Part shown: piece by piece, positions 1 through 64,000 of the stretch
Layout of the letters: every line of letters starts with the position of its first letter
How positions within the stretch are numbered: position 1 is the stretch's first letter
Assembly (NCBI GenBank): GCA_963768335.1
Contig: CAVYHR010000006.1
Coordinates: 1 to 64,000 of the forward strand
Origin: an uncultured Peptococcaceae bacterium
GTDB taxonomy: Bacteria; Bacillota; DSM-12270; Thermacetogeniales; Thermacetogeniaceae
DNA length: 64,000 nucleotides
Direction of reading: 5' to 3'
Notes under the pieces: generated by a model
The model's input: only the letters and a program-made list of their open reading frames with translations
Told to the model about the DNA's origin: nothing
The model's database searches: none
Program-made: the position numbers and the translations under genes

Positions 1-843
1 GCGAACTGGCGGCCTATCACGTCGGGCGCAAGGTCAGGGTGGAGGCCCCGGACCTGGAGGCCTTCAAGCAGAGATTGAAGGGGCTGGCTCAACAGGGGCC
101 CGAGAGCGTGCCGGCAACCGCCCTGCCCATAGCCGAACCGGTGATCAACCGCGGCGAGGATGCCATCCTCGATATTCTGGTCAGGCGCCTGGAAAGGGAG
201 TTGCCCGGGAACAACTGCCTGCGCGTCGATATGGGCAGCATCAACGGACTGCTGGCCCTTTACTACGGCAAGGCAAACGTGGCCACGGCGCACCTCTGGG
301 ACGGCGATTCCGACGAGTACAACCGCCCTACATCCGGCGCATCCTCCCCGGCCAAAAAATGGTGACCATCAACCTGGTTTTCCGTACTCAGGGCTTTTAT
401 GTGGCGGAAGGAAATCCCCTGGGGATTGGCAGGTGGACCTGACCTGGCCAGACCGGACATCCGGTTCGTCAACCGGGAGCCCGGCTCCGGAACCAGGGTG
501 CTGCTTGACGAACAGTTACGCAAGCTGGGTATCGACCACCGTCAGGTGCCTGGCTACGATAATGTGGAAACGACTCACCTGGCGGTCGCCAGTTGTGTGG
601 CCAAGGGCGCCGCCGACGTCGGGCTGGGCACGGAGTCGGTGGCCGGCCAGGTAAAGGGGCTGGACTTCGTTCCCCGGGCAGAAAGAGCGCTACGACCTGG
701 TGATGCGCAAGGAAGACCTGGACAGGCCTTATGGAAAGGTTATTATAAACCTGCTCCGGTCGACATCCTTCCGCAACGAGGTAAGCGGCATGGGCAGGTA
801 TGACCTCTCACAGATGGGGAAATTGATCGCCGAAGTGTATTAG
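1..843 (+). pseudogene. 5'-truncated PBP-like (periplasmic-binding-protein-like, MoeA/ModE-associated) substrate-binding domain gene; reading frame broken about 3 times
   Basis: Protein-like sequence continues across track ORFs 39..365 (frame 0), a frame-2 stretch at about 362..440, 399..803 (frame 0) and a final frame-1 stretch ending at TAG 841-843. The conserved stretch is RPDIRFVNREPGSGTRVLLDEQLRKLGI...ETTHLAVASCVAKGAADVGLGTESVA...GLDFVP | LAKERYDLVMRKEDLDRPYGKVI. The first shift sits at an A6 run (354-359). The ORF is open from base 1. Confidence 0.45.
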
Positions 844-1079
844 GAATGCTCCCGGTACTTTTTCTTCCAGGCATCGAAGTCCCACCCCTGCAAGAAAACC
901 TTGCCCGCCTTCAATCCGTTGTCGAACAGGGCTATGCTCTGCTCGGGGGTGATGTCGAAATCCACCGTGCCGATTATTGTCTTCTGATTGCCAACCTGGA
1001 CTGTGGTCGGTATGCAGATAGACCGTTCATGGTCCCCGGACGAGACTGAAATATGGTAGTTGTCATTGCCGCTGATCAT
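840..1079 (-). CDS. C-terminal continuation of the patatin-like ORF after an in-frame TAG (79-aa ORF from first Met; 99 codons open from the TAG)
   Basis: Same frame as ORF 1137..1937 (1937 and 1079 are both 2 mod 3). The only stop between them is TAG at 1137-1139. Translation right after it is FDPDPIHNIADYLESLLGTMISGNDNYHISVSSGDHERSI..., which is protein-like. The stop TAA at 840-842 overlaps the convergent upstream gene. Confidence 0.4.
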   Translation of the reverse strand: MISGNDNYHISVSSGDHERSICIPTTVQVGNQKTIIGTVDFDITPEQSIALFDNGLKAGKVFLQGWDFDAWKKKYREHS

Positions 1080-1136
1080 CGTGCCTAACAGAGACTCCAG
1101 GTAGTCGGCGATGTTGTGGATCGGGTCGGGGTCGAA

Positions 1137-1845
1137 CTACGGCAAAGTCCTGCCCGTAGTATCGACGGGTTTGAAACCGAAGGTCGGCCAGGGCGGATCG
1201 CTGGTGCCGTCGTCCAGGAGCCAGATCGGGTAGTTGCTCAGCACTCCGCCGTCAACGATATAATGTAGTTTCCCCCGGCTATCGGTCAACCTGACCGGCT
1301 CGAAAAACACCGGGATGCTGATACTCATCCGGACAGCGGCGGCAATGCTGAATTGATCGGGATCATACCCAAAATTCTTGAGGTCTCCAGGCAGGACGAG
1401 GAGTCTTTTGTCGGTCATGTCGGAGGCGATGGCCTGGAACTTGTACGTGTACTTTTCCTGCGTGGGGTTAGCGAACTTGATGTCCCCGAAAGTTGTCTTT
1501 CCCTTGGCGTCGAGCAGGGCACCCAGCCAATTTTCAAAAAATGTCCCCTTGTAAATGCCGTACCTGAAAACGATGCTGGCGATCTTGCCGGGAACGCTAA
1601 ATCTGTCCAGCCAGTTCTCATCCTCAAAGTCCTTGTAGTTCAACTTCTGCAATGCCTGCTCGATCTCCCCGGCCGTATAGCCCACCGCCAGCAGCGAGGC
1701 CACGATCGCTCCCGCCGAAGTTCCCGCCAGGTTGACGAACTGGTAACCGGCCTCTTCAATGGCGGCCACGGCCCCAACCAGGCCGATGCCCTTCACCCCG
1801 CCGCCCTCAAAAACCGCATCGCAATTCAACGCCATTTTTTCGGCA
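1137..1845 (-). CDS. patatin-like phospholipase
   Basis: MALNCDAVFEGGGVKGIGLVGAV... (oxyanion GGGxKG), GTSAG nucleophile elbow and a distal DGG(V) Asp motif. RBS AAAGGAG sits 9 nt before ATG at 1845. The track ORF extends to 1937, but that N-terminus has no RBS. Confidence 0.85.
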
Positions 1846-2233
1846 CTCCTTTCCGGCCCGTTGCTAATTCCAACTTTGCTTCGCTTAGCTTGAAATATTT
1901 CTATTCCACACTTAGCATTAACATGCGGGGGATGCACGGAGTAGCGTTCCTTTCGGGACGGTTCACAAGAGATCGGAGGTCATGAAGTTCAGACCGGCGC
2001 CCGCCTGCAGCCTGGCGGCGACCTGCTCCCGCAGGGGCTGGGCCGGCTCCTGCCGGCCCAGGTTCTTGAAGGCTACCGCCAGCATCAGCTTGATGCGGTT
2101 CAACTGGTTGACCTCGCTGGCGCCGGCCAGTCGTTACAATTCATGCTGCCATCCTTCACCGCCGGTCCACCGGCCCCGGCAACCCCCGGGAAGTTCATGT
2201 GCCGGAACCGGCCGTGCCTGGCGCCCACATCGG

Positions 2234-4985
2234 TCATCCGGTCCTTGTCCGGCTTGCAGTTCCGGCCCAGACATGGCAGATCGGTTTGCCAAGCTTTTTC
2301 GCCAGATCGACTATCTCCCCGGTGCCGCCCCGTCCCTGGGCTTTCCTGCCGTCCCAGACCGCCACCATCACGTCGCTGTGCTCCACAATGTAGCGCCCGG
2401 ACCTCAGATAGGCCTCGCCCCGGGTCGGCGCGGGGGGCATGACGATGGTCTCGATGGCGCGCTCCGCCAGCCAGTAGCGAAACTCCTGCCTCAGCTCGGC
2501 CTCGTCGTAGTCCAGGCGGTGCTCGTCAGTGGGGCCAAAGTCTTTGATGTAGTCATCCAGAGGCACCGGCAGCACCACGATCAACCGGGCCGCCTCGTTC
2601 TTGAGCAGGGCACGGGCCACCAGCCGGTCGGCCCCGATAGCCAGGGGGGAGAAGACCGTCAGGTAGTGTTCCGGGAATTGGGACTCGATAAAGGTCACCG
2701 CTCTGGCGACTCCTGCCTCCAGTTCGGCCATCCGTTCCGGGTCGAGCCAGACATGGCCGGTGATACCCACCCTGAGCATCTCCCGGTGGCCCAGCCTGGT
2801 GAGGGCATCGAACTCCCCGGCATCGACGTGCATCTCTAAAATGTGGTCCGGGGGCAGACTGGACAGGGCGAAACTCCGCCTCTCATCAAGGTTGCTCATC
2901 CTGACCAGGGTCTCCATGGAGCGGGCCTCATAACGATAGCGGTTAACCTTCAGGAAGGCATCCAGCACCCCCCGGTCCACCTGAAACCGGTCGCCCTTCT
3001 TGATGTGCGGGGCTGATATCTCCAGGCAGCGGTTCAAGAGAAACGCCCGCCGGATGGGGAACATCCGGTCCTCGACAGTGTTGGGATGACCGTTCACGCC
3101 CTTCACGTCGATGTAGGCCCGCAGCCTGCTGATGAAATCGGGTTTTTTGGCAGCCGCCTTCTCCCCGCCGGAGCCGGCGCAGAACTCCTTGAAGGAGTGT
3201 CCGGTCGCCCCGGTGAAGACGTAGATGCCGCCGCCCAGCGGGTGCCCGCTGCCATGGTCGTTGAACTCGCCGTCCTGCATGGGCGCCAGAAAATCCGCAG
3301 CCAGCCCAGCGGGATGCCCTCGCAGGGTGCGTCGAACTCGTCCCAGAAGACCAGGGGCATCTTTCCCCTCAGGCGCCGGTCCCTGATCTGGTGGAAGGCC
3401 TGGGCGAGTTCCCGGGGCGATGTAAACTGGGAGAGGTTGAAGGTCAGTTGGGCGTTTTCGGCAATCCCCAGACCCCTGGCAATCTCCTTGACAACGAAGG
3501 ACTTGCCGGCCCCAGGGGGCCCGAACACCGCCACGCAGAGCGGTGTTTGCAGGCGCTGCTGCTTTAAATAGTCCGCCATAGCGTTGTAGACGCTGCGCAC
3601 GCCCTCGATCTCGCGCCGGTCGGCGCTGCGCCAGTTACCGACCATTTCCACGGGGACGTCGGGCAGGGCCACCCCGGGCCCCTCCTCCACGATCATCCGG
3701 GCGTACTCGAAAACCGCGTCCATGGTCCTGGAACCCCTGGCAACGCTTGCTTCCGTAATTTGCGCACCCGCCCGGCCCCTGTTCTCCTTGACCGCCTCTT
3801 CAAGGATGGACCACCCCGCCCGAGGCGGCGCCGCACCGGGTGCTCCCTGGGGGCGGCGCCCGCCTTCACTACGGGCCAGACCCCTGACATCCTGAAAAAT
3901 CCCCAGGTCCCATATTTTATCGGTCCTCTTGTCACCCGTTCCCTCGTGATAAGCCTTCACCAACCGCTGGCAGGGAAACTGGAGGCGCTGGCAGTCTCCT
4001 GCCGCCACCACCTCGCAACCATCCAGGTAAAGCAGCCGGGCCAGGGCGATACCGTCCCGGGTCGCCCTGGACCAGTCAACGCCCGGTGGCCAGTTGACCC
4101 AGGCCGCGGCCAGAGCCCCCAGCACACAGGTATTGGCACCCGGCGCCTGCCTCGTAAGATGCCGGGCAAAGTCGCCCTCCTGGCCGGAGCGGTCAAAGAT
4201 CAGAGTGTCATGTTCCTGCCCTACGATCACCGCCCCGCTCGCCCCGACGGTGACGATCACCTGATGGAAGAGCAGGTTGTTCTGATCGTCGACAAAGGGG
4301 CCCCTCGGGCTGCAGACGGCAGCGATTATGGCCTCAAACAGCCTCTCCCAGGAAAGGGAAACCCCGACCCGTTGCGGGCAGGCCCGCAGGTCTCCGATAG
4401 AGGTCAGGATGGTGGTCCTGGCCGCCAGGTCGATGGCATGAAGCCTGGCCAGCAAGGGGTGCTCCCGGTCGCCGCCAAACCGGGCGAGCTGGAGGATGAT
4501 CTGCTCCGGCTTTCTGCCGCACCGCGCCCGGCGGGCGCCCGCTTCGGGCGCGGACCCGGCACCGCCTCCTCCGCATCCGGGCTAAGCCCGGCCTGAATGT
4601 CCGCTCGAGGCTGGCGCCTCGGCTGAAAGCCCGCCGACACACCGGGAATGCGGAGCACAGGTGGGCGCGGCACCCGCCGCTCTCCTAAAACCTCCGGCCA
4701 CCCCTCCGTGACACTGCGAAATCCCAGGCCGCTGTCGGCGATCACCAGCAGGTCCGGCAGGCCGGCAGGCCGGCCCTCGACCTCAGCCAGCTCCGGCGGG
4801 ATCATCTCTTTTAAAAACTGCAGGATCAGCGCCGACCCACCGGCCCGGGACATCAGGCGCGCCACTGCTGCCGGACGATCGGGCAGCCGGGGGTGGCTTT
4901 CGCCTCTGCTGTAATGATCCTCGCCCTGGATGGTCAGCCAGTCGACGGTGGGGTCGCCGCATACCTGCACCAGAAGTTTCGCCAT
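2234..4985 (-). CDS. large multidomain NTPase: degenerate ribokinase/PfkB-like domain + AAA+ ATPase + C-terminal LOG/SLOG-like Rossmann domain; split over three frames in this assembly
   Basis: The three track ORFs 4404..4985, 3103..4455 and 2234..3280 are colinear and each continues the protein-like sequence of the previous one. PfkB-like motifs: AGGSALILQFL and APGANTCVLGALAAAW (GAGD degenerated to GANT). Walker A CVAVFGPPGAGKSF, Walker B LVFWDEFD, sensor-1-like IYVFTGAT. LOG-like: LTVFSPLAIGADRL...LIVVLPVP and GRGGTGEIVDLAKKLGKPI (PGGxGTxEE-like). The shift near 3290 looks like GGG->GG. The other break coincides with repeat copy A. Confidence 0.6.
4563..4668. repeat. P1-type palindromic repeat, copy A, inside the NTPase coding region
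   Basis: CCTCCTCCGCATCCGGGCT-AAGCCCGGCCTGAATG...GAAAGCCCGCCGACACACCGGGAATGCGGAGCACAG. The outer arms CTCCGCAT(C)CGGG / CCCGGGAATGCGGAG are reverse complements. The terminal 35 nt matches copy B. Confidence 0.6.
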
Positions 4986-5197
4986 GCCGCCCTCCTGCCT
5001 TACGATCTGCTATTAGGCAACGCTCAACTTATTATGTGAAATAATCTCATCTTTCAAAAGGAGGCGGCAGACCGGACCGGGGTTTAAACCATACTTATTG
5101 CCCGGGGATGAGTTTGAGAGGTAATAATCAAGAAAAATGGTATAATACTGTAGTGAATAACCAGATTATCGCCTTGCCATCACCAGGAGGAATGCTT

Positions 5198-6397
5198 ATG
5201 AGAAAAATGCTCAAGATCCTGCCGGTCCTTCTGCTTTCCCTGGCCGTGGCTGTCGGTTGCGCCAAACACGCCCCACCGCCGCCGCAACCTCCTCCGCCGG
5301 CCCAGCCCGCCAAAGCCGACCCGGCCAAGACCAGCGGCGCCACCAACGCCTCCCTGTTCTTCCTCAACAACCAACTGGGATGGGTTGCAGTCAACCTGGA
5401 GACACAGCAGCCCCCGGCCAGCGTCATCCTGCATACCGGTGACGGCGGGCAGAACTGGGTGCAGTTGAACTCCCCGGGTCTGTCGGTCGTCCAGCAACTG
5501 GCCTTCCCTGATGCCCAGCACGGCTGGGCGCTGGTGTCAGCCGACGCCGGCAACAGCCAGACAAGCTGCGCCATCATGGCCACGGCCGACGGAGGAAAGA
5601 CCTGGACACAGCAGTGGTCAGAGGTGATTCAACAGGGTGGATACCCGTACCGGATGCAGTTCCTGGACGCCAGCAACGGCTTCGCCCTGATCGGCAACAC
5701 CTTTGTGGTCACGCTGGACGGCGGCGCCCACTGGGTGCAGCGCACCATGGTACAGGGCATGAGCGGTTTCAGTTTCAGTGACCGCCTGGCGGGTTGGGCG
5801 GTTGGGGCCAACTCCATCTGGCACACCACCGACGGAGGAGTGACCTGGCTCAGGCAGTGGACGATACCGGACAATATTAAAAGCGAGTTCCCCGACAGTG
5901 GAGGCATCATCATCTTTGTCTCCCCCAACGCCGGCTGGGCGCTGTTCCAGGGGGAAGGGTCCATGTTCAAGTCCTCCAAGCTGGTGCTGCATACGGATGA
6001 CGGCAGTAACTGGTCGGCTGCCAGCGCCTACCTCCCTCCCATCAACCAGACCGGCCTCCCACCTAACACAGCGCCCCACTATACCGTGGCGCGCTTCGTA
6101 CCGGTGAACGCCACCACCGCCTTGCTGGCGGCATCGCCTCCCACCGACTACCCGGTGCTGTACCGCACCACCGACAATGGTAGTGACTGGGAGACGCTCA
6201 GCGATGGGATGAGCGGCGCCTCCGGCCTGCCCGAGGGCACCTGGGGAGACCTCAGCTTTGCGGGCGGCAGCGAGGGCTGGGCGGCGGTAATTACCCAACC
6301 TACGTCCAAGTCAAGCAGCGGCACTCCTACCGGCAGCAACGTGGCCCTGCTGCACACCCTGGACGGCGGCAAGACCTGGGCCACCCAGTTCCCGTAA
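5198..6397 (+). CDS. BNR/Asp-box (Ycf48-like) beta-propeller lipoprotein
   Basis: RBS AGGAGG before ATG at 5198. Signal peptide MRKMLKILPVLLLSLAVAVGC with a lipobox, followed by a Pro-rich linker. Seven SxDxGxTW-type repeats (TGDGGQNW, ADGGKTW, LDGGAHW, TDGGVTW, TDDGSNW, TDNGSDW, LDGGKTW). Confidence 0.8.
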   Translation: MRKMLKILPVLLLSLAVAVGCAKHAPPPPQPPPPAQPAKADPAKTSGATNASLFFLNNQLGWVAVNLETQQPPASVILHTGDGGQNWVQLNSPGLSVVQQLAFPDAQHGWALVSADAGNSQTSCAIMATADGGKTWTQQWSEVIQQGGYPYRMQFLDASNGFALIGNTFVVTLDGGAHWVQRTMVQGMSGFSFSDRLAGWAVGANSIWHTTDGGVTWLRQWTIPDNIKSEFPDSGGIIIFVSPNAGWALFQGEGSMFKSSKLVLHTDDGSNWSAASAYLPPINQTGLPPNTAPHYTVARFVPVNATTALLAASPPTDYPVLYRTTDNGSDWETLSDGMSGASGLPEGTWGDLSFAGGSEGWAAVITQPTSKSSSGTPTGSNVALLHTLDGGKTWATQFP

Positions 6398-6559
6398 AGA
6401 TTGTCATGGGCATAGAACCACTGGGATCGTGCCCGCCGGAACGCTTTACCTTGGGTGCGACTTACGGCGGGAAATACATAAACCGGCGTGAAACAGCAAG
6501 AAGCCGCAGGCTGCATAAACCTGCGGCTTTTGTTTGCCGTTCTCTGTTAACCGTGAGGT

Positions 6560-8554
6560 TTATTTAGTATCCGGCGCCTGCTGCTGCCCCGGCAGTTGCA
6601 GGTTGCCCTTCAGCAACTTGGCCAGCACAGCGTTCACCAGGGCGCCCTGACTGTTTTCTCCCCCGTTAATCATGATCTCGGGTGTGATCTTGATTTGCTT
6701 CTCCGAGATCAATTTCATCAACTCGATACTAACGAGTCCTTCCGCTGTTACTGCTTGCTTGGTCAGTTCGTATGCCTGCGCCGTGTTCTTGCCGATCGAC
6801 AGAATTTTATCAGCCTCACCCTGGCCTTCAAGCCTGATTTTCTCGGCCTCGCCCTGGGCAATGGCGATGGTCTTTTGCTTGATCTGTTCTGCAACCTGCA
6901 CATCAATCTGCGCTGCCACCAGGGTTGCCTGCTTGTCAGCCTCGGCCCTGGTTTTTTCCATGGCGATACGCTTTTGTTCCGAATTCCTCTGCTCATCGAA
7001 CATTGACTGCCGCTGCAGGGCGAGCACCTTGTTGGTCTGGGTCTCCATCAGCTCCGGCGGCAGAACAATATTACTGATGAGCACCGATAATACCTCGACA
7101 TGGTACTTGCTCAGTTCGTTGACGGCACGCTTCAGTGCCTGATCCTGCTGCTCGTGGCGATCCTGCAGGAATTGCATCGCTGAAGCCGTGGATGCCTGAT
7201 TGCGGAATGATGAGTCGATCAGCGGGTGAATGACGTTGGTGATCAGGTTTTCTATGCTGCCAATACGACTCACGAGATAGGGCGATTGATCGGGCAGCAC
7301 CCTGATGACCACTTTCACGCCTACCTTAAGCGCAAAACCATCCTTGCTGTTCACGTTCAGCGAGTCGAACTTGGTATCCGCGGCATCATCCCAATCAATG
7401 GTGGTATTAGTGGTATTAATGATGATCGGCCTGTATGCCAAGAGGTTCAAATAAAAATTTCCCGGTCCGAGCACTGAACGCTGTATGCCCCGGTATCCTT
7501 CCGTAACTACATATTTTTCTGCATTAAAGTCGTCCGCTGCATCATCGTTCGCTTTGGGCTCCCCGGAAGACAACGGTATTGCCGGTTGTTTGCCGACGTT
7601 GGAGATAATCACCGCCACCTGACCCTGGTTGACAGTTAACGCATCAGATGTTTGCACTGAAAACATCAGGGGGTTTACATAAAATTTGCCTGGGGTGAGG
7701 ACATCTAATTGTGGGCCGCGCTGCCCACCGTTCATGAGAAACGCTGCGGCATTCTGGAACATATCGTGACCTTGAATGGTCTTGGCGATTAGCTCGTTTT
7801 CCGGCAGTTCTTCTCCATCATTTGCGGTGACAATGCCAACTTTGCCGGACGGAACATCGATAGCTGGAGTGATTTTCACATCGAACATCCGGAGATTTAT
7901 TCTGTACCGGCCCGGTCTCAAGATATCTAGTTGTGGCCCCTTCTGTCCGCCCTGCTCGAGGAAAGCCTCTCCGTCCTGGTAGTTGCTATGGCCAGGAACT
8001 GATTTAGCGTAGAGTCGCCCCGGATCCAGCGGTTGGCCGGCTGCTGCGTTCACGATGCCAATCGAGCCCGCAGGGATCGTTATCGCATCCATAACTGTGA
8101 TCTTGAAGAGATAGCTGTTGACTCTGTAGAGACCTGGCGGCAGTGTTTCTGTCTGGATGCCTTTCTGTCCCCCGTTTTTCAAGAAAGCCTCAGCATCCTG
8201 AAAGTGGTTATGACCGGTTACGACCCTGCCGAATATATCTCCCGGATCGAGGGGCCTCCCGTCTATCGATTCGATTATTCCCACCTGGTTTTCCCCGATC
8301 GCCACCAGTTCATCGATGCGGACGTTGAACAGGAACGGAAAAAAGAGATGAAGGCCCGGCCCCAAGATTCTTGCCTGAATTCCGATCTGCCCGGGCAGTG
8401 CGACGACCCTATCCGAAGGAAGCCTTGCTCCGAAAAGTTTTTGTTCTACTATCCCCACCTGTCGGCCGCCGATAATGACGATCATCCGTGCACTTGCGAG
8501 CAGTAATATGACAACAATCGCCACAATTACATAAAGAATCGTATCCATTGCCAT
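6560..8554 (-). CDS. flotillin-like SPFH/band-7 membrane protein (YqiK family) with N-terminal repeats
   Basis: N-terminal TM helix. Four ~80-aa repeats (GIVEQKLFG..., GIIESIDGRPLDPG..., GIVNAAAGQPLDPG..., GIVTANDGEELPE...). Then an SPFH core and a long Ala/Glu/Gln-rich coiled coil (EQKRIAMEKTRAEADKQATLVAAQIDVQVAEQ...). Confidence 0.85.
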   Translation of the reverse strand: MAMDTILYVIVAIVVILLLASARMIVIIGGRQVGIVEQKLFGARLPSDRVVALPGQIGIQARILGPGLHLFFPFLFNVRIDELVAIGENQVGIIESIDGRPLDPGDIFGRVVTGHNHFQDAEAFLKNGGQKGIQTETLPPGLYRVNSYLFKITVMDAITIPAGSIGIVNAAAGQPLDPGRLYAKSVPGHSNYQDGEAFLEQGGQKGPQLDILRPGRYRINLRMFDVKITPAIDVPSGKVGIVTANDGEELPENELIAKTIQGHDMFQNAAAFLMNGGQRGPQLDVLTPGKFYVNPLMFSVQTSDALTVNQGQVAVIISNVGKQPAIPLSSGEPKANDDAADDFNAEKYVVTEGYRGIQRSVLGPGNFYLNLLAYRPIIINTTNTTIDWDDAADTKFDSLNVNSKDGFALKVGVKVVIRVLPDQSPYLVSRIGSIENLITNVIHPLIDSSFRNQASTASAMQFLQDRHEQQDQALKRAVNELSKYHVEVLSVLISNIVLPPELMETQTNKVLALQRQSMFDEQRNSEQKRIAMEKTRAEADKQATLVAAQIDVQVAEQIKQKTIAIAQGEAEKIRLEGQGEADKILSIGKNTAQAYELTKQAVTAEGLVSIELMKLISEKQIKITPEIMINGGENSQGALVNAVLAKLLKGNLQLPGQQQAPDTK

Positions 8555-8951
8555 TCGTTCCTCCTCTTCATGCTTGACTGTTTAAGCCGCATACTGATTC
8601 TGCTTGAATAACGCCTGGCGCTATTTTTGTTTTCCAACTTCCGATCCAAGATGCCGATCCGCTCGCCCCCGACGATCACCACCATATGCGAGTTCAGGGA
8701 TGACCAGGAGCACCAGCGCCAACTCTATCCAAGATCAGCCTCCCTTCAATTTTTCTCCTTGCTCCCCACCTATCATTATCATAATTAGGCCCTTTTGGCT
8801 ATGCGCCGCAGGCAAGAAATAAGCCGCCTATCCTACAGCAAAACGCCGGAAAGCGACATTTAACATGCGTGTAATTGATTACCTGTTATTTTGGTGGTCA
8901 GATGCCAGAAGGCGGATGTCAGCACATTTTTCTCCTGCTTTTGGACATCTT

Positions 8952-9095
8952 GCCTCCTCCGCATTCAGGCCTTCGGCCTGGCCTGAACGCCGGCTCAAGG
9001 CTCCGCCTTGGCTCCTGTGCTCCGCATTCTTCAGGCTGGGCTGAAAGCCCAGATGCGGAGGAAAGCCCGCCGGCACACCGGGAATGCGGAGTACA
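8952..9095. repeat. P1-type palindromic repeat, copy B (two hairpin units plus the shared terminal module)
   Basis: GCCTCCTCCGCATTCAGGCC..., then TGTGCTCCGCATTCTTCAGGCTGGGCTGAAAGCCCAGATGCGGAGG, then AAAGCCCGCCGGCACACCGGGAATGCGGAGTACAT. It lies right after the HK stop codon, in its 3' UTR. Confidence 0.6.
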
Positions 9096-9103
9096 TGACC
9101 TCT

Positions 9104-10438
9104 TTACAGGGCCGGAAGGTTGATCCTGAACGTGCTGCCATGTCCGGGAGCGCTGTCGACTTCGATCCAGCCGCCATGCGCCCTGATGATGCCATAAGCC
9201 ACCGGCAAGCCCAGCCCGGTGCCCTGGCCCGGCCGCTTGGTGGTGTAAAAAGGCTCGAAGATGCGGGACCGGTTGGCCTCGTCTATGCCGGCGCCGGTGT
9301 CGGACACCGAGAGGCAAACAAATCTGCCGGGAACAACGCCCGCCTGTCCGGGACGGCCCGCGGCCACGTTTTCAGTCTTGATGGTGAGGGCGCCGCCATT
9401 CGGCATGGCATCCCGGGCATTCAGCACCAGGTTGGCGATCGCCTGGTCGAGGGCGGCGGTATCGGCGTTCACCTTCCATAGGTGGGGGCATGTCTCCAGC
9501 CTGATGTCAATGTTCCCGCCCAGCCACGCCCGGTCCACTGACGCTTTTGCGGGCGCATCCCGGCGCGGGCGCGGCAGCATCTTACCAATCTCATCCACTC
9601 TCTGATTCAGGTCTGTGGGAACCTTGAAGAGGGGTAACCGGCAACTGAACAGCAGCATCTGCCTGGTAAGATTGGCGCAGATCAGGGCGCTGTTCCTGAT
9701 CCTCGATAATGCCCGGTGCAGGGGATTATCCATGGAAAGCCCGGGCAGAAAGAGGTCGGTGCAGGCGCAGATCACCGTCAACTGGTTGTTCAACTCGTGG
9801 GCCATGCCTCCGGCCAGGCGGCCCACCGCCTCCATCTTCCCTGCCTGCAACCACCCGGCCTGAGACTGGAGTTCGTCTTCTCCCTGCCCGGGCGGGTTGA
9901 GCCTCTCCTCCTCTTTCCTGTGTCCGGAGATGTCACGAAGCGCCACCAGCACCGCCGGCTCCCCCTGGCAGGCGATCGTCCTGGCCTCGATCTCCACCCG
10001 TATCTCCTGCCCGGTCTTGGAAATGATCTTGACGGAAAAGGTCGACACCGACACTGCTCCACGACGGAGCGCCTCATACCCCTCTTTGACGATCTCCCGA
10101 AAATCCGGGGCTATGAGCCTCCACAGATCCACTTTTTTGAGTTCCCTCGCCGTATACCCGGCGAAGTCATGGGAGCACGGGTTGACCGGGCGCAGGCGGC
10201 TTCCCTGGATAATATAAATAAAAGCTGGCGACACTTCCGCCAGCAGCCTGTAATCGAGTAAGTCTTTCCTGAGGCCGGCCTCCCGTTTCCGGTGTTCCAG
10301 AATCTCCCTTTCCAATGCCTGGTTGACAGTTACCAGTTCCTGCAGGTGTTCCCTCAACTGCTCGGGGGAGTACTCACTGCCGAAACCGGTTTCTTCATGC
10401 ACCTGCCGGGGCATTGCATCCGGGACTCGCTCATCCAC
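9104..10438 (-). CDS. cytoplasmic PAS-domain sensor histidine kinase (HisKA + HATPase_c), no adjacent response regulator
   Basis: H-box MAHELNNQLTVI. N-box LVLNARDAM. G-boxes DTGAGI and GQGTGLGL. PAS-like region upstream. No TM segment. Confidence 0.85.
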   Translation of the reverse strand: MDERVPDAMPRQVHEETGFGSEYSPEQLREHLQELVTVNQALEREILEHRKREAGLRKDLLDYRLLAEVSPAFIYIIQGSRLRPVNPCSHDFAGYTARELKKVDLWRLIAPDFREIVKEGYEALRRGAVSVSTFSVKIISKTGQEIRVEIEARTIACQGEPAVLVALRDISGHRKEEERLNPPGQGEDELQSQAGWLQAGKMEAVGRLAGGMAHELNNQLTVICACTDLFLPGLSMDNPLHRALSRIRNSALICANLTRQMLLFSCRLPLFKVPTDLNQRVDEIGKMLPRPRRDAPAKASVDRAWLGGNIDIRLETCPHLWKVNADTAALDQAIANLVLNARDAMPNGGALTIKTENVAAGRPGQAGVVPGRFVCLSVSDTGAGIDEANRSRIFEPFYTTKRPGQGTGLGLPVAYGIIRAHGGWIEVDSAPGHGSTFRINLPAL

Positions 10439-10840
10439 CCTGTAAAGTCTCGATGGGCGTCTGTACGGAATAAATCCCCATTTCTCGACCTCCTTGCCGG
10501 AAATAATCGAGCCGTACCAACTATGCGTTTGTCTATTAGGCTATTTCGCCATAATAGGAAAAACTCCTGCATGTTTTCCTGATAAATTCTATATTCTCAC
10601 ATTCTTACATTTCAATTATAGCAGCCGTACATCTGTTTGTCAAATACCCTTTTCACCTTCCGGCGACTGTCCGTTCATTCTCCGGCCAAGCCGATGGATT
10701 TCCTGGGCAATACAATTGCCTATCAAAAAGATATTTCATATAATTGAACGAGTGGATTGAGGTGATCAAACTCTTTCCTGTCAGATACGCGCAACCGCGC
10801 CCAGGGGACGCCCGCCTGGGAGAGAAACGGAGGGAGAACA

Positions 10841-12472
10841 TTGTCCAAGCTGACTTTCTTGGGGGGAGCCGGCACTGTTACCGGTTCCTGTTTTCTGCTG
10901 GAGACCGGGAAGCTGAAGCTGCTTGTGGACTGCGGCATGTTCCAGGGCAACCGGGAGTTGCGCACGCGCAACTACCGCAACCTGGAGGTCCCGGTCCAAT
11001 CTATCGACTACATCCTGCTGACCCACGCCCACATCGACCACTCGGGGTTGATCCCCCGCCTGTTCAAGCAGGGCTTCCGTGGCAAGGTGCTGGCCACCAA
11101 AGCCACTATCGACCTCTGCGGGATCATGCTGCCAGACAGCGGCCACATCCAGGAGGTGGAGGCGGAGTGGGAGACCCGGAAAGCCAGGCGCCGCGGCGAA
11201 AAACACCTGGACCCGCTCTACACTGCCCAGGATGCCGAGAACTGCCTGCAATCCTTTACCGGAGTCTCCTACGGCCAGGAGGTGGCCCTGGATGATCAGG
11301 TGCGGGTGCGCTACCTGGATGCGGGGCACATCCTCGGCTCCGCCATCATCGAGGTCTGGATCAGGGAGGACGGCCAGGAGATCAAGACCGTCTTCAGCGG
11401 CGACTTGGGCAACAAGGGCACACCCATTGTCAGGGACCCCGCCTGGGTGGCGGAGGCGGACTACCTGCTGCTGGAATCCACCTACGGAGACCGCTTCCAC
11501 GAACCGGTGGCCAACGAGGCCCGGCGGCTTCAGGAGATCATCCTGGACACCGTCAAGCGAGGGGGCAACGTGATCATCCCCTCTTTCGCCGTCGGCCGCA
11601 CCCAGGAGATCCTCTTCTTCCTCGGAGGCATGTTCAAACACGGCGACCTGCCGCCGGTCCCGGTCTACATCGACAGCCCGCTGGCCGTCTCGGCCACGGA
11701 GATCTTTACCCGCAACCCGGACTGCTACGATGACGAGGTCAGGGCCAGCCTGAGCAGCGGCGACCCCTTCCACTTCCCCAACCTGACCTTCGTGCGTGAT
11801 GTCAAGGATTCCATCGCCCTCAACAACAATGAACGCCAGCGCAAGGTGATCATCTCCGCCAGCGGGATGTGCGACGCCGGCCGGATCAAGCACCACCTCA
11901 AGCACAACCTCTGGCGCCAGGATGCGTCGGTGGTCTTCGTCGGCTTCCAGGCCGAAGGAACCCTCGGCCGCCGGATCCTGGACGGCGAGAAAAAGGTCCG
12001 CGTCCTGGGGGAGCCAATCAATGTGGCGGCCAGGATCTATTCCCTGCAGGGCTTCTCCGCTCACGCCGATCAGAACGGGCTCCTGGACTGGGTCTCGCAC
12101 CTGGCCGGCAAACCCGGGCGCCTGTTCATCGTCCACGGTGAGGCGGCAGCCTCCGGCGCTCTCAGCAACCTGGTGGAACAGCGTTTCGGCATCTCCACGG
12201 TGGTGCCACGGGCCGGCGAGCAGTACCTGCTCACTCCCCGCGGCCTGGAACTGGCCAAGGCGCCCCTGCCCAGCGTGCATCCGGCCGGCCTGGACGCCAG
12301 GCAGCAGTTGCTGCTGGAGATCTTCCGGCTGGAGAAAGCGCTGGTTGAGGCCAAGGAAGACCTGCTACTGATGGAAAATGGGGATCCTGAAGCTGACATC
12401 TTGAAGAAGATGGTGCCGGAGCTGGGCGAGAAGATCGACGCCCTGCTGCAGGCCATCCCGAAAAGGGGATAA
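10841..12472 (+). CDS. MBL-fold metallo-hydrolase, beta-CASP family (RNase J/CPSF-like)
   Basis: TTG start with RBS GGAGGGAG. FLGGAGTVTGSC, LLTHAHIDHSG (HxHxDH), downstream D/H motifs. C-terminal ~100-aa coiled-coil extension. Confidence 0.8.
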   Translation: MSKLTFLGGAGTVTGSCFLLETGKLKLLVDCGMFQGNRELRTRNYRNLEVPVQSIDYILLTHAHIDHSGLIPRLFKQGFRGKVLATKATIDLCGIMLPDSGHIQEVEAEWETRKARRRGEKHLDPLYTAQDAENCLQSFTGVSYGQEVALDDQVRVRYLDAGHILGSAIIEVWIREDGQEIKTVFSGDLGNKGTPIVRDPAWVAEADYLLLESTYGDRFHEPVANEARRLQEIILDTVKRGGNVIIPSFAVGRTQEILFFLGGMFKHGDLPPVPVYIDSPLAVSATEIFTRNPDCYDDEVRASLSSGDPFHFPNLTFVRDVKDSIALNNNERQRKVIISASGMCDAGRIKHHLKHNLWRQDASVVFVGFQAEGTLGRRILDGEKKVRVLGEPINVAARIYSLQGFSAHADQNGLLDWVSHLAGKPGRLFIVHGEAAASGALSNLVEQRFGISTVVPRAGEQYLLTPRGLELAKAPLPSVHPAGLDARQQLLLEIFRLEKALVEAKEDLLLMENGDPEADILKKMVPELGEKIDALLQAIPKRG

Positions 12473-12655
12473 GTTTAAGAGATTTCCCACGATGAGTAAC
12501 CCCCTTCGGCAGCCTCTTCAGCGGCAGTCTCGCCCACTTCTGGGGGGCGCCGGCCACCATCGCCACCGGGGCGGCTATCGGCCTGCTGTCCCTGATCACC
12601 ATGATCATCCGGGAACGCCGGCAGTGGTCGCCAAAGCCCGGCGACAGCCCGCGTT

Positions 12656-14164
12656 CTACCTCTGGGAGATCCACTCCCGGCAGGCGGCGGCAAATCGGGC
12701 GGCAGCCCGGGGGTTGGCGGCGAAATGGAAGTGAAAGTAGGAGGCCAGCAGGCTGCCGTCGGCATAGCCGTCGTTGCCGGTGCGACCGTCCCCCTTGCGG
12801 AAGGTGAACGCCCAAGGGAAGGGTTCCCTGGATGGAATGAACGAGGAGTAGTGAAACTCGTGGCCGCGCAGCGCATCCCCCTTCTGGCAGAGGATATTCC
12901 GGCCCTTGGCCTCGGCGGTGACGTAGCCCATGCCCACCAGGCGCCCGGCCATGCGGCAGCGGCCCGGCGCCAGGCCGACCATCGGGTGGTCGCGGCCGTC
13001 CAGGTCGCCGAGCGATTCGCAGAGGTACATGAAGCCCCCACACTCGGCGTAGATCGGCAGACCGGCAGCGTGTGCCCGGCGCAGGCTGTCCTTCATGCCC
13101 TCATTCCCGGCCAGTTCCCGGGCGAACACCTCGGGAAACCCGCCGCCGATCAGGACACCGGCGACGCCATCGGGAAGCGAGCGATCCTGCAGCGGACTGA
13201 AGGATACCAGTTCGATGCCGTGCCAGGATAACAGATCCAGCCCGTCCCGGTAATAGAAGTTGAAGGCAGCGTCCCAGGCCAGGGCCACCTTCACCAGGCG
13301 CTCACTCCCCACCGCAAACGCTACTGATGCGCCGGGCTGCTGGTTTTTATGACCGGTTCCCGCCGCTGTACTGGTACGGCGGCTGACCATCCGTTTGCTA
13401 GACAGCAAACGCTGGCGCCCGCGGTAGGCCCGAAAGATTGACGGCGCCGACTCTGCCACCGCCAGGATCGCTTCCAGGTCCACCTGCCGGACGACCTCCT
13501 GCGACAACTCCCTGAGCAGTGGGTCGGACTCCCGTTGCTCCGGCACCGGCACCAGCCCCAGGTGCCTTTCCGTCAGACGGGGCAGGCTCCCGTCCCGGAC
13601 CGCTCCCAGGACCGGTATCCCCGCCTCACAGAAACCCGCCTGCAGCATCTCCAGATGCCGTTCCCCGGTGTAGCGGTTGAGGATCACCCCGGCCAGCCGC
13701 AGGTCCGGGTCAAAGCTGCGGCAGCCCAAAAACTCCACCACGGCGCTGCGGGCCTGGCTGCGCACGTCCAGTACCAGCACCACCGGGCAGCCCAGGAGCT
13801 TGGCCACCTGGGCGCTGCTTGCCTGCTCTCCCTGGCCGCGCAGGCCGTCGAACAGGCCCATCACACCCTCGATCACTGCAATATCGGCGTCAGCCGCAGC
13901 CCTGCAGAAATATGACCGCACCTGGCCGCAGGAAAGCATCCAGGTATCCAGGTTGCGCGACCAGCGCCCCGTGACCGCGGTGTGGAAACTGGGATCGATA
14001 AAGTCCGGCCCCACCTTGAAGCCCTGCACCCGGCAACCCCGGCTGGCCAGCGCCCCCATCAGGCCGGTGGCGATACTGGTCTTGCCGGAACTGCTCCGGA
14101 CCGCGGCGATCATCACCCGCGGCGCCCGGCTCCCTCTAACGGTATTTCCAGCATCATCGCTCAT
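12656..14164 (-). CDS. cbiA: cobyrinate a,c-diamide synthase
   Basis: VMIAAVRSSSGKTSIATGLMGAL... P-loop N-domain. C-terminal GATase region (ECGGFMYL). Confidence 0.85.
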   Translation of the reverse strand: MSDDAGNTVRGSRAPRVMIAAVRSSSGKTSIATGLMGALASRGCRVQGFKVGPDFIDPSFHTAVTGRWSRNLDTWMLSCGQVRSYFCRAAADADIAVIEGVMGLFDGLRGQGEQASSAQVAKLLGCPVVLVLDVRSQARSAVVEFLGCRSFDPDLRLAGVILNRYTGERHLEMLQAGFCEAGIPVLGAVRDGSLPRLTERHLGLVPVPEQRESDPLLRELSQEVVRQVDLEAILAVAESAPSIFRAYRGRQRLLSSKRMVSRRTSTAAGTGHKNQQPGASVAFAVGSERLVKVALAWDAAFNFYYRDGLDLLSWHGIELVSFSPLQDRSLPDGVAGVLIGGGFPEVFARELAGNEGMKDSLRRAHAAGLPIYAECGGFMYLCESLGDLDGRDHPMVGLAPGRCRMAGRLVGMGYVTAEAKGRNILCQKGDALRGHEFHYSSFIPSREPFPWAFTFRKGDGRTGNDGYADGSLLASYFHFHFAANPRAAARFAAACREWISQR

Positions 14165-15710
14165 CCTTGTTCCCCCACGGCCCGGTCAGCCCCAACAGGC
14201 CGTAAATCGCCTTCATGTCCAGGCGGGCACGGCTTTCCGCCGCCAGCCGGTCCAGTTCCTGGTCCAGCAACGCCTGGCTGGGCAGGCCCTGGCCGGCCAG
14301 TTCGTCCAACCCCCGCCGCTGACGCAGCCAGCCCAGCAGCCCGGCCCGGAAGCGGTCGTTGTCGAAGATACCGTGGAAGTAGGTGCCCCAGACCAGACCC
14401 GTGGGCGCCACCGCCCCGTCGTGGCCGGAGGCCGGCTGGCCGCTCCGGCGGGTCACCTCCAGGAAGGGTTTGGCCTCCGTTCCGAGCACGGTGCGCCCCA
14501 TGTGGATCTCGTACCCGGCAACCTCCTGCCCGGCAGACTGCCCAAGCAGCGGGCCGACGGCGCAGAGCCGCCCCTCCGCCTGGGCCAGCACCTTATCGGC
14601 GGCAAAGGTGGTCGCCACGTCCAGCAGCCCCAGCCCCGGCAGTTCATCCCGGGTGGACTCGGTATGCTCCGGATCGTGCAGGTCCCGGCCAAGCATCTGG
14701 TAGCCGCCGCACAGCCCGCAGACCGGCACCCCCCGGGCAGCAGACTGCCTGATGGCGGCAGCGTGGCCGGTCTCATAGAGGTAGAGCAGGTCCTCGGTGG
14801 TGTTCTTCGTTCCCGGGATGATGATCAGGTCCGGATCCCCCAACCGGTCTCCCTCCCTGACGTAGCGAACGCGGACGCCGGGCTCCAGGGCCAGGGGGTC
14901 GAAGTCGGTGAAATTGGAGATGCGGGGCAGGTAGACGACGGCGATCTCGATCTCCGCCGGCCCCGTCCGGGCGGCATCCTCCAGGCAGACCGAGTCCTCC
15001 GCCGGGAGGTTGAGGTTCAGGTAGGGCAGCACCCCCAGCACCGGCTTCCCGGTCCTCCGCTCCAGAAAGTCCAGGGCCGGCTCCAGCAGCGAGATATCCC
15101 CCCGGAACTTGTTGATGATGATCCCCCGCACCAGTTGCTCCTCCTCCGGCTCCAGCAGGGCCAGGGTGCCCACCACCGCGGCCAGGGCGCCGCCCCGGTC
15201 GATGTCCGTCGCCAGCAGCACCGGCGCCTCGGCCATCCTGGCGATGCGCATGTTGGCGATGTCCCGGTCCTTGAGATTGACCTCGGCCGGGCTGCCGGCG
15301 CCCTCGATGACGATGATCTCGTACTCCCGGTGCAGCTTCGCCAGGGTCTCCCCGATGATCCGCAGCAGGTCCATGTTCTTGCCCAGGTGATAGTCCCGGG
15401 CGGACATGTTCCCCACCGGCTTGCCCAGCACGATCACCTGGGAGGCGGCGTTCCCGGTCGGCTTCAACAGCACCGGGTTCATCTCCACCTGTGGCGCCAG
15501 GCCGCAGGCCTGGGCCTGGAGCACCTGGGCGCGCCCCATCTCCCCGCCGCCGGCGGTGACGAAGGAGTTGAGGGCCATGTTCTGGGACTTGAAGGGCGCC
15601 ACCCGATAGCCATCCTGCCGGAAGATCCGGCAGAGGGCGGTGACGATGATGCTCTTGCCCACATTGGAGCCGGTCCCCTGCACCATGATCGCTCTAGCCA
15701 TGCTGTTCAC
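14154..15710 (-). CDS. cobQ: cobyric acid synthase
   Basis: IMVQGTGSNVGKSIIVTAL... and a C-terminal GATase domain. Overlaps the cbiA start by 11 nt. Confidence 0.9.
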   Translation of the reverse strand: MNSMARAIMVQGTGSNVGKSIIVTALCRIFRQDGYRVAPFKSQNMALNSFVTAGGGEMGRAQVLQAQACGLAPQVEMNPVLLKPTGNAASQVIVLGKPVGNMSARDYHLGKNMDLLRIIGETLAKLHREYEIIVIEGAGSPAEVNLKDRDIANMRIARMAEAPVLLATDIDRGGALAAVVGTLALLEPEEEQLVRGIIINKFRGDISLLEPALDFLERRTGKPVLGVLPYLNLNLPAEDSVCLEDAARTGPAEIEIAVVYLPRISNFTDFDPLALEPGVRVRYVREGDRLGDPDLIIIPGTKNTTEDLLYLYETGHAAAIRQSAARGVPVCGLCGGYQMLGRDLHDPEHTESTRDELPGLGLLDVATTFAADKVLAQAEGRLCAVGPLLGQSAGQEVAGYEIHMGRTVLGTEAKPFLEVTRRSGQPASGHDGAVAPTGLVWGTYFHGIFDNDRFRAGLLGWLRQRRGLDELAGQGLPSQALLDQELDRLAAESRARLDMKAIYGLLGLTGPWGNKDER

Positions 15711-15754
15711 CCCTTGAGGTCGGAGGCAGGAAGTCTTCCCACCTCTGAATTCTG

Positions 15755-16921
15755 TTACAGTCCGGGCCGGCCTGCGGCCAGCGCCAGCAAGGCATTGACG
15801 ACGGACACCGCCACGGTGCTGCCGCCCTGGTTCCCGATCATGGTGATGTAGGGCACCTCCTGGCCGGCCAGCCGGGCCTTGGCCTCGGCGGCGCCCACAA
15901 ACCCCACCGGCGTGCCCACGATCAGAGCCGGCCGGAAACCGGCCTCGCTCTGCCTGAGCACCTCGGCCAGGGCGGTGGGGGCATTGCCGATCACCGCCAC
16001 ACCGCCGGTTAAAAGCTGGCGAAACGCCCGTACCCCCATCATCGACCGGGTCAGGCCCTGCTCCTTGGCGAGGGCGGTGGTGCGCGGGTGATGGGTCATA
16101 CAGACCACGCGGCCGCCATACCCCCGCAGGGCGGCCCTGTTGATCCCCATCTTCACCATCCGCACGTCGGTGAACAGCGTCGCTCCCGCCCTAATGGCAG
16201 CCAGGCCGGCCTCCACGGCCGCGGGATGAAAGCGCAGCAGGTGGGCGGCGTCCGGATTGCCCATGGCGTGCACCACCCGCCGCACGATCTCCCCCTCCCG
16301 GGGCGGGAACTGCTCCAGGTAATGCAAACCCAGGGATGACTCGATCAGGCTCCGGCTGCGGCTGGTGATATGCTCGGGGTCCGTGAGCCCGTCCTGCTCC
16401 GCTCCCTCCGCGCCCAAAGGGCACCCGGCCGGGTCCAGTGCCACCTTGATTGCGAGCGTAGCGAGCCGCGCCCGGCCCACTGGAACCGGCGCCGACGCTT
16501 GCGGGCGCGGCGCCCGGCACGGAGGACCTGGCGCGGCGCCGTCTTCCGGCATCCCGGCAACCGCGGCATGCACCCGCTCCACGACGATCTCCGCCAGGCG
16601 CGGGTCGGGCCCGAAGCCCTCGGTCAGGATCAGGCGCACCCGCTCCCCGTACCGGGCCTCGAGTTCACCCAGGGCGGCGGGGATATCCTCCTTCAGGTGT
16701 ACGCCCGGAAAGAGCAGGGCCGGGACGACGACAATCTCCGTCACTCCTTCATTGACAAAGCGCTCCACCGTATCCGCCAGGTTCGGCCGTTCGAACTGGA
16801 AGTATGCCGGCAACACCCGCATCCCCAGTCCGGCCTGAACCAGTTCGGCCAGCGTCACCAGCCCGAGGTTGGCCGTACTGCGCCTGCTCCCATGGCCGAG
16901 CAGCAATATTCCTCTTTTCAT
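15755..16921 (-). CDS. fusion of CbiX (sirohydrochlorin cobaltochelatase, small form) and CbiC/CobH (precorrin-8X methylmutase)
   Basis: N-term: ILLLGHGSRRS...EIVVVPALLFPGVHL (CbiX). C-term: VRMVKMGINRAAL...ALIVGTPVGFVGAAEAK...ITMIGNQGGSTVAV (CbiC). A low-complexity linker separates them. Confidence 0.75.
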   Translation of the reverse strand: MKRGILLLGHGSRRSTANLGLVTLAELVQAGLGMRVLPAYFQFERPNLADTVERFVNEGVTEIVVVPALLFPGVHLKEDIPAALGELEARYGERVRLILTEGFGPDPRLAEIVVERVHAAVAGMPEDGAAPGPPCRAPRPQASAPVPVGRARLATLAIKVALDPAGCPLGAEGAEQDGLTDPEHITSRSRSLIESSLGLHYLEQFPPREGEIVRRVVHAMGNPDAAHLLRFHPAAVEAGLAAIRAGATLFTDVRMVKMGINRAALRGYGGRVVCMTHHPRTTALAKEQGLTRSMMGVRAFRQLLTGGVAVIGNAPTALAEVLRQSEAGFRPALIVGTPVGFVGAAEAKARLAGQEVPYITMIGNQGGSTVAVSVVNALLALAAGRPGL

Positions 16922-16961
16922 AACCGGTGTCCCCCTTGCTTTTTCAGACAGCTTCCGTGAA

Positions 16962-17882
16962 TCAGAGCTTCAGGCTTCTGAGATCAGGCAGACTGGCCGC
17001 CCAGTCCAGGACATCCTCCTGACACCGGGCAACCCGGACCGGCCCCCCTTCGGGAAGCAGATCCCGCTCCCCGCCGTCCCAGGCGCCCTCAGGGCGCGGG
17101 CGCCCCACCACCACCACCGGGATGTTCAGGTTCAGGGCGGCCCGCACCTTCTCCGTCGTACCCCCCTCGTCTCCGCTCTCCTTGACCACGAAGGCTTCAG
17201 CGCCGCAGGCCTCCAGCAGGGCCTCGTTGAGCCTTACCGTGCCCGGCCCCTGGAAGGCGACGATCTGCCCCGGACTCAGGCCGAGACGGCGGCAGGCATC
17301 CAGGGATTCGGATACGGGCAGCACCCGTACCGTGAACCGGCAGCCGGCCAGGGCGGGGTGATTGATGATGGCGCTCAGCGGCTTCACCCCCACCGCCAGG
17401 AAGACCTGCCTGGCGCCCAGGGCCGCCAACTGTTCGGCCGCCTCCGGCCAGCCGGATACTACATGCACCAGCGGGCTGTCAGGCAAAGCTGCCGGCGGAC
17501 GTTCCCAGCGCAGGCAGGGAATGCCGCAGTTCAGGGCCGCCTCCCGGGCCAGGCGGGACACCTCCACCGCGAAGGGATGGGTGGCGTCCAGCAGGCCCTG
17601 CACCTGCCCAGATCGCAGCAACTCCTCCAGGGCCGCCCGGTCCAGCCGCCCCTCCCGCACCGCCAGGCCCGGGGCTGCGGTGCGCAGCACCTCGGCGCCG
17701 TAAGGCGTGGCTGCGCTGGCCAGCACCTGCCAGCCGGCTGCCGCCAGGACCGCCGCCAGGTCCCTGCCGTCCCGGGTTCCCGCCAACACCAGAATCATCG
17801 TCGTACGTCGGACTTCGGACGTCGGAATTTGCATGTCTTTTTGAATGCCTTCCTTATTGGGTGTTGGTTTTTTTCCAACCAC
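16962..17882 (-). CDS. cbiJ: cobalt-precorrin-6A reductase
   Basis: MILVLAGTRDGRDLA... The true start is probably the internal Met near 17798. Confidence 0.8.
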   Translation of the reverse strand: MVGKKPTPNKEGIQKDMQIPTSEVRRTTMILVLAGTRDGRDLAAVLAAAGWQVLASAATPYGAEVLRTAAPGLAVREGRLDRAALEELLRSGQVQGLLDATHPFAVEVSRLAREAALNCGIPCLRWERPPAALPDSPLVHVVSGWPEAAEQLAALGARQVFLAVGVKPLSAIINHPALAGCRFTVRVLPVSESLDACRRLGLSPGQIVAFQGPGTVRLNEALLEACGAEAFVVKESGDEGGTTEKVRAALNLNIPVVVVGRPRPEGAWDGGERDLLPEGGPVRVARCQEDVLDWAASLPDLRSLKL

Positions 17883-17956
17883 TAAAACTCACCACCATCT
17901 AGTCATGAGCTTTTAGTAGTTTGGCCTTAACCTCGAGAGGGCCAATTACTCATCAC

Positions 17957-18796
17957 TCATTGCTCATCACTGATTTTATAGCCCCTGGGGGTTACCATGA
18001 AGCCGTCCCTGGTATAGGTCTGGCTGTTCCCCACCAGGACCACCGATTGCATGTCAATCTCCACTGACAGGAACCGCTCCAGGTCCGAGAGGATGACCTG
18101 CTGACCGCTGCGCCCGGCGCCGGTGACCACCCCCACCGGGGTATCCGGCTTCCGGTGCCTGAGCAGGACATCCCTGGCCTCCTCGATCTGGGTGACCCTC
18201 CGCCTGCTCTTGGGATTATAGAAGACCACCACGAAATCACCCCAGGCGGCGGCCTCGATCCGCCGCCCGATGACCTCCCAGGGCGTCAACAGATCGCTCA
18301 GGCTGATCACCGCGAAGTCGTGCATCAGCGGCGCTCCCAGCAGAGCGGCCGCAGCCGAAGCGGCGGTGATCCCCGGCACCACCCGGAAGTCCACCTCCGA
18401 CTGCCTGCCGGTGCCCAGCAGCACCTCCAGCACCAGGCCGGCCATGCCGTAGACCCCGGCATCCCCGCTGCTGACCACCACCACCCGGCGCCCGTCCAGG
18501 GCGTGATCCACCGCCAGGCGGGCGCGCTCCACTTCCTGGCGCATGCCGCTGCCCAGGGTGAGGCCCCCGGGCGGGAGAATATCCTTTAAAAGCTGCAGAT
18601 AGGTGCGGTAGCCGACGATCACCCCGGCGGAGGCCAACTCCCCGGCGGCGCCATAACTCAGGTGCGCCTGATCGCCCGGCCCGATGCCGACCACAGCAAG
18701 CCGGCCTCGGCCAGGGCCACCGTGACCCGGTTGAACTTGGTCTTCCGAAGCACCAGGACGCCGTCCGGAACCGCCGCCAGCGCTGCTGTCTCGCAT
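17957..18796 (-). CDS. cbiH: cobalt-factor III / precorrin-3B C17-methyltransferase
   Basis: VVGIGPGD...VVVSSGDAGVYGMAG...DLLTPWE...VVVFYNP. The N-terminus of the track ORF is probably over-extended. Confidence 0.85.
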   Translation of the reverse strand: MRDSSAGGGSGRRPGASEDQVQPGHGGPGRGRLAVVGIGPGDQAHLSYGAAGELASAGVIVGYRTYLQLLKDILPPGGLTLGSGMRQEVERARLAVDHALDGRRVVVVSSGDAGVYGMAGLVLEVLLGTGRQSEVDFRVVPGITAASAAAALLGAPLMHDFAVISLSDLLTPWEVIGRRIEAAAWGDFVVVFYNPKSRRRVTQIEEARDVLLRHRKPDTPVGVVTGAGRSGQQVILSDLERFLSVEIDMQSVVLVGNSQTYTRDGFMVTPRGYKISDEQ

Positions 18797-19887
18797 ACGT
18801 TACCAACTCCCAACTGCTGTTGTACAAACATCGAGTGCTCCAGGCCGGGATGAGACTCGTATACCTGTCCCAGGCGCCCACTGGTGAAGAACTCCAGGCT
18901 GAGCCCCATGCGCCCGGCAGTTTCCAGGAGGCCGGCCTCGTCCTCCTTGACCTCGTGGGTTGCCAGCACGCCCAGGCTGTCCCGGCTGCGCCCGGCAATC
19001 CGCAGCGCCTCCTCCACGGCGGCCTCGATCTCCGCCGCCTCGACCCCCCGCCGGCAGCCAATGCCCGCCGCCAGGCTCAGCGGCCGCAGAAAGACCCCCC
19101 GGGGCGGCAGCGCCAACAGGCGGCTGGTGACCAACACCGGCGCCGGCTGCCCCCGATCCGGGCCGCCCTGTTCCAACTCCTGCAAGCTGCGACAGGGGAT
19201 TGACTCCAGGCCGGGTATGCTGTCATCCTGATTCAGGGGTCTGTCTCCGGACAGATCCCACTCGCTGAAGATCTCCACCCGCTCGCCTGCAAGCAAGGCG
19301 CTGTTGACCACCTTGACCCGGGCGCCGGGAACGGGCCGGAATCCCCACTGCTTTGCCAGCAGGTCGATGGCAGGCTTGCCCCGCACGTCCGTGGCGGTTG
19401 TGACCACGGGCACCGCTCCCAGGCAGGCAGCCACCTCCCGGGCCAGGCGGTTGGCGCCCCCCCAGTGGCCTCCCACCAGGCTGACGGCAAAATTGCCGCC
19501 CTCATCCACCACCACCACCCCGGGGTCACACCATTTGCTCTGCAGCAGCGGCGCCACCAGGCGCACCACGATCCCCACGGCCATGATCAAGACGAAACTG
19601 TCATAGCGGCGCCAGAGATCCGACACCATGGCGGATAGGGGCTGGGCAGCCTCCAGCACCTCCAGCCGGTCGCCGCCCATGGCGCCGTCCCCGCTGCCGG
19701 GCGCCGCCGCCTGCGGCCAGTCCTGCTCCAGCCGGCGGGCCAGGCCGCCCCCGGAGGGAGTGAGGTAGATCACGGCGATGCGCCGCCCCCCGGATGCGGA
19801 TGCCTGATCCAGGGACCATCCGGGCTGGCGATTCGCCGGCTTCTGCTGTTCAAGCTGTTGATGTTGTAGCCTTTTCGCCTCGTTCAT
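18658..19887 (-). CDS. cbiG: cobalt-precorrin-5A hydrolase
   Basis: CbiG N-, middle and C-domain signatures (IAVIYLTPSGGGLARRL..., GVVVVDEGGNFAVSLVGGHWGGANRLAREVA...). Overlaps the cbiH track ORF by 138 nt. Confidence 0.8.
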   Translation of the reverse strand: MNEAKRLQHQQLEQQKPANRQPGWSLDQASASGGRRIAVIYLTPSGGGLARRLEQDWPQAAAPGSGDGAMGGDRLEVLEAAQPLSAMVSDLWRRYDSFVLIMAVGIVVRLVAPLLQSKWCDPGVVVVDEGGNFAVSLVGGHWGGANRLAREVAACLGAVPVVTTATDVRGKPAIDLLAKQWGFRPVPGARVKVVNSALLAGERVEIFSEWDLSGDRPLNQDDSIPGLESIPCRSLQELEQGGPDRGQPAPVLVTSRLLALPPRGVFLRPLSLAAGIGCRRGVEAAEIEAAVEEALRIAGRSRDSLGVLATHEVKEDEAGLLETAGRMGLSLEFFTSGRLGQVYESHPGLEHSMFVQQQLGVGNVCETAALAAVPDGVLVLRKTKFNRVTVALAEAGLLWSASGRAIRRT

Positions 19888-19932
19888 GCCGCCCCGTCCT
19901 CACCATCATCAAACCTGCCGCCATCTCGGCGC

Positions 19933-20724
19933 CTAATGCTCCTCGCCCCGCCCATGGCGGTAGCCATGGCTGAAGTCCGGGTCGTACAGCAGCGACCGCT
20001 TGCCGCTGGCCGCCAGGAAATCGCCGACGAAGACCAGGGCGGTCCTGGTGATGCCCGCCTCCTCCGCTCTCTGCGCCAACTCTGCCAGCGGCGCCCGGAT
20101 CACCCGCTGGTCGGGCCAGGAGGCCCGCTCGACAATGGCCGCCGGGGTCTCCGGCGGAAAGCTGAGGAGCAGGTCCGCCACCGCCTGGGGCAGCAACTGG
20201 GCGCTCAGAAAGAGGCAGGTACTGGAACGGTGGCGGCCCAGGTCCCGCAAGGACTCGGTCTCCGGCACCGGGGTGCGGCCGCCCTGCCGGGTCAGGATCA
20301 CCGTCTGGCTCCCCCCGGGCACCGTGAGCTCCCTCCCCAGCAAAGCAGCAGCCGCCAGGAAGGAGCTGACGCCCGGAACGATCTCCCAGGGGATCCCCTC
20401 CTGCTCCAGGCAGTCGATCTGCTCCTGGATCGCCCCGTACAGGGCCGGGTCGCCGGTATGCAGCCGGACCACCGTCTGGCCGGCAGCAATGCCCTGCCTG
20501 ATCAGCGCCACCGTCTCCTCCAGGGTCAGGGACGCCGTATCGTGGCAGGGCACGCCTGATCTGGCGTACCGGAGCAACTCCGGATTCACCAGGGAACCGG
20601 CATAGAGCACCAGGTCCGCCTCCTGCAGCAACCGTTGCCCCCGGACAGTGATCAGTTCCGGGTCGCCGGGCCCCGCCCCCACAAAGTAAACCTTCCCTGT
20701 AGCCGCTGGCCGCACACGCGACAC
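19933..20724 (-). CDS. cbiF: cobalt-precorrin-4 C11-methyltransferase
   Basis: KVYFVGAGPGDPELITVRG...LHTGDPALYGA...VPGVSS. Confidence 0.9.
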   Translation of the reverse strand: MSRVRPAATGKVYFVGAGPGDPELITVRGQRLLQEADLVLYAGSLVNPELLRYARSGVPCHDTASLTLEETVALIRQGIAAGQTVVRLHTGDPALYGAIQEQIDCLEQEGIPWEIVPGVSSFLAAAALLGRELTVPGGSQTVILTRQGGRTPVPETESLRDLGRHRSSTCLFLSAQLLPQAVADLLLSFPPETPAAIVERASWPDQRVIRAPLAELAQRAEEAGITRTALVFVGDFLAASGKRSLLYDPDFSHGYRHGRGEEH

Positions 20725-20797
20725 CCCTTTCCTGTGTTCGCTGGTATTATGTCAACTACGCTCCGAGATCCCGCAATTCCGCGCCCGTATGCAGGCA

Positions 20798-21586
20798 TCA
20801 GCCGGGCGCGGCGCGGCCGCCATGGCGCACCAGGATGAGCGAGTAATAATCAGCGGGCAACTCCCCCACTCCCGCCAGGGAGTCCTTGATGATCTGGCCG
20901 CCCATGCCGCACCGGCAGACGAAGGCAGCGTCATCGAGGCGCCCCAGCTCGGCCAGCAGCGCCTGCACCTCCGCCAACACCGGCGCCACCTTGAGCAGCA
21001 CCACATTCTCGAAGGTGGAGAGCACCTGCCTGAGGTAATCGACGCCGCGGGTGGCCGGCACCACTGCCAGGCCCTCCTGTCCCATCGTCAAGGCCCGGCC
21101 CAGCAGCGACGCTGCGGCGCTGAAAGAGGTGATGCCCGGCACCGTCTCTGCTTCTATGTCCGGCTGCTGCCGGCGCAGAGCCTCCAGGAGGTAGAAAAAA
21201 GTGCTGTAGAGCGTGCTGTCGCCCAACGTGAGAAAGGCCGCGTCCCGCCCGGAATCCAACACCGCCAGGACCTGGACGGCGGCCTCATCCCAGGCCCGGT
21301 CGCGGGCCTGGCGGTCGCGGGTCATGGGGGCGATCAATTCCCGCACCTCCTGACCGCCGGTAATAAACGGCCTGATGATGCCGAGGGCTATGCTCTCGTC
21401 GCCGGTGTCGCCCCGGGGCACGAAGACCACCGGCGCCTCGCCCAGCAGGCGGACCGCCCTCAGTGTCAACAGATCTGCAGACCCTGGGCCGGCTCCGATC
21501 CCGTATAGCTTGCCGCGCCGCTCTGTCCGGTGTAAAGATGGGCTCTGGTGATCCCAGTTTTTTTCAGTCATCGTCCTGACCCACAT
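20798..21586 (-). CDS. cbiL: cobalt-factor II / precorrin-2 C20-methyltransferase
   Basis: GKLYGIGAGPGSADLLTLRAV...TLGDSTLYSTF...VPGITSFSAAAS. Confidence 0.85.
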   Translation of the reverse strand: MWVRTMTEKNWDHQSPSLHRTERRGKLYGIGAGPGSADLLTLRAVRLLGEAPVVFVPRGDTGDESIALGIIRPFITGGQEVRELIAPMTRDRQARDRAWDEAAVQVLAVLDSGRDAAFLTLGDSTLYSTFFYLLEALRRQQPDIEAETVPGITSFSAAASLLGRALTMGQEGLAVVPATRGVDYLRQVLSTFENVVLLKVAPVLAEVQALLAELGRLDDAAFVCRCGMGGQIIKDSLAGVGELPADYYSLILVRHGGRAAPG

Positions 21587-21640
21587 GCCTTTCCAGATAT
21601 TCCTTCTATTGCCGGCCGCTGCCGGGATGACGCAACCTGT

Positions 21641-22999
21641 TCAGGCCAGCCTGGCCGACAGGATGAAAACCGGGTTCTCCCCGCTCCAGATCTGGGCGCT
21701 CCCACGGTGAGCGACCCTGGCCAGGCTCACCATGACCGTCTCCGGATCATGCCATGGATCTTCCCGCAGCATCTGCCAGGCGCCGCTGAATGTTTCCGGA
21801 GTGACGGCAGTGATCACCACCCGCCCGCCAGGCCGCAGCCAGCCGCCGGCCTCCCCCAGGACCTCCCGCAGCCTCCCGCCGCTCCCGCCGATCAGGATGC
21901 AATCCGCCGGCGGCCACCGCGGCAGGCCTCGGGGGCATCCCCTTCCACCAGCCTGGCATTGGCAACGCCGAACTTCTGCAAGTTGGCGCGTACCAGGGCT
22001 GCGGCGGCGGGGTTCTTCTCCACCGCCCAGACGGCGCCGGGGGCTACCAGGCGCGCTGCCTCCACCGTCCACGAGCCGGTGCCGGCGCCAATCTCGTAGA
22101 CCACCATGCCCCGCTTCAGCCGGGCCTTGCACAGGGTCAGGGCGCGCACCTCCTCCTGGGACATGGCCGCCGCTCCCTGCACGAACAGCTTGTCCGGCAG
22201 GCCGGGGGTGACCACGCCAAGATATGCGCCCAGGTCTTCACTGGTGCTAACGGTGCCCTTGATGGTCTTCCCTGCCGTCCCGGGGAAAACCCCGGAAGGC
22301 GTCTTGCCTGCCGGCAACTGCCCCGGATCGGGTTCGTCCCGCAGCAGGATCAGGATGCTGTTGCCGCTCCCAAGGGGCATCCCCTGCTGCCCGGCCATCT
22401 CCTCCAGGCTGCCATAGGCGATCCCTTCCCCGGGCAGCCCCAGGTCGGTAAGCACCCAGGCCTGCCTGAACCGGCTCCCCTGCTCCAGCAGGCGCCTGCA
22501 GACCGCCGCCGGAGGATACCTGGGCTCGGTCAGCACCGCAGCCCGCTCCGCCCCGGCGATCTCCGCCAGGCCGTCCAGGCCGCGGCCGTGGACGCTGGCA
22601 ACGGCCAGGTCGTCCCACTTGATCCCTAGCCGGGCGCAGGCCAGTTGCAGCGAGCTGATACCGGGGATGACGCTGATGCCGCCGGACGCCGAAACGCTGC
22701 CGCAGCCGCGGCAGCAGGCTGTAGAAGCCGGGGTCGCCCGAGAGCAGCACCGCCACCCGCCTGGTCTGCCTGGCGTCATCGATGGATTCCAAAATATCGT
22801 CCAGGTCGCGCCCGATCAGGCGCTGCTCCTTGCCCAGCGCATCGAACAGCGCCAGTGAGTTGCGCCCGCCCACCAACACCTCCGCCGCCAGCACCGCCTC
22901 TCTGGCAACCGGCAGCAGGTATTCCCCGCTCCCGGGGCCCACGCCCACCACAGTTATCGGGTACGCCAGCTCGTTCAACCCCTTAGAAACTCGATTCAA
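21641..22999 (-). CDS. CbiE-CbiT fusion (cobalt-precorrin-6B/7 C5,C15-methyltransferase, decarboxylating); two apparently compensating frameshifts in this assembly
   Basis: Track ORFs 22247..22999 (frame 1), 21892..22779 (frame 0) and 21641..22132 (frame 1) carry consecutive CbiE and CbiT sequence: VAVLLSGDPGFYSLLPRLRQRFG | ISVIPGISSLQLACARLG...MVVYEIGAGTGSWTVEAA...VEGDAPEA | LPRWPPADCILIGGSGG. The second shift fits a CCC->CC undercall. Confidence 0.7.
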
Positions 23000-23117
23000 C
23001 CTTCCGCAGATATTCTACCACCCATCAGGATTATTGAAGAAAAAACCGGCTTTTCCTTGCCTGGCGAACAGGACACCGTCCAGCTTGCCGAAGGCTTTCT
23101 TCTTGCTCTCCCCTGTT

Positions 23118-24422
23118 TCAACCCTGCTGCAATGAATTACTTGCTGCCCCAGCCAGTTCCCGCTTCAGCGTCCAGCCTGCCTCCCTCAGCAGCGACACCG
23201 CCCGCTCATCCCAGCCGACGGCCTCTCCGCTGTAGGAGAACAAGACGGTGCCCACCCGCAGTTCCTCCCGGGCGTAGGCCTCCGCCCGGCTGCTGGCCCG
23301 CAGGGCCAGGTCATGCCAGACCAGGTCCAGGCCGGCTTCCTGCAGCAGGCCGACCATCGCCTCGGCGGTGGGAGCGTCCAGGATCCCCCTGACCAGGTCC
23401 GCCCCCGCGCCTCTGACTGCGGCCAGTGCGGCCACCGCTTCGGCCCTGCCGTCGGAGATCCGGTTGTAGGTCTGGAAGGAGCCGGCGGCCACCTTGGCGA
23501 GCTTGCCCACGTGGCCCCACAGCACTACCTGCCGGAAGCCGCAGCGGACACACTCATCCAGCATGAAGCCGATAAAGTTGCTAGTCAGGATCACCGCCTC
23601 CTGAGGCACCCCGAAACCCCCCGCCAGGCTGACCCCGCGGCGGCCCGGCGTCAGCAGCAGCGTCTGCTGCCCGGCCGCCCGGGCAATTTCAAGCTGGGGC
23701 ACCAGGGCCTGCTTGAAGGCCTCCTCAGACATCGGCTCCACGATCCCGGTCGTGCCCAAGATGGAGATGCCGCCGACGATTCCCAGCCGGGGGTTCATCG
23801 TCCGGCGGGCCAACTGTTCACCCTCCGGCACGGAGATCACCACCTCGGCACCGTTCCCCGAAGAGAGCACACCCGATACGTTATCCCTGATCATCTGCAG
23901 CGGCCCCGGGTTGATCGCCGGCTGACCCGGCGGCACGGCCAGGCCCGGCTTGGTGACCACCCCGACGCCGCGGCCGCCCCGGATCACGATCTCTCCCGGC
24001 TGCAAGCGCACTGTAGCCTCAATCCGGGCGCCATCGGTGATGTCCGGATCATCCCCGGCGTCCTTGATCACCCAGGCCCGCGCCGCCCCGGGCGCCGCGC
24101 CCTCGAGCTCCACCCCGGCCACCGGCAGCACCGCCTCAGCGTCACCCTCGCCGGGCAGCCGCACGACCACCTCCAGCGGCGCCTGGCCTAACAGGGCCAG
24201 CGTTGCGGCCTTGGCGGCGGCCGCGGCACAGGTTCCGGTGGAGTAGCCCCGGCGCAGCATCTTGCCGTCATACAGCCGGTACCCGGCCCCCTGTGTCTTG
24301 TGCTCCAGCATCCGCCTCGCCTGACCGATGGTCATAGGCAGGGCGCCGGGCCTCAGCCAGCCCTCCGCTTCACCCGCCTGGCACTCGCCGTCCCGCTGCA
24401 GCAACTCCACCAGGTGTGCCAC
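23118..24422 (-). CDS. cbiD: cobalt-precorrin-5B C1-methyltransferase
   Basis: LRRGYSTGTCAAAAAKAA..., GTTGIVEPMSEEA. Confidence 0.85.
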   Translation of the reverse strand: MAHLVELLQRDGECQAGEAEGWLRPGALPMTIGQARRMLEHKTQGAGYRLYDGKMLRRGYSTGTCAAAAAKAATLALLGQAPLEVVVRLPGEGDAEAVLPVAGVELEGAAPGAARAWVIKDAGDDPDITDGARIEATVRLQPGEIVIRGGRGVGVVTKPGLAVPPGQPAINPGPLQMIRDNVSGVLSSGNGAEVVISVPEGEQLARRTMNPRLGIVGGISILGTTGIVEPMSEEAFKQALVPQLEIARAAGQQTLLLTPGRRGVSLAGGFGVPQEAVILTSNFIGFMLDECVRCGFRQVVLWGHVGKLAKVAAGSFQTYNRISDGRAEAVAALAAVRGAGADLVRGILDAPTAEAMVGLLQEAGLDLVWHDLALRASSRAEAYAREELRVGTVLFSYSGEAVGWDERAVSLLREAGWTLKRELAGAASNSLQQG

Positions 24423-24490
24423 CCTCGGCAGCCGCAGGTTGTTGTCGCGGATAACCTCCTTCTGGGAGAAGACCTCGGCGGTGGTGCCGG

Positions 24491-25149
24491 TCAGATCTTG
24501 ATCCGGCCCCTGTTCAGGACATAGATCCGGTCGGCCAGCAGGGGCACCACGTCCACGTCATGGGTAGCAAAGACCAGGGTGATGTTCAAGCTCTGGTTGA
24601 TGTCGTTCAGCAGCTTCACCAATTGGGCGACCCCGCGCGGGTCGAGGGAGGAGGTGGGCTCGTCGAGCACCAGCACCTCCGGCTTCATGGCCAGCACGCT
24701 GGCCAGGGCCACCCGCTTTTTCTCGCCCCCGCTGAGCAGGTAGGGGCTCTTGTCCTCGTAGCCTGTCCAGGCCAACCACGCTCGAGCGCCCACCTGACGG
24801 CCTCCGGAATCTCTTCTCTGGGTGTGCCCAGGTTGAGCAGGCCGTAGGCGATCTCCTGCTTCACCGTGTTGGAGAAGAGCTGGTCGTCGGGGTCCTGGAA
24901 CACCATCCCCACCATGCGCCGGATGGCCTTGTAGTTCTTTTTCTCCACCGGCAGGTCTTTGATGAAGACCTCGCCCGAAGTGGGCTGCAGCAGGCCGTTG
25001 AACAGGTTGAACAGGGTGGACTTGCCGGAGCCGTTGGCGCCGAGCACGGCCACCCGCTCACCGGATGCTACGGACAGGTTGATGTCCGTCAGGGCGGTGG
25101 TCCCGTCCGGGTAGGTGAAATTGATATCTACTGTCTTGATCACTTCCAT
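24491..25149 (-). CDS. cbiO: cobalt ECF/ABC transporter ATP-binding protein; one frameshift near 24790
   Basis: Track ORF 24685..25149: GANGSGKSTLF (Walker A), QDPDDQLF. Track ORF 24491..24793: LSGGEKKRVALASVLA (ABC signature), VLVLDEPTSSLD (Walker B), ATHDVD (H-loop). Confidence 0.75.
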
Positions 25150-25174
25150 GGATCTTGAAACCCTCCTCGGGTGT

Positions 25175-25942
25175 TTACCTCAGGATCAGATCGACTGCCA
25201 GCAAGGCCAGGAGCGTTGCAATGCTCCAGATGAAGAACAGCCGGTCCCACCGGGGGATGGCCTGCTCGAAGTACGGAGGGGCGGCGCTGCTCTCGTCGAA
25301 CCCCCGGGACAGCATCGCCTTGTAGATGCGGGTGCTCCGGTCGAGGGCCTTGATCATCAGCACCCCGGCGAGCACGCCCAGGTCATAGGCCTGCCGGTAC
25401 CAGGGCAGGCTGTCCGCGCCTCTGCTCACCTGGGCGTTTCTCATGGTGATGGCCGACTCGGTCAAGAGATTGATGTAGCGGTAGATCATCTCGGCCAGGT
25501 CGACGATCAGGCCGGGGACTTTGATCAGGCGCATCGTGGCCAGGATCTCGGTCATCGGCGTGATGATCGAGAGCAACGTGATGATGCAGACTGCCGCCAG
25601 GATGCGCAGGGTGATGATGAAGCCGCGCTCGAGGCCCTCGAGATACATGGGAAATGCCCAGTGCCAGATGGTGATGCAGGCGATCTCGGTGTGGCCGTAA
25701 GTGAGCAGGAAGCTCACCAGCACCAGCCAGGCCACGCCGAAGGGGACGATCAGGCGCAGCAGCAGTATCTTGATGGGGTATCTCTGCCAGAGCAGCAGGA
25801 CTGTGGCGGCAAGCATCATGCCTGCCGCCAGGTACCAGTGCCTCAGGATAACGGCGATCACGATGGCTATCAGGCAGAGCAGGGTCTTGACCCGCCCGTC
25901 GACAGCCTGCAGGGAAGTGTGGACCGTAATTTGATCATCCAT
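25175..25942 (-). CDS. cbiQ: cobalt ECF transporter T component
   Basis: Polytopic membrane protein of the CbiQ/EcfT type, positioned between cbiO and cbiMN. Confidence 0.8.
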   Translation of the reverse strand: MDDQITVHTSLQAVDGRVKTLLCLIAIVIAVILRHWYLAAGMMLAATVLLLWQRYPIKILLLRLIVPFGVAWLVLVSFLLTYGHTEIACITIWHWAFPMYLEGLERGFIITLRILAAVCIITLLSIITPMTEILATMRLIKVPGLIVDLAEMIYRYINLLTESAITMRNAQVSRGADSLPWYRQAYDLGVLAGVLMIKALDRSTRIYKAMLSRGFDESSAAPPYFEQAIPRWDRLFFIWSIATLLALLAVDLILR

Positions 25943-25961
25943 GAATACTCATTCCATGGCG

Positions 25962-27026
25962 TCAGCCCTTGGCCTCTCCTGGTTCAGGCGGGAGATACTG
26001 GGCATCCACGTCTTCCTTTTTAGTCTCGGAAAAGATCTTTCTCCAGGTGTAGCCAACCATCAGGCCGACGAATAAGTTGGCGATGGAAAAGGCGCCGAGT
26101 TGGGTGTCGCCCGGTAGATTGATCAGCGTATGATGCTGCACGTTGGCAACCTGGCCGGCCATATCATTAACATTGTCGTCGGTGCCATTGCCCGCCATCT
26201 TATGGACGTCCATGTAAAAAGCGGAGCAGAAGATGGCAATCAGAAAAATGAACATCGTGATCAGGCAGACTTTGACGAACGGGTCCAGGAACACTTTACG
26301 GTCATCTGGAATCATCTCTATTTCCCTCCTATTGAGGCGCGTGGCAGGATTAACAGGCACCGCCTGCTTGGCCGGCGCAAAGCCGGGGATCAGGTCGGGA
26401 CGGCGGCTGATCATCACCTGCAGCACGGCAGCCGTAAAGATCGCCTCCACGACGGCCAGCGGCAACTGCGTGGGGCCATAGCCCAGGAAGAAAACCATCC
26501 ACTGCTTGAAAAAGGGCAGGTTGCCGCCGTGCACGTTCAGGGCCAGTTCCAGGGCGGAGGTCAGGTAGACGGCCAGGTCTCCTAGAAAACCCGCAATCCC
26601 GCCCGCCAGCCAGATCGGGCTCTTGAACGAGCGGAACAGCTTCCACAGGCCGTAGCCGACAAAGGTGCCGACGACACCCATGGAGATGGTATTGGCGCCG
26701 ATGGTGGTGATGCCTCCGTGCGCCAGGAAGACGGCCTGGAAGAACAGCACGATGATCGAGATGATCACCGTGGCGAAGGGTCCCACGATGATGGCCGCCA
26801 GCGGCGTGCCGCAGGGATGGGAGCAGGAACCGGTGACGGGGCAGGGCATGTGCATGGAGGAGATCACGAACACGGCCACCCCGACCATGGCCAGGAAGGG
26901 CTTGTAGTAGAGGTTCTCCTCGATGCGGCGCCTGATCTCTCTGAGGCCCGGCACCACGAAGGCGGCCGTGGCGGCATACCAGGTTAACCACCAGGCGGGG
27001 GACAAGATTCCATCTTCGATATGCAT
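25962..27026 (-). CDS. fused CbiM-CbiN cobalt transport protein
   Basis: MHIEDGILSP... CbiM N-terminus with multiple TM helices. C-terminal ~100 aa (FLDPFVKVCLITMFIFLIAIF...) is a CbiN-like two-TM module. Confidence 0.85.
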   Translation of the reverse strand: MHIEDGILSPAWWLTWYAATAAFVVPGLREIRRRIEENLYYKPFLAMVGVAVFVISSMHMPCPVTGSCSHPCGTPLAAIIVGPFATVIISIIVLFFQAVFLAHGGITTIGANTISMGVVGTFVGYGLWKLFRSFKSPIWLAGGIAGFLGDLAVYLTSALELALNVHGGNLPFFKQWMVFFLGYGPTQLPLAVVEAIFTAAVLQVMISRRPDLIPGFAPAKQAVPVNPATRLNRREIEMIPDDRKVFLDPFVKVCLITMFIFLIAIFCSAFYMDVHKMAGNGTDDNVNDMAGQVANVQHHTLINLPGDTQLGAFSIANLFVGLMVGYTWRKIFSETKKEDVDAQYLPPEPGEAKG

Positions 27027-27226
27027 TTACTCTTCCTCCTCTATATCTCTCCTATCGAATGAGTTTGGCGCCACTGATAACGACAAGCTTCTCAACCTTG
27101 AAAACAGACGCAACTGTGTCTCCAGGAAAAAACTAACCCCAGCCATGAAGGCTGAGGTTCGTAAACACGTGCTTACTGAATCCCACCCCCTATCGTTCGT
27201 AGGGTAACACGGCGCGACTGGAACAG

Positions 27227-27385
27227 GCAGGTCTCCTGGCTCGGGTTCTTCGCCTGACCTGCCCTTCCCTGAAACGCTGTGCGCTCAAGTGGTAATGCAG
27301 TAGGCTCCCCCTCACAGTGGCGGGACCGCACCTTTCACCCAGCGCTCTGCTTCAAACCAGGTCCCCCTCATTGCATTATGTCAAC
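27227..27385 (-). ncRNA. cobalamin (AdoCbl) riboswitch in the cbiMN leader
   Basis: Minus-strand reading: ...GGTGAAAGGTGCGGTCCCGCCACTGTGAGGGGGAGC... (B12 box GCCACTG at plus 27311-27329), then ...CAGGGAAGGGCAGG...CCCGAGCCAGGAGACCTGCC. TTGACA lies about 20 nt upstream (plus 27379-27384). About 200 nt before the cbiM ATG. Confidence 0.75.
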
Positions 27386-27651
27386 TACTGGCGCGCGGCC
27401 GGGTGACACTGACAGCAACGCGGCGTGGAGCCTGAATCGCTGGGCTTCGGACTTCCCTTTTCAGCCCGTATTTAACGGGCCACCTGTTCCCCTTACGATG
27501 AAATTATCAAAGAACTTTTTTCAGTCCCCTTTTGCACAGAGACTACCACAGTCTGACAACGCCAACAACCACTGCCAATCCATAAAGGATTCGCCGTCAA
27601 GTTACATTCTCCTTCATGAAAAACAAAAACCGATCTTTTTTTTCTCATTCC

Positions 27652-28752
27652 TCAGCTCTTATTATATGCCTCGTCCACCGCTTTCAGACGCTCCAGCAGC
27701 AGCACGTTTCTCGCCCGGTCCTTGACTGCCACCCGGATGAAGCGGTCCCCCAGCCAGCCGAAGTTGCTGCAATCCCGCACCAGCACCCCCCGCCGGGCCA
27801 ACTGCTCCCACACGCCCGGAGCGGTGGCCGGCGGCTGCAGTTCCAGCAGCAGGAAGTTGGCCGCCGAGGGGTAGATCTGCCTGACCAGGCGCAATTCCGC
27901 CAGCGAGGACGCCAGGAAGCGGCGCTCCCGCCGCACCAGGGAGATCGTCCGGCGGGCATACTCCCCGGCCTCGAAGGCCACCCCGGCGGCGGCCTGGGCG
28001 AGGCCGTTGACGTGCCAGGGCGGCTGGCAACGGGACAACCGCGAGATCACCTCTGCATCCCCGATGCCGCAGCCGATCCGCAGGCCGGGCACACAAAAGA
28101 ACTTGGTCAGCGACTGCAGCACCAGGACACCGCCGGCGGCTGCAGCCTCTTTGATGCAGGTTAACTGCCTCCAACGGGGATGAAATAATAAAAAGGACTC
28201 GTCGACCACCAGAAAGATCCCCCGTGCCCGGCAATGCTCCAGGAAGGGCTGCGTGACCTCCGGCGGCGTCAGGCTGCCGGTGGGATTGTTGGGATTGCAG
28301 AGCCAGACCAGGTCGACTCCCCGGGTTGCTCTGATCAACTGAGGCAGGCCCGGCAGGAAACCCTGCCGGGGTGGGAGGTGGAAGTGCTTCACCGCAGAGA
28401 CGCCCCAGAGGCGGCAGGCGATCTCGTACTCCTTGAAGGTCGGGCCCGGGATCAGGACATTGCGGGGGCGCAGGACCTGCGCCAGCAGGTAGATCAGCTC
28501 CACCGCCCCGTTGGCGGCGATAACCTGCTCCGGGATGACACCGTAGAAGGCGGCGGCGGCTGAGCGCAGCGCCGCGCAATCAGGCTCCGGGTATGAGGAA
28601 GCCAGGGCCATGGATTCCTGCAGCACCCCGGCGATCCCGGCTGGCGGCCCCAGGGGATTGGTGTTGACGCTGAAATCCACGAAGGCCCCAGGGTCAATGC
28701 CAAACCTGGCTGCCGCCGATACAACGTTCCCGCCGTGCTGGTGCTTGTCCAA
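27652..28752 (-). CDS. cobD: threonine-phosphate decarboxylase (class I/II aminotransferase fold)
   Basis: N-terminal HGGNV motif, PLP-aminotransferase-like (NPNNPTG). Confidence 0.8.
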   Translation of the reverse strand: MDKHQHGGNVVSAAARFGIDPGAFVDFSVNTNPLGPPAGIAGVLQESMALASSYPEPDCAALRSAAAAFYGVIPEQVIAANGAVELIYLLAQVLRPRNVLIPGPTFKEYEIACRLWGVSAVKHFHLPPRQGFLPGLPQLIRATRGVDLVWLCNPNNPTGSLTPPEVTQPFLEHCRARGIFLVVDESFLLFHPRWRQLTCIKEAAAAGGVLVLQSLTKFFCVPGLRIGCGIGDAEVISRLSRCQPPWHVNGLAQAAAGVAFEAGEYARRTISLVRRERRFLASSLAELRLVRQIYPSAANFLLLELQPPATAPGVWEQLARRGVLVRDCSNFGWLGDRFIRVAVKDRARNVLLLERLKAVDEAYNKS

Positions 28753-29755
28753 CGCAAACCTTCCCTCCGGTTCTGATCTTGCCCGGGTAGCGCGGCCCCC
28801 CGCCGGTAAGGCGCAGGGAATAGTGGTCGCTGATCTCCGGAAATCGGGTACGCAAGCCCCGAATCAGTTGTTCATCAGCCTCGCGGCCGGGTGGCAGCAG
28901 TATCCCGACCACGGTGCCGCTGTGGGCTACATTGACCCCATAGGCGCCCCGGGCCAGGACATGATCGATGATCGCCTCCAGGTGAGGCTTGGGCAGGATG
29001 CGCTGGTTGGCGAGAGCGCTCATGGTGGCCCCCTCCCCCAGCTTGCCGGGATCCTGGCGCTGAAATCCATCCCGCACCAGTTGCAGAGCCTGTCTGATGG
29101 CAGGTTCATTGGCCGCGTTCAACTCGGCCAGATCGGAGCGTCGATGGAACTCCAGCGTGTCCACCGCTCCGCCGAAATCTAGCGCCAGCAGCCCCAGGGG
29201 GAACGGTTCCCCGATCCGCTCGAATATCCGGCCGTCAACGTGGTCGATCAGGACGATCCCCGCGGAGAAGGTGCCGTCCGAGGGCTCGATGGAGAGGGCG
29301 ATCTCCGCCACCGCCTCCGGAGTGAGCCGCCGGTTCAGGGCGACAGCCACGGCATAGCAGGCGGCAGACAGGTCGGCGGTGCTGCTGCCCATACCCTTGC
29401 CGATGGGCAGGCTGGAGGCCACGTCGATGACCGCCCCCAGGTTGGAGTAGCCCTCCCGGTCCAGAGCCTTGCGCACTGCCTGGGCGGTCTTGATGCGCTC
29501 CGCGGGAAACACGATCCGCCCGGCCCCCGGCGACGCATCTTCATTCATGACGGGAGCATCAGGTCTAACAGCGTCAAGAGGACTGCCGGCCTGCACGCTT
29601 GCAGTGCCGGGCACAGACCGGCCGGCGCCGGTGGTGACGGTCACCCTGCTGAACCAGTTCACCGGGCAGGTGACCAGAAAGTTGGTACCCGATAAAGTGC
29701 CCTGCACCAGCTCTCCGCAGGTGCCAGGCACCAGGGCGGTACCTCGCAAGATCAT
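28694..29755 (-). CDS. GHMP-family kinase, PduX-like L-threonine kinase (supplies Thr-P for the aminopropanol linker)
   Basis: PIGKGMGSSTADLSAA (GHMP motif). Sits between cobS and cobD. Overlaps cobD by 58 nt. Confidence 0.65.
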   Translation of the reverse strand: MILRGTALVPGTCGELVQGTLSGTNFLVTCPVNWFSRVTVTTGAGRSVPGTASVQAGSPLDAVRPDAPVMNEDASPGAGRIVFPAERIKTAQAVRKALDREGYSNLGAVIDVASSLPIGKGMGSSTADLSAACYAVAVALNRRLTPEAVAEIALSIEPSDGTFSAGIVLIDHVDGRIFERIGEPFPLGLLALDFGGAVDTLEFHRRSDLAELNAANEPAIRQALQLVRDGFQRQDPGKLGEGATMSALANQRILPKPHLEAIIDHVLARGAYGVNVAHSGTVVGILLPPGREADEQLIRGLRTRFPEISDHYSLRLTGGGPRYPGKIRTGGKVCVGQAPARRERCIGGSQVWH

Positions 29756-30597
29756 TGTAAACGGCCCCCCAGCAGGACTCCAATCAACAGCACGACTATC
29801 TCCGTCAGTTCGCTCAGCGCTCCGTAGGTATCCCCGGTCAATCCTCCGAGCAGGCGGGAGAGCCGGCCGGCAGTGAGATAGAATAGCAGGCCGGCCGCGA
29901 TAAAGATGCCGACTCCGGTCAATTTTAACAGAGCCACCAGCAGAAATAAAGAGATCCCGGTGGTGATCATCAGCATCTTATAATTGCCGTAGGTGGAGAA
30001 CAGCGATCCGATGCCCTGTTTGCGAGCGTAGGGAAACAGCACCTGCGCCCAGACCTGGGCCTGCCTCCCCAGCACCGGGGCCGCAAGCAGGTAGGGCAGC
30101 AGGTTGAAGCTGATCTGCGTGTACAGGCTGTACTTGAGGATCAGGATCAGGACGACGGCGATCACTCCGAAGGCGCCCACGTGGCTGTCCTTCATGAAAG
30201 CCAGGCGCTCCTCCCGGCTTCGTCCGCCGTACACCCCGTCGGTGGTGTCCATCAGGCCGTCCAGGTGCAGACCGCCGGTGAGGAAGACAGTCACGCAGAG
30301 GAGCAGGGCCGCCAGCACCGGGGCCGCCAGGAAACCCCGCAGCAGGTACCACAGGAGGCCGGTGATGATCCCCAGCAGCAGCCCAATCAGCGGAAACCAG
30401 TAGATACTGCGGCGGAAATCGTGTTCATCGAAGCGGCTCCACCTGCCGGGGACCGGAATGCGGGTCAGAAAGGCCAGGGCGCATAACAAAGACCGCACCA
30501 ATCGCATCTTCAAATCACTCCTCGAATCACCACACCGCGACCGCCGGACGCCGCCCACTGGCAGCCAGGGGTATCGGATAACTTCAGGCGCATTCAC
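29752..30597 (-). CDS. cobS: adenosylcobinamide-GDP ribazoletransferase (cobalamin synthase)
   Basis: LCALAFLTRIPVP...YWFPLIGLLLG, polytopic. Likely true start at the internal Met (MRLVRSLL, about 30507). The track N-terminus reads into repeat C. Confidence 0.85.
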   Translation of the reverse strand: MNAPEVIRYPWLPVGGVRRSRCGDSRSDLKMRLVRSLLCALAFLTRIPVPGRWSRFDEHDFRRSIYWFPLIGLLLGIITGLLWYLLRGFLAAPVLAALLLCVTVFLTGGLHLDGLMDTTDGVYGGRSREERLAFMKDSHVGAFGVIAVVLILILKYSLYTQISFNLLPYLLAAPVLGRQAQVWAQVLFPYARKQGIGSLFSTYGNYKMLMITTGISLFLLVALLKLTGVGIFIAAGLLFYLTAGRLSRLLGGLTGDTYGALSELTEIVVLLIGVLLGGRLQ

Positions 30598-30603
30598 ACT
30601 TCC

Positions 30604-30783
30604 ACAGATGACTACCCGCTCTAATGCCCCCGCTTCCTCCGCATCCGGGCTTACAGCCCGGCCTGAAGAATGCGGAGTACATCCGAAGCGGTGGAATAAG
30701 AGCGGCTACATCACTGTATTAACTGGCTCTAAGCGTCAGTGGGGGAAAACAACCCCCCACTGAAGCCAAGACCCAGTTGAAAG
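30604..30783. repeat. P2-type ~135-nt multi-hairpin repeat (copy C) carrying a nested P1 hairpin (30641..30684)
   Basis: Shares CACAGATGACTACCCGCTCTAATGCCCCCGCTTCCTCC...GAAGCGGTGGAATAAGAGCGGCTACATCACTGTATTAACTGGCTCTAAGC-GTCAGTGGGGG...CCCCCCACTGAAGCCAAGACCCAGTTGAA with copy D. Carries an extra insert GCATCCGGGCTTACAGCCCGGCCTGAAGAATGCGGAGTACATCC. Confidence 0.65.
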
Positions 30784-30795
30784 GCCGGCAAGCGC

Positions 30796-31785
30796 TCAAC
30801 ATCGAGCAAGAAGCACCCATCCAACGGTAGCCAGGACCAGAAAGATGGCCACCGTGCCGTAGAGCATCCTGATCGCCGCCTCGATGTGGCCCGGCGCCAG
30901 GGGTTCTTTCGGGTCGCCCAACCGCGCCCGCAGCGATGGCATACCCTGGTAGTAGTTCAGTCCGCCCAGTTGCACCCCCAGGGCGCCGGCCATGGCAGCC
31001 TCCGGATACCCACTGTTGGGGCTGGGGTGTTTATGCGCGTCCCGCCAGGGTAGCATCCAGGCCCGGCGCCAGTCGAGGCCGAGCAGCAGGGCGGCGCCTA
31101 CCATTAGCAGCATGGTCAGCCGGGCCGGCAAAAAATTGACCACGTCGTCCAGCCGGGCTGCGACCATTCCGAAATCCTGGTAGCGCTCGCTCCGGTAGCC
31201 GACCATGGAATCAAGGGTGTTGATCGCCCGGTAGGCGCAGGCCAGGGCGGGGCCGCCCAGCAAGAAATAGAACAGCGGAGCGATCACTCCGTCGGAAATG
31301 TTCTCGGCCACCGTCTCTACCGTCGCCCTGGCGATCTCCGCCGGATCCAGCCGGTCGGTGTCCCGCCCGACGATCAAACCCACCCGCCGCCGGGCCTCCG
31401 CCAGGTCACCCCGGCGCAGCAGGCCGAGAGTCTCCCGGGCCGCCCGGTCGAGGCTGCGGATGGAGATGGTCGCCCAGAGGAAAAGGGCGCTCACCACCAA
31501 GTATATGTAGGCCCACAGTTGTGGATGATCAGCGGACAGGGACAGCCTGTGCAGCCAGGTCAGACACAGATAGACCAGCAGCCACACCGGCAGCACCGTT
31601 CCCAGCACGAGCAGGGCGCCCGCCACCCGCTTCGCCGGCAGCGAGGCGGCGCCATGTCCGCCGGCGCGACCGTACAGCAGGCGCTCCCAGGCAGAGATCA
31701 GCCTGCCGATCAGAGCGACCGGGTGATAGTCGACCCTGGGGTCTCCGATGAGAAGATCCAGGAGCACCGCCAGCAGCAGCACCAC
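30796..31785 (-). CDS. cbiB: adenosylcobinamide-phosphate synthase
   Basis: MVLLLAVLLDLLIGDP...HPVALIGRLIS... CobD/CbiB family membrane protein. Confidence 0.9.
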   Translation of the reverse strand: MVLLLAVLLDLLIGDPRVDYHPVALIGRLISAWERLLYGRAGGHGAASLPAKRVAGALLVLGTVLPVWLLVYLCLTWLHRLSLSADHPQLWAYIYLVVSALFLWATISIRSLDRAARETLGLLRRGDLAEARRRVGLIVGRDTDRLDPAEIARATVETVAENISDGVIAPLFYFLLGGPALACAYRAINTLDSMVGYRSERYQDFGMVAARLDDVVNFLPARLTMLLMVGAALLLGLDWRRAWMLPWRDAHKHPSPNSGYPEAAMAGALGVQLGGLNYYQGMPSLRARLGDPKEPLAPGHIEAAIRMLYGTVAIFLVLATVGWVLLARC

Positions 31786-31997
31786 AATTGGTCCTGAGAA
31801 ACATGATCACGTCCAGTTGTTCCTCCTCGAGGTTCGAAGAAGGAAGTCAATGATCATCCAACTTCAAACTTCCAACGAGAGGATTTCCATTCCCCAAGCA
31901 ACAGCCCTGCATGTCCAGTCCGGTCTAGCGTTCTCATGATGGTCCAGAGCGGTGCCCATTGGACGAGCAAGGAAATATGTGCCCCGCCAGCCCGGGT

Positions 31998-32720
31998 TCA
32001 GCCGAAAATGGCTTGCTGGGGATCGCAGTGCAGGGATTTCAAGTCGAGGGCGATACCGGATACGAGCAGCAGGGCACGCTCAGCCCGGGCTGCCATCACC
32101 TGGTTCGCCAAGCCGGCCAGGTCGCGGAACAGGCGCCCCTCCGGGCTGGCCGGCACCAGCCCCAGCCCCACCTCGTTGGAGACCAGGATCACCTGGGCGC
32201 GGCTGGAGTGGGCAACCTCGGCCAGGCGCCGCACCTCAGCCAGCACCCGATCCTCAATCTGGCCGGTGAGCTTGGGAGACAGCACACCGGGGCTCTCGCC
32301 GGAGGAGTCGACTGCGTGCTGCAGCGGCCAGTCCTGGTAGATGAGGTTGGTGATCAGCAGGGTCAGGCAGTCGATGAGGATCGTCCGGTCCTGCTGCCCG
32401 ATCCGCTCCAGCAGGTCCGCCACCGCCCGGGGCTCCTCTATGGTTGTCCACGAGGCGGGGCGTCGTTGGCGATGCCTGGCGATCCGCTCCGCCATCTCCG
32501 GGTCCCCCGCCTCGGCGGTGGCCACGTAGGTTACCGCCCGTTCCAAGGTTGCCGCCAACTGCTCGGCATAGGCGCTCTTGCCGCTGCGCGCCCCGCCGGT
32601 GATGAAGTAGAATCTCCCACGATCCATACACGATAAGCCTCCCTGATAACCGGCCTCACCCCACAATTTGGCGGTGATTGGCATACAGTTAAAAAATGCC
32701 GCCGCATTGATAATCATCAT
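31998..32720 (-). CDS. cobU: adenosylcobinamide kinase / adenosylcobinamide-phosphate guanylyltransferase
   Basis: FYFITGGARSGKSAYAE (P-loop). True start probably the internal Met at about 32627 (RBS CAGGGAGG + 9 nt). Confidence 0.85.
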   Translation of the reverse strand: MMIINAAAFFNCMPITAKLWGEAGYQGGLSCMDRGRFYFITGGARSGKSAYAEQLAATLERAVTYVATAEAGDPEMAERIARHRQRRPASWTTIEEPRAVADLLERIGQQDRTILIDCLTLLITNLIYQDWPLQHAVDSSGESPGVLSPKLTGQIEDRVLAEVRRLAEVAHSSRAQVILVSNEVGLGLVPASPEGRLFRDLAGLANQVMAARAERALLLVSGIALDLKSLHCDPQQAIFG

Positions 32721-32769
32721 ACCGTTTTTTCCAATTTTGCATTGCCACGGCTATTATACCACAGCCGCA

Positions 32770-33732
32770 TCACGCCTTGCTCCGCGCCCCGAAGGACCTG
32801 ACCCGGTGCAGCAGTAAGAACCCGATCAGCAGCGGCAGCCAGAAGGTTAGCCCGCGGAAGGCCAGGGCGGCCAGCACCGCCGTGGCGCCGGGAACACCCA
32901 GCGAGGCGTACACCAGGGCCATCACGCCCTCCACCACCCCAATACCCTGAGGCGTGGGAGAGACGACCCAGAACACGAAACCGATGGCGTAGCCGGCCAC
33001 CAGCGGACCGAAGGCGAGCGGCCACCGAAAGGCCAGAAAGATGGCATACAGGCAGGCCACGTTGACCAGGTGGGAGGCCAGGGATACCGTGAAGGCATGC
33101 AGCAATCGCCTGGGGTGGCGCTGGATGGCGGCCGCAGCCCCGATATATTCGGAGGCATTTTTGGCCGGCCAATCCCCGGCCAGTGGAGAGGGCCGCTTGA
33201 GCAGGCGGGACACCCAACCGACGCCCCGGTGACACCAGACGAGCACCCGCTGCAGCATGGCCGGCTGCCACAGCCCGAGAAGCAGCAGGCTGCTCAGCAG
33301 CATGATAAACAGAAGAAACAGGACGGCGCCGGTGACCTGGTACAGCAGCAGGTCGGCCTGCCGGAACAGATAGATGATCCCGACGGCCAGGAGCAGGGAG
33401 AAGGCGCTGAAATCCACCACCAGGGTCAGCAGGGTACCGGCGGCGGCCCGGGCCGCCGGCTGCCCGCGCAGGGAGGCGTCGTCCATGAACAGGGCGATGG
33501 CTGCCGTACCCCCCGTCGGCGCCACCACGTTGACGAACAGCGAGGCCAGCACCAGCGAGAGCATGTCCCGCAGGCGGCGATCTATACCCACGATAAAGAA
33601 TGTATTCTGGTAGAGGACGGTATGCAACAGGTAGAATAGAACCTGCAGCAGGGCAGCCAGCCCCACCCACTGCCATTGGCTCTGCCGGACAGTCAGGGCC
33701 AGTTTCTGAATCTCGGCATAGCGGCTCACCAC
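32770..33732 (-). CDS. flippase-like / LPG-synthase-TM-like (UPF0104) integral membrane protein
   Basis: 8-TM hydrophobic protein resembling the lysylphosphatidylglycerol-synthase TM domain family. Co-oriented directly upstream of cobU. Confidence 0.6.
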   Translation of the reverse strand: MVSRYAEIQKLALTVRQSQWQWVGLAALLQVLFYLLHTVLYQNTFFIVGIDRRLRDMLSLVLASLFVNVVAPTGGTAAIALFMDDASLRGQPAARAAAGTLLTLVVDFSAFSLLLAVGIIYLFRQADLLLYQVTGAVLFLLFIMLLSSLLLLGLWQPAMLQRVLVWCHRGVGWVSRLLKRPSPLAGDWPAKNASEYIGAAAAIQRHPRRLLHAFTVSLASHLVNVACLYAIFLAFRWPLAFGPLVAGYAIGFVFWVVSPTPQGIGVVEGVMALVYASLGVPGATAVLAALAFRGLTFWLPLLIGFLLLHRVRSFGARSKA

Positions 33733-33864
33733 CAGCCAGATGAAGGCGACCAGCAGCAGCCAGAACAGCCAGCGGCGCGCCGGGTGTTTTTCAGCCTGAA
33801 TCTGCGCTATCTGCCTTCCCCCCTTCTGACCAATTCCAAGTCGGGGATCACCGGCCCCATCCTC

Positions 33865-35193
33865 CTACTGTTCGCCTGCAGGTACGGTGTTGACCAGACT
33901 GGCATACTGCCTGGCGATCCTGGGCGCCCAGGTTTGAAACTGCCGTCTCAGGTGCGCCGCCTCATCCGTCAGGCGCTGCGCTCCCAGGTGCCCGATGTAG
34001 GGCTCCATCACGTCGGGGCTGCACAGGTCAAGCAGGCTGCCCAGGGGAACATCAACCCCCGGCAGGCTCCGGGGTCCATTGTTGATCAGGTCGACCACGC
34101 AGCATATATAAAAAGTTTCAGCAGTCTTGAACTGGCAGGACATGAAAAAACCATTCAACAGATCCCTCAGGCTCTGCATGGAGGCGGCCAACCCGGGTTG
34201 ATCCCCGTCCGGCCAGGCGGCAACCACCTTTCGCAGCTCTGGAAGGAAGTACAGGCACTCATCCCGCCGCCAGAGCATGTCCCGCAGAATCTGCAGCACC
34301 TTGTCGCCGGGCAGGCCTGCGGCCAACTGCTCGTCCGCGCCCGCAAGCGGACACCCGCCCGACAAGACCTGGAGCACTTCCAGATAGACCGCGTAGCAGC
34401 CCCCGGCTATGGCATAGAACGGCGCCTGCAGAGCCCCCGACTCCATGATCGACCGGCAGGCAGGATCCACCTTGGCCAGCATCTGAGTGGAAACAAAATT
34501 GTCGTAGGAGGGGTGGCTGGCGAAGAAACGGCGCATCTTCTCATTCCCCACCGCCCCGTCAGCGTCCGGCACATCCGGGTCGAGCGCCGCAAACTCCTGC
34601 TGCGCCTTGGCAAGATCCATCAGTGTGGCCCCTAAAACAACGGCTGCCAAAAGCGCCCGGGTCTTCTGGTCGACCAGCGCCCAACTGAAGCCCGCCAGCA
34701 GCGTTTTCAGCTCCCCATCCAGGTAGGGGTCGTTGCGTATGGACAGTGCCATCTGGTAGGAAGCAAAATCGTAAAACCCTTCGGGCAGGTTGTCGATGAT
34801 CCGCTGGCGCAAGCCATCCTGATCCACGGTCTCGTCCGCCCTGAGCTTGAAGTCCGCCAGCAAGTTGACCGGGATGCGCAGCCCCCGCAGGTGTTTCTTG
34901 CCGAGCAGGAGTTCCCTGAACTGGTCGTAGGGCACTGCATCCCTGTCTCTGACCTGCCAGACCTCCGGCATCAACCTGCCCAGCAGATCCGGGTCCGGCG
35001 GCGCTCCGGTTTCCGGCAGTTGCAGTCCGCACCACACGCCCAGGGTGCGCCCTATCTCCTGTCCGGTGGTAGAGATCCCGGCCCCCATGGCCTGCAGCAA
35101 CCGGCCCGTGAACTCCTCCACCCGTACCTGACAGCACTTCTTGTACTTGATACCGCTGCCGCAAAGGCAGGGGTCATTCCTGGATATCTGCAT
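33865..35193 (-). CDS. SEC-C motif domain protein, otherwise uncharacterised
   Basis: N-terminal RNDPCLCGSGIKYKKCC (SEC-C metal-binding motif). The remaining ~400 aa were not recognised. Confidence 0.6.
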   Translation of the reverse strand: MQISRNDPCLCGSGIKYKKCCQVRVEEFTGRLLQAMGAGISTTGQEIGRTLGVWCGLQLPETGAPPDPDLLGRLMPEVWQVRDRDAVPYDQFRELLLGKKHLRGLRIPVNLLADFKLRADETVDQDGLRQRIIDNLPEGFYDFASYQMALSIRNDPYLDGELKTLLAGFSWALVDQKTRALLAAVVLGATLMDLAKAQQEFAALDPDVPDADGAVGNEKMRRFFASHPSYDNFVSTQMLAKVDPACRSIMESGALQAPFYAIAGGCYAVYLEVLQVLSGGCPLAGADEQLAAGLPGDKVLQILRDMLWRRDECLYFLPELRKVVAAWPDGDQPGLAASMQSLRDLLNGFFMSCQFKTAETFYICCVVDLINNGPRSLPGVDVPLGSLLDLCSPDVMEPYIGHLGAQRLTDEAAHLRRQFQTWAPRIARQYASLVNTVPAGEQ

Positions 35194-35438
35194 AAAACCA
35201 CCCTTCGTCCTATTTGCTGATATTATACCTCTTGGTTAGAGTTGCTTCTACCGGCTAAGTCCCCCATTGGTTAAGTCCCCCATCCTCCCGAAATCAACCC
35301 CGGGGCTATGCCACAGGGGAACCATGCCTTTGCCTGGACAAAAATAAGACCCCATCATGAGGGATCTCTGTGTTTTTTTTGAACTATATCGCCGAAGATA
35401 TCCGCTATGTCCGGATGCTCTGGCTGGTTTTTCTGGTC

Positions 35439-35999
35439 CTAGCCTTCTTTCAGCTCTTTATAAAGCCTTGCTAATTCCTGCTGCAGGTTGAGCACGTTTG
35501 CCCAAAACGCCAGGTAATCTTGATTCAGATTTTCCCCTTGTATCTGGGCAATGCCCAGCGCATCCCGAAACTGGCGCTCACTTTCTCCTGTCTTCGCCCA
35601 CTCGAGCTTGGTCAGAATGACATCTTCGGGGCTGGCAAACCAGTACTTGCTGCCCAAGAATGGTTCCAGCCGCCTCCTGTTAAACTCTTCTTTGGAGAAA
35701 GCCCTGCTCTTTCTGATAATCAGATCGATCTTAAAACCTGTTTCGAGATGAATGATGTTGAAGATTCCCTCATAGAGCTGTGCCTCTTTGATAGCTTCGG
35801 AAGACACGTAAAAGTCTTTTTCAATTGTTCTGATAAACTGATCGAGGGAGTTCTGGCGCGCTTCGATAACTATATCAGCATCGTAAGTCGTGCGTGGAAC
35901 TCCATAGCGGTTTCCGGCATAGGATCCGGTGATCATGTAAGCAATGCCGGCCTCTTCGAGCTTCTCCAAAACTGCTTCGAGGGCGCCCTCCGGTTTCAT
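35439..35999 (-). CDS. minimal nucleotidyltransferase (MNT/pol-beta fold) domain protein
   Basis: ITGSYAGNRYGVPRTTYDADIVIE, i.e. the GS-x12-DxD NTase signature. ATGA overlap with the upstream small ORF. Confidence 0.65.
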   Translation of the reverse strand: MKPEGALEAVLEKLEEAGIAYMITGSYAGNRYGVPRTTYDADIVIEARQNSLDQFIRTIEKDFYVSSEAIKEAQLYEGIFNIIHLETGFKIDLIIRKSRAFSKEEFNRRRLEPFLGSKYWFASPEDVILTKLEWAKTGESERQFRDALGIAQIQGENLNQDYLAFWANVLNLQQELARLYKELKEG

Positions 36000-36292
36000 G
36001 GCCTGATGCTCACGTACTGGGGATAGGCGTTGATAAACAGTGCCTCGGGAATCAGGAGGCGAATTACAGCCAGCCTCACCTCGTCTTCCGTGTATTCAGG
36101 ATGCCTCTGCCGAACACCCTCCGCCAGCATTTTCCTTGATGTGTCCGTCAAATCAATGGCCAGCTCCAGGCGCTCGGAGGAACTCATTCGCCGTATGATT
36201 TCAATCTGTACCTTTTCGGCATCATTGGATGTATCAACGCTCATATGAACCAACCGCCTCCGATTGTAGCGCACCATCAGCCGAGCCGGCAC
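35996..36292 (-). CDS. small hypothetical protein, putative partner of the NTase (TA-like pair)
   Basis: 4-nt overlap with the NTase start. The probable true start is the internal Met (MSVDTSNDAEK, about 36244). No motif recognised. Confidence 0.45.
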   Translation of the reverse strand: MPARLMVRYNRRRLVHMSVDTSNDAEKVQIEIIRRMSSSERLELAIDLTDTSRKMLAEGVRQRHPEYTEDEVRLAVIRLLIPEALFINAYPQYVSIRP

Positions 36293-36313
36293 CTTGGGTT
36301 AGCAAGCTGTCAG

Positions 36314-37123
36314 CTATTTCCGGATGCTCTCATCCCCGTCGTCGAAGCCATTTTCGCAGTGGGTGCCATCGCAAAAAGGCTTGTTCCCCGATCCGCCGCA
36401 ACGGCACAGGGTGACCCGGTTCCTGGTCTCATAGCTGGTACCGGAGGATGATTCCAGGGGGATGCCGCCTTTGAGCCAGATCGGTCCGCTCACCTGCTGC
36501 TCCGGGTCCTCGATCAGGCTGATGGATGGTTCAAAATCAGGCTCGAACGCCTGGAGGGTCTCTCTGTCCCAGGCCACCAATCTTCCCGAGGGGCAATTAC
36601 AAGCTTCCTGAATTGCCTGCTTCTTCGCCCCGGGATTATCGGATCTTCGGGTCAACTGCCATGTACCCCCGCCGGGATGACAAAAACGAGCGACGGAGCA
36701 CAAATCCTGGGCATCGGTCAACACCAGCTCGGGTCCCTCAAAGGCTACCGCCTGTTCATTGTAGGGGACCGCAGCGGCCATCCCATTGCCATCAAATTCT
36801 TTCCTTTCATGAGTTCCATCGCAGAAGGGCTTGCTTCCGGACTTGCCACAACGACAGAGGGCATACCGATCCCGATCCGGATACGTCTCGCCATCACGCC
36901 AGGCAACCGAGTCGCCATTCTTGTCAGATACTATAATCTCCTTCTTCAGCGGCAGTTTGCCAGACACCAGGTATGGGCCATTCCTGGTGACAGTTACCTT
37001 GAAGCCCGTTTTTTCTGCTGCGCCGGCGGTGTCCTTGTAATCCCCGGACTTGTTCGACATAATGTGCCTCCCTCCTCGAAACCGCAGTACAAGTTGTGCA
37101 GCCTGTATGCGAGACTCTCCCAC
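36314..37123 (-). CDS. CDGSH iron-sulfur domain protein (two CDGSH motifs)
   Basis: CRCGKSGSKPFCDGTH and CRCGGSGNKPFCDGTH. Likely start at the internal Met MSNKSG (about 37060). Confidence 0.8.
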   Translation of the reverse strand: MGESRIQAAQLVLRFRGGRHIMSNKSGDYKDTAGAAEKTGFKVTVTRNGPYLVSGKLPLKKEIIVSDKNGDSVAWRDGETYPDRDRYALCRCGKSGSKPFCDGTHERKEFDGNGMAAAVPYNEQAVAFEGPELVLTDAQDLCSVARFCHPGGGTWQLTRRSDNPGAKKQAIQEACNCPSGRLVAWDRETLQAFEPDFEPSISLIEDPEQQVSGPIWLKGGIPLESSSGTSYETRNRVTLCRCGGSGNKPFCDGTHCENGFDDGDESIRK

Positions 37124-37256
37124 TCAGCCGAGGATGCCGGGCTTTTTCTCTCCTCAACCTTTTCGAAAAGATTCTCGATAGTTTCAACCTGATTCTACAC
37201 CTGTGCCTTCAGTAGCGCTAGTTGTTCCCTTTCCATCGTATCCCCCCCTGCCTCTC

Positions 37257-37679
37257 TCACTCGTGCCATGGATTATGAACAGAGGCCTGACAGCGCTCCA
37301 AGTCATGTGCATTTCGAGTTACAACAATCAGATTATGGGCAATTGCTGTAGCCGCAATCAGGCTATCGATTACTGGCAGTTTCAAGCCATTTTTTTCCGA
37401 AACGCCTAGAATCCTTCCCCAAGTGAATGCTACATCAAGATCAATTGGCAATATCCGACCCTCAAAGCGTTTGGCCAGATCCTGATCTACCCAGGCCTGC
37501 AGGTGTTCCGCCCGTTTTCCATCACTGAGTTTTTTAATGCCCTTTTGTATCTCGCCAAAAGTAACCACACTGAGAAATAGAGTTCCCTCGTCCCGCTCAT
37601 CAACCCAACGCACCACACTTGGATTCGGCTCTCTTTTGATCAGTTCCGAAACGACATTGGTGTCTAAAAGGTATTTCAC
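37257..37679 (-). CDS. vapC: PIN-domain toxin VapC (type II TA)
   Basis: MKYLLDTNVVSE...acidic PIN residues. 4-nt overlap with the upstream antitoxin. Confidence 0.85.
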   Translation of the reverse strand: MKYLLDTNVVSELIKREPNPSVVRWVDERDEGTLFLSVVTFGEIQKGIKKLSDGKRAEHLQAWVDQDLAKRFEGRILPIDLDVAFTWGRILGVSEKNGLKLPVIDSLIAATAIAHNLIVVTRNAHDLERCQASVHNPWHE

Positions 37680-37969
37680 AATTCCACCTCGCGGGATAAG
37701 TCTGCGCTTCTTTCCAGGTCAATCTCCACATCGCATAAGGGCGACTCCTTAAAAAAATCCGTTAACTTTGTTCGAGGCTGTGTAAGGCGCTGATACTCTT
37801 CAATCGACAAGATAATAGCAGCAGGTTTCCCCCTGACTGTGATAATTTGCGGCCCATCTTGGGCTGCTTGATTCACAAGTTGGCTGAGACGATTTTTTGC
37901 TTCTTGCAGTTGCCATTCCATGCTCATAGTTTTCGCCCCCAATAAGTCTAGACTGTCAAGATTTATCAA
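37676..37969 (-). CDS. Phd/YefM-family antitoxin
   Basis: MEWQLQEAKNRLSQLVNQAAQDGPQIITVRGKPAAIILSIEEYQRL (YefM fold). Likely start at the internal Met. Confidence 0.75.
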   Translation of the reverse strand: MINLDSLDLLGAKTMSMEWQLQEAKNRLSQLVNQAAQDGPQIITVRGKPAAIILSIEEYQRLTQPRTKLTDFFKESPLCDVEIDLERSADLSREVEL

Positions 37970-38165
37970 TCAAAACTGTCTTGTTTTGTAAATTCCAATT
38001 CAACCCCCTCCTGCTCCCTTTTGGCCACTCCTTTTCTCTTGTACCGGCTTCAACAAGCAATCTGCAAAACCATGGTTCGACATTTTTCAAGCAAAATATT
38101 TTTCCAGGTTGCCTTTTGCCAGTTGACGTAATATACTGATTCTGACAACTGAATATAACATTCCT

Positions 38166-38320
38166 TCGTTAGGTGAGGCTTCTGCGTAGACAGACGCCAC
38201 TGCCCGGAAACGTCGAAAGACGCCAAATGGGTCAACAGGTATTACCGGCTTAAGGTTCTACCTAATGTGGCTGAGGGACAATCTCTAAGCTGCGCACGTG
38301 TCAAAACTCGACGAGTGGGG
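38166..38320 (+). ncRNA. M-box (ykoK-type) Mg2+ riboswitch
   Basis: TTCGTTAGGTGAGGCTTCTGCGTAGACAGACGCCACTGCCCGGAAACGTCGAAAGACGCCAAATGGGTCAACAG... Near-identical to the B. subtilis mgtE leader core (TTCGTTAGGTGAGGCT...GACGCTAATGGGTCAACAG). Confidence 0.85.
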
Positions 38321-38347
38321 GGATGAGGTATTGGCATTTATGAGACT

Positions 38348-38377
38348 GAGTCTTCCCGCGGGGAGGACTTTTTTATT
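38348..38377 (+). terminator. intrinsic terminator (riboswitch expression platform)
   Basis: GAGTCTTCCCGCGGGGAGGAC hairpin followed by TTTTTTATT. Confidence 0.6.
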
Positions 38378-38767
38378 GGGTAAGGCCGGATTGCGGATGC
38401 AAAAGTTGTGAACTACCCCCACTTTAGAAATGGGAGCTTCCTGCTTCATCGACCATTGCCTTGGTATGCCAAGGTCTTACACGATCTCAATTCAGGCGTA
38501 ACTTCGGGCTGTTCCATCCCTAGTCTTTGGGGGGTCGAAACTTTTACCCCGGTAAGCATTTCTACCGGGAACCGCCTAGTTTCGGTTATCAAAGATCTGG
38601 TTATATTATAACTAACATACGTTCGGTATGTCAACAAGTTTTTCTAAGAATGGCGATTCATCCCTCACCTCAGAGGAGAGGGACTTCTCGCTGAATAATG
38701 TTAAAAAAAGTAATTCCAGGCAGGTTAATACAGGGGCGCCAGTCCCGCTGACCAAGGAGGGGAAGGC

Positions 38768-40061
38768 TATGAAAAAGATCACGTCACAGAGGGAATTCTT
38801 CCTCAGTCAGACACTCGGCAAGCCGATCTACGACCGGAACGGCAAGCTGGTCGGTCGCTTGCGGGACATGGCGGTACGCTGGGATAACCACTATCCCAGG
38901 GTGACGGGGATCAAGTTCGCCAAGGACGTCCAGAAGCACATCGGGATCAGCCAGATCGAACAATGGGACGAGCGAAGCATCCGGCTCAACGTGGCCTTCA
39001 CCGACGAGCTGCAACTCCTCACCGAAGAAGAGCTCTACGTCGGCAAGTGGCTGCTCGACAAGCAGATCATCGACACCAAGGGTTCCAAATTGGTGCGGGT
39101 CAACGATATCATGCTGGCCTGGATCGAGAGCGGCCCCGCCCACGACCTGATCCTGGTGGCGGTGGATGTGGGCGTGCGCGGCCTGTTGCGCCGCATCGGC
39201 GTGGAAAGCCTGGTCAGGGGACGGCCGCAGAATCTGGTGGACTGGAAGTACATCAAGCCGCCGGAGTCCAAGATGGACAACCTGCGCCTGACCCTGGAAC
39301 ACCCCTCGCTGAAAGACCTGCACCCGGCAGACCTGGCCGACATCATCGAGGATATGGACAGTGTCAGCCGAAGTCAACTGCTGGCAGGCCTCGACCGTCA
39401 GACTGCCATCGAGGCCCTGACCGAGGCCGATCTGGACACCCAGGTGGAGATCATCACCGACATGGACAGCACCAGCGCCTCCGAGATGCTGGCGGACATG
39501 CCGCCGGATGAGGCGGCGGACATCCTGGGCGAACTGACGGAGGAGAAGTCCAGCGAATTGTTGAACCTGATGGACAAGGATGAGGCGGAGGACGTCCGGG
39601 AACTGATGGAGTATGAGGAAAACACCGCCGGCGCCCTGATGACCACGGAGTTCATCTCCTTCCCGGCTGACACTACCGCCGAGGACTGCATCAACCGGCT
39701 GCGGGAGCTAGCGCCCTCGGCCGAGACGATCTTTTACCTCTACATTATCGACCACGCGGAAGTTCTCAAGGGAGTGGTAAGCTTGCGCGACCTGATCGTC
39801 GCCCAACCTCACACAGAGCTGGGCGCCATCATGCGCTCCCGTGTCGTTACCGTCCGGGGAGACGACAATATCAAGAGGGTGCAGGAAACGGTCGCCAAGT
39901 ACGACCTGCTGGCGCTGCCGGTGGTGGATGAACAGGGTGTGCTGCTGGGGATCATCACGGTGGACGATGTCATGGAGACGGTGTTCCCTGACCGCGGTGG
40001 GCTGGAGAGCTTCACCGACTTCATGACTCACAGCAAGTCCTGGAGGATGTGGAAACCGTGA
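38768..40061 (+). CDS. stand-alone MgtE N-terminal domain + CBS-pair cytoplasmic protein (no membrane domain)
   Basis: RBS AAGGAGG 8 nt before ATG at 38768. The track start at 38628 has no RBS. Acidic MgtE-N helical region (DLADIIEDMDS...EMLADMPPDEAADILGEL...) and two CBS motifs. Ends 13 nt inside the next gene. Confidence 0.8.
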
Positions 40062-41317
40062 AAGGGCTCAAGAGATTCAACCTGTTGTTACCGTCTCTGA
40101 TCCTCTTCCTGGCGATCATGGGTCCGGGGATCATCACCGCCAACGTGGACAACGACGCCGGCGGCATCACCACCTACTCGGTGGCCGGGGCGTCTTTCGG
40201 ATTGAAGCTGCTCTGGATCTTCATCCCGATGACCATCGCCCTGATCGTCGCCCAGGAAATGTGCGCCCGCATGGGCGCCGTCACCGGCAAGGGCCTGTCC
40301 GACCTGATCCGGGAGCGCTTCGGAGTCAAGGTGATCATGTTCGTGATGGCGGCCCTGTTGATAGCCGACCTGGGCAACACAGTGTCCGAGTTCGCCGGCG
40401 TGGCCGCCAGTGGAGAAATCTTCAACATCTCCAAATACATCATCGTGCCAATCGTTGCCTTCCTGGTCTGGTTTATTGTGATCAAGGGTTCCTACAAGAT
40501 GGTCGAGCGCGTTTTCCTGGTAGCCTCCGCCCTGTACCTGTGCTACATCCCCTCGGCGATCATGGCCAGGCCCAACTGGGGAGTCGTGTTCAAGGCAATG
40601 GTCGTGCCATCCTTCAGCTTCAGTCCGGTCTACCTGGCCATGCTGATCGGGCTGATCGGGACGACCATCACTCCCTGGATGCAGTTCTACATCCAGTCGG
40701 CAGTGGTGGAGAAGGGGATCACCGCCAAGGATTACGCATACTCCCGGACGGATGTGATCGTGGGCTGCTTTATGACCGACATCATCGCCTTGTTCATCGT
40801 GGTGGCCTGCGCCGCCACCCTGTTCCTACACAACATTCAAATTGCAACAGCCAAGGATGCGGCCATCTCCCTGCAGCCGCTGGCCGGCAGGTGGGCCGGC
40901 CTGCTGTTCGGCTTCGGCCTCTTCAACGCCTCGGTCTTCTCGGCCTCGATCCTGCCCCTGGCCACTTCGTACTATGTCTGTGAGGCGCTGGGTTTCGAGG
41001 CCGGCATCGACAAAACGTGGAGCGAGGCCCCGGTCTTCTACTGGCTGTACACCAGCCTGGTAGTCATCGGGGCGGGGCTGATCCTGATCCCGAACGCCCC
41101 GCTGATCGCCATCATGCTCTGGTCACAGGTGGCCAACGGGGTGCTGCTGCCCTTCATCCTGATCTTCATGCTGATCCTGATCAACAACAAGGATATCATG
41201 GGCCGGTTCACCAACTCCCGGAGTTTCGACGCCATCGCCTGGGCGACTACCGTCATCATGATCGCCCTGACCGTGCTGCTGGTGGTGATCTCCGTCTTCC
41301 CGAACCTGCTGGCCTGA
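40049..41317 (+). CDS. NRAMP-family transporter, probably the NRAMP-related Mg2+ transporter (NRMT) type given M-box control
   Basis: 11-12 TM NRAMP fold (GPGIITANVDNDAGGITTYS...). Translationally coupled to the MgtE-N/CBS gene. M-box upstream. Confidence 0.85.
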   Translation: METVKGLKRFNLLLPSLILFLAIMGPGIITANVDNDAGGITTYSVAGASFGLKLLWIFIPMTIALIVAQEMCARMGAVTGKGLSDLIRERFGVKVIMFVMAALLIADLGNTVSEFAGVAASGEIFNISKYIIVPIVAFLVWFIVIKGSYKMVERVFLVASALYLCYIPSAIMARPNWGVVFKAMVVPSFSFSPVYLAMLIGLIGTTITPWMQFYIQSAVVEKGITAKDYAYSRTDVIVGCFMTDIIALFIVVACAATLFLHNIQIATAKDAAISLQPLAGRWAGLLFGFGLFNASVFSASILPLATSYYVCEALGFEAGIDKTWSEAPVFYWLYTSLVVIGAGLILIPNAPLIAIMLWSQVANGVLLPFILIFMLILINNKDIMGRFTNSRSFDAIAWATTVIMIALTVLLVVISVFPNLLA

Positions 41318-41344
41318 CGCCGTTGGAAACCCGAATTTCCGTAG

Positions 41345-41373
41345 CCGCCGGGGTTGCCCCGGCGGCTTTTCGA
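41345..41373 (+). terminator. intrinsic terminator after the NRAMP gene
   Basis: GCCGCCGGGGTTGCCCCGGCGGC + TTTTCG. Confidence 0.6.
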
Positions 41374-41676
41374 TCCTCTCCGGATTTTCGGAACCGTTTC
41401 CGCTTTTTCGGTGCTTTTACTGTCTTTAACAGACACTACGCCGGCAGGACAACCCGGTTAACCGCGCTGTCTATGGCAACGGAGAAACCGAGGTACACCA
41501 CCGCCCCGGCAGCATCCGGCAGGCAGGCTGCTGAGCATCCGGCGGCTGCTGCCTACAACCGGAGCCGGTACCCGCCCGCCGGTTCCCGATTGTGGCATGA
41601 AATATGCATGTTTATATAGGCAGGAAAACAAAAACGAGGCCGCCGGAAGGGGCCGGAATGAGGGGAGAGGGCGAAC

Positions 41677-41850
41677 ATGGCAGTGGCACTGAGGACTTTC
41701 GAGGAGCTTGAGCATCGGGACGCAGAGGTGAAGAGGCCGGGATTGAAACTCGAAAAACGGGCCGAGACAGGCAGGGTAGAGTACGAATTCCCCTATGACG
41801 ACCTCTACCAGATGTACGACTACATCACCAAAGAACTGGGTATCAAGTAA
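41677..41850 (+). CDS. small hypothetical protein (57 aa), tandem paralogue 1
   Basis: RBS AGGGGAGAGGG then ATG. MAVALRTFEELEHRDAEVKRPGLKLEKRAETGRVEYEFPYDDLYQMYDYITKELGIK. Below the ORF-track cutoff. The whole unit, including the RBS, is tandemly duplicated. Confidence 0.5.
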   Translation: MAVALRTFEELEHRDAEVKRPGLKLEKRAETGRVEYEFPYDDLYQMYDYITKELGIK

Positions 41851-41922
41851 CAACAACCGGGTAGAGATCTTAAAAAAAACAGGCCGCCGGAAGCGGGGCC
41901 GGAATGAGGGGAGAGGGCGAAC

Positions 41923-42096
41923 ATGGCAGTGGCACTGAGGACTTTCGAGGAGCCTGAGCATCGGGACGCAGAGATCAAGATACCGGTTTGGACACAGCAA
42001 GAGCGGATCGAGAGAGGCAAACTCGAGTACGAATTCCCTTATGACGACCTCTACCAGATGTACGACTACATCACCCAAGAACTGGGCATCAGGTAG
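41923..42096 (+). CDS. small hypothetical protein (57 aa), tandem paralogue 2
   Basis: MAVALRTFEEPEHRDAEIKIPVWTQQERIERGKLEYEFPYDDLYQMYDYITQELGIR. Same RBS and leader as paralogue 1. Confidence 0.5.
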   Translation: MAVALRTFEEPEHRDAEIKIPVWTQQERIERGKLEYEFPYDDLYQMYDYITQELGIR

Positions 42097-42142
42097 GATA
42101 TGAAAGCAACGATAAAAAGCAAAGCCTCTGTCGACTGCTAGC

Positions 42143-42178
42143 AGGCCGGGCGGGAAACCAGCACCCGGCCTTTTCATT
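42143..42178. terminator. hairpin + T-tract between the convergent small genes and the LarE-like gene (possibly bidirectional)
   Basis: CAGGCCGGGCGGGAAACCAGCACCCGGCC + TTTTCATT. Confidence 0.5.
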
Positions 42179-42203
42179 AGCAACTGTTGTGCACCCCCGG
42201 CAT

Positions 42204-43157
42204 CTAAACAAGCACTTCGTTCAGGCTCCCGGTCCGGTAGCCGTCCAGGTCGAGGGCGACGTAAGCAAAGCCACAGGCCTTGATCCTGCCTGAGATCACC
42301 TGCAACGATTCCCGGTTCAACACCTTCTCCAGTTCATCCGGAGCGATCTCGATCCTGGCGATCTGGCCGTGGTGCCTGACCCTGACGTTGCACAGGCCGA
42401 GCTCTATCAAAACGGCCTCCGCCCTGGCGACCTGCTCCAGGCTCTCCGAAGTCAGCGGCACACCGTAGGGGATCCGGGACGCCAGGCAGGCCTGGGCGGG
42501 CAGGTTCCAGTTGGACAGTCCAAGGCGCCGGGCGAGCTGCCGCACCTCCTGCTTGTCCAGGCCACACTCCAGCAGCGGGCTGTAGACAGTGTCGAAGCTG
42601 CGGATGGCAGCCATGCCGGGGCGGTAGTCGCTGCAATCGGAGCGGTTGGTGCCGTCCAGCACCGCCAGGTAGCCCTCCTCCCGGGCGATGCCGGTCAGCA
42701 GGGCAAAGGTGTTGTTCTTGCAGTGCCAGCAGCGGTTTGGCGGATTGGCGGCAATCTCCCCCACCTGCAGTTCATCGGTGGTGATGATCCGGTACCGGGC
42801 GTCCAGAGACTGGGCCACTGCCTGCGCCGACCCCTGATCCCGCTCAGGCATCAGGGGGGAGACCACCGTTATTGCCAGCACGTTCTCAGTCCCCAGGGCA
42901 TCGAGGGCTGCCTTCAGCACCAGCGAGCTGTCGACTCCCCCGGAAAAGGCCACTACCACCCGCTGCAGCCTTGAGATAAACGACTTCAAGCTATCCAGTT
43001 TGCCTTGCAGAGCATCATCCTCTCCTCCGCTCTCCGCAAGCTGTATCAACCGTTCGTTCACTACTTTCACCCCCTCTGACAGACTCCTCCACCACCATTG
43101 TGTTCGTTGGCCGTGAGCACTTAGCCGTCGAATTTCAACACGCTGATCTCCTACCAC
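42204..43157 (-). CDS. PP-loop ATP pyrophosphatase of the LarE / TIGR00268 family (putative sacrificial sulfur transferase)
   Basis: VVAFSGGVDSSLVL (PP-loop), CWHCK Cys motif. The N-terminus of the track ORF reads through a CCAACCA tandem repeat. True start probably GTG near 43070. Confidence 0.7.
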   Translation of the reverse strand: MVGDQRVEIRRLSAHGQRTQWWWRSLSEGVKVVNERLIQLAESGGEDDALQGKLDSLKSFISRLQRVVVAFSGGVDSSLVLKAALDALGTENVLAITVVSPLMPERDQGSAQAVAQSLDARYRIITTDELQVGEIAANPPNRCWHCKNNTFALLTGIAREEGYLAVLDGTNRSDCSDYRPGMAAIRSFDTVYSPLLECGLDKQEVRQLARRLGLSNWNLPAQACLASRIPYGVPLTSESLEQVARAEAVLIELGLCNVRVRHHGQIARIEIAPDELEKVLNRESLQVISGRIKACGFAYVALDLDGYRTGSLNEVLV

Positions 43158-43191
43158 CTAGGCGTCACTTTGTTCCTCCAACCACCGACCA

Positions 43192-44286
43192 CTAACCACC
43201 AACCACCAAAATCGTCCCGCCCCCCAGCACCACGTCGCCGTCGTACAGAACCACCGCCTGGCCCGGGGTGATCGCCTTCTGGGGTGCCTGGAAGTCCACC
43301 CGGAGCCGGTCTTCGCCAATGGCTGCGGCCACCGCCCCCGCCCGCGGCGCCTTGTAGCGGATCTTGGCCGTGACCGGCTGCGGCCGTTCGAGAGGCATCC
43401 CTGAGATGTAGTTGACATCGCCGGCGATCAGGCTGTTTTGATAGAGATCCCGCTCCGCCCCCACCCACACGGTGTTGGTCTGGAGATCGATCCGGGTCAC
43501 GTACAGCGGGTAGTCAGACGTCAGCCCCAGACCCTTGCGCTGACCGACGGTATAGCAGCAGACGCCCCGGTGGCGGCCGAGGACCTGCCCATCTGTGTGT
43601 CTGAACAACCCCTCAGCCCCCGTGGAGCCCGTTCTCTCGGCCACGAAGCCGGCGTAACTCTGCCCGGAGACGAAACAGATCTCCTGGCTCTCGGCCTTTT
43701 CCGCCACTGTCAGGTCAGCCTGGCGGGCGATCCGCCGTACCTCCTGCTTGCGGTATTCTCCCAGGGGAAAGAGGGTGTGCTCCAGTTGCTGCTGGGTCAT
43801 CTGGTAGAGGGCGTAGGTCTGGTCCTTGGAGGCGTCCGCCGCCGTGCGCAGTTGCCACCTTCCGTCATCGTCCCGCTCGATCCGGGCGTAGTGTCCGGTG
43901 GCCAGGTAGTCCGCCCCCAGGCCACGGGCCTTGTGCAGCAGCGTCCCAAACTTGAGGTAACGGTTGCAGGCGATACACGGGTTAGGGGTGCGGCCGGCGT
44001 GATACTCCCTGCAGAAGTAGCTGATCACCCGGTTCTCAAACTCCGCACGGAAATCCAGGACGTAGTGGGGGATGCCCAACTGCCAGGCTACCCGCCTGGC
44101 ATCGTCGATGGCCGACAGCCCACAGCAACTGCGGTCGCCGCTGGAGCTCGGCCAGACCTGCATGGTGACGCCGGCCACCTCGTATCCCTGGCGCTTTAAC
44201 AGCAGGGCAGCCACGGAGCTGTCCACCCCGCCGCTCATGGCCACCACCACCCGCCGCGGATTTGCTACTTTTCCACCATCGCTCAC
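43192..44286 (-). CDS. mnmA: tRNA 2-thiouridine(34) synthase
   Basis: GTG start. VVVAMSGGVDSSVAA (PP-loop)...catalytic Cys motifs. The C-terminus LVVGG is encoded by a TGGTGGT-type tandem repeat. Confidence 0.9.
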   Translation of the reverse strand: MSDGGKVANPRRVVVAMSGGVDSSVAALLLKRQGYEVAGVTMQVWPSSSGDRSCCGLSAIDDARRVAWQLGIPHYVLDFRAEFENRVISYFCREYHAGRTPNPCIACNRYLKFGTLLHKARGLGADYLATGHYARIERDDDGRWQLRTAADASKDQTYALYQMTQQQLEHTLFPLGEYRKQEVRRIARQADLTVAEKAESQEICFVSGQSYAGFVAERTGSTGAEGLFRHTDGQVLGRHRGVCCYTVGQRKGLGLTSDYPLYVTRIDLQTNTVWVGAERDLYQNSLIAGDVNYISGMPLERPQPVTAKIRYKAPRAGAVAAAIGEDRLRVDFQAPQKAITPGQAVVLYDGDVVLGGGTILVVGG

Positions 44287-44354
44287 TGTGTTATCTCACC
44301 GTCCAGGATTATCCGTTCCGGGTGGCTCTAGAAAGGTTGCAGCCTCTCATCGCC

Positions 44355-44490
44355 ACAGATGACTACCCGCTCTAATGCCCCCGCTTCCTCCGAAGCGGTG
44401 GGATAAGAGCGGCTACGTCACTGTATTAACTGGCTCTAAGCTTCAGTGGGGGCAAGCAATCCCCCACTTAAGCCAAGACCCAGTTGAATC
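44355..44490. repeat. P2-type ~135-nt multi-hairpin repeat (copy D), flanked by diverged ~45-bp direct repeats
   Basis: About 88% identical to copy C but without the nested P1 insert. Flanks 44305-44354 and 44497-44545 both read ATTATCCG(T/C)TCCGGGTGG...GGTTGCAGC. The right copy encodes the FdhD C-terminus. Confidence 0.65.
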
Positions 44491-44491
44491 A

Positions 44492-45343
44492 TCACTCAAG
44501 AATTATCCGCTCCGGGTGGGCGTAGAGGTTGCAGCGGTTGCCCCTGGCGAAGCCTGCCACCGTCACCCCCAGGTCGTCGGCCAACTGCAGCGCCAGGTCG
44601 GTGGGCGCCGAACGGGAGATCAGTACAGGCACCCCCATTTTGGCGACCTTGAGCACTATCTCCGAGGAGACCCGGCCGCTGAAGACGATGGTCTTATCCT
44701 CCCGGGGGATCTCCTCCAGAAAACACTGGCCGTAGATCTTGTCCAGGGTGTTGTGGCGCCCGATGTCCTCCCGGAAGATCAGGATCTCCCCGTCTTTGGC
44801 CAGGGCCGCCCCATGCACGCCGCCGGTGCGCCGGAACAGGTGCGACCGTTCCTGCAACTGCTCCGCCAGGCTCAACACCGTGGCCAGTGGCACTTGCAGG
44901 GTAGCGGTCACCGGTTTGCAGAGCATGGCGTCCGCCGCAAAGTAGAACGAGGCCCGGGCGCGCCCGCAGCAGGGTGTGATGTAGCGCTTGAGAAACACCT
45001 TCTCCCCCAGGTGATCCCGGCAGGTGGTCACCCAGGCCATCCCCTGCTCCTCATCGATGCTGATCTGTTCGAGGTCGCCGCGCTGGAGCAGGATCCCCTC
45101 TGCGCAGAGAAAGCCCACCGCCATATACTTGAGGTCCACCGGGGAACAGACCAGGGTGGCCAGCTCTCTGTCATTGACGTTGACCGTGAGCGCCGCCTCC
45201 CGCACCACGATGTCTTCGTCATCGGTGGCGCCGGCCTCATCAACCCTGGTGATGCGCCGCCTGATCACTGTCGCCCCGTACTCGTCCTTCATATAATCGT
45301 CGCCTCCTGCCGCGCCGCCACCGGGGACGGTTTTCACTGTCAC
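44492..45343 (-). CDS. fdhD: formate dehydrogenase accessory sulfurtransferase
   Basis: FdhD fold with CCG motif (ITPCCGRARAS). Confidence 0.85.
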   Translation of the reverse strand: MTVKTVPGGGAAGGDDYMKDEYGATVIRRRITRVDEAGATDDEDIVVREAALTVNVNDRELATLVCSPVDLKYMAVGFLCAEGILLQRGDLEQISIDEEQGMAWVTTCRDHLGEKVFLKRYITPCCGRARASFYFAADAMLCKPVTATLQVPLATVLSLAEQLQERSHLFRRTGGVHGAALAKDGEILIFREDIGRHNTLDKIYGQCFLEEIPREDKTIVFSGRVSSEIVLKVAKMGVPVLISRSAPTDLALQLADDLGVTVAGFARGNRCNLYAHPERIILE

Positions 45344-46515
45344 TCCAGGTATCGCTCTATCAGCCGCACCGCCTGGCTGGCCGAATCGGGATGTTTCAGG
45401 CGGACAGCCGCCTCCCGCATCCGGAAGCGCAGGCCCTCGTTCCGCAGCACATCACAGAGCAGCGTGCCGAGCTCGGCCAGATTCCGGGCAGACAGGGCCG
45501 CCCCCTCCCGGGTCAGGAAATCCCGGTTCATCTCCTCCTGGCCGGGCAGGGCCTTGTAGATGATCATCGGCGCCTCCGCCGCCAGGGCCTCGCTGATGGT
45601 AAGCCCCCCAGCCTTGGAGATCAGGCAGGAGGCGGCAGCCATGAACACATGCATCTCCCGGGTGTAGCCGACGATGAACACCCTGTTCGGCCCCTTCTTG
45701 ACCGCCTGGCGCAGGTTCAACCGCAGCTTGGGAAAACGTACTCCCAACACCGCCGTCACGTTGGGCACCGGCAGTCCGGCCATCAGGCGGCAGATCCGGC
45801 TCAGGTCCCCACCGAAGCCGGTGGCCGCGCTGATCACCAGGACCAGGGGCAGATCCTTCAGTTCCTCCGACAGATCCGGCGCCACCTCGGACAGCGGCCT
45901 GGCGGACATCCATCGGGGACATTCCCCCGCAGAGGTTGTGTCCCCTTGCGCGGTAAAGCGGGGATCGATGGGGATGCCGGTGGCCGCCACCTGCTCGGGG
46001 GGCACGCCCCTCCGGACCAGTTCCCCGGCCACCGCCTCGGATGCCGCTATATAGAGATCGGTGCCGGGCTGGATCCACATCTGGTGCACTATGTAGTCGG
46101 TGATCACGGTCACCAGGGGGCAATTGACCAGGCCGCGCTGCTTCAACCAGGAAACAACCGCCGCCGGGACCGGGTAGGTGCTGATGATCAGGTCGGGACG
46201 CTTGCGCCTGAGGTAAAGGAGAAAGGCCGGCACTCCGGTGGTCTTCATGAGCTTCTGAAACAGGGAGTCCTGGGACAGGCGGTCGGTGTAGCTGAAGAAG
46301 CGGCGATAGACCGGCGGCATGCGGACCATCAGGTCTTGGTAGATCAATCGCAGGATGAAATCGAACAGAGAGCCGGCAAACTTGAGATAGTTGACGACCT
46401 CTACCTTGATTGTGGGATGCTCCTCTACCAGCGCCCTCTTGAGCGCCAGGGCAGCCTGCCAGTGCCCGCTGCCGAAGCGTACCGCCAGGATCAGCACACG
46501 CTTTGTCTCCGCCAT
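45340..46515 (-). CDS. GT28-family glycosyltransferase (MGDG-synthase / UgtP-like diacylglycerol glycosyltransferase)
   Basis: RVLILAVRFGSGHWQAA... N-terminal MGDG_synth domain, C-terminal GT-B domain. 4-nt overlap with fdhD. Confidence 0.75.
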   Translation of the reverse strand: MAETKRVLILAVRFGSGHWQAALALKRALVEEHPTIKVEVVNYLKFAGSLFDFILRLIYQDLMVRMPPVYRRFFSYTDRLSQDSLFQKLMKTTGVPAFLLYLRRKRPDLIISTYPVPAAVVSWLKQRGLVNCPLVTVITDYIVHQMWIQPGTDLYIAASEAVAGELVRRGVPPEQVAATGIPIDPRFTAQGDTTSAGECPRWMSARPLSEVAPDLSEELKDLPLVLVISAATGFGGDLSRICRLMAGLPVPNVTAVLGVRFPKLRLNLRQAVKKGPNRVFIVGYTREMHVFMAAASCLISKAGGLTISEALAAEAPMIIYKALPGQEEMNRDFLTREGAALSARNLAELGTLLCDVLRNEGLRFRMREAAVRLKHPDSASQAVRLIERYLE

Positions 46516-46538
46516 ATTCGCCCGATTACCCCCAGAGA

Positions 46539-47012
46539 CTAGCTTGAAATCTCTTTTTTCACCAGTTCCAGAACAAAGGGGAGGCTGGCCGCCACCTCGG
46601 GAGTCAGTTCCAGACCGACCTCGATCTTGCCTGGCTCGACCCCGACAATCACCACCGGCGGGAGCTGCCCCTCCATCAGCTCCAGCATCTTCAACACATC
46701 CATGATCCCGATATCGTGCAAGGAGACGGCGCCCTCCCGGGAATCCTGCTCAAAATCCTGCGGTGTCAGGCGGTATACCGCTCCAGGTGGCTCTCCGCCC
46801 TGCAGGGCATCTACGATGACGACTCTCTCCGCCCCAGCGATCAACGGCAGCAGATCGCAGCCCGCGGTCGCCCCGTCGATGACCTCCACATCCGGGGGAA
46901 ACTGGTGTCCGGCCAGTGCCTTGACCACGTGAATCCCCACGCCCTCGTCCCTCAAAAGCAAGTTGCCGACCCCGAGTATGACCTTTCTTCCCACTACTGC
47001 TTCCTCCTGCAC
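46539..47012 (-). CDS. hyaD: [NiFe] hydrogenase maturation endopeptidase
   Basis: VILGVGNLLLRDEGVGIHVV...VIDGATAG...VVIVDA (HyaD/HybD family). Confidence 0.85.
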   Translation of the reverse strand: MQEEAVVGRKVILGVGNLLLRDEGVGIHVVKALAGHQFPPDVEVIDGATAGCDLLPLIAGAERVVIVDALQGGEPPGAVYRLTPQDFEQDSREGAVSLHDIGIMDVLKMLELMEGQLPPVVIVGVEPGKIEVGLELTPEVAASLPFVLELVKKEISS

Positions 47013-47221
47013 CGCGCCCTGTTCAACGAGTTCCTGGCTTCAGTGGGGGCGCCGGTAAACATGGCCTCACTAACTTGGCTTAACAATAATTATACCCGAA
47101 AACAATCCACTTTGCTGTCAAAACCGGTCATGGCAAGTATGCTTTCTGCATAAAATAATGAGCCAAGTAGGCCCTAACTTGTCACAACATGGCAGATCTT
47201 ATGTTGAGCATGCGTGCTTCT

Positions 47222-47266
47222 TAAAAAAAGCCAGCCTACCTCTACATCGGGTAGGCTGGCTTTTTT
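47222..47266. terminator. perfect palindrome with A-tract/T-tract on both sides (bidirectional terminator-like) between hyaC and hyaD
   Basis: AAAAAAAGCCAGCCTACC-TCTACATC-GGGTAGGCTGGCTTTTTT. Confidence 0.6.
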
Positions 47267-47345
47267 GATGATTTCAATCCACGCCCCCGCGCCGGGGGCG
47301 ACCCATTCAGTTGAATCCTTGATACCGGGGCTGCCGGAGTTCGGT

Positions 47346-47990
47346 CTAGCCCTTGACAGTCGCCCTATGCACCAGAGGGCTCTCGTGCCGGTGATGGACC
47401 TTCACCGGGCGCGTGCCGGTGAACATCCCGACGATGTTGGCCCACCCCTCGGTGAAGTCCAGGTACATATGAGCAGCTATGCAATAGACGAAGACCCAGG
47501 CCACGATGTAGTGGATCTCCCGGATCCACTTGATGCCGCCGAGCCAGAGCGCCCAACTGGAAAAGGTGCCTGGCCACATCATGATCATCCCGGTGTAGAT
47601 CTGGATCAGCAGCAGCGGGGCAAAGGCGGCGTACATCCCCTTCTGGCCGGGGTTGTACTTCCCGCCCCAGTCCGGCTCCTCATCGGTGATGAACAGGTAA
47701 TAGAGCATCAGCTTGAGCATATTGGCCATGTCCTTCGGGCCCATGGCAAAGTTCTTGTAGTCGCCTGAGGCGAAGGCGTAGTAGATGCGCCCGACCAGTC
47801 CGGCGATCACGCAGTACATGAAGATGAAGTGGACCTTGCGGGCGGCGTCCATATCGTAGAACATCCACCTGAAGAACCCATACGGGTTGTGGATATAGAA
47901 GCCGCTGAAGATCAGGGCGAAGATCGACACTGCGTCCCACCAGTGGAAGAAGCGCACTACCAGGGTATGACGGTCTTCCATATTTGCCAA
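47346..47990 (-). CDS. hyaC: Ni/Fe-hydrogenase b-type cytochrome subunit
   Basis: VRFFHWWDAVSIF... four TM helices with His ligands. Confidence 0.85.
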   Translation of the reverse strand: MANMEDRHTLVVRFFHWWDAVSIFALIFSGFYIHNPYGFFRWMFYDMDAARKVHFIFMYCVIAGLVGRIYYAFASGDYKNFAMGPKDMANMLKLMLYYLFITDEEPDWGGKYNPGQKGMYAAFAPLLLIQIYTGMIMMWPGTFSSWALWLGGIKWIREIHYIVAWVFVYCIAAHMYLDFTEGWANIVGMFTGTRPVKVHHRHESPLVHRATVKG

Positions 47991-48001
47991 TTAGATCCCT
48001 C

Positions 48002-49459
48002 CTAATAGACCCGGAACTTGCGAACTTTCCGGTCCGGGGTGATCAGATGTATGGCGCAGGCGAGGCAGGGGTCGAAGGAGCGCACCACGCGCACCAGCTC
48101 GATCGGGTTGTCGGGGTCCTTGACCGCGGTGCCGATCAGGGCCTGCTCGATCGGTCCGGGCTGGTCGTTGTCATCGCGCGGGCTGGCGTTCCAGGTGGTC
48201 GGCACGATGGCGTTGTAAATCTTGATCTTCCAGTTATCGATCACGATCCAGTGTCCGAGGGCGCCGCGCTCGGCGTCGTTGAGGCCCATGCCCTCCGCTT
48301 GCTTCGGCACTTCATGCGGCACGCAGGTGGGGCCACCCGGCACCAACTGCATCAGCCAATCAACCATGGCGGTGGCTACGTTTAAGCAGTCAACAGCCCT
48401 GGCTGCATGCCGGCCCATGACCGAGAAAGCGTTTTCGGTCTTCAATCCCAGCGTAGTCAATGCACCCAGCAAGGTGGGATCCTGGTTGATAAACAGCTTG
48501 GCCAGCGGGCCAACCTCCACGACGTTACCGTCGTAGCGGGGAGCCTTCAGCCAGGTGTACCCGGCTGCTTTGTCCGCTTCCGGAGTGATCACGCTATGGT
48601 ACGGGTCCTTGGGGATACCGTCCACGTACCAGGAGTGCTTGACATCCTCGGTGATCTGCGTGGGATCGAAGGTGCCGGCCTGGCCGTTGATGTAGACGCC
48701 GTTCGAATACATGCGCTTGCCGTTCCACCCGCCATTGTCCTGCGGGAAACCGCCGTAGCTCATGAAATTCTTGCAGCCGACGCCGATGGACGCCCAGTCG
48801 CTGTATACTTTGGCTACCGCCAGGACATCCGGAATGTATGTGCCTTTAATGAAGTCGGTAATTTGCTCCAGGAGGTACTTGGATTGAACGATCTTCTCCG
48901 TGTCGACGTTGGCGCTAGAGCCGCCGGGCACGATCCCTCTCTGGCCGGGGATGCGCCCGCCCCAGGTCGCCAGCAGCGTGTGAGCCATCTTGCGCATCTC
49001 CAGGGCCTGCAGGTAGTGCTGCACCGCTGCCGCGTTGACGGCGTCAGGCAGCCGGTAGTCGCCGGCATACTGCGGCACCAGCGGCGGCAGGTTCGGGGCC
49101 TTCACGTAGTCCAGGGCCGCCAGGTGGTAGAAGTGCAGGATGTGCGAGTGCAGGTAGTTGGCGCCGAGGATCAGGTTGCGCACGATCCGCCCGTTGTCGG
49201 GAATCTGCCCGGTCAGACCGAAAGCGTCATCCAGGGCGAAGGCGGCCGCCGTGCCGTGAGTAACCGGGCAAACGCTGCAGATCCGCTGGACATAGTCCTG
49301 AGCGTCCCGGGGGTCATGGCCCTGCAGGATCAACTCTAGACCGCGGAACAGCGTGCCGGTGCTTTGGGCATCTATGACCTTGCCGCCATCCACTTGGCAC
49401 TCGATACTTAGGTGGCCCTCTAGTCTGGTAATCGGATCAACTACTACTTTAGTTGCCAT
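48002..49459 (-). CDS. hyaB: [NiFe] hydrogenase large subunit
   Basis: N-terminal RICSVCPVTHG and C-terminal DPCLACAIH Ni-binding motifs. Confidence 0.95.
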   Translation of the reverse strand: MATKVVVDPITRLEGHLSIECQVDGGKVIDAQSTGTLFRGLELILQGHDPRDAQDYVQRICSVCPVTHGTAAAFALDDAFGLTGQIPDNGRIVRNLILGANYLHSHILHFYHLAALDYVKAPNLPPLVPQYAGDYRLPDAVNAAAVQHYLQALEMRKMAHTLLATWGGRIPGQRGIVPGGSSANVDTEKIVQSKYLLEQITDFIKGTYIPDVLAVAKVYSDWASIGVGCKNFMSYGGFPQDNGGWNGKRMYSNGVYINGQAGTFDPTQITEDVKHSWYVDGIPKDPYHSVITPEADKAAGYTWLKAPRYDGNVVEVGPLAKLFINQDPTLLGALTTLGLKTENAFSVMGRHAARAVDCLNVATAMVDWLMQLVPGGPTCVPHEVPKQAEGMGLNDAERGALGHWIVIDNWKIKIYNAIVPTTWNASPRDDNDQPGPIEQALIGTAVKDPDNPIELVRVVRSFDPCLACAIHLITPDRKVRKFRVY

Positions 49460-49474
49460 TTTCTCCTCACCCCC

Positions 49475-50542
49475 CTACTCTTCTTTGCCGCTGAGGCGGC
49501 CATTGACTGCGTTGCCAACCAGGTGGGCAGCCATGCCGACCACCACTGCCGCGCCCAGGGTGACCCCAACAGCGTCGGCGCTGGCGTCGATGTTAGGCAG
49601 CTTCACGTCTGGATAGCGCTGGTAGATCGGGGAGGACCCGTCCGGGAAGTTCATGTCGGTGCAGGCGTAACAAGGGCCGTTGGCCAGGATGCACGAACTC
49701 GCGCCGTTCCACTGCCGTTTGTAGGAGTCGCAGGCGGCAAATGGCCCCTTGCAACCCAACTCCAGAAGGCAGTATGGTTCGCTGAACACCTTGGCAAACT
49801 TGCTGTTGTCGAAATACTGGCGCCGCTGGCAGTTGTCGTGAAGGATATTGCCGTAGAACATGGTCGGGCGGTTGTACTGGTCCATCGGCGGCAGTTTCTT
49901 GTAAAGCAGGAAATGGGCGAGGCTGCCGACCATCCAGTCCGGGTGCGGCGGGCATCCGGGAACATTGATCACCGGAGTGGTGATGCCTTTTTGCTTGAAG
50001 AAGTCGAGCACGCTCATGCACCCGGTGGGACCACCGTGGGTGGTGGGATTGCCACCGTAGGTGGCAGCGGGGATGCCGCCGAAAGCGGCGCAGGTACCGA
50101 CTGCCAGCACGGCAGCGGCCTTGGAGCCGAGATCTGCGACCCGATCCATGAAGGTGATCTGTTGCCCGTTCTTCTCACCCACGGTGCAGAACATGCCATT
50201 GGCTCCGGTAGGCACGGCGCCCTCCACCACCAGGAAGAAACCACCGGCAGCAGCCGTATCGTCGATGACCTTCGTGGCCAGATCGCCGGCAGCACCGGAG
50301 ATGTTCGGGTGGAACTTGAGGCTGATGACATCCGTCAAAATCTTTGCGATGGCAGGCTGTTCCGAGTTCAGCAGGGAGACGGAACAACCGGTACAGCTTG
50401 CGCCCTGAATCCAGAGCGCCGGAGGATTTCCTGAAGCAGGAGCTGCCTCCAGCAGGTGCGGCAACAGCATCTCCGACAGGCTGACAGCCGCGGCAGAACC
50501 CGCGCATAACTTCAGGAAATCGCGCCGACTGAGTCCCTTCAC
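49475..50542 (-). CDS. hyaA: [NiFe] hydrogenase small subunit, Tat-exported
   Basis: Twin-arginine signal LSRRDFLKLCAG. FeS-cluster Cys motifs. Confidence 0.9.
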   Translation of the reverse strand: MKGLSRRDFLKLCAGSAAAVSLSEMLLPHLLEAAPASGNPPALWIQGASCTGCSVSLLNSEQPAIAKILTDVISLKFHPNISGAAGDLATKVIDDTAAAGGFFLVVEGAVPTGANGMFCTVGEKNGQQITFMDRVADLGSKAAAVLAVGTCAAFGGIPAATYGGNPTTHGGPTGCMSVLDFFKQKGITTPVINVPGCPPHPDWMVGSLAHFLLYKKLPPMDQYNRPTMFYGNILHDNCQRRQYFDNSKFAKVFSEPYCLLELGCKGPFAACDSYKRQWNGASSCILANGPCYACTDMNFPDGSSPIYQRYPDVKLPNIDASADAVGVTLGAAVVVGMAAHLVGNAVNGRLSGKEE

Positions 50543-51147
50543 ACCAATCCCTCCTCTTTAATCCTTGCTTGAAACCTGGTTGATAAAAGCTAAAACGGAC
50601 TATACCACTACGGCTTTCAGCCCCTCTGGCGAGGGGACTGCCCGACCACCCCCTAATGTTGAAGCCAATCTTTTGTAAACACGATCATGAAAGATGCATC
50701 TTCCCATCACTCTTGCCGAAAGCACGATCACGCTTCAATTCCCCGGAGGGACGTTGCAACCAGCAACCCCGCCGCGACTCCTGCCGTCGTCTCAGTCTCA
50801 TGATGGGATGCTCTGACATCAAGCCCTTGAACGCGATCAGACTGCCCCCGTTCACCACCCTTGCACCTCTGGAATGCCTTTGTCGTCCCCTCTCGCCGGT
50901 TCAAGGCGATCAGGCTGCTCTTGTCCGACTACTGCCCGGTCTTCAGACCCTTGGTACCGGGTCAACGACGGCAATGGCCCTGGGGCATCACAATGCGTTA
51001 TGGGTATTCAAGATGTCTATTCGAGGGAAAAAGCCAAATTCCTGCTGTAATCTTCAAAAAACTCTGCAGCATTTTAAAAATGAGTTGTGGGACAGTCTCT
51101 GAAACATTGTTCCGGCCACGGGCCCCTCCGGGTGCCCGCCGCCCCTG

Positions 51148-52029
51148 TTACTCGTATCCGAAGGATTGCAGGGCGCTCTCATTATCCCGCCATTCTTTCT
51201 TCACCTTGACCCACAGTTCCAGGAAAATCTTGTTTCCGAACAGGGCTTCCAGTTCCAGCCGGGCCAGCCGGCCAATCTCCTTCAACATCAGCCCGCCCTT
51301 GCCGATCAGGATCCCTTTCTGGGATTCCCGCTCCACGTAAATGACGGCCGGCAGGTAGAGAGTCTGATTGGCCCGGGTCTGCATCTCCTCGACGACCACC
51401 GCTATGGAGTGGGGAACCTCCTCCCGGGTCAGCAGCAGTACCTTCTCCCTGATGATCTCCGCCGCCACGAAGCGCTCCGGCTGGTCGGTCACCATCTCCT
51501 GCGGGTAGTAGCACGGCCCCTCCGGCAGGTTGTCGAAGATCAGTCCCTTGACCTGATCCAGGTTGGCGCCAGTGAGAGCCGATGCCGGCACTATCTCCAG
51601 AAAGGTGCCGCGCCTGGAATACCATTCCATGACCGGCAACAGCCCGTCCTTCTTGATCAGGTCGATCTTGTTCAACACCAGGATCACCGGGGTGCGCACC
51701 CCGCCAACCTGGTTGAGGATGAACTCCTCCCCGGGGCCGGTCGGCGCGGCGGCGTCCACCACGTAAAGGAGCAGGTCGACTCCGTCCATGGCCCTCCGGA
51801 CCACTTTCAACATATACTCCCCCAGCCGGTGGCGCGGCCGGTGGATGCCCGGCGTATCCAGGAAGACCACCTGCCCCTCGTCGTTGGTGCAGATGCCCAG
51901 GATGCGGTTCCTGGTAGTCTGGGGCTTGTCCGAAACGATGGCAATCTTCTGCCCGACGAACTGGTTGATCAGAGTGGATTTTCCCACGTTCGGCCGTCCG
52001 ATGATGCATACAAATCCCGACTTTATCAA
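51148..52029 (-). CDS. era: GTPase Era
   Basis: GRPNVGKSTL (G1), DTPG (G3), NKID (G4), C-terminal KH domain. Confidence 0.95.
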   Translation of the reverse strand: MIKSGFVCIIGRPNVGKSTLINQFVGQKIAIVSDKPQTTRNRILGICTNDEGQVVFLDTPGIHRPRHRLGEYMLKVVRRAMDGVDLLLYVVDAAAPTGPGEEFILNQVGGVRTPVILVLNKIDLIKKDGLLPVMEWYSRRGTFLEIVPASALTGANLDQVKGLIFDNLPEGPCYYPQEMVTDQPERFVAAEIIREKVLLLTREEVPHSIAVVVEEMQTRANQTLYLPAVIYVERESQKGILIGKGGLMLKEIGRLARLELEALFGNKIFLELWVKVKKEWRDNESALQSFGYE

Positions 52030-52105
52030 TGCTCACTCCATTCTAGAAGTTAGATATTCGAAGTTCGGCCTTCTATTAACCGTTCAAGTAGTCAGAATTC
52101 AGGAG

Positions 52106-52170
52106 TCAGTACTCAGAATACCCCGAGAGTTTTCGCCCGTTCCTGAGTCCTGGCTCCTGGCTCCTGACTA
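52106..52170. repeat. ~65-nt palindromic element with CAGGAGT/CTCCTG heptamer arms in the era-dgkA spacer
   Basis: AATTCAGGAGTCAGTACTCAG...CTGAGTCCTGGCTCCTGGCTCCTGACTAC. Same heptamer as the tandem repeat inside ybeY. Confidence 0.55.
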
Positions 52171-52536
52171 CTATTTCAATAGCATGCGCAGGTGCGGCAG
52201 GAATATCAGCACCCCCACCACCACCGCGTTCAGGGCGGAGACCAGCACCGCCCCCGCCGCGATATGCTTGGCCAGGCGCGCCAGCGGGTGATAGGTATCC
52301 ACGAACAGGTCGACCGTCTTTTCCAGGGCTGTGTTGAACATCTCCGCCGCCACCACGAAGCTGATGGCGAACAGCAGCAGCGCCCATTCCAGGCGGCTCA
52401 GCTTCAGCAGCCAGGCGGCGACCAGGACCGCGACAGCCGCAACCAGGTGCACCTGCATGTTGCGCTGGGTGCTGAGGCAATACCACATCCCGGACAGCGC
52501 ATCCCCGAATGACATCTTGAAGGAGCGCCTATGCAT
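52171..52536 (-). CDS. dgkA: diacylglycerol kinase
   Basis: Three-TM DgkA family. Position conserved between era and ybeY. Confidence 0.85.
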   Translation of the reverse strand: MHRRSFKMSFGDALSGMWYCLSTQRNMQVHLVAAVAVLVAAWLLKLSRLEWALLLFAISFVVAAEMFNTALEKTVDLFVDTYHPLARLAKHIAAGAVLVSALNAVVVGVLIFLPHLRMLLK

Positions 52537-53188
52537 CCCTGACCGCTCCCAACCCCAGCTTGTCCATCACTTGACGGGCAATCTCCATCATCCTGGCGGC
52601 GCCGCCATCGGTCTCATCATCATAGCCCAGCAGGTGCAGCATCCCGTGCACCGCCAGGAAGACCATCTCTGCCTTAAAAGAATTGCCGTAGGCAGCAGCC
52701 TGGTCGAGCGCCCTGGGGACCGAGATGACGATGTCCCCCAACAGCACCTCCATATCGGTCGTCGGATTCTCGTTGGCAGGTGCCCGCCGGGGCAGGCGCG
52801 CTTCGCCAATCCCTTCTTTACACTCCTGACTCCTGACTACTGACTCCTGACTCCTGTATTCTATCATCGGGAAGGACAGCACGTCGGTGGTATCGGCAAT
52901 GCCCCGGTACTGCTGGTTCAGAGCCGCCATCCCGACGTCGTCGACCAGGGCCAGGCTGACCTCTATTTGAGAGGTGAGAGGTGGGAGGTGGGAGGCGAGA
53001 TTCTTGTTGGCATCGGCTCCGCCGATGCCTTCTTCTATTCCCACTTCACACTTCCGCGCCCGTCCACCGGACGGGCACCCGCTCACTTCCTCCAAGGCCA
53101 GCACATCCTTGAGGGCATTCTCGATCAGCGAGCAAAGATCCTCGCCGACCGCGGCCTCCTGCTGCTCGTTACTGATTAACAACTGCAC
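52529..53188 (-). CDS. ybeY: rRNA maturation endoribonuclease YbeY carrying two in-frame repeat-derived insertions (219 aa versus the usual ~150)
   Basis: Conserved MQLLISNEQ..., VSLALVDD...DVLSFPM, LGDIVISVPRA, FLAVHGMLHLLGYD (HxxxHxxxxxH). Extra segments at about aa 36-74 (nt about 52966-53083) and aa 109-148 (nt about 52744-52864) coincide with GAGGTGG-type and CAGGAGT x5 tandem repeats. Confidence 0.85.
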   Translation of the reverse strand: MQLLISNEQQEAAVGEDLCSLIENALKDVLALEEVSGCPSGGRARKCEVGIEEGIGGADANKNLASHLPPLTSQIEVSLALVDDVGMAALNQQYRGIADTTDVLSFPMIEYRSQESVVRSQECKEGIGEARLPRRAPANENPTTDMEVLLGDIVISVPRALDQAAAYGNSFKAEMVFLAVHGMLHLLGYDDETDGGAARMMEIARQVMDKLGLGAVRDA

Positions 53189-55355
53189 CCCGCGCCCTCC
53201 TTCTTTCGATCTCGGTGATCATCGTTTCCGGGTATTCGATACGGGAGTGGAAGATGCCGCCGAGCACCTGCACAAAGGTAGCGGCGATGGTGTTCAGGTC
53301 TTTGAACGTCAGGTCGCATTCATCCAACTGCCCGTCGTGCAGCCGCTCCTTGATGATCTTTCTGGTCAGGCCCTCCAACCGTGCCGGGGTAGGCTTCTGC
53401 AGGGACCTGATGGCCGCTTCCACGCTGTCCGCCAGCATCACCAGGGCAGCCTCCTTGGTCCGGGGCTTGGGGCAGTCATAACGGAAATCCGCCTCAGTCA
53501 CCAACTCCGGGCGGTCGCTCTCCAGGGCCCGCTGGTAGAAGTAGGCAACCAGGCTGGTGCCGTGGTGCTGTTCGATGATCTCCTGCACACCGGCGGGGAG
53601 ATTGTGCTCCCGGGCCTGCTCCAGGCCGTCCCTGACGTGTGAGGTGATGATCAGGGTGCTCAGGCTGGGAGCGATCTTTTCGTGCGGGTTGTCCCGGGCC
53701 ACCTGGTTTTCAATGAAGAAGTACGGTCGCTTGATCTTGCCGATATCGTGATAGTAGGCCCCCACCCGCACCAGCAACGGGTCGGCGTGTACCGCCTGAG
53801 CCGCCGCCTCGGCCAGGTTGCCCACCAGGATGCTGTGGTGGTAGGTACCCGGCGCTTCAACCAGCAGGCGCTTGAGCAGCAGTTCATTGGGGTTGGCCAG
53901 TTCCAGCAGCTTGACGGAACTGGTGATCCCGAACAGAGTCTCCAGGTAGGGTAGAAACCCCAACAGCATGATCGAAGACAGAAAACCACCGGCCACGCCC
54001 AGCCCCATTCCCATCATCACGGTGGCGGCATCGGAGGTGTTAAGCAGCCCCAACACTAAAATCACCGCTGCGTTGACCCCCGCGACAAAGGCGCCGCCCC
54101 GGATGAGCCCCGCCCGGTCACTCAGGTTGGAGACGCTGTAGATCCCGGCCAGGCTACCGGCCAGGCCGGCAATGGCAAAAGAGATCTGCCCGTCCAGCAT
54201 CACCCCCAGCAGCAGGCTCAGGATAAGGGAGGTGAACACTGCCAACTCGGCATCCATCAACACGGTGATCAGCATCGCTCCACCCGCCAGCGGCGCCAGG
54301 TAACCGATCAGCCCGGCCGTCTCCGCCTGCGAGCCCAGTCTGATCAGGGTGACCCCCTTGGCGGCCAGCAGGGTGAGGGTGACGAGGATGCTATAGAGGG
54401 CGATGTACCGGTTCCGCTCATAAAACCTCGGCTGGAACTGCTTCAGGTAGGCCGCCGTCAACCCTGCCAGCAGCAGCACCAGGAAAACGACCCCGAACAC
54501 GGGCGGCCAGATATTCTGAGTCCGCAGCAGCCCCAATTGCTGGAGCTCTGCCAGCCGGTTGGCGTCGATCATCTCGCCCTTCGCCACGATTACCTGGTTG
54601 GCCAGGACCGAGTGCTGCACCGGGCTGACGCTTGCCCGGGCCTCAGCCACCTTGCTGGCGTACGTCTCCAGGTCCAACACCAGGTTCGGCCTCAGGATAT
54701 GGGTCAGAATAAAGGTCACGGCAGGCTTCAAATCCCGGTCCAGGTTCGAGGAGGCCACCTGGCCCGACAGGTTATCCCGGGCGTCCGGCAGGGCATCCTC
54801 GGTCAACCCGTACTGGAGAGAGTCATTAAGCCAACTCTGGCACAAGGAGTACAGCCTGGTTAACTGGGTGTTGTTCAAGGACAACAGCGCTCCCAGGGAG
54901 GTGGGGTCCACCGAGGCCACATCCGTGTCGGAAGCCCCGGTCGCCTGGGCCAGGTAACCCTGAAGCAGGCTGTCGCTTCGCTGGGCCGGCAGATTCTGGC
55001 GCTGCAGGTCCCTGATCTCGTTGAAGACTCCCTGGAGGTTGGACTCGACCTCCGGCAGCACCTGGTCGTCGCGCTGGTAGACGTTCTCCACCCGGCTGGC
55101 CGCCTCCCGGCGGGCGCTTTCGGTCTCCGCCTGGTCGACGTAGGACATGGTGCGAGGCGCCCTGATGTCGAATGGCGAGATCTGGCCCTCCGTGAGGGTG
55201 TAACCCCGCCCTATCAAGCCAGACCCGACGACAGCCGCCGCGATCACCAGGAATATGGCCACCAGTTCCACCCTGCGCAAGCCGCGGCGCGTAAGCTGCT
55301 GCCATCTATTGCGTAGCCAGAGGCTCCCTTGTCGCCAGGTGATCATGCGATCCAC
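53169..55355 (-). CDS. pgpH: 7TM-receptor with intracellular HD hydrolase domain (PgpH/YqfF family, c-di-AMP phosphodiesterase-like)
   Basis: N-terminal extracellular domain, 7 TM helices, C-terminal HD domain (GAYYHDIGKIKRPYFF). Confidence 0.85.
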   Translation of the reverse strand: MDRMITWRQGSLWLRNRWQQLTRRGLRRVELVAIFLVIAAAVVGSGLIGRGYTLTEGQISPFDIRAPRTMSYVDQAETESARREAASRVENVYQRDDQVLPEVESNLQGVFNEIRDLQRQNLPAQRSDSLLQGYLAQATGASDTDVASVDPTSLGALLSLNNTQLTRLYSLCQSWLNDSLQYGLTEDALPDARDNLSGQVASSNLDRDLKPAVTFILTHILRPNLVLDLETYASKVAEARASVSPVQHSVLANQVIVAKGEMIDANRLAELQQLGLLRTQNIWPPVFGVVFLVLLLAGLTAAYLKQFQPRFYERNRYIALYSILVTLTLLAAKGVTLIRLGSQAETAGLIGYLAPLAGGAMLITVLMDAELAVFTSLILSLLLGVMLDGQISFAIAGLAGSLAGIYSVSNLSDRAGLIRGGAFVAGVNAAVILVLGLLNTSDAATVMMGMGLGVAGGFLSSIMLLGFLPYLETLFGITSSVKLLELANPNELLLKRLLVEAPGTYHHSILVGNLAEAAAQAVHADPLLVRVGAYYHDIGKIKRPYFFIENQVARDNPHEKIAPSLSTLIITSHVRDGLEQAREHNLPAGVQEIIEQHHGTSLVAYFYQRALESDRPELVTEADFRYDCPKPRTKEAALVMLADSVEAAIRSLQKPTPARLEGLTRKIIKERLHDGQLDECDLTFKDLNTIAATFVQVLGGIFHSRIEYPETMITEIERRRARGAVVNQ

Positions 55356-55390
55356 TCCTGATAGCTACCTATCCGTGAGGCGAGATGTGC

Positions 55391-56359
55391 TCACATCTCA
55401 CCTCTCGTCTCACGTCTCTCATACGCCTCCACGATCTTCTGCACCAGCGGGTGGCGGATCACGTCGTCTCCGGTCAAGTACTGGAAGGACACGCCGTCCA
55501 CATCCTTGAGCACTTTCTGTACCTCGATCAGGCCGGAAGCCTGCCCGCGGGGCAGGTCTACCTGAGTGATATCGCCGGTGACCACAGCCTTGGAACCAAA
55601 ACCGAGGCGGGTCAGAAACATCTTCATCTGCTCGGGCGTGGTATTCTGGGCCTCGTCGAGAATGACGAAGGAATCGTCCAGGGTGCGCCCGCGCATATAG
55701 GCGAGCGGCGCCACTTCGATCACGTTCTTTTCCATATGGCGCTGGACGGTCTCCGCCCCAAACACACTGTAAAGCCCGTCGTAAAGCGGGCGCAGGTAAG
55801 GGTCGACCTTTTCCTGGATGTCCCCGGGCAAGAAGCCCAGCTTCTCCCCGGCCTCCACCGCCGGCCGGACCAGGACGATCCGGCTCACTTCCTTGTTGCG
55901 AAAGGACCGCACCGCCATTACCACCGCCAGGAAGGTCTTGCCGGTCCCGGCGGGGCCGATGGCAAACACCAGGTCATGGTCCCTGATCGCCTGGATATAG
56001 CGGGCCTGCCCGGTAGTCTTTGGGCGCACCGGTTTGCCCCTGGTGTTGGTCAGGATCACCTCGGACCTGATCTCTGCCAGGTTCACCTGTGACCGATCCG
56101 ACACCAGGCGCCAGGCGTAATTGATATCCGGGATGGTCACCGGATTCCCCTGCTCCGTCAAGGTGATCAACTGCTGCAACAGGGTGACGGTCCGGGCCAC
56201 CGCCTCTTCTTCACCGCGGATGACGATCTCGCCGCTCCGGGCGATGATCCTGGTAGCACTCTTCTCCTCGATGAATTTTAGATTCTCATCGAGATTGCCG
56301 AACAGGTTTAAGGCGTCATGATTGTTGTTGACCATGACCTTAGCTTCCGTGACTGACAA
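55391..56359 (-). CDS. phoH: PhoH-family ATPase
   Basis: VFAIGPAGTGKTFLAV (Walker A). Conserved position upstream of pgpH. Confidence 0.9.
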   Translation of the reverse strand: MSVTEAKVMVNNNHDALNLFGNLDENLKFIEEKSATRIIARSGEIVIRGEEEAVARTVTLLQQLITLTEQGNPVTIPDINYAWRLVSDRSQVNLAEIRSEVILTNTRGKPVRPKTTGQARYIQAIRDHDLVFAIGPAGTGKTFLAVVMAVRSFRNKEVSRIVLVRPAVEAGEKLGFLPGDIQEKVDPYLRPLYDGLYSVFGAETVQRHMEKNVIEVAPLAYMRGRTLDDSFVILDEAQNTTPEQMKMFLTRLGFGSKAVVTGDITQVDLPRGQASGLIEVQKVLKDVDGVSFQYLTGDDVIRHPLVQKIVEAYERRETRGEM

Positions 56360-56432
56360 GCTGATAATTTACCCCCTTGTTTGACAGGCTATGAGGCGGT
56401 GTACTGCTGCCTCTAATAATACACCCGCTCTT

Positions 56433-57737
56433 TTACTGGGTCAAAGCAGGGTTCTTTACCTTAGTGCCGGGAGGCGCAAACTGCTGCGGCAACCCGATCT
56501 CCTCCAGGGTCTCCACCGTCAACAGCACCCCGACGTGGTCCATGTCCACGTTGATCACCTTCGACTGACGATCGGTCACCACCGCCCCGGCGGGAAGCTG
56601 ATCGGCCAGGATTGCCTGAGCCCGCTGAACTGCCAGGCGCAGGGCCTCTTCAAAACTGCGCCGCAGTAAAAAGCGCCTGATCTCCTCCGCTCTTATTGTA
56701 ACAAATTCGACAGGCAAAGTTATATTCCTCCACTGTGGCAATTTCCTTTTGTTCTCTGTCAGATCGTACAGGAGGTAGGGAATGGTGGGCGGGCCCTTGA
56801 TGATTATTTCCTTGTTTGCCAGTCTGATGCTGACGATGCTGGTGACGCGTCCGGTCTTCTGATCCACCAGTTCCTCCAGGGGCGCCTCGGCGTAACAGCG
56901 GTACCAGACTCGCGCCCGGACAATCCCCTGGGCCTCCACGTAGCGCAGCTCATACTTTGGCGCCGGAGGCTGTGGAGCGCCCTCAGTTTTAGGTGGGGGC
57001 GGCGGGGCGATGATCCCCGAGATCAGGATCTGACCGGCACGGACCACGTCCCCCTCCTTGACCTGGGGCGAGCCAGACAGCACCAGGATGTCTTTGATCA
57101 CCCCGTCCTTGACAGCCACAATATTGGCGGCGCCCAGGGAGGGCTGCGGTACGACCCTCTCGGTGATCTTGATGCTCACCTGCGTCCCCCGGAAGTCTAT
57201 CTCGGCAAAGGCGATCCCCGGCATTTCCCGCATCAGGCGGTCCGCCACATCCTTGCCGTTAACCAGGAAGCGCAGGTTTCCCGGGTACAGTCCGGCGGAG
57301 GCGGCCGCCCGGAGGACCTGGTTCGGGTCGAGTTGCCTGGTTCCGACCACATCGACAGTCCAGATCAGTGAAGAGAGCAGGTACAGCAGCAGGCAAAAGG
57401 TGATCGCCCCACCCACCAGCATCCGGCGGCGCCGCAGACGCTGCAGGATAAAGGGCAACCCGCCTCTGGCCCGGATGCGCACCCTCACGTTGGTGCGCCG
57501 TGCAATATGCCGCAGCGCCACAAAAGATCGCGCTGGCGCCTTGACCAGGATGGTCTCCTGGTTTACCCGGTTCACATCCCAGAGCGCCACGCCCCTCATG
57601 GTCGCCAGGTTGATAAACCGCTCCGGGTGCTCCCCCCTGACCGCCAGGACCAGAAAACCCAGCATGTAGGCCCAAAAACTACGTATCAGCACGGTGTTGG
57701 CACTCCCCCACTTGAAAGGTGAGATGTGGGATCTCAC
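56433..57737 (-). CDS. yqfD: sporulation protein YqfD (stage IV)
   Basis: YqfD family. The track N-terminus reads into repeat E. Probable start at the internal Met MLGFLVLAV. Confidence 0.8.
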   Translation of the reverse strand: MRSHISPFKWGSANTVLIRSFWAYMLGFLVLAVRGEHPERFINLATMRGVALWDVNRVNQETILVKAPARSFVALRHIARRTNVRVRIRARGGLPFILQRLRRRRMLVGGAITFCLLLYLLSSLIWTVDVVGTRQLDPNQVLRAAASAGLYPGNLRFLVNGKDVADRLMREMPGIAFAEIDFRGTQVSIKITERVVPQPSLGAANIVAVKDGVIKDILVLSGSPQVKEGDVVRAGQILISGIIAPPPPPKTEGAPQPPAPKYELRYVEAQGIVRARVWYRCYAEAPLEELVDQKTGRVTSIVSIRLANKEIIIKGPPTIPYLLYDLTENKRKLPQWRNITLPVEFVTIRAEEIRRFLLRRSFEEALRLAVQRAQAILADQLPAGAVVTDRQSKVINVDMDHVGVLLTVETLEEIGLPQQFAPPGTKVKNPALTQ

Positions 57738-57790
57738 CTCCTCCGCATCCGGGCTACGCCCGGTCCGAAGAATGCGGAGTACATCGCTAC
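57716..57790. repeat. P1-type palindromic repeat copy E with adjacent GTGAGATGTGGGATCTCAC palindrome
   Basis: GGTGAGATGTGGGATCTCACCTCCTCCGCATCCGGGCTACGCCCGGTCCGAAGAATGCGGAGTACATCGC. In the yqfC-yqfD spacer. Confidence 0.6.
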
Positions 57791-57793
57791 TCG

Positions 57794-58099
57794 CTACTCA
57801 CCCACCAGGTCAATGCTACGGATCTTACCATCCACGGCGATCTCCTCCGGAAAGATCGTCCGCAGGGCCAGCCCGGTTCCGGTCACCCGCAGTTCTCCGA
57901 TGCCGGTGCCGATCCTGACCCTCTCCGTGGTATACTCGATAATGCCCCGGTGGTTCTCCACGATCAACTGGATGTCGCCGAGCACGGTGATCCTGGGCAG
58001 GCCCATAACCAGTTCCTTGGGCAGTTCCAGGAAGTGGGCAAGGAAATACTCGAGGTTCTTCATTTCCCTGGGCACAACAAAACCCACCTTTCCCTCCAT
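57794..58099 (-). CDS. yqfC: sporulation protein YqfC
   Basis: About 100-aa YqfC family (LPRITVLGDIQLIVENHRGIIEY...). Confidence 0.8.
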   Translation of the reverse strand: MEGKVGFVVPREMKNLEYFLAHFLELPKELVMGLPRITVLGDIQLIVENHRGIIEYTTERVRIGTGIGELRVTGTGLALRTIFPEEIAVDGKIRSIDLVGE

Positions 58100-58299
58100 T
58101 TTTATGCAGGTGGGGCGCCAAAGAGACCGATCTGGTGGTTAGTGGTTGGAGGAACAAGATCTCTGGCAGGAATAGCCTCGTACGCAAAGAAAAACCACCC
58201 TATTTCATCTACGGGCGGTTTTCTCCTGTTTTTTCGGTTTTTTTTCGATGTTGGCATTCGCAATTATCTTCGAAGCTCTCATCGAACTTCAAGAAAGTC

Positions 58300-58827
58300 T
58301 CAGTTGCTTGAGGGAGTTAGAAGAGAACGGACGATCTCCTGAACGGCCCTGCCGTCTGCACGCCCTTTCACCTGTGGCATCAGTGCTCCCATGACACTGC
58401 CGATCTGCCGCACATCAGTGGCGCCGGTGGTGGCGATAGCCTGGCGCCCCAGGTCCTGGATCTCCTCCCTGCTCAACTGGCGAGGCAGGTACTCCTCCAG
58501 GATGGCGATCTCCGCCTCCAGCTCCGCCACAACATCCATCCTGTTGACACGGGTGTATTCCAGGATATCGTCCCGGCGCATCCTGACCTCCCTGGCGAGA
58601 ACGTCCAACACATCCTGCTCGGTCAGGTCCGCCCCCTTGGCAATGGCGCGGTACTTTAACGCCGCCCGGGCCAAACGAATCACCGATAGCCTCTGTTTCC
58701 CCGCCTGGCGAGCCTTGAGCGCCTCTTTCATGTCATTGAACAATCGTTCCTGCAGTGTCAAGAGAGCCAACTCCCTAGGACCAGCGACGCTTTCGCGCTG
58801 CCTCGGACTTCTTCTTCCTTTTGACAC
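58300..58827 (-). CDS. yqeY: GatB/YqeY domain protein
   Basis: [36 protein letters not shown]... The true start is likely downstream of the track Met. Conserved partner of rpsU. Confidence 0.75.
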
Positions 58828-58957
58828 TCGGTTTCAAATAATGCTCGTGCTTGCGTGCTTCAACCAGTATCCCGGATTTTTGACAGGAACGTTTAAAACG
58901 TCTCAGGGCGCTATCCAGGGATTCGTTTTTTCCGACCCTAACCTCGGCCATACCCAC
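58775..58957 (-). CDS. rpsU: 30S ribosomal protein S21
   Basis: [29 protein letters not shown]...[11 protein letters not shown]. Confidence 0.9.
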
Positions 58958-59105
58958 TTCTTCCCTCCCCCCGGCTAAGTTCCGTACGGCGATTTCTGCT
59001 GCGAAAAGACAAAAGTAATGACCCCATTCTTAGAACAAATGCACCTACATTATACACTACCGGTTTAAAGAGCGTCAACCGCGGCTAGTTGACAAGCTGC
59101 CGCAA

Positions 59106-59699
59106 CTATTTGCCGCTCCCGTACCATAGCACCGCCGCTGCAATGACGCTGCCCACTGCCTCCACCCGGTGGTCAATCCCCAGGACATGCACCTCCCGCA
59201 GCGTCAAACCGCGCTTTTCAAACCCCTCCTCGACCATTTTCCGGACACTGGCCTCCGCCTCGTCCTTGGTGCAGCAACCCTCGAACTCCATGATCACGCC
59301 GTAACTGTCCGGGTTGCCGATCCCGACCCCGATGGCAGCAGCGATCACCTGGCCGGGCTGGCTGTTCGTGATGAAGCCGTAAGCGGTCGGCGTCAAGGAT
59401 CCCGGCGGGATCTCCAGGTCCCTGCTGAACTGGGTTGACGGCGGCAGGATGCTGCTCACCCGCAGCAGGTTCAGATTGCCGATCCCTGCCTCGACGAGCG
59501 CCGCGTCGAAGGCATTCAGGGGCGTGCCCCCCTCCCCGTGCCCGGCCACCAGGGTAAACTTGCACGGCGTTGCTAACAATTGTTTCCCTCCCCACCCAAA
59601 GGGTGCGGCAGACGAGCCCGAAGCGAAACCCAAAGCCTGCCTCACCAGCTTAGCTCTATAAATTATATGGAATAAGAGCCTGAATGGTCCCCCGCGCAT
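59106..59699 (-). CDS. pdaD: pyruvoyl-dependent arginine decarboxylase
   Basis: PCKFTLVAGHGEGGTPLNAFDAALVEAGIGNLNLLRVSSILPP. The track N-terminus is probably over-extended. Confidence 0.8.
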   Translation of the reverse strand: MRGGPFRLLFHIIYRAKLVRQALGFASGSSAAPFGWGGKQLLATPCKFTLVAGHGEGGTPLNAFDAALVEAGIGNLNLLRVSSILPPSTQFSRDLEIPPGSLTPTAYGFITNSQPGQVIAAAIGVGIGNPDSYGVIMEFEGCCTKDEAEASVRKMVEEGFEKRGLTLREVHVLGIDHRVEAVGSVIAAAVLWYGSGK

Positions 59700-59954
59700 G
59701 ACGGGTGCCCGCTTGCGGGTGCGGCGCGGGGCGGGCCTCGCTGCCCAGCGCTTTCGGCGCCCGCAAAAACGTCACAATCAAGGAAACCGCCCCCTGAAAA
59801 TGAGCATCCAAGCCTGCTGCATTTAGCATTGCGCCTCTTTTTCCTTATCGCGCCGGGTCACGATCAGGGAAGCGGTTAATATCTATGCAGTCAAGCACAT
59901 AACAGGAATGACGGTTTCATAATTATTAACAAACCCTTGTGAAGGCGGGACAAA

Positions 59955-60464
59955 ATGTTCGCAGAGTTTATCCTGGCAGCGCTGGCCTGCCTGGGTACCC
60001 TGGCCGCCTCCCTGGCGGTGTACTTCCATTACCAGGGGGACAGTGAGATTACCTTTGACACCGGGGCCGCCAGGGACTCCCGGGTCACCAAAAACATGCT
60101 GCAGCGGTCTATCCGCTGCCGCTGCCTGATCCCCCTGGCCAACCACGGGCGGCAGAATGGTATGGTGATCAATGTTTTCTGCCAACCGATGTACTATGGA
60201 AAGATCATGGAGCAACTGGATATCACCGCCCGCCTGCGGCTGTTGGATGCGCCGGCGCGGCGGAACGGCTACTGGGAGGCGGTGATCGTCAAAAAGAACA
60301 CCGCCCGCCTGGTGGAGCTGGATGTAACAGTCCGTTCGCAGGTTGATCTGACCATGGTCGCCAGGGAGATCCCCTGCCTGAAGGTGATCATCTATTACCA
60401 GGTGGTCGGGCGCGACGGGATCCAGTGGCACCTGTCGGAAGCCCAATTCAATCTGGCCGGATAA
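59955..60464 (+). CDS. hypothetical membrane-anchored protein
   Basis: N-terminal TM helix MFAEFILAALACLGTLAASLAVYF and a ~140-aa soluble domain. Preferred over the GC-artefact ORF on the opposite strand. Upstream of the CofE-like gene. Confidence 0.5.
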   Translation: MFAEFILAALACLGTLAASLAVYFHYQGDSEITFDTGAARDSRVTKNMLQRSIRCRCLIPLANHGRQNGMVINVFCQPMYYGKIMEQLDITARLRLLDAPARRNGYWEAVIVKKNTARLVELDVTVRSQVDLTMVAREIPCLKVIIYYQVVGRDGIQWHLSEAQFNLAG

Positions 60465-60499
60465 TTGGGAAGTGGGACGTGGGATGGAGGAGGCGCGTC

Positions 60500-61138
60500 A
60501 TGACCCTGGAGGTAATCCCCCTGCAAACCAAGATCGTCACCCCGGAAGACCGGCTGCTCAAAGTCGTCGCCGATTACGCCGGCCCGCATCTCCGATCCGG
60601 CGATATCCTGGTGCTGGCCGAGAGCGTGGTGGCCATCACCCAGGGACGGCTGGTCCGGCCGGAGCAGGTCAAACCCACCCCCTGGGCGCTGGCCATGGCC
60701 CGTTTCGTCAGCCAGGACGGCAGCCTCTCCTCCCCTTACGCCATGCAGGTGATCATGAATGAGGGCGGCCCCCTGCGCACCCTGTTCGCCTTCTGCGCCG
60801 CTGCTGTGACCCGCCTGGTGTTCGGCCGCCGGGGGGATTTTTACCGGTTTGCGGGACAGCAGGCCTCCCTGGTGGATGACGTCACCGGAAACATGCCCCC
60901 CTTCGACAAACACATCGTACTCGGCCCCAGTCATCCGGAGCAGGTGGTCGCGGAGATCAGGGAGCAGTTCGGGGTGGAGGCCGCCATCATCGACGCCAAC
61001 GACCTCGGTCGCACCAGGATCCTGGCCGCCACCAGCGGAGCCGGCCAGAAACTGCTTTTAAAAGTGTTCAGGGCCAATCCCGCCGGCAATGCCAATCAGC
61101 AGACCCCGCTCGTCATCATCCGCAAAACCCGTTCCTGA
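60500..61138 (+). CDS. F420-0:gamma-glutamyl ligase (CofE)-like domain protein
   Basis: RBS GGAGGAGG + 7 nt + ATG at 60500. DILVLAESVVAITQGRL resembles the CofE/F420_ligase core. The track ORF starts upstream without an RBS. Confidence 0.7.
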   Translation: MTLEVIPLQTKIVTPEDRLLKVVADYAGPHLRSGDILVLAESVVAITQGRLVRPEQVKPTPWALAMARFVSQDGSLSSPYAMQVIMNEGGPLRTLFAFCAAAVTRLVFGRRGDFYRFAGQQASLVDDVTGNMPPFDKHIVLGPSHPEQVVAEIREQFGVEAAIIDANDLGRTRILAATSGAGQKLLLKVFRANPAGNANQQTPLVIIRKTRS

Positions 61139-61203
61139 CGGTGCCCCATGTTTTTCAATCTTTCCTTGAGCCTCCGGGCAGTTACGTGTATTCAATATTT
61201 TTC

Positions 61204-61232
61204 TTGACGTGCCTGGACATGGATGTTAACAT
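61204..61232 (+). promoter_or_regulatory. putative sigma-A promoter for the TetR-MFP-RND operon
   Basis: TTGACG - 17 nt - TAACAT. Confidence 0.45.
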
Positions 61233-61250
61233 CTCATCAGGAAAATATGA

Positions 61251-61265
61251 AAAACATATTGTTTT
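61251..61265 (+). promoter_or_regulatory. putative TetR operator: perfect inverted repeat AAAACA-TAT-TGTTTT between promoter and start codon
   Basis: 61251-61256 is the reverse complement of 61260-61265. Confidence 0.4.
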
Positions 61266-61284
61266 CCGGGGAGACATCATTGAG

Positions 61285-61857
61285 ATGAGAGAGAGAATTA
61301 TCTACTCCGCCAGGGAACAGATTCAGAAGTACGGCTTCCGGAAATTTACCATTGATGACATTGCTGAGGACCTGGGGATAAGCACCAAAACCATTTACAA
61401 GTACTTTCAGAGCAAGAATGAACTCATCGGAGCGGTCTGCGCTGCCGCTAGAGAGGCAGACAAAAGGCAATGCCTGGACATTCTGACCTCAGAGGGCACC
61501 TGGCTTGACAAGACCATGGCGCTCGCCCGCAAAGATGCGGTAAAGGGTGAGCATATGCATCTGGCTCAAGAGTTAAAAAAGTTTTTTCCGGATGAATGGA
61601 ACAAGAATTGTGGTTTCTTTGACTCACTTTCAGATCAGATAAAAGACTTCATGAAGCAGGGAGCGGCCAGCGGCGATATCCGCCCCGATATCAATCTCGA
61701 AGTGGTTTCTATCGTTCTGCGCTCATCCATTATGGGGCTGTTCGGCGCCGAGTTCGATGATCTGAGTACGAAGCAGATTTTTGATGAGTTCCAGAAGGTT
61801 CTCATGTGCGGAATTCTCAGTCCCACCAGCAAAATGAGAGAGGAAATAGCAAGATGA
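61285..61857 (+). CDS. TetR/AcrR-family transcriptional regulator
   Basis: HTH YGFRKFTIDDIAEDLGISTKTIYKYFQSKNEL. Start taken at the internal Met 61285. The track ORF starts at 61141, inside the promoter. Confidence 0.85.
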   Translation: MRERIIYSAREQIQKYGFRKFTIDDIAEDLGISTKTIYKYFQSKNELIGAVCAAAREADKRQCLDILTSEGTWLDKTMALARKDAVKGEHMHLAQELKKFFPDEWNKNCGFFDSLSDQIKDFMKQGAASGDIRPDINLEVVSIVLRSSIMGLFGAEFDDLSTKQIFDEFQKVLMCGILSPTSKMREEIAR

Positions 61858-62981
61858 GGAGCAAAGGATCGATGCAAAACAGGTGGAAACTCTGGTTGGC
61901 AGCGGTGGGCGCAATTGTCATTCTCTTTGTACTGGCCAAATTCCTCAGCAACCCCAAAAAACAGGTTGCCGCACCGGTGCCTCCCAAGACCGTCGTTGCC
62001 CAAACCGTTGCCAAGGTGTCGCAGGCGCCGACCCTTGTCCTGACGGGCAGCATTGAGGCCGTTCAGGAGGCCACGATCTACCCACAGGTATCAGGACAAG
62101 TGTCCGGCGTGCAGGTCAAAAATGGGGATGAAGTGGCAACCGGACAGCCCCTGGTCCTGTTGGACGACAGTAGTTTTCGGGACGCCCTCGCCGTCGACCG
62201 GGCCGCCCTGGAATCGGCTCAGGCCGCCCTGGAAGCGGCGAGCCAGACCTATCAGCGGGATCAGGTCTTAGCTGACAGCCATTTTATTTCAAACGCCGAT
62301 CTCGAGAATGCAAAGGTAGCCATGGAAACCGCTCAGGCCAATGTTGACTCTGCCACTGCCACAGTGAGCAGTGCCCAGGATTCCCTGCGGGATACCTCCA
62401 TCTGCTCACCGATCTCCGGCGTGGCAGGCAACTGCACTGCCGAGATCGGGCAATATCTCTCTCCCGGCATATCCCCAACTCCCCTCCTGGTGGTCGAGGA
62501 CATCTCCAGCGTCTATGCAGTGGTTGATATCGAGCAGGGCGACCTTCCTGCGGTCAGGCCGGGCCTGGCGGCCAAGGTCACAGCCGATGCTTACGGCGAC
62601 CGCGTCTTCGAGGGAACGGTAGAACAGATCAACCCGGTCGGCGACGCCACCTCACGGGTCTTTGCCACTAAGATCAGAGTAGCCAACGGATCTGGCCTGT
62701 TGCAGCCAGGTATGTTTGTCAAGGTGGAGATCACGACGGGGACGCCCACCCAGGTCATCGCAGTGCCCCAGAACGCCGTGGTCAGCAATGCCGGCCTTGA
62801 TTACGTCTTCGTGGTCGACGGCGGCAGAGTGCAACGCCAGCAGGTGCAGACCGGTCAGGTGATGGGACAGATGGTGGAAATCACCTCCGGCTTGGCGGAG
62901 GGGCAAAAAGTTGTCCTGACCGATGTCGATACCCTGCAAGACCAGGACCAGGTTGTCGTTTCCTCCCCGGCACAACAGTAG
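61854..62981 (+). CDS. efflux RND periplasmic adaptor (membrane fusion protein, HlyD family)
   Basis: ATGA overlap with the tetR stop. N-terminal TM anchor, then lipoyl/beta-barrel MFP motifs (LTGSIEAVQEATIYPQVSGQV...). Confidence 0.85.
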   Translation: MRSKGSMQNRWKLWLAAVGAIVILFVLAKFLSNPKKQVAAPVPPKTVVAQTVAKVSQAPTLVLTGSIEAVQEATIYPQVSGQVSGVQVKNGDEVATGQPLVLLDDSSFRDALAVDRAALESAQAALEAASQTYQRDQVLADSHFISNADLENAKVAMETAQANVDSATATVSSAQDSLRDTSICSPISGVAGNCTAEIGQYLSPGISPTPLLVVEDISSVYAVVDIEQGDLPAVRPGLAAKVTADAYGDRVFEGTVEQINPVGDATSRVFATKIRVANGSGLLQPGMFVKVEITTGTPTQVIAVPQNAVVSNAGLDYVFVVDGGRVQRQQVQTGQVMGQMVEITSGLAEGQKVVLTDVDTLQDQDQVVVSSPAQQ

Positions 62982-63108
62982 TGAGGAATGGGTGAAAACG
63001 AAGATCAGGAATGGGAACACACCTTAGGCGAGGATGTTCCGCATGAACGCCTTGCCTTAGCGTCAGAGGAGAGCACCATCTTATCATAGTCCCGGGGAGG
63101 AAGTATCT

Positions 63109-64000
63109 GTGAACCTGAGTGACCTTAGCCTCAAAAGGCCGGTTTTTGCCACCGTGATCATTTTGGCCCTGGTGGCGCTGGGTATCGCCAGCTACGTCAG
63201 TCTGAGCATCAACGACATGCCGAATATAGATATCCCGTATGTAACTGTGTCTATCGCCGAGCCCGGGGTGGCCCCGGAGCAGATGGCAACTGATGTCACC
63301 AAGAAGGTGGAGGATGCCGTCGGCCAGATCTCCGGTGTCAAACACATCACCAGCTATAGCGATGAGGGACTTTCCACAGTGCTGATCGAGTTCACCCTGG
63401 AAACACCCCCCGATCAAGCAACTCAGAATGTGAGAGACAAATTGGGCGCCATCAGGGGTGACCTGCCGCAGCAGATCCAGGAACCGGTGATTTCCAAATT
63501 TGACATTAACGACCAGCCGATCGTCTCGCTGGCTGTGAGCGGCATGCTGCCGCTCCGGGAGATGACCACCCTGGTAGAGGATACAATCAAACCACGCCTG
63601 GAGAAAATCGATGGTGTGGGCCAGATCACTACCTATGGCGAAGAAACCAGAGAGATCCAGATCAATCTGGACAAGGACAAGCTGGCCGCTTACGGCATCA
63701 CCACCACCGATGTGCTGACCAACCTGGAAAATCAGGACATGGATGTCCCAGCCGGCCAGTTGAGCAGCGGCAGGAATGAGGTAACCGTACGCACGGCGGG
63801 CAAGATCGACACTGTCGAACAGTTCAGCGACCTGCCGGTGGACCGACAGAATGGCCTACAACTTTACGTCAAGGACATTGCCAGCGTTGAGGATGGCATC
63901 AAGGAGCAGGACAGCCTGGCGCGTTTTGATGGCCAGCCGGCGATCGGCATCGATCTGTCCAAACAGTCGGACAGCAACACCGTAACCGTGGCAGATGAAG
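63109..64000 (+). CDS. RND efflux transporter permease (AcrB/HAE1 family), 3'-truncated by the window edge
   Basis: RBS GGGGAGGAAG + GTG at 63109. LKRPVFATVIILALVALGIASYVSLSINDMPNIDIPYVTVSIAEPGVAPEQM... Absent from the ORF track because no stop falls within the window. Confidence 0.85.
   Translation, partial: MNLSDLSLKRPVFATVIILALVALGIASYVSLSINDMPNIDIPYVTVSIAEPGVAPEQMATDVTKKVEDAVGQISGVKHITSYSDEGLSTVLIEFTLETPPDQATQNVRDKLGAIRGDLPQQIQEPVISKFDINDQPIVSLAVSGMLPLREMTTLVEDTIKPRLEKIDGVGQITTYGEETREIQINLDKDKLAAYGITTTDVLTNLENQDMDVPAGQLSSGRNEVTVRTAGKIDTVEQFSDLPVDRQNGLQLYVKDIASVEDGIKEQDSLARFDGQPAIGIDLSKQSDSNTVTVADE

What the first reader, a model, noticed from the sequence alone, without database searches (positions are those of the whole stretch)
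38166..41317. M-box Mg2+ riboswitch controls a split MgtE-N/CBS sensor protein translationally coupled to an NRAMP-related transporter, with an unexplained ~390-nt downstream leader
The M-box core is near-identical to the B. subtilis mgtE leader and is followed by a terminator. M-box-regulated NRAMP-related proteins transport Mg2+ (NRMT, first found through exactly this riboswitch association). Here the cytoplasmic Mg2+-sensing module of MgtE (N-domain + CBS pair) is a separate polypeptide whose stop lies 13 nt inside the NRAMP gene. This suggests a hybrid channel regulated in trans. Between the riboswitch terminator (38377) and the RBS (38760) lie about 390 nt with several stable hairpins (CCTTGGTATGCCAAGG, GGGGTCGAAACTTTTACCCC) and no convincing ORF. 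This could be a second regulatory RNA or processing region.
Basis: partly seen in the sequence, partly recalled or inferred. Interest (0 to 1): 0.6.

Follow-up and report, generated by a model that had tools for sequence, protein, structure and literature searches.

The report
Known Mg operon; leader holds mini-transposon
This is an ordinary example of an already published magnesium-riboswitch operon (an MgtE-like cytoplasmic sensor protein plus an NRAMP-related Mg2+ transporter), and its puzzling long leader is explained by a 302-base gene-less remnant of an IS200/IS605 transposon inserted backwards.

Summary
The sequence features are real. There is an M-box aptamer at 38158-38326 (142.8 bits) with a terminator at 38348-38376. 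A 430-aa soluble protein follows (38769-40061), then an NRMT-type NRAMP gene ending at 41317.

The pairing of an MgtE-like cytoplasmic protein with NrmT, often under an M-box, was already described by Shin et al. 2014 (PMC4072509). They also proposed regulation in trans. In 80 genomes surveyed here, 77 have NRMT directly downstream and 61 have an M-box upstream.

- The sensor has about 175 extra N-terminal residues that are beta-rich and PRC-barrel-like.
- The gene overlap is most likely 4 nt (GTGA at 40058-40061), not 13 nt.

The "unexplained 390-nt leader" is not a second riboswitch. All close relatives (79-97% identical protein) have leaders of 171-266 nt and lack about 302 nt (38408-38709). 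That segment matches the left and right ends of tnpA/tnpB-bearing IS200/IS605 elements. It lies on the minus strand and carries the element's own perfect sigma-70 promoter and a right-end fold like that expected of a TnpB guide RNA (omega-RNA), but no transposase.

Verdict: a known system with a mobile-element insertion. Interest is low.

The parts
38109..38137 (+). Probable operon promoter (TTGCCT-17-TATACT)
   Evidence: Consensus scan gives 9 of 12 matches. The block is conserved in relatives L001 and L005 and similar in L004. Function is inferred.
38158..38326 (+). M-box Mg2+ riboswitch aptamer
   Evidence: Rfam RF00380, 142.8 bits, E 2.8e-32, full-length match. The same aptamer lies upstream of the orthologous gene in 61 of 80 surveyed genomes.
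38348..38376 (+). Intrinsic terminator (riboswitch expression platform)
   Evidence: A 10-bp stem at 38348-38370, then TTTTTTATT. Conserved in all clade members.
38377..38407 (+). Native leader, conserved 5' block (GGCCGGATTGCGGATGCAAAAGTT)
   Evidence: Aligns to L001, L005, L006 and L008.
38408..38709 (-). Gene-less miniature IS200/IS605-family element (left end at the 38709 side, right end at the 38408 side). The left-end boundary is uncertain by about 6 nt.
   Evidence: Absent from all close relatives. Window 38603-38707 matches DNA just upstream of tnpB in plasmids L167 and L168 (73-84% identity, E 1e-5). Window 38407-38522 matches DNA just downstream of tnpB in phage record L169 (71%, E 3e-7). 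Pfam confirms Y1_Tnp and OrfB_IS605/Cas12f1-like_TNB in those elements. No tnpA or tnpB is present in the window.
38408..38535 (-). Right end of the element, with a conserved fold like that expected of a TnpB guide RNA (omega-RNA).
   Evidence: The motif GAAGCAGGAAGCTCC-N(14-22)-TAGTTCAC occurs in 16 viral contigs. In 7 of them a TnpB match ends about 110 nt upstream on the same strand. RNAalifold on 16 sequences predicts 24 pairs, 9 of them with compensatory changes, and the window copy fits. The omega-RNA label is inferred from position and conserved fold only.
38605..38634 (-). The element's own promoter, a perfect TTGACA-18-TATAAT, pointing towards the M-box
   Evidence: 12 of 12 matches. 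Only 2 perfect matches occur in 64 kb, against 0 in 100 shuffles. The -10 box aligns in all four left ends, and in L167 it precedes the RBS and ATG of tnpB.
38661..38683 (-). Subterminal left-end hairpin (TCCCTCACCTC / GAGGAGAGGGA)
   Evidence: Inverted repeat I1. The same hairpin sits at the same place in L167, L168 and L169, with a different stem sequence in each.
38710..38768 (+). Native leader, conserved 3' block: small hairpin GGGGC-GCCA-GTCCC (38733-38746) and Shine-Dalgarno AAGGAGGGG (38754-38762)
   Evidence: Nearly invariant in L001, L005, L006 and L008; the hairpin is kept with a different sequence in L003/L009, L011 and L004/L010.
38769..40061 (+). Soluble sensor protein, 430 aa: beta-rich PRC-barrel-like N-terminal region (1-175), MgtE N-domain (184-285), CBS pair (about 290-405), C-terminal tail
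   Evidence: Pfam. PDB sequence match to the MgtE cytosolic domain 2yvy, 1.7e-40 over residues 180-405. AF2 model, mean pLDDT 77.9. Foldseek against MgtE cytosolic domains gives TM (target-normalised) 0.83-0.91 for the soluble-domain entries and E about 1e-21. The search returned 7,708 homologs; the 120 listed are almost all about 430 aa.
40058..41317 (+). NRMT-type NRAMP transporter. The start is probably GTG 40058 (GTGA overlap); the alternative is GTG 40049.
   Evidence: Pfam Nramp 1.1e-98. EleNRMT 7qia 1.9e-108 versus MntH 5.8e-26 or weaker. DAGG and TTIT motifs are present. Junction conservation.
41343..41370 (+). Probable operon terminator (AGCCGCCGGGG-TTG-CCCCGGCGGCT, then TTTT)
   Evidence: Read directly from the sequence. 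It was not flagged by the scan because the T-run is short. Inferred.

Best explanation
This is a two-gene Mg2+ uptake operon of a peat-bog Thermacetogeniaceae/Peptococcaceae bacterium. It belongs to the M-box / MgtE-like protein / NrmT type described in 2014.

Proposed mechanism:
1. At high cytoplasmic Mg2+ the M-box aptamer (38158-38326) compacts. The terminator (38348-38376) then forms and transcription stops.
2. At low Mg2+ the polymerase reads through.
3. The mRNA encodes a soluble protein with two beta-rich PRC-barrel-like modules, an MgtE N-domain and a CBS pair. This protein keeps the acidic residues that bind regulatory Mg2+ in MgtE.
4. Through a GTGA stop/start overlap, the mRNA also encodes an NRMT transporter with the Mg2+-type binding site (DxxG / TxxT).
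5. The soluble protein most likely adds a second, protein-level Mg2+ feedback on the transporter. This step is inferred and was already proposed by Shin et al.

The unusually long leader has a simple cause. A 302-nt non-autonomous derivative of an IS200/IS605 element (left end plus right end, no tnpA or tnpB) sits on the opposite strand at 38408-38709. It lies in a stretch of the leader that is already hypervariable among relatives. It is most likely a tolerated, strain-specific insertion. The mRNA simply carries its antisense sequence between the terminator and the conserved pre-Shine-Dalgarno block.
For: Shown here:
- M-box and terminator.
- NRMT identity: EleNRMT 366 bits versus MntH 95 bits or less. 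D36/G39, T205/T208, W210 and Q360 align to EleNRMT D55/G58, T224/A227, W229 and Q379.
- The sensor matches the MgtE cytosolic domain by sequence and by fold.
- Window residues E215, D247, D251, D379, D400 and E403 align to T. thermophilus MgtE E59, D91, D95, D226, D247 and D250. These are ligands of Mg2+ sites Mg7, Mg4, Mg6 and Mg5 in PMC5882242. The 3-residue offset was checked on I28, I84 and I242.
- D247, D251 and D400 are invariant in 62 family members.
- The architecture is conserved: 77 of 80 genomes have NRMT directly downstream and 61 of 80 have an M-box upstream.
- Prior description in PMC4072509.

Insertion:
- Relatives at 79-97% protein identity have 171-266 nt between aptamer end and start codon, against 442 nt here. 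The flanks align and 38408-38709 is missing.
- Left-end and right-end homology to elements that carry tnpA/tnpB, in the correct relative order and orientation.
- The right-end motif recurs in 16 viral contigs, with TnpB upstream in 7.
- The right-end structure is conserved with covariation.
- The perfect promoter corresponds to the tnpB promoter of L167.
Against: - No experiment links the sensor to the transporter. In Shin et al., co-expressing the A. capsulatum pair did not improve rescue, and that NrmT behaved as a Mn2+ transporter. EleNRMT also transports Mn2+. Mg2+ as the substrate is therefore inferred from the M-box and the motif.
- The similarities to IS ends are moderate (71-84% over 60-130 nt). 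No full-length copy with both ends close to this one was found.
- The left-end boundary and the target motif are uncertain.
- The window also lacks the 65-110-nt 'central piece' that relatives carry at this site. A deletion must therefore have occurred as well as the insertion.
- 'Neutral insertion' is an assumption. The element's strong promoter fires towards the riboswitch and could matter.
Confidence: 0.85

Rival explanations
1. The 390-nt spacer is a second cis-regulatory RNA (a tandem riboswitch, a processing site or a stability element) that belongs to the operon.
For: Local hairpins exist. A short conserved hairpin and a Shine-Dalgarno block lie just upstream of the start (38710-38768). 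In relatives a CCUCCG in the central piece is predicted to pair with the Shine-Dalgarno sequence.
Against: No Rfam family matches even at E up to 10. The folding z-score is -0.78. About 77% of the spacer (302 of 392 nt) is absent from all close relatives and is IS-derived. The predicted anti-Shine-Dalgarno segment of relatives is exactly the part missing here.
Confidence: 0.04
2. The mini-IS has been co-opted. Its consensus promoter would drive an antisense RNA across the terminator, M-box and operon promoter. Alternatively it would drive a guide RNA whose guide is the adjacent leader DNA. Either would add Mg2+-independent control of the operon.
For: There is a perfect -35/-10 on the minus strand, with 0 expected by chance. 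The conserved right-end fold downstream of it is intact. No minus-strand terminator-like site was found between it and the M-box.
Against: The insertion is found in only one strain-level lineage, so there is no sign of selection. No TnpB is present in the 64-kb window. The promoter is simply the ancestral tnpB promoter.
Confidence: 0.08
3. The MgtE-N/CBS ORF is the 5' part of a decayed full-length mgtE and the pairing with NRAMP is accidental.
For: The NCBIfam mgtE model matches only positions 27-251 of 450 and scores below its cutoff (192.9 versus 232.75).
Against: The 120 best homologs are almost all about 430 aa, and many are annotated independently. NRMT lies directly downstream in 77 of 80 genomes from several phyla. 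The overlapping stop/start is conserved. No MgtE membrane domain follows.
Confidence: 0.01

Closest known systems
M-box-regulated NrmT operons with the MgtE-like ancillary gene (Shin et al. 2014, PLoS Genet, PMC4072509; e.g. C. acetobutylicum Ca_c0685)
   Same: M-box aptamer with terminator, a gene homologous to the MgtE cytoplasmic domain, then a co-transcribed NRAMP-related transporter. The same hypothesis of cytoplasmic feedback applies.
   Different: Here the ancillary protein is a single 430-aa gene with an additional PRC-barrel-like N-terminal region; in Ca_c0685 it is split into two genes. The leader carries a mini-IS insertion. The host is an uncultured peat Thermacetogeniaceae/Peptococcaceae bacterium.
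EleNRMT of Eggerthella lenta (PDB 7qia; Ramanadane et al. 2022, PMC8806188)
   Same: Aligns over residues 17-416 at 366 bits. Shares the DxxG motif on helix 1, T-x-x-A/T on helix 6, Trp in place of the first helix-6b His, and the conserved Gln on helix 10.
   Different: T208 here where EleNRMT has A227; both are allowed by the NRMT signature. Transport was not tested here. The partner protein was not part of that study.
MgtE cytosolic domain (T. thermophilus 2yvy/2yvx; Mg2+-dependent gating)
   Same: N-domain plus CBS pair, with the ligands of sites Mg4 to Mg7 conserved. The fold matches soluble-domain entries at target-normalised TM 0.83-0.91.
   Different: No plug helix or membrane pore. There are an extra 175 N-terminal residues and a free C-terminal tail (406-430, low confidence in the model). 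It is a separate polypeptide.
IS200/IS605-family elements with TnpA (Y1) and TnpB, and their gene-less miniature derivatives
   Same: Left end with promoter and subterminal hairpin. Right end with a conserved structured region ending in a fixed terminal motif (GTAGTTCAC). Presence or absence varies between strains.
   Different: No tnpA or tnpB. Only about 75 nt lie between the promoter and the right-end scaffold. The exact target motif is undetermined (TTAC is possible). The name 'mini-IS/PATE' comes from my own knowledge of the field and was not checked against an IS database.

Membership tests
M-box riboswitch (Rfam RF00380) | Covariance-model match above the gathering score over the full aptamer | tested here: met
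   142.8 bits against 44, model positions 1-169 of 169.
M-box riboswitch (Rfam RF00380) | Expression platform: an intrinsic terminator directly downstream | tested here: met
   A 10-bp stem plus T-run at 38348-38376, conserved in relatives.
M-box riboswitch (Rfam RF00380) | Mg2+-dependent compaction and repression | not testable with these tools
   Needs in vitro or reporter assays.
NRMT clade of SLC11/NRAMP | Binding-site signature DxxG (helix 1) and TxxA/T (helix 6) instead of DxxN and AxxM | tested here: met
   D36-A-G-G39 and T205-T-I-T208 align with EleNRMT D55/G58 and T224/A227. The signature is as stated in PMC8806188.
NRMT clade of SLC11/NRAMP | Closer to a characterised NRMT than to MntH or NRAMP | tested here: met
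   7qia 366 bits, E 1.9e-108; best MntH 94.7 bits. The NCBIfam MntH model scores 121.5, below its cutoff of 430. No tree was built.
NRMT clade of SLC11/NRAMP | Transports Mg2+ | not testable with these tools
   Inferred from the M-box and the motif. Some members of the group transport Mn2+.
MgtE-like ancillary protein of NrmT loci (Shin et al. 2014) | Homologous to the MgtE N-terminal cytoplasmic domain, lacks the membrane domain, and is encoded next to nrmT | tested here: met
   NRMT is directly downstream here and in 77 of 80 genomes.
MgtE Mg2+ channel (TIGR00400) | C-terminal five-helix membrane pore domain; score above the equivalog cutoff | tested here: not met
   192.9 bits, below the cutoff of 232.75. 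Only profile positions 27-251 of 450 are matched. The protein ends at residue 430 with no membrane segment.
IS200/IS605-family element | Ends homologous to the left and right ends of elements encoding the Y1 transposase and/or TnpB, in the right order and orientation | tested here: met
IS200/IS605-family element | Subterminal imperfect hairpins at both ends | tested here: met
   Left-end hairpin at 38661-38683. Right-end terminal hairpin with compensatory changes.
IS200/IS605-family element | Encodes tnpA and/or tnpB | tested here: not met
   No ORF in the element is conserved in relatives and none matches TnpA or TnpB. No TnpA or TnpB match anywhere in the window. It is therefore a non-autonomous derivative, not a complete IS.
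IS200/IS605-family element | Insertion next to a specific 4-5-nt target without target duplication; empty sites in relatives | tested here: inconclusive
   Empty sites exist. TTAC abuts the left end on the element strand. However, the left-end boundary is uncertain by about 6 nt, and the site also differs from relatives by a deletion.

The most novel reading that the evidence does not exclude
The gene-less mini-IS keeps a consensus promoter and an intact right-end fold resembling a TnpB guide RNA, aimed at the riboswitch. Its transcript would be antisense to the M-box and terminator. It would also carry, as its guide, the adjacent leader DNA (minus strand, AACTTTTGCATCCGCAATCC...). If a TnpB or a nuclease-dead TnpB derivative is encoded elsewhere in this genome, the Mg2+ transport operon could be under RNA-guided or antisense control layered on the riboswitch.
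Probability: 0.06. Interest if true: 0.6.

Novelty: new member of a known kind. Interest (0 to 1): 0.2.

Why it matters
It matters little as a discovery. The operon type and the hypothesis of trans-regulation were published in 2014, and the long leader is a transposon remnant.

It is useful in three practical ways:
- A long, hairpin-rich stretch after a riboswitch may be a mini-IS, so strain-level comparison should come before calling a second regulatory RNA.
- The survey shows how tightly the sensor gene is linked to NRMT (77 of 80 genomes).
- The sensor-transporter interaction is still untested. This pair and its many orthologs are suitable material for that experiment.

Tried and rejected
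- Rfam at E up to 10 on 38300-38800: only a spurious lncRNA hit.
- Folding the whole spacer: not more stable than shuffles.
- ORFs of 20 aa or more in the spacer: none is conserved. The in-frame upstream ATG at 38628 lies inside the insertion. Homologs start at the ATG at 38769.
- Other copies of the spacer in the window: none. Other copies in the 169 loci fetched by then: only the IS ends.
- Exact 30-mer of the insertion in metagenome contigs: 0 hits.
- Terminal inverted repeats or target duplication of a classical MITE: none found.
- I briefly read the minus-strand promoter plus 'GATCTTTGATAAC' as an rRNA-operon promoter and leader. I dropped this once the plasmid and phage hits placed the sequence next to tnpB.
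- The short 'MDSGP' upstream ORF found in other lineages was looked for in the window clade: absent.
- Pairing of the native 5' and 3' leader blocks (one G:C to A:U co-change between the window/L001 and L005/L006): too few sequences to judge. RNAalifold did not predict it.
- Frameshifted mgtE: rejected.
Full report
**1. Observation**

Rfam places a full-length M-box aptamer at 38158-38326 on the + strand (142.8 bits, E 2.8e-32). A terminator-like hairpin at 38348-38370 with a T-run follows it. A promoter-like TTGCCT-17-TATACT at 38109-38137 precedes it and is conserved in relatives.

The first gene runs from ATG 38769 to the stop at 40061 (430 aa). Pfam finds MgtE_N (residues 184-285, 1e-25), two CBS domains (2.1e-20) and a weak PRC-barrel hit at residues 9-43. 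The second gene is an Nramp-family protein ending at 41317 (1.1e-98). A GC-rich hairpin with TTTT at 41343-41370 probably ends the operon.

As a whole, though, the stretch folds no better than shuffled sequence (z = -0.78). It has no Rfam match at E up to 10.

**2. The two proteins**

*Transporter.* Its best solved relative is EleNRMT (7qia), at 366 bits and E 1.9e-108 over residues 17-416. Every MntH or NRAMP structure scores 95 bits or less. Ramanadane et al. define NRMTs by DxxG on helix 1 and TxxA/T on helix 6 (PMC8806188).

This protein has D36-A-G-G39 and T205-T-I-T208. It also has W210 and Q360 aligned to EleNRMT W229 and Q379 (numbering from GTG 40049). It therefore belongs to the NRMT type and not the MntH type. 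The substrate (Mg2+) remains an inference. EleNRMT also carries Mn2+, and one NrmT-group protein behaved as a Mn2+ transporter.

*Upstream protein.* It matches the MgtE cytosolic domain by sequence (2yvy, 1.7e-40, residues 180-405). It also matches by fold: the AF2 model has mean pLDDT 77.9, and Foldseek gives E about 1e-21 with target-normalised TM 0.83-0.91 against soluble-domain entries. It fails the full-length mgtE equivalog model (192.9 bits against a cutoff of 232.75, profile positions 27-251 of 450) and has no membrane segment.

Residues 5-133 are two blocks of beta strands, which fits two PRC-barrel-like modules. Only the first block has a Pfam hit.

I used the alignment with a 3-residue numbering offset, checked on I28, I84 and I242. 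Window residues E215, D247, D251, D379, D400 and E403 then align with the T. thermophilus MgtE residues E59, D91, D95, D226, D247 and D250. Maruyama et al. assign those to regulatory sites Mg7, Mg4, Mg6 and Mg5 (PMC5882242). D247, D251 and D400 are invariant in 62 family members. The protein therefore plausibly still senses Mg2+.

The GTG at 40058 overlaps the stop as GTGA. That arrangement is conserved in window, L005, L006, L001, L008, L011 and L010, and it becomes ATGA in L009. GGAGG lies 11 nt upstream. A 4-nt overlap is the better call. Translational coupling is likely either way.

**3. Is the arrangement new?**

No. Shin et al. [quoted passage not shown] They noted that many of these are M-box-regulated and co-transcribed. 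They also speculated that the fragment provides cytoplasmic feedback regulation or chaperone activity. Literature searches found no later work on the partner protein.

My survey agrees with theirs. The search for sensor homologs returned 7,708 proteins, and the 120 listed are almost all about 430 aa. Among 80 loci from GTDB species genomes (42-95% identity), 77 have an NRMT gene immediately downstream and 61 have an M-box upstream.

**4. The leader**

The distance from aptamer end to start codon is 442 nt here. In other loci it clusters at 91-99 nt and at about 170-266 nt. The next longest are 311 and 358 nt, apart from L024 at 1175 nt.

The closest relatives show the following:

| Loci | Protein identity | Distance (nt) |
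|---|---|---|
| L005, L007, L087, L092 | 95-97% | 244 |
| L006 | 93% | 244 |
| L001, L088 | 91% | 197 |
| L008, L089 | 91% | 210 |
| L004, L010 | 82% | 266 |
| L003, L009, L011, L091 | 79-81% | 171 |

The flanks align well. On the 5' side the block is GGCCGGATTGCGGATGCAAAAGTT. On the 3' side it is GTAATTCCAGGCAGGTTAATAC...GGGGCGCCAGTCCCGCTGA..AAGGAGGGG-ATG. The window's 38408-38709 has no counterpart in any relative. Conversely, the relatives' 65-110-nt central piece is missing from the window.

**5. What the extra DNA is**

A sensitive BLAST of 38395-38710 against annotated plasmids and phages gave two sets of hits.

- *Left end.* Window 38603-38707 matches (73-84%, E 1e-5) DNA immediately upstream of the start of tnpB in Paenibacillus polymyxa pPPM1a (L167) and in an Aneurinibacillus plasmid (L168).
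- *Right end.* Window 38407-38522 matches (71%, E 3e-7) DNA immediately downstream of the stop of tnpB in a tnpA-tnpB element of phage record MT835474 (L169).

Pfam confirms Y1_Tnp and HTH_OrfB_IS605/OrfB_IS605/Cas12f1-like_TNB in those ORFs. The two matches have the order and orientation expected for one element lying on the minus strand, with its left end at the 38709 side and its right end at the 38408 side. L169's own left end shows the same -10 box and the same subterminal hairpin with a different stem sequence.

The perfect minus-strand promoter TTGACA-18-TATAAT (38634..38605) is one of only two perfect matches in 64 kb, with none in 100 shuffles. It aligns with the promoter that precedes the RBS and ATG of tnpB in L167.

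The right-end motif GAAGCAGGAAGCTCC-N(14-22)-TAGTTCAC occurs in 16 viral contigs. In 7 of them a TnpB match ends about 110 nt upstream on the same strand. In all 16, similarity stops right after GTAGTTCAC, which fixes the window's right-end boundary at 38408. RNAalifold on 16 right ends predicts 24 pairs, 9 with compensatory changes, and the window copy conforms. The position and conserved fold resemble what is expected of a TnpB guide RNA (omega-RNA) scaffold. That label is an inference from my own knowledge and was not checked against any omega-RNA model or paper.

GGGGTCGAAACTTTTACCCC also lies inside the element. The window has no tnpA or tnpB and no second copy of the element.

The segment is therefore a non-autonomous miniature IS200/IS605 derivative of about 302 nt. 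On the element strand the left end is preceded by TTAC, a known IS608-type target (from my own knowledge). The left-end boundary is uncertain by about 6 nt.

**6. How the locus most likely works**

Shown here:
- the parts and their family assignments;
- conservation of the gene pair;
- the strain-specific nature of the insertion.

Inferred from family knowledge:
- High Mg2+ stabilises the aptamer so that the terminator forms. Low Mg2+ allows read-through.
- The two genes are translated in a coupled way.
- NRMT imports Mg2+.
- The soluble sensor binds Mg2+ and down-regulates or otherwise modulates NRMT.

The insertion lies between the terminator and the conserved pre-Shine-Dalgarno block. No + strand terminator or promoter was detected inside it, and both genes are intact. 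The simplest reading is a tolerated insertion.

Its outward-facing strong promoter could produce antisense RNA across the riboswitch. This is possible but unsupported, and I give it a probability below 0.1.

**7. Verdict**

The finding is real but ordinary. It is a new member of a published operon type, and its one puzzling feature is explained by a mobile-element remnant. Interest 0.2.

Noticed in passing
Related loci L020-L086 (e.g. L045:2870-3004, L053:2846-2980, L031:2878-3004), between the M-box terminator and the sensor gene: Many Negativicutes and Desulfitobacteriaceae relatives carry a conserved short upstream ORF. It has the Shine-Dalgarno AGGAGGTGG and a start codon of ATG (29), GTG (5) or TTG (1), and it begins M-D-S-G-P with third-base wobble. 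The remaining 25-40 codons are variable, and it often ends as TAAATG at the sensor start. Its first codons pair with a site about 37-45 nt upstream of the sensor ATG (duplex z below -2 in 25 of 35 loci). It is not in Rfam, was not found in literature searches, and is absent from the window's clade. It could be a second, translational control layer in those lineages.
   Followed up: partly
L031, L033, L039, L042 (Pelosinus); L093: Two M-box aptamers lie upstream of the sensor-NRMT operon. They are about 310 nt apart in the Pelosinus loci and about 770 nt apart in L093.
   Followed up: no
L099:449-543: A NiCo (Ni/Co) riboswitch lies about 1 kb upstream of a distant (38% identity) homolog of the sensor gene. 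This hints that some members of this protein family serve other metals.
   Followed up: no
L013 and L077: Sensor homologs (62% and 54% identity) with no NRMT gene within about 3 kb downstream and no M-box detected upstream. In L077 only about 60 nt of upstream sequence is available.
   Followed up: partly
L004/L010 (contig_12227): 5225-6450 of L004: The NRMT gene is called as two ORFs (170 and 251 aa), and the sensor gene is called with a truncated start. This may be a frameshift, a pseudogene or an assembly error in that MAG.
   Followed up: no
L024: The M-box lies 1175 nt upstream of the sensor start, so another gene may sit between them.
   Followed up: no
window 41649-41849 and 41895-42095 (+): A tandem 246-nt-spaced duplication (88% identity). 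Each copy encodes a 57-aa ORF (41677-41850, 41923-42096) with no Pfam match. A single 57-aa gene sits at the same place in L001 and L002.
   Followed up: partly
window 37257-37969 (-): A Phd/YefM antitoxin plus PIN (VapC-type) toxin pair lies divergent from the M-box promoter. The toxin-antitoxin content at this spot differs between relatives (MazE-type in L001, Phd-PIN in L005).
   Followed up: partly
window 27209-27502 (-): A cobalamin riboswitch (RF00174, 83.5 bits) with a large insertion in a variable loop.
   Followed up: no
window 10615-10643 (-): The only other perfect TTGACA-N17-TATAAT promoter match in the 64-kb window.
   Followed up: no
window 38769-39293 (sensor residues 1-175): The N-terminal region of the 'MgtE-like fragment' is beta-rich and PRC-barrel-like, probably two barrels. 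It has invariant residues (e.g. W38, P43, W94, D97, K98, Q99, R110, N112, D113). It may be the module that docks on the transporter.
   Followed up: partly

What the first reader, a model, noticed from the sequence alone, without database searches (positions are those of the whole stretch)
41640..42100. Tandem pair of paralogous 57-aa genes with conserved termini and a divergent core, missed by the ORF track
A ~245-bp unit (leader AAAACAGGCCGCCGGAAG(G/C)GGGCCGGAATGAGGGGAGAGGGCGAAC + ORF) is duplicated head-to-tail. The products share MAVALRTFEE-EHRDAE at the N-terminus and EYEFPYDDLYQMYDYIT-ELGI at the C-terminus but differ completely in the middle 17 aa (VKRPGLKLEKRAETGRV versus IKIPVWTQQERIERGKL). 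Each has a strong RBS, and a terminator follows the pair. The antisense track ORF 41458..42183 is an artefact of this duplication. The conserved frame with a hypervariable core suggests diversifying selection, as seen in small signalling, immunity or anti-sigma-type proteins. I do not recognise the family.
Basis: seen in the sequence. Interest (0 to 1): 0.55.

Follow-up and report, generated by a model that had tools for sequence, protein, structure and literature searches.

The report
Sigma-54-driven tandem small protein genes
Two adjacent 57-codon genes are real members of an undescribed small-protein family of syntrophic/acetogenic Firmicutes; every member examined sits behind a sigma-54 promoter, and the "variable core" is a loosely constrained linker, not a hypervariable cassette.

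Summary
Two 57-aa ORFs (41677-41850, 41923-42096, + strand) form a 246-nt head-to-tail duplication that includes the leader hairpin and ribosome-binding site.

They are protein-coding. About 114 homologue clusters (51-109 aa) exist, all labelled Bacillota (Thermacetogeniaceae, Thermacetogenium phaeum, Syntrophaceticus, Syntrophomonadaceae, Peptococcaceae). Third codon positions vary most. No Pfam, NCBIfam, PHROG or PDB relative was found.

A new finding is a canonical sigma-54 promoter (TGGCATGAAATATGCA, 41593-41608) 84 nt upstream of the first ATG. The same -24/-12 element lies 70-97 nt upstream in 17 of 17 loci checked. It is the only match in the window and is absent from 199 kb of control loci. 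Copy B has no promoter of its own, so the pair is probably one sigma-54/enhancer-dependent transcript ending at a terminator hairpin.

AlphaFold predicts a disordered, charged N-terminal two-thirds and one C-terminal helix (EFPYDDLYxMYDYIxKELGI), the only block conserved across the family. That suggests a partner-binding small regulator, but the function is inferred.

The mosaic pattern reflects an old duplication plus gene conversion of the flanks. Flank dS is 0.09 and core dS is 0.71. Core omega is below 1, so diversifying selection is not supported.

The parts
41389..41402 (+). Perfect 5+5 palindrome CGGAACCGTTTCCG inside a conserved block (about 41375-41412, TTTTCGGAACCGTTTCCGCTTTTTCGG). 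It is a candidate enhancer (UAS) for the unknown sigma-54 activator, about 190-205 bp upstream of the -24 element.
   Evidence: The block is conserved in the alignment of upstream regions, including L018 and L009. In L009 no Nramp gene precedes it and no T-run follows it, so there it is not the upstream gene's terminator. It is the only exact match in the window. One search flagged it as terminator-like, so this assignment is inferred, not shown.
41593..41608 (+). Sigma-54 (-24/-12) promoter TGGCATGAAATATGCA. The predicted transcription start is near 41619.
   Evidence: It is the only match to TGGCAYN5WTGCW in the 64-kb window on both strands, where 0.33 are expected. The same element lies 70-97 nt upstream of the first small-gene ATG in 17 of 17 loci. 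There are 15 hits in 15 non-redundant family loci (201 kb), all at the small gene, and 0 in 199 kb of control loci. No sigma-70-like promoter was found in 41200-42400.
41638..41654 (+). 5'-UTR hairpin of copy A (GGCC-G-CC / GGAA loop / GGGGCC), preceded by an A-rich run and followed by the SD GAGGGGAGAGGG (41660-41671).
   Evidence: The MFE fold is. An equivalent hairpin lies just 5' of the SD in 17 of 18 units and in L063. Stem sequences differ (GGCC/GGCC, AGGC/GCCT, CGGCC/GGCCG, GCTTCC/GGAGGC, TCGGC/GCCGA, GCGGC/GCTGC) and loops are mostly GNRA-like. The hairpin is absent in L056 and L064. Its function is not shown.
41677..41850 (+). Small gene A, 57 aa, with the A-type linker: MAVALRTFEELEHRDAEVKRPGLKLEKRAETGRVEYEFPYDDLYQMYDYITKELGIK.
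   Evidence: ORF. The identical protein is P0001 in public assemblies, with homologues. Codon-position variability is 0.147/0.096/0.386 in the conserved block. AF2 gives a helix at 41-54 and the rest disordered.
41882..41900 (+). Intercistronic hairpin of copy B (GGCC-G-CCG / GAAG loop / CGGGGCC), followed by the SD. No promoter lies in the 72-nt spacer.
   Evidence: On the minus strand this hairpin resembles a terminator, but nothing there needs one.
41923..42096 (+). Small gene B, 57 aa, with the B-type linker: MAVALRTFEEPEHRDAEIKIPVWTQQERIERGKLEYEFPYDDLYQMYDYITQELGIR.
   Evidence: ORF. The identical protein is P0013. B-type orthologues are P0011, P0014 and P0006.
42143..42179 (+). Terminator-like hairpin (AGGCCGGG...CCCGGCCU) followed by TTTTCATT, ending the A-B transcription unit.
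   Evidence: Fold. Homologous hairpins follow the last copy in L003, L015, L060 and L061. Analogous G+C hairpins with T-runs occur in L009, L018, L019, L054, L058 and L063.

Best explanation
The region is a compact sigma-54-dependent transcription unit. It encodes two paralogous members of an undescribed small-protein family that is confined to Thermacetogeniaceae and allied Bacillota.

Proposed order of events:
- An unidentified enhancer-binding protein binds upstream. The candidate site is the CGGAA-N4-TTCCG palindrome at 41389-41402.
- It activates RNA polymerase-sigma-54 at the -24/-12 promoter (41593-41608).
- The roughly 57-nt leader carries a stable hairpin directly before a strong SD.
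- Gene A is translated. The 72-nt spacer repeats the hairpin and SD for gene B.
- A hairpin terminator (42143-42179) ends the transcript.

Each product is mostly a disordered, highly charged chain. It ends in a single acidic/aromatic amphipathic helix (EFPYDDLYxMYDYIxKELGI), which is the only block conserved across the family. I infer that this helix docks on a conserved cellular partner. The proteins would then act as signal-induced small regulators or adaptors, with the two paralogues differing only in the linker.

The pattern of identical ends and a different middle arose from an old duplication whose leader, N-terminal part and C-terminal part are kept alike by gene conversion and purifying selection.

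What is shown: coding status, family distribution, promoter conservation, operon anatomy and the evolutionary pattern. What is inferred: the enhancer site, the transcription start, co-transcription and the partner-binding regulatory role.
For: Coding status. There are 19 close and about 114 wider homologue clusters with a conserved frame. Third-position variability is 0.386, against 0.147 and 0.096 at positions 1 and 2, across 16 genes. Flank omega is about 0.3-0.5.

Sigma-54 control. The promoter is conserved at 70-97 nt in 17 of 17 loci, including distant low-GC relatives whose flanks cannot be aligned. It is unique in the window. There are 0 hits in 199 kb of controls against 15 in 15 family loci. 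No sigma-70-like promoter was found. In L012-L014 the gene lies directly upstream of a histidine kinase and a sigma-54-activator response regulator.

Operon anatomy. Copy B has no promoter. Hairpin-plus-SD units are shown, and terminators.

Protein architecture. AF2 on a 68-sequence alignment gives pLDDT 61, with the only secondary structure a helix at 41-54 (pLDDT 75-79). The invariant or near-invariant residues E37, F38, P39, Y40, D41, D42 and Y47 all lie in or next to the helix.

Gene conversion. In the window, A-versus-B N-terminal dS is 0 and flank dS is 0.09, against core dS of 0.71. The orthologue background is dS 0.14 for Nramp. L060 A and B share R12, V16 and the leader change GAAGGGAG, whereas window A and B share H12, A16 and GAGGGGAG.

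Lineage. A member of the neighbouring CBS protein's 90% cluster is annotated Thermacetogeniaceae. Thermacetogenium phaeum carries Tph_c26640 and Tph_c26240.
Against: - There is no expression or proteomic evidence. The T. phaeum homologues were not found in the supplementary proteome tables of two papers. Small proteins are often missed and the stored files may be truncated.
- No enhancer-binding protein and no rpoN gene lie in the window; there is no GAFTGA or RpoN-box motif.
- The proposed UAS also looks like a weak terminator, and it is not found in the low-GC relatives.
- Genomic neighbours are not conserved across the family, so no partner can be named.
- The AF2 model has low confidence overall.
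- Hairpin covariation was judged from individual folds, not from a formal test, and MAFFT did not align the hairpin columns cleanly.
Confidence: 0.6

Rival explanations
1. One reading: the divergent 17-aa core is a specificity determinant under diversifying selection, for example a signalling peptide, an immunity protein or an anti-sigma-like specificity region, and the conserved ends are the scaffold.
For: The A and B cores share only about 5 of 17 residues while the ends are nearly identical. The B-type core evolves fast between orthologues: dN 0.28 against dS 0.30, with no purely synonymous codon change.
Against: Omega never clearly exceeds 1 (0.29, about 0.9 and about 0.7), and the counts are very small. 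The A-type core is conserved among orthologues. The core's synonymous divergence is also high (0.71-1.86), which points to age rather than selection. In L061 both copies carry A-like cores. Family-wide the middle varies in length and composition like a disordered linker. There is no signal peptide, no receptor and no partner gene conserved nearby.
Confidence: 0.12
2. The genes encode precursors of ribosomally synthesised, post-translationally modified peptides (RiPPs) or another processed or secreted peptide. The Tyr/Asp-rich C-terminal block would be the modified core.
For: The products are small, occur as tandem precursor-like paralogues, and carry an invariant Tyr/Asp-rich motif. One distant locus lies next to a radical-SAM gene (L019) and one next to a methyltransferase (L009).
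Against: No maturase, transporter or protease gene is conserved next to family members; the neighbours differ in nearly every lineage. The units are bounded by their own promoter and terminator. There are no Cys residues and no leader/core architecture. There is no hit to RiPP precursor families in Pfam or NCBIfam.
Confidence: 0.06
3. The proteins are metal- or oxidative-stress-related small proteins, for example a Mn/Fe-handling helper analogous in role to MntS. This would tie them functionally to the adjacent MgtE_N/CBS-Nramp operon.
For: The gene lies immediately downstream of Nramp in the window lineage and in a 58%-identical Peptococcaceae MAG. In the T. phaeum lineage a member lies immediately upstream of an Fe/Mn superoxide dismutase gene. 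The motif is rich in Asp, Glu and Tyr.
Against: Other members sit beside TrkH/TrkA, a group II intron, a kinase/response-regulator pair, molybdopterin oxidoreductase or methyltransferase genes. Each unit has its own sigma-54 promoter and is separated from Nramp by a strong terminator. The Nramp linkage may simply be inherited synteny.
Confidence: 0.1
4. The conserved unit acts mainly at the RNA level, as a sigma-54-dependent regulatory RNA or dual-function RNA, and the ORFs are secondary or spurious.
For: The leader hairpin is conserved. Leader and N-terminal codons are nearly identical at the nucleotide level between the copies. Sigma-54-dependent sRNAs are known in other bacteria (general knowledge; see the title of PMC10162802).
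Against: The substitution pattern is that of a protein: third positions vary 3-4 times more, and the amino-acid motif is kept while the nucleotides diverge. The frame, start, SD and stop are conserved in all members. Flank dS between orthologues equals the genomic background, so there is no extra nucleotide-level constraint. There is no Rfam match.
Confidence: 0.04

Closest known systems
Sigma-54 (RpoN/SigL)-dependent promoters with bacterial enhancer-binding proteins, as catalogued for Clostridiales (PMC6615313)
   Same: There is a canonical TGGCAYG-N4-WTGCW element with the exact GG-to-GC spacing, at a typical distance from the start codon. It is conserved across orthologues and paralogues, and a palindromic candidate enhancer lies 150-200 bp upstream.
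   Different: The target is a stand-alone small protein gene rather than a catabolic or transport operon. No cognate activator gene is adjacent except in L012-L014. This lineage (Thermacetogenium, Pelotomaculum) is not mentioned in the main text of that regulon survey.
Intrinsically disordered small regulators that fold on their target, such as the anti-sigma-28 factor FlgM or the cyanobacterial glutamine-synthetase inactivating factor IF7 (comparison from general knowledge, not tested)
   Same: The proteins are small and mostly disordered with a short conserved helical binding element. Their synthesis is controlled by a dedicated regulatory circuit.
   Different: There is no sequence similarity, with no Pfam or PDB hit. 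No partner is known. The composition of the conserved block is strongly acidic and aromatic.
Small Bacillota regulatory proteins such as SinI, Sda or Spo0E-type proteins (comparison from general knowledge)
   Same: They share the 45-60 aa size class and the host phylum, and they act by protein-protein contact.
   Different: There is no detectable homology. Those proteins are not sigma-54-dependent as far as I know. This family is limited to Thermacetogeniaceae-like lineages.
S-formylglutathione hydrolase / esterase D helix 'PY..YQMYDYI.KEL'
   Same: A 16-residue stretch is similar to the family's C-terminal helix.
   Different: The E-value is 2.3 against PDB and 0.035 against TIGR02821. The stretch sits inside a 280-300 aa alpha/beta hydrolase, and nothing else aligns. 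I treat it as a chance or convergent helix motif, not homology.

Membership tests
Sigma-54-dependent transcription unit | -24 GG and -12 GC elements (TGGCAC-N5-TTGCW) with fixed spacing upstream of the gene | tested here: met
   TGGCATGAAATATGCA lies at 41593-41608. It is the only match in the window.
Sigma-54-dependent transcription unit | Promoter conserved in position across orthologues and paralogues, beyond flanking-sequence conservation | tested here: met
   It is present in 17 of 17 loci, 70-97 nt from the ATG, including low-GC relatives that cannot be aligned. There are 0 hits in 199 kb of control loci.
Sigma-54-dependent transcription unit | Upstream enhancer bound by an AAA+ activator (bEBP) | tested here: inconclusive
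   The palindrome CGGAA-N4-TTCCG is conserved in the window group, L018 and L009. No bEBP gene lies in the window. A kinase and sigma-54 response regulator are adjacent only in L012-L014.
Sigma-54-dependent transcription unit | Transcription requires RpoN in vivo or in vitro | not testable with these tools
   This needs an rpoN mutant or in-vitro transcription. rpoN is not in the window.
RiPP precursor peptide | Conserved co-localised maturase/transporter genes and a leader (conserved) plus core (variable) layout | tested here: not met
   The neighbours differ between lineages. The most conserved part is the C-terminal helix.
Any curated protein family (Pfam-A, NCBIfam, PHROGs) or solved structure | Profile match above the curated threshold | tested here: not met
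   No significant hits for the two window proteins or for 68 family members.
PADLOC candidate defence protein PDC-M12A | Profile match across the family and the multi-gene system context | tested here: not met
   Only P0059 and P0080 match, at 16-21 bits to positions 6-52 of a 316-position model. The match is compositional.
Cassette under diversifying selection | dN/dS above 1 in the variable segment, with conserved flanks | tested here: not met
   Core omega is 0.29 (A orthologues), about 0.9 (B orthologues) and about 0.7 (A versus B), from very few sites.
Known RNA family (Rfam) | Covariance-model match at the gathering score | tested here: not met
   Only sub-threshold chance hits with E above 1.

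The most novel reading that the evidence does not exclude
The family could be a previously unrecognised class of sigma-54-regulon effectors. These would be intrinsically disordered proteins whose acidic/aromatic C-terminal helix binds the activator AAA+ domain, sigma-54 or RNA polymerase, giving feedback control as a lineage-specific anti-activator or anti-sigma-54-type factor. Tandem paralogues with different linkers would tune the strength or the target.
Probability: 0.12. Interest if true: 0.7.

Novelty: new variant of a known kind. Interest (0 to 1): 0.45.

Why it matters
It defines an unannotated small-protein family of about 114 sequence clusters, with several paralogues per genome, in syntrophic acetate-oxidising and acetogenic Firmicutes. 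The family has an unusually clean regulatory signature: a sigma-54 promoter in front of every member examined. That makes it a ready-made reporter for an unknown enhancer-binding-protein signal in organisms whose regulation is barely studied. The family is also present in a cultured strain, Thermacetogenium phaeum DSM 12270 (Tph_c26640 and Tph_c26240), so it can be tested.

It is also a small, clear example of partial gene conversion. The leader and both protein ends of a tandem pair stay identical while the linker keeps an old divergence. Read from one genome alone, that pattern can be mistaken for diversifying selection.

Tried and rejected
- Rfam scan of 40800-42800 at permissive E-values: only chance hits.
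- Pfam, NCBIfam, PHROGs and PDB-sequence searches with the single proteins and with a 68-member alignment: nothing.
- PADLOC: a PDC-M12A hit was traced, at a cost of three extra searches, to two K/E-rich members. It is weak and covers only the N-terminal part of a 316-position model, so I rejected it.
- Proteobacterial and other 'relatives' from the contig scans are esterase D genes that share a 16-aa helix motif. I rejected them as chance.
- Fold search was not run. The AF2 model (pLDDT 61, one helix) is too poor for meaningful matches.
- Literature searches for sigma-54 small proteins in Thermacetogenium and for the T. phaeum locus tags found nothing. The Clostridiales sigma-54 regulon paper's main text does not mention Thermacetogenium or Pelotomaculum.
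- T. phaeum proteome supplements contain neither locus tags nor accessions.
- An MAFFT alignment of the leaders did not put the hairpin in register, so I did not attempt formal covariation counts.
- A CsrA-site reading of the GGA-containing loops was considered and dropped. Most loops look like GNRA-type tetraloops, and some lack GGA.
- The first exact look-up of neighbouring proteins failed because of start-codon choice. It succeeded after the starts were corrected.
Full report
**1. Observation**

The window carries two ATG-initiated 57-codon ORFs on the + strand, at 41677-41850 and 41923-42096. A direct repeat of 201 nt (41649-41849 and 41895-42095) is 88% identical with 246-nt spacing, and the similarity extends upstream to about 41630/41874.

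The leaders differ by a 1-nt indel and a few substitutions. Each ORF has a strong purine-rich Shine-Dalgarno sequence (the ribosome-binding site). A G+C-rich hairpin with an 8-bp stem at 42143-42171, followed by TTTTCATT, lies after the second ORF. The 241-aa antisense ORF at 41458-42183 is real as an open frame. The same antisense frame carries stop codons in more distant relatives, so it is a shadow frame.

**2. Coding status and family membership**

A protein search with copy A found 19 homologues of 56-78 aa with invariant MAVAL and FPY.DL..MYDYIT.E blocks. A profile search of 1.84 billion cluster representatives found only 22 representatives. A profile search of the 5.8-billion-protein set found 114 clusters of 40-109 aa (sequences).

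Every source name is 'hypothetical protein'. The named organisms are:
- Thermacetogeniaceae
- Thermacetogenium
- Syntrophaceticus
- Syntrophomonadaceae
- Peptococcaceae
- 'Clostridia' or 'Bacillota' MAGs

The cultured strain Thermacetogenium phaeum DSM 12270 carries two members, Tph_c26640 and Tph_c26240. Several MAGs carry two or three paralogues.

In the conserved 17-codon C-terminal block of 16 genes, mean pairwise differences per site are 0.147, 0.096 and 0.386 at codon positions 1, 2 and 3. All 17 third positions vary. This is the signature of a translated frame.

No known family or structure matches:
- Pfam, NCBIfam and PHROGs give nothing, and a PDB sequence-profile search also fails.
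- The only recurring weak similarity is a 16-residue helix of esterase D (PY..YQMYDYI.KEL). It also explains the proteobacterial 'hits' in the contig scans and is not homology.
- A PADLOC hit (PDC-M12A) concerns two K/E-rich members only and is compositional.
- Rfam finds nothing.

**3. Host and neighbourhood**

Near-identical contigs come from metagenome assemblies. A member of the neighbouring CBS protein's 90% cluster is annotated Thermacetogeniaceae.

In the window lineage the order of features is:
- a soluble MgtE_N/CBS protein gene;
- the Nramp transporter gene;
- a strong terminator;
- about 360 nt of non-coding DNA;
- one or two small genes;
- convergent PP-loop (NAD_synthase family), MnmA, FdhD and NiFe-hydrogenase genes.

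A 58%-identical member in a Peptococcaceae MAG also follows Nramp. Elsewhere the neighbours differ:

| Locus | Neighbouring genes |
|---|---|
| L009 | Methyltransferase |
| L012-L014 | Histidine kinase and sigma-54-type response regulator, directly downstream |
| L019 | Radical-SAM gene |
| L054, L058 | TrkH/TrkA |
| L056 | Group II intron |
| L063 | Fe/Mn superoxide dismutase |
| L064 | Molybdopterin oxidoreductase |

No partner gene is conserved. Copy number is one (L003, L015, L018, L012, L019, L054, L056, L058, L063, L064) or two in tandem (window, L001, L060, L061, L009).

**4. The sigma-54 promoter**

Sigma-54 promoters are recognised by conserved -24 (GG) and -12 (GC) elements at fixed spacing and need a dedicated activator, a bacterial enhancer-binding protein (bEBP). 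At 84 nt upstream of the first ATG lies TGGCATGAAATATGCA (41593-41608), a canonical -24/-12 element with the correct GG-to-GC spacing.
- It is the only match to TGGCAYN5WTGCW in the 64-kb window on either strand, where 0.33 are expected.
- The same element lies 70-97 nt upstream of the first small-gene ATG in every locus examined, 17 of 17. These include low-GC Thermacetogeniaceae and T. phaeum-lineage loci whose flanks cannot be aligned with the window.
- In 15 non-redundant family loci (201 kb) the pattern occurs 15 times, always at the small gene. In 199 kb of unrelated control loci it occurs 0 times.
- No sigma-70-like promoter is found around the pair.

Copy B has no promoter of its own in the 72-nt spacer. 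The pair is therefore most simply one transcript that starts near 41619 (inferred from the usual distance to the -12 element) and ends at the hairpin at 42143-42179. Comparable hairpin/T-tract terminators follow the last copy in almost all loci.

Upstream, a block containing the perfect palindrome CGGAACCGTTTCCG (41389-41402) is conserved in the window group, L018 and L009. In L009 there is no upstream Nramp gene and no T-run. It is the only exact match in the window. I take it as the candidate enhancer, with the caveat that the simple scan also calls it terminator-like. No activator gene and no rpoN are in the window.

**5. Leader**

Directly 5' of the SD, each unit has a short stable hairpin, at 41638-41654 for A and 41882-41900 for B. 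Equivalent hairpins with different stem sequences and mostly GNRA-like loops precede the SD in 17 of the 18 units folded and in L063. They are missing in the 'type II' members L056 and L064.

The duplication unit in the window therefore comprises the A-run, the hairpin, the SD and the ORF. The role of the hairpin (stability or translation) is unknown. A formal covariation count was not possible because the alignment did not put the stems in register.

**6. The protein**

AlphaFold2 on a 68-sequence alignment gives mean pLDDT 61. A helix at residues 41-54 (pLDDT 75-79) is the only secondary structure, and the N-terminal two-thirds are unstructured.

Family-wide, the invariant or near-invariant residues are M1, A2, E37, F38, P39, Y40, D41, D42 and Y47. 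The middle varies in length and is rich in K, R and E.

This picture fits a disordered small protein that docks on a conserved partner through an acidic/aromatic amphipathic helix. The partner and the function are inferences. There is no signal peptide, no transmembrane segment, no Cys residue and no conserved maturase, which argues against secreted-peptide or RiPP readings.

**7. Why the ends match and the middle does not**

Both the A-type core (PGLKLEKRAET.RV) and the B-type core (P[VI]W..QE[RQ]IE.GK) are found in several lineages (window/L001, L060, P0002/P0006). The duplication therefore predates their split.

Nei-Gojobori estimates, which separate synonymous (dS) from non-synonymous (dN) divergence, for A versus B in the window and for the background:

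| Comparison | Estimate |
|---|---|
| A vs B, N-terminal part | dS = 0 |
| A vs B, both termini | dS = 0.09 |
| A vs B, core | dS = 0.71, dN = 0.51 |
| Orthologous Nramp genes (background) | dS = 0.14 |
| Orthologous small-gene termini | dS = 0.14 |

Within L060 both copies share R12, V16 and the leader change GAAGGGAG. Both window copies share H12, A16 and GAGGGGAG.

The termini and part of the leader thus evolve in concert through gene conversion, while the core keeps an old divergence. Core omega is about 0.29 for A orthologues, about 0.9 for B orthologues and about 0.7 for A versus B. This indicates purifying to relaxed selection, with no evidence for omega above 1, although the number of sites is very small. 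In L061 both copies have A-like cores, which is consistent with a longer conversion tract or a separate duplication. Single-copy relatives (L003) carry an A-type core with a B-type tail (ITQELGIR), which hints at copy loss by recombination between the homogenised flanks. I did not pursue this.

**8. Verdict**

What is new relative to the finding is that the pair belongs to an undescribed, lineage-restricted small-protein family whose every examined member is driven by a sigma-54 promoter. The most likely mechanism is a signal-induced, enhancer-dependent burst of a disordered small regulator or adaptor that binds a conserved partner through its C-terminal helix.

My confidence differs by claim:

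| Claim | Confidence |
|---|---|
| Coding status | about 0.95 |
| Sigma-54-type promoter | about 0.85 |
| Co-transcription of the pair | about 0.7 |
| Partner-binding regulatory role | about 0.35 |

No literature or proteome evidence on the family was found.

Noticed in passing
window 38769-40061 and 40058-41317 (+): A soluble MgtE_N/CBS (faint PRC) protein that lacks the MgtE membrane domain overlaps the start of an Nramp Mn/Fe transporter gene. The pair is conserved in all close relatives and in a Peptococcaceae MAG. It may be a cytoplasmic sensor coupled to the transporter.
   Followed up: no
L003 8001-8174, L015 2661-2834 versus window 41677-42096: The L003 single-copy gene combines an A-type core with the B-type C-terminal tail (ITQELGIR). 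L015 is also single-copy but keeps ITKE. L003 and the two-copy L060 are very close (Nramp dS 0.09). This suggests recent copy loss by recombination between the homogenised flanks.
   Followed up: partly
L063 5001-5162 and 5323-5991; window 40058-41317: In the T. phaeum lineage a family member sits just upstream of an Fe/Mn superoxide dismutase gene, and in the window lineage just downstream of Nramp. This is a weak hint of a manganese or oxidative-stress connection. Other loci do not share it.
   Followed up: partly
L012 659-4528 (also L013, L014): A 78-aa family member with its sigma-54 promoter lies directly upstream of a GAF/PAS histidine kinase and a REC-sigma-54-activator response regulator, followed by an Fe-alcohol dehydrogenase. 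This is the only locus where a candidate cognate activator is adjacent.
   Followed up: partly
window 42100-42142 and the homologous 3' regions of L003, L015, L060, L061: The 3' UTR between the last stop codon and the terminator is conserved. It has an A-rich stretch followed by GCCTCTGTCGAC.GCTAGCAGG. L009 and L018 share a CTAGGACCGG...CCTGGCAGGCGG terminator stem. Its significance is unknown.
   Followed up: no
L054 and L058, about 110-140 nt upstream of the small-gene ATG: Low-GC relatives lack the CGGAA-N4-TTCCG palindrome but share TTGTAC-N5-GTAACAA(G) about 50 nt upstream of the -24 element. L056 has TTGTAAAC. This may be a different or diverged enhancer site.
   Followed up: no
cluster of P0013: The 90% cluster of copy B contains a 405-aa member (P0137, Logan/ENA). 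It is presumably a mis-called or fused ORF running through the repeat. I did not inspect it.
   Followed up: no
window 37257-37679 (-) and upstream neighbour: By correspondence with L001, a PIN-domain toxin and a PhdYeFM antitoxin pair lie about 4 kb upstream of the small genes. Relatives (L003) carry Uma2 and MazE-type genes there instead, so this is a variable segment.
   Followed up: no

Follow-up and report, generated by a model that had tools for sequence, protein, structure and literature searches.

Repeat-derived tracts in two loops of ybeY point to a dispersed, modular repeat family in an uncultured peat-bog Bacillota lineage

Introduction

The 64-kb stretch of DNA analysed here (the window) contains a ybeY gene whose product carries two segments that, according to the alignment, are missing from baseline YbeY relatives of ~160 aa, which raises the question of what these segments are. 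A preliminary description of the locus had taken them for two in-frame insertions derived from related repeat elements. The analysis confirmed that ybeY contains repeat-derived tracts and supports the reading that these belong to one dispersed repeat family. We consider it probable that both extra YbeY segments are copies of one repeat family, small, modular and non-autonomous, in an uncultured peat-bog Bacillota lineage. The family is dispersed, is patchy among near-identical ybeY alleles and has overwritten two ybeY loops in frame.

Results

The ybeY product retains the YbeY fold around two predicted disordered loops

The ybeY ORF (Table 1) is 219 aa long, as given earlier, and scored 120.4 bits with the Pfam YbeY profile (PF02130; cut-off 25 bits, E = 5.9e-35). 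YbeY was the sole domain detected by Pfam in the product, and an intein-like domain was not found. The gene order around ybeY is that of a phoH-yqfF-ybeY-dgkA-era operon. In an alignment with 34 homologues, one extra segment separates helix 1 from the EVSLALVDD strand and the other separates DVLSFPM from LLGDIVIS, in agreement with the positions first proposed.

The preliminary description had also credited the protein with an intact HxxxHxxxxxH motif, which proved incorrect. The alignment showed that the metal-binding site reads H181GMLH185LLGYDD191 (HGMLHLLGYDDE), that is, HxxxHxxxxxD (H181-x3-H185-x5-D191) rather than H-x3-H-x5-H. Asp as the third metal ligand is also present in the close relatives P0003-P0027, insert-bearing ones among them, whereas distant YbeY relatives have GYDH at this site. 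Zinc binding by Asp occurs in other metzincin-like motifs. Judged from the sequence, activity of the 219-aa YbeY with Asp as third ligand is plausible, although with D191 its catalysis may not fully equal that of the studied YbeY proteins.

The AF2 model of the 219-aa protein (pTM 0.72) had a confident core, and pLDDT fell below 50 at residues 38-61 (tract 1) and 112-144 (tract 2). Foldseek matched the model to the solved YbeY structures 7y7o, 1xm5 and 1oz9 with E values of 1e-10 to 5e-9 and target-normalised TM scores of 0.77-0.82, the S. aureus YbeY (7y7o) reaching 0.82. The structural check suggested for the inserts thus put both tracts in predicted disordered surface loops of an otherwise confidently modelled YbeY fold. 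Both tracts are free of stop codons, and the surrounding fold and conserved residues are retained. From the model, and by analogy with the segments that Rickettsia palindromic elements (RPEs) encode in Rickettsia proteins, we infer that the tracts may be translated and that YbeY tolerates the resulting surface loops, which would be disordered and hydrophilic.

Table 1. Positions of ybeY, its repeat tracts and the neighbouring palindrome in the window
Feature	Position	Strand	Basis
ybeY, 219 aa	52529-53188	minus	ORF list and Pfam YbeY match
Tract 1 (subtype A), 135 nt / 45 codons	52961-53095	minus	DNA alignment against the insert-free allele P0015
Tract 1, extra left-arm unit GGAAGTGAG, 5' of H2	53083-53091	minus	sequence reading
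Tract 1, module H2, GC hairpin GCGGGTGCCCGTCC-GGTG-GACGGGCGCGG	53054-53082	minus	pattern match 53058-53079
Tract 1, left arm GAAGTGT GAAGTGG GAATAG	53034-53053	minus	read from sequence
Tract 1, core 1 AGAAGGCATCGGC-GGA-GCCGATGCC-AACAAGAATC, 9-bp hairpin	52999-53033	minus	sole exact match in the window
Tract 1, right arm TCGCCTC CCACCTC CCACCTC TCACCTC TCAAATA	52964-52998	minus	TRF 52968-53000 (period 7, 4.7 copies)
Tract 2 (subtype B, decayed), 114 nt / 38 codons	52751-52864	minus	DNA alignment against P0015
Tract 2, left arm CAGGAGT x5, one variant CAGTAGT	52822-52856	minus	TRF score 63, 5.0 copies
Tract 2, core 2 AAGAAGGGATTGGCGAAGC ... GCCAACGAGAATC	52765-52818	minus	repeat comparison; partial nhmmer match 52800-52821
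Tract 2, reversed H2-like module CGCGCCTGCCCCGGCGGGCACCT splitting core 2	52778-52800	minus	repeat comparison
Tract 2, residual right arm CGACGAC CGATATG	52751-52764	minus	read from sequence
Heptamer-armed palindrome with a different centre, dgkA-era spacer	52087-52172	minus	inverted-repeat comparison

Both tracts are built from the same modules

The full element is ~115-135 nt long and consists of a purine-rich array of 3-5 heptamers, a core of ~38 nt and a pyrimidine-rich heptamer array. The core consensus, AGAAGGCATYGGC-NNN-GCCRATGCC-AACAAGAATC, folds into a GC-rich hairpin of 9 bp whose loop of 3 nt is free, and AACAAGAATC comes after the hairpin. An arm or the core loop can also hold H2, a further hairpin module 19-29 nt long. 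Both ybeY tracts hold the two arrays, a core and such a second small GC hairpin module. The shared core claimed for the two inserts was borne out, as GCCAACRAGAATC has two exact matches in the 64 kb, both within ybeY, against 0.16 expected, and GCTTCGCCAATCCCTTCTT and GCTCCGCCGATGCCTTCTT are 84% identical. The heptamer arrays ascribed to the inserts were likewise recovered, of the GAGGTGG type in tract 1 and as CAGGAGT x5 (ACTCCTG x5 on the plus strand) in tract 2. Six period-7 arrays were found in the window against 0.2 in shuffles, and CAGGAGTCAGGAGT has nine matches against 0.4 expected.

In tract 1, core 1 matched the nhmmer core model with E = 8e-12, H2 is nested within the left heptamer arm, and the RNA fold reached -62.9 kcal/mol (z = -5.4). 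Read on the plus strand, core 1 resembles a terminator hairpin with TTCTTCTATT behind it. Left arms of the same type also lie beside subtype-A cores at other loci (L129, L136, L074, L140). In tract 2, the core hairpin is broken up by the nested H2-like module and the structure is lost (z = 0.87). Subtype-B cores with CAGGAGT/CGACGAC arms occur elsewhere (L078/L138, L127, L133, L007), and CGACGAC/CGATGAC arrays follow subtype-B cores at other loci too. Arm type goes with core subtype. At related loci H2 also stands alone or is otherwise placed, in direct heptamer arrays (L133, L110) or at palindrome tips (L063, L129).

Across 20 core copies, 99.4% of stem cells were paired, and two positions were compensated. 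The copies with stem variants were compensated in 8 of 8 cases, pairing not being demanded by the search pattern. Left and right arm show a loose inversion in subtype A but none in subtype B, and the duplex energy was -18.0 kcal/mol for a copy's own arms compared to -14.9 kcal/mol with the arms of other copies. The idea that the arms are strict copy-specific inverted repeats was dropped, as a copy's own right arm seldom ranks first. Because the arms are only loosely complementary, the element is probably not a classical inverted-repeat MITE.

The palindrome with CAGGAGT-type arms that had been noticed in the dgkA-era spacer is real. Its arms of 30 nt are 83% complementary, and its RNA fold gave z = -6.2 and -7.1. 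It is present at the orthologous site in L007, whereas L003 is without it and has a spacer of 24 nt.

Near-identical ybeY alleles differ in their loops

DNA alignment showed that tract 1 takes the place of a native 16-codon loop after helix 1 and tract 2 that of a native 24-codon loop. In ordinary YbeY proteins both loops are short. The first reading therefore holds as to repeat origin and falls short in that neither event is a pure insertion. The tracts were also slightly wider than first described (53095-52961, 135 nt, and 52864-52751, 114 nt).

The alleles P0004 and P0015 are 97% identical, and tract 1 is present in P0004 only. In this comparison of a filled and an empty allele, 48 nt of native loop are replaced by a tract of ~130 nt; neither a target-site duplication nor a clean empty/filled pair was found. 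The ybeY of the window is 95% identical to that of P0005, both loops being different, and the composite arm-H2-core-arm lies in loop 1 of the former and in loop 2 of the latter. Relatives have at least five distinct versions of the ybeY loops. That alleles with 95-97% identity outside the loops differ in the presence of the element, in its subtype or in the loop it occupies indicates acquired elements rather than native loops. No conserved, non-repetitive loops shared by the orthologues were seen, so the repeat origin stands. A further idea, that the native loops are decayed older copies, which would account through gene conversion for repeated hits at these sites, was unsupported (local alignment against both subtype consensuses, p = 0.07-0.67).

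Compared with P0004, the window shows 91% identity over tract 1 and 86% over the remaining gene. The junctions of insert 1 are identical in three lineages that are not mutual closest relatives, which favours lateral transfer of the filled allele of tract 1 via homologous recombination.

The element recurs in spacers, rRNA operons and unrelated genes

Related sequences yielded over 20 distinct copies of the element, the family copies having nhmmer E values of 1e-9 to 1e-13. Among the matches listed, the full arm-core-arm architecture was present in the MAGs Thermacetogeniaceae SPRUCE 237 and 354 and Peptococcaceae MFD04492.bin.2.79 and bog_1190, and it was also found in 14 peat metagenome stretches. 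A scan of a genome collection with a loose pattern returned at least 116 stretches, which for the most part are chance hits from phyla unrelated to this lineage; of these, the analysis used only the seven loci that show the arm-core-arm architecture.

Outside ybeY the core is found at 80-100% DNA identity in spacers, rRNA operons and unrelated genes. Spacer copies lie between rpsJ and rplC and between secY and adk, and others separate tRNA-Ile from tRNA-Ala or occupy the 16S-23S spacer. The element also lies inside 16S rRNA helix 6. As counted by one DNA pattern scan, in-frame copies occur in ybeY (two loops), a hemW-like gene (two sites), hypF and a peptidase U32 gene (core and a separate H2). 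The 45-aa peptide of tract 1 yielded no candidates in a word-index search and only ybeY alleles in an exhaustive HMMER search; a peptide census is unsuitable because the tract peptide is too short and variable.

Nineteen of the 20 distinct copies are co-oriented with transcription, and the antisense strand of the core scores as terminator-like. The possibility that one orientation is open in all frames was rejected, as intergenic copies have stops in most frames; the coding copies are simply those with an open frame. Both nhmmer core copies within the 64 kb lie in one gene of 660 bp, ybeY, which random insertion and filtering do not obviously predict.

Discussion

A filtered dispersed repeat is the probable origin of the tracts

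If the extra segments are copies of one dispersed family, such copies would persist only where they are harmless, that is, in permissive loops and linkers, operon spacers and the tips of rRNA helices. The surviving orientation would be the one that neither makes the core a hairpin-plus-U-tract terminator nor introduces stop codons through the arms. Spread may be due to a trans-acting enzyme that recognises hairpins, or to ectopic or inter-strain recombination via the repetitive arms.

The strongest competing explanation, which we nevertheless regard as unlikely, is that the elements are exapted RNA or DNA signals, such as mRNA-stabilising or RNase-processing hairpins of polycistronic transcripts or antisense terminators, and that the copies in ybeY, whose own product is an rRNA/mRNA-processing nuclease, are regulatory. 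The orientation bias, the stems kept through compensatory changes and the terminator-like antisense strand of the core would all fit such a role, as would the preference of copies for operon spacers, where they directly precede ribosome-binding sites, and for rRNA/tRNA spacers, which are processing sites. However, purifying filtering and a recent common origin also explain the orientation bias and the stem conservation. In addition, a search of Rfam over 51000-54000 with E up to 1 gave no match to any RNA family, introns included; insert 2 is kept although it is unstructured (z about 0); and site occupancy varies among near-identical strains, which is unexpected for a required signal.

It is very improbable that the heptamer tracts are slippage-prone contingency repeats serving phase variation of ybeY. 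Since 7 is not divisible by 3, ybeY would be turned on or off as units are gained or lost; CAGGAGT x5 lies within the ORF, where gain or loss of one unit would cause a frameshift, and the near-identical allele P0002/L141 is indeed frameshifted inside tract 2. However, that frameshift comes from the loss of 1 nt in a stretch of CCCC and leaves the heptamers unchanged, and L141 contains many other split genes, as is typical of long-read indel errors. Moreover, the arrays are short and imperfect, and three assemblies share both tracts with equal heptamer counts. On the same grounds of the C4 run and the many split genes, P0002 was rejected as a natural ybeY pseudogene.

Hardly any weight can be given to the view that the two segments are native YbeY loops specific to this lineage and resemble each other by chance. 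The element-free alleles P0012 and P0014-P0016 do exceed the baseline YbeY loop length at both positions, and the YbeY of other lineages, for example that of Cohnella (~180 aa), exceeds the baseline of ~150-160 aa. These loops, however, show no significant similarity to the element, the core recurs at 80-100% DNA identity in unrelated contexts, and presence and subtype vary among alleles of almost the same sequence. Equally remote is the notion that the tracts are assembly artefacts, or are removed in the manner of an intron or intein to leave a true YbeY of ~160-175 aa: the very stable hairpin of tract 1 (-63 kcal/mol) could promote template switching in sequencing or RNA processing, but three independent assemblies concur, the coding copies in four gene families are all in frame and stop-free, which would be needless if they were excised, and neither an intron or other RNA family (Rfam) nor an intein-like domain (Pfam) was matched.

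Relation to known repeat systems

A passage in PMC10969869 on Ogata et al. (2000, 2002) describes RPEs as dispersed palindromic repeats of ~100-150 bp that occur in frame in unrelated housekeeping genes where the fold permits. The dispersed element behind the ybeY tracts (114-135 nt) is similar in size, recurs in frame in unrelated genes at fold-tolerant places and yields a recurring peptide, which reads EGIGxAxANKN or, in a second frame, RRxWRSQxQxES. In contrast to RPEs, whose arms are unique sequence, its arms are tandem heptamers; it is modular with nested hairpins, uses two reading frames and is also found in rRNA/tRNA spacers and inside 16S rRNA. Its hosts, MAGs named Thermacetogeniaceae or Peptococcaceae, are free-living anaerobic Bacillota, whereas RPE hosts are obligate intracellular Alphaproteobacteria; gene order and the names given to relatives mark the host of the window as a Bacillota-type organism. 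The core consensus is presumably unlike RPE sequences. The element works like an RPE and is not a member of the RPE family.

STRR heptamer repeats and small dispersed repeats (SDR) have reportedly been described in cyanobacteria. There, tandem heptamer arrays of variable sequence have hairpin modules of ~20-40 nt embedded in them or nested in one another, and the structure is kept by compensatory changes. STRR/SDR repeats are not known to be associated with a transposase. The peat-bog element likewise has heptamer arrays that host nested hairpins of ~20-30 nt with compensated stems. It presumably differs from those repeats in sequence, and it differs in phylum, in having a fixed core between purine-rich and pyrimidine-rich arrays, in the strong co-orientation of its copies with transcription and in how prominently it occupies essential genes in frame.

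REP/BIME and REPIN elements with RAYT transposases are short GC-rich hairpin repeats of operon spacers and are extragenic by definition (PMC3116915). The peat-bog element shares with REP/REPIN its multiple copies, GC-rich hairpin, location in operon spacers and orientation rules, and by this analogy an enzyme that recognises hairpins in single strands would be a plausible mobiliser. Unlike REP/REPIN, it has copies within ORFs and 16S rRNA, and it has heptamer arms, which REPs do not feature. Bacterial MITEs (Correia, ERIC, BOX) are non-autonomous and give occasional in-frame fusions (PMC10969869). The element resembles them in these respects and in size, but it lacks clear terminal inverted repeats and target-site duplication and replaces sequence. 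We read it as a new family with RPE-like behaviour that resembles the cyanobacterial heptamer/SDR repeats.

A bolder version, which we put forward only tentatively and think rather doubtful, is that this Bacillota lineage has its own equivalent of the heptamer/SDR system of cyanobacteria. The 38-nt core and the 19-29-nt H2 would then home or be copied between heptamer arrays without a classical transposase, tied to the direction of transcription, and would repeatedly rewrite permissive sites such as essential-enzyme loops and a 16S helix. If so, the system would drive the turnover of loops and spacers and would be more than a parasite that turns up now and then.

Significance

In practice the tracts lengthen the genes and give rise to long-read frameshift errors, and they may misdirect annotation and 16S-based typing in the group. 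Element-bearing and element-free alleles with 95-97% background identity offer material for studying movement, and the copies in ybeY, hypF, hemW, the U32 peptidase gene and 16S rRNA constitute a natural experiment on the tolerance of protein loops and RNA helices to additions of 40 residues or 130-185 nt. To our knowledge, in-frame translated selfish repeats have so far counted as a special feature of Rickettsia, and heptamer-plus-mini-hairpin repeats as one of heterocystous cyanobacteria. The occurrence of both traits together in free-living uncultured peat anaerobes suggests that the phenomenon is more general.

Results

The window's ybeY matches the Pfam YbeY family (E=5.9e-35) and lies in the order phoH - yqfF (7TM-HD) - ybeY - dgkA - era, an arrangement of Bacillota type. 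The ORF list and the Pfam match bore out the 219-aa YbeY of the preliminary description, whereas the catalytic motif, described there as an intact HxxxHxxxxxH, was found to read HGMLHLLGYDD (H-x3-H-x5-D; residues 181-191), with Asp in place of the third metal-ligand His. The homologue alignment showed that this Asp is common to the close relatives P0003-P0027 and that GYDH is kept in more distant YbeY proteins. An alignment with 34 homologues showed that relatives of the baseline length (~160 aa) are short at two connections, one following helix 1 and the other separating DVLSFPM from LLGDIVIS; the window protein is long at both, as first described.

An AlphaFold2 model based on the same alignment gave a confident YbeY core (108 residues with pLDDT of at least 90; pTM 0.72) and a target-normalised TM of 0.77-0.82 against solved YbeY structures. 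Because pLDDT fell below 50 at residues 38-61 and 112-144 while the core was confident, and because the alignment from a PDB sequence search covered only residues 73-110 and 144-212, both tracts are predicted to be disordered surface loops; the modelled YbeY fold is preserved around them. This was the structural check that the preliminary description had proposed.

The same 219-aa protein was recovered from two assemblies, one having a single synonymous substitution (C to T) in the stem of the core. Heptamer counts were equal in these and in a third assembly, in which 1 nt is lost from a CCCC run within tract 2. The loss points to a long-read indel error, since this assembly (L141, ENA ERZ25039519 contig_26802, from a near-identical strain) has many other split genes. 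Single-base homopolymer indels split yqfD, yqfF, ybeY, hycI and others there, and the 199-aa 'YbeY' from L141 (P0002) was rejected as a true variant, being an artefact of such indels.

The anatomy of the element was derived from a ybeY DNA alignment (window and five relatives) and from comparison of dispersed copies. On the coding strand, a left arm of purine-rich heptamers (GAAGTGG type or CAGGAGT/AGTCAGG type) is followed by the core, (A)AGAAGGCATYGGC-NNN-GCCRATGCC-AACAAGAATC, and a right arm of pyrimidine-rich heptamers (TCACCTC type or CGACGAC type). Subtype A, to which tract 1 belongs, combines a GGCATYGGC core with GAAGTGG/TCACCTC arms; subtype B, to which tract 2 belongs, combines a GGGATTGGC core with CAGGAGT/CGACGAC arms. 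The shared core reported earlier for the two tracts was confirmed: ybeY holds both occurrences of GCCAACRAGAATC in the 64 kb, where 0.16 would be expected, and the two cores share 84% identity over their 5' halves. Among 20 distinct cores, the 9-bp stem was paired in 99.4% of cells, a pairing not imposed by the search pattern, and the 3-nt loop varied freely. The hairpin is maintained through compensatory change, all eight copies with stem-position variants being compensated (C-G to G-C, U-A to C-G). Tract 1 folds strongly as RNA (-62.9 kcal/mol, z = -5.4); tract 2 has no strong fold (z = 0.87). A second hairpin module, H2 (GGGTGCCCG-loop-CGGGCGCG, 19-29 nt), is present in both tracts and, in other loci, stands alone at the tips of heptamer palindromes or within direct heptamer arrays. 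A third nested module (GGCT-hairpin-GCTGAAAGCNCGCCTGCAC...) was also observed, breaking the core loop both in the yabP-yqfD spacer and in ybeY loop 2 of the SPRUCE 237 MAG and following a core in locus L026.

Near-identical ybeY alleles were found to carry the element patchily. P0004 and P0015 share 97% DNA identity outside the loops, and loop 1 holds the element in P0004 only, P0015 having a native 48-nt loop; their native second loops are 99% identical. The window allele and P0005 share 95% identity outside the loops, yet loop 1 holds the element only in the window, and loop 2 is subtype B in the window; in P0005 that loop is a subtype-A composite whose left arm contains H2, and this composite also sits in loop 1 of the window allele. 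Additional versions are found in P0003 and P0008. The junctions of tract 1 are identical in the window, P0004 and P0003. When the window is compared with P0004, identity is 91% over tract 1 and 86% over the remainder of the gene. As near-identical alleles differ in both presence and subtype of the element, the loop pattern, read from these alignments, shows that the loops turn over, whether by gain, by replacement or by lateral transfer. Alleles at 95-97% identity display the opposite of what the preliminary description named as refuting it, conserved, non-repetitive loops shared among orthologues, and sequence comparison supports acquired rather than native tracts. The preliminary term "insertions" holds in that repeat-derived segments occupy two loops, but native loop sequence was replaced rather than simply added to; no target duplication was seen at filled sites in the DNA alignment with relatives. 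A test of the native loops as older decayed copies gave no significant result.

Species-representative genomes were scanned with a pattern that proved too loose, and most of what it returned were chance matches; among the matches listed, full-architecture copies were those of Thermacetogeniaceae SPRUCE 237 and 354 and Peptococcaceae MFD04492.bin.2.79 and bog_1190. A tighter scan of JGI metagenomes returned 14 stretches, all 14 with arm-core-arm architecture, and core profile scores on dispersed copies were E 1e-9 to 1e-13. The family is a dispersed modular repeat, without an Rfam match, and the tracts do derive from related repeat elements, as first proposed. Copies occupy the rpsJ-rplC and secY-adk spacers, further spacers between co-directional genes, the tRNA-Ile/tRNA-Ala gap and the 16S-23S spacer. 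In one 16S rRNA gene, the apical loop of helix 6 (Rfam model positions about 80-83) is extended by a 185-nt insertion; the 16S gene of another locus, L028, was observed to exceed model length by about 110 nt. Besides the two YbeY loops, in-frame copies occur in read-through ORFs for a radical-SAM protein resembling HemN/HemW, at two different sites, for HypF, where the copy separates the YrdC-like from the Kae1-like domain, and for a peptidase U32 with two domains. Coding copies use two frames, giving EGIGxAxANKN or RRxWRSQxQxES; no frame was open in every copy when all were checked, and coding copies are those that chance to be open.

Copies showed a strong orientation bias, 19 of 20 distinct cores being co-oriented with flanking genes or rRNA; the exception is the L003 yabP-yqfD spacer, whose core loop is broken by a nested insert. 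Counterselection of terminators and stop codons within operons suffices to account for the bias, because the antisense core (a 9-bp hairpin with 7 GC, then TTCTTCTATT) has a terminator-like score in a terminator scan and several arm types bring TGA when reversed. A mechanism coupled with transcription or with a single DNA strand is a possible alternative.

Tandem Repeats Finder recovered the heptamer tracts described earlier in ybeY and arrays at either side of the dgkA-era spacer, which form the palindrome already described there. Period-7 arrays are enriched across the window (6 against 0.2 in shuffles), and within the window a core profile search placed the core in ybeY only. The spacer orthologous to the phoH-yqfF palindrome is wholly different in the related loci L003 and L008.

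Coordinates of ybeY, its tracts, related structures and other features (in the window unless a locus is named)
Feature	Location	Description
ybeY	52529-53188 (-)	219 aa
Tract 1	52961-53095 (-)	loop 1
Tract 2	52751-52864 (-)	loop 2
H2	53054-53082	left arm of tract 1
H2, reversed	52778-52800	core loop of tract 2
Metal-ligand motif	52616-52648	Asp for third His
ACTCCTG x5	52822-52856	array in ybeY
GAGGTGG-type array	52968-53000	array in ybeY
Heptamer palindrome	52087-52172	dgkA-era spacer; 30-nt arms; RNA fold z -6 to -7
Heptamer structure	55390-55418	related to the element; part of the palindrome in the next row
Heptamer-only palindrome	55372-55418	GAGACGT GAGACGA GAGGTGA GATGTGA / GCACATC TCGCCTC; arms without core; last phoH codons and phoH-yqfF spacer
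Degenerate composite element	17799-17975	spacer of cobJ-like and cobK-like genes (both minus strand); TGATGAG-type heptamers over cobJ stop, two hairpins, GGAAGGCATTC core remnant, CGACGTC-type heptamers extending into cobK start region
GGTGGTT x4	43178-43209	over mnmA-like stop codon, continuing into next ribosome-binding site
TGGGAAG/TGGGACG/TGGGATG	60463-60486	directly 5' of start codon, merging into GGAGGAGG
Tandem duplicate	41630-42095	246-nt unit, 87% match; 57-aa ORF on + strand in each copy (MAVALRTFEE..EYEFPYDDLYQMYDYIT.ELGI)
Third nested module	L003 5086-5173 and 10267-10400; L026 about 160-250	
16S insertion	L140 1300-1732	peat metagenome contig Ga0224559_1006591; holds complete heptamer-armed element

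Discussion

The element may spread through a putative hairpin-recognising enzyme or by recombination through its repetitive arms, and copies would last only at permissive sites and in a harmless orientation. For tract 1, homologous recombination between strains would be the simplest account. The tracts would be translated as disordered loops, and YbeY carrying them would probably stay active.

Cyanobacterial STRR/SDR repeats, as treated by Elhai et al. 2008, are reportedly heptamer arrays with nested mini-hairpins, and the peat-bog element likewise consists of heptamer arrays hosting mini-hairpins. Like REP/REPIN sequences it places hairpins in spacers, but those are extragenic and RAYT-defined, whereas this element also lies inside ORFs and 16S rRNA; unlike classical MITEs, it has neither clear inverted terminal repeats nor target duplication. 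Rickettsia palindromic elements (RPEs), repeats of ~150 bp, occur repeatedly in frame in housekeeping genes and are compatible with the protein fold (PMC10969869). The peat-bog element behaves alike, although host and build differ, as apparently does sequence, and its assignment as an RPE was therefore rejected. Translated selfish palindromes are a phenomenon of known kind; in the literature searched, which covered RPEs through a review summary, and among the genome-scan matches listed, the peat-bog family appears to be undescribed. It is distinguished by its heptamer-armed modular build, its host among uncultured peat Bacillota and the recurrent replacement of sequence at the same two loops of YbeY.
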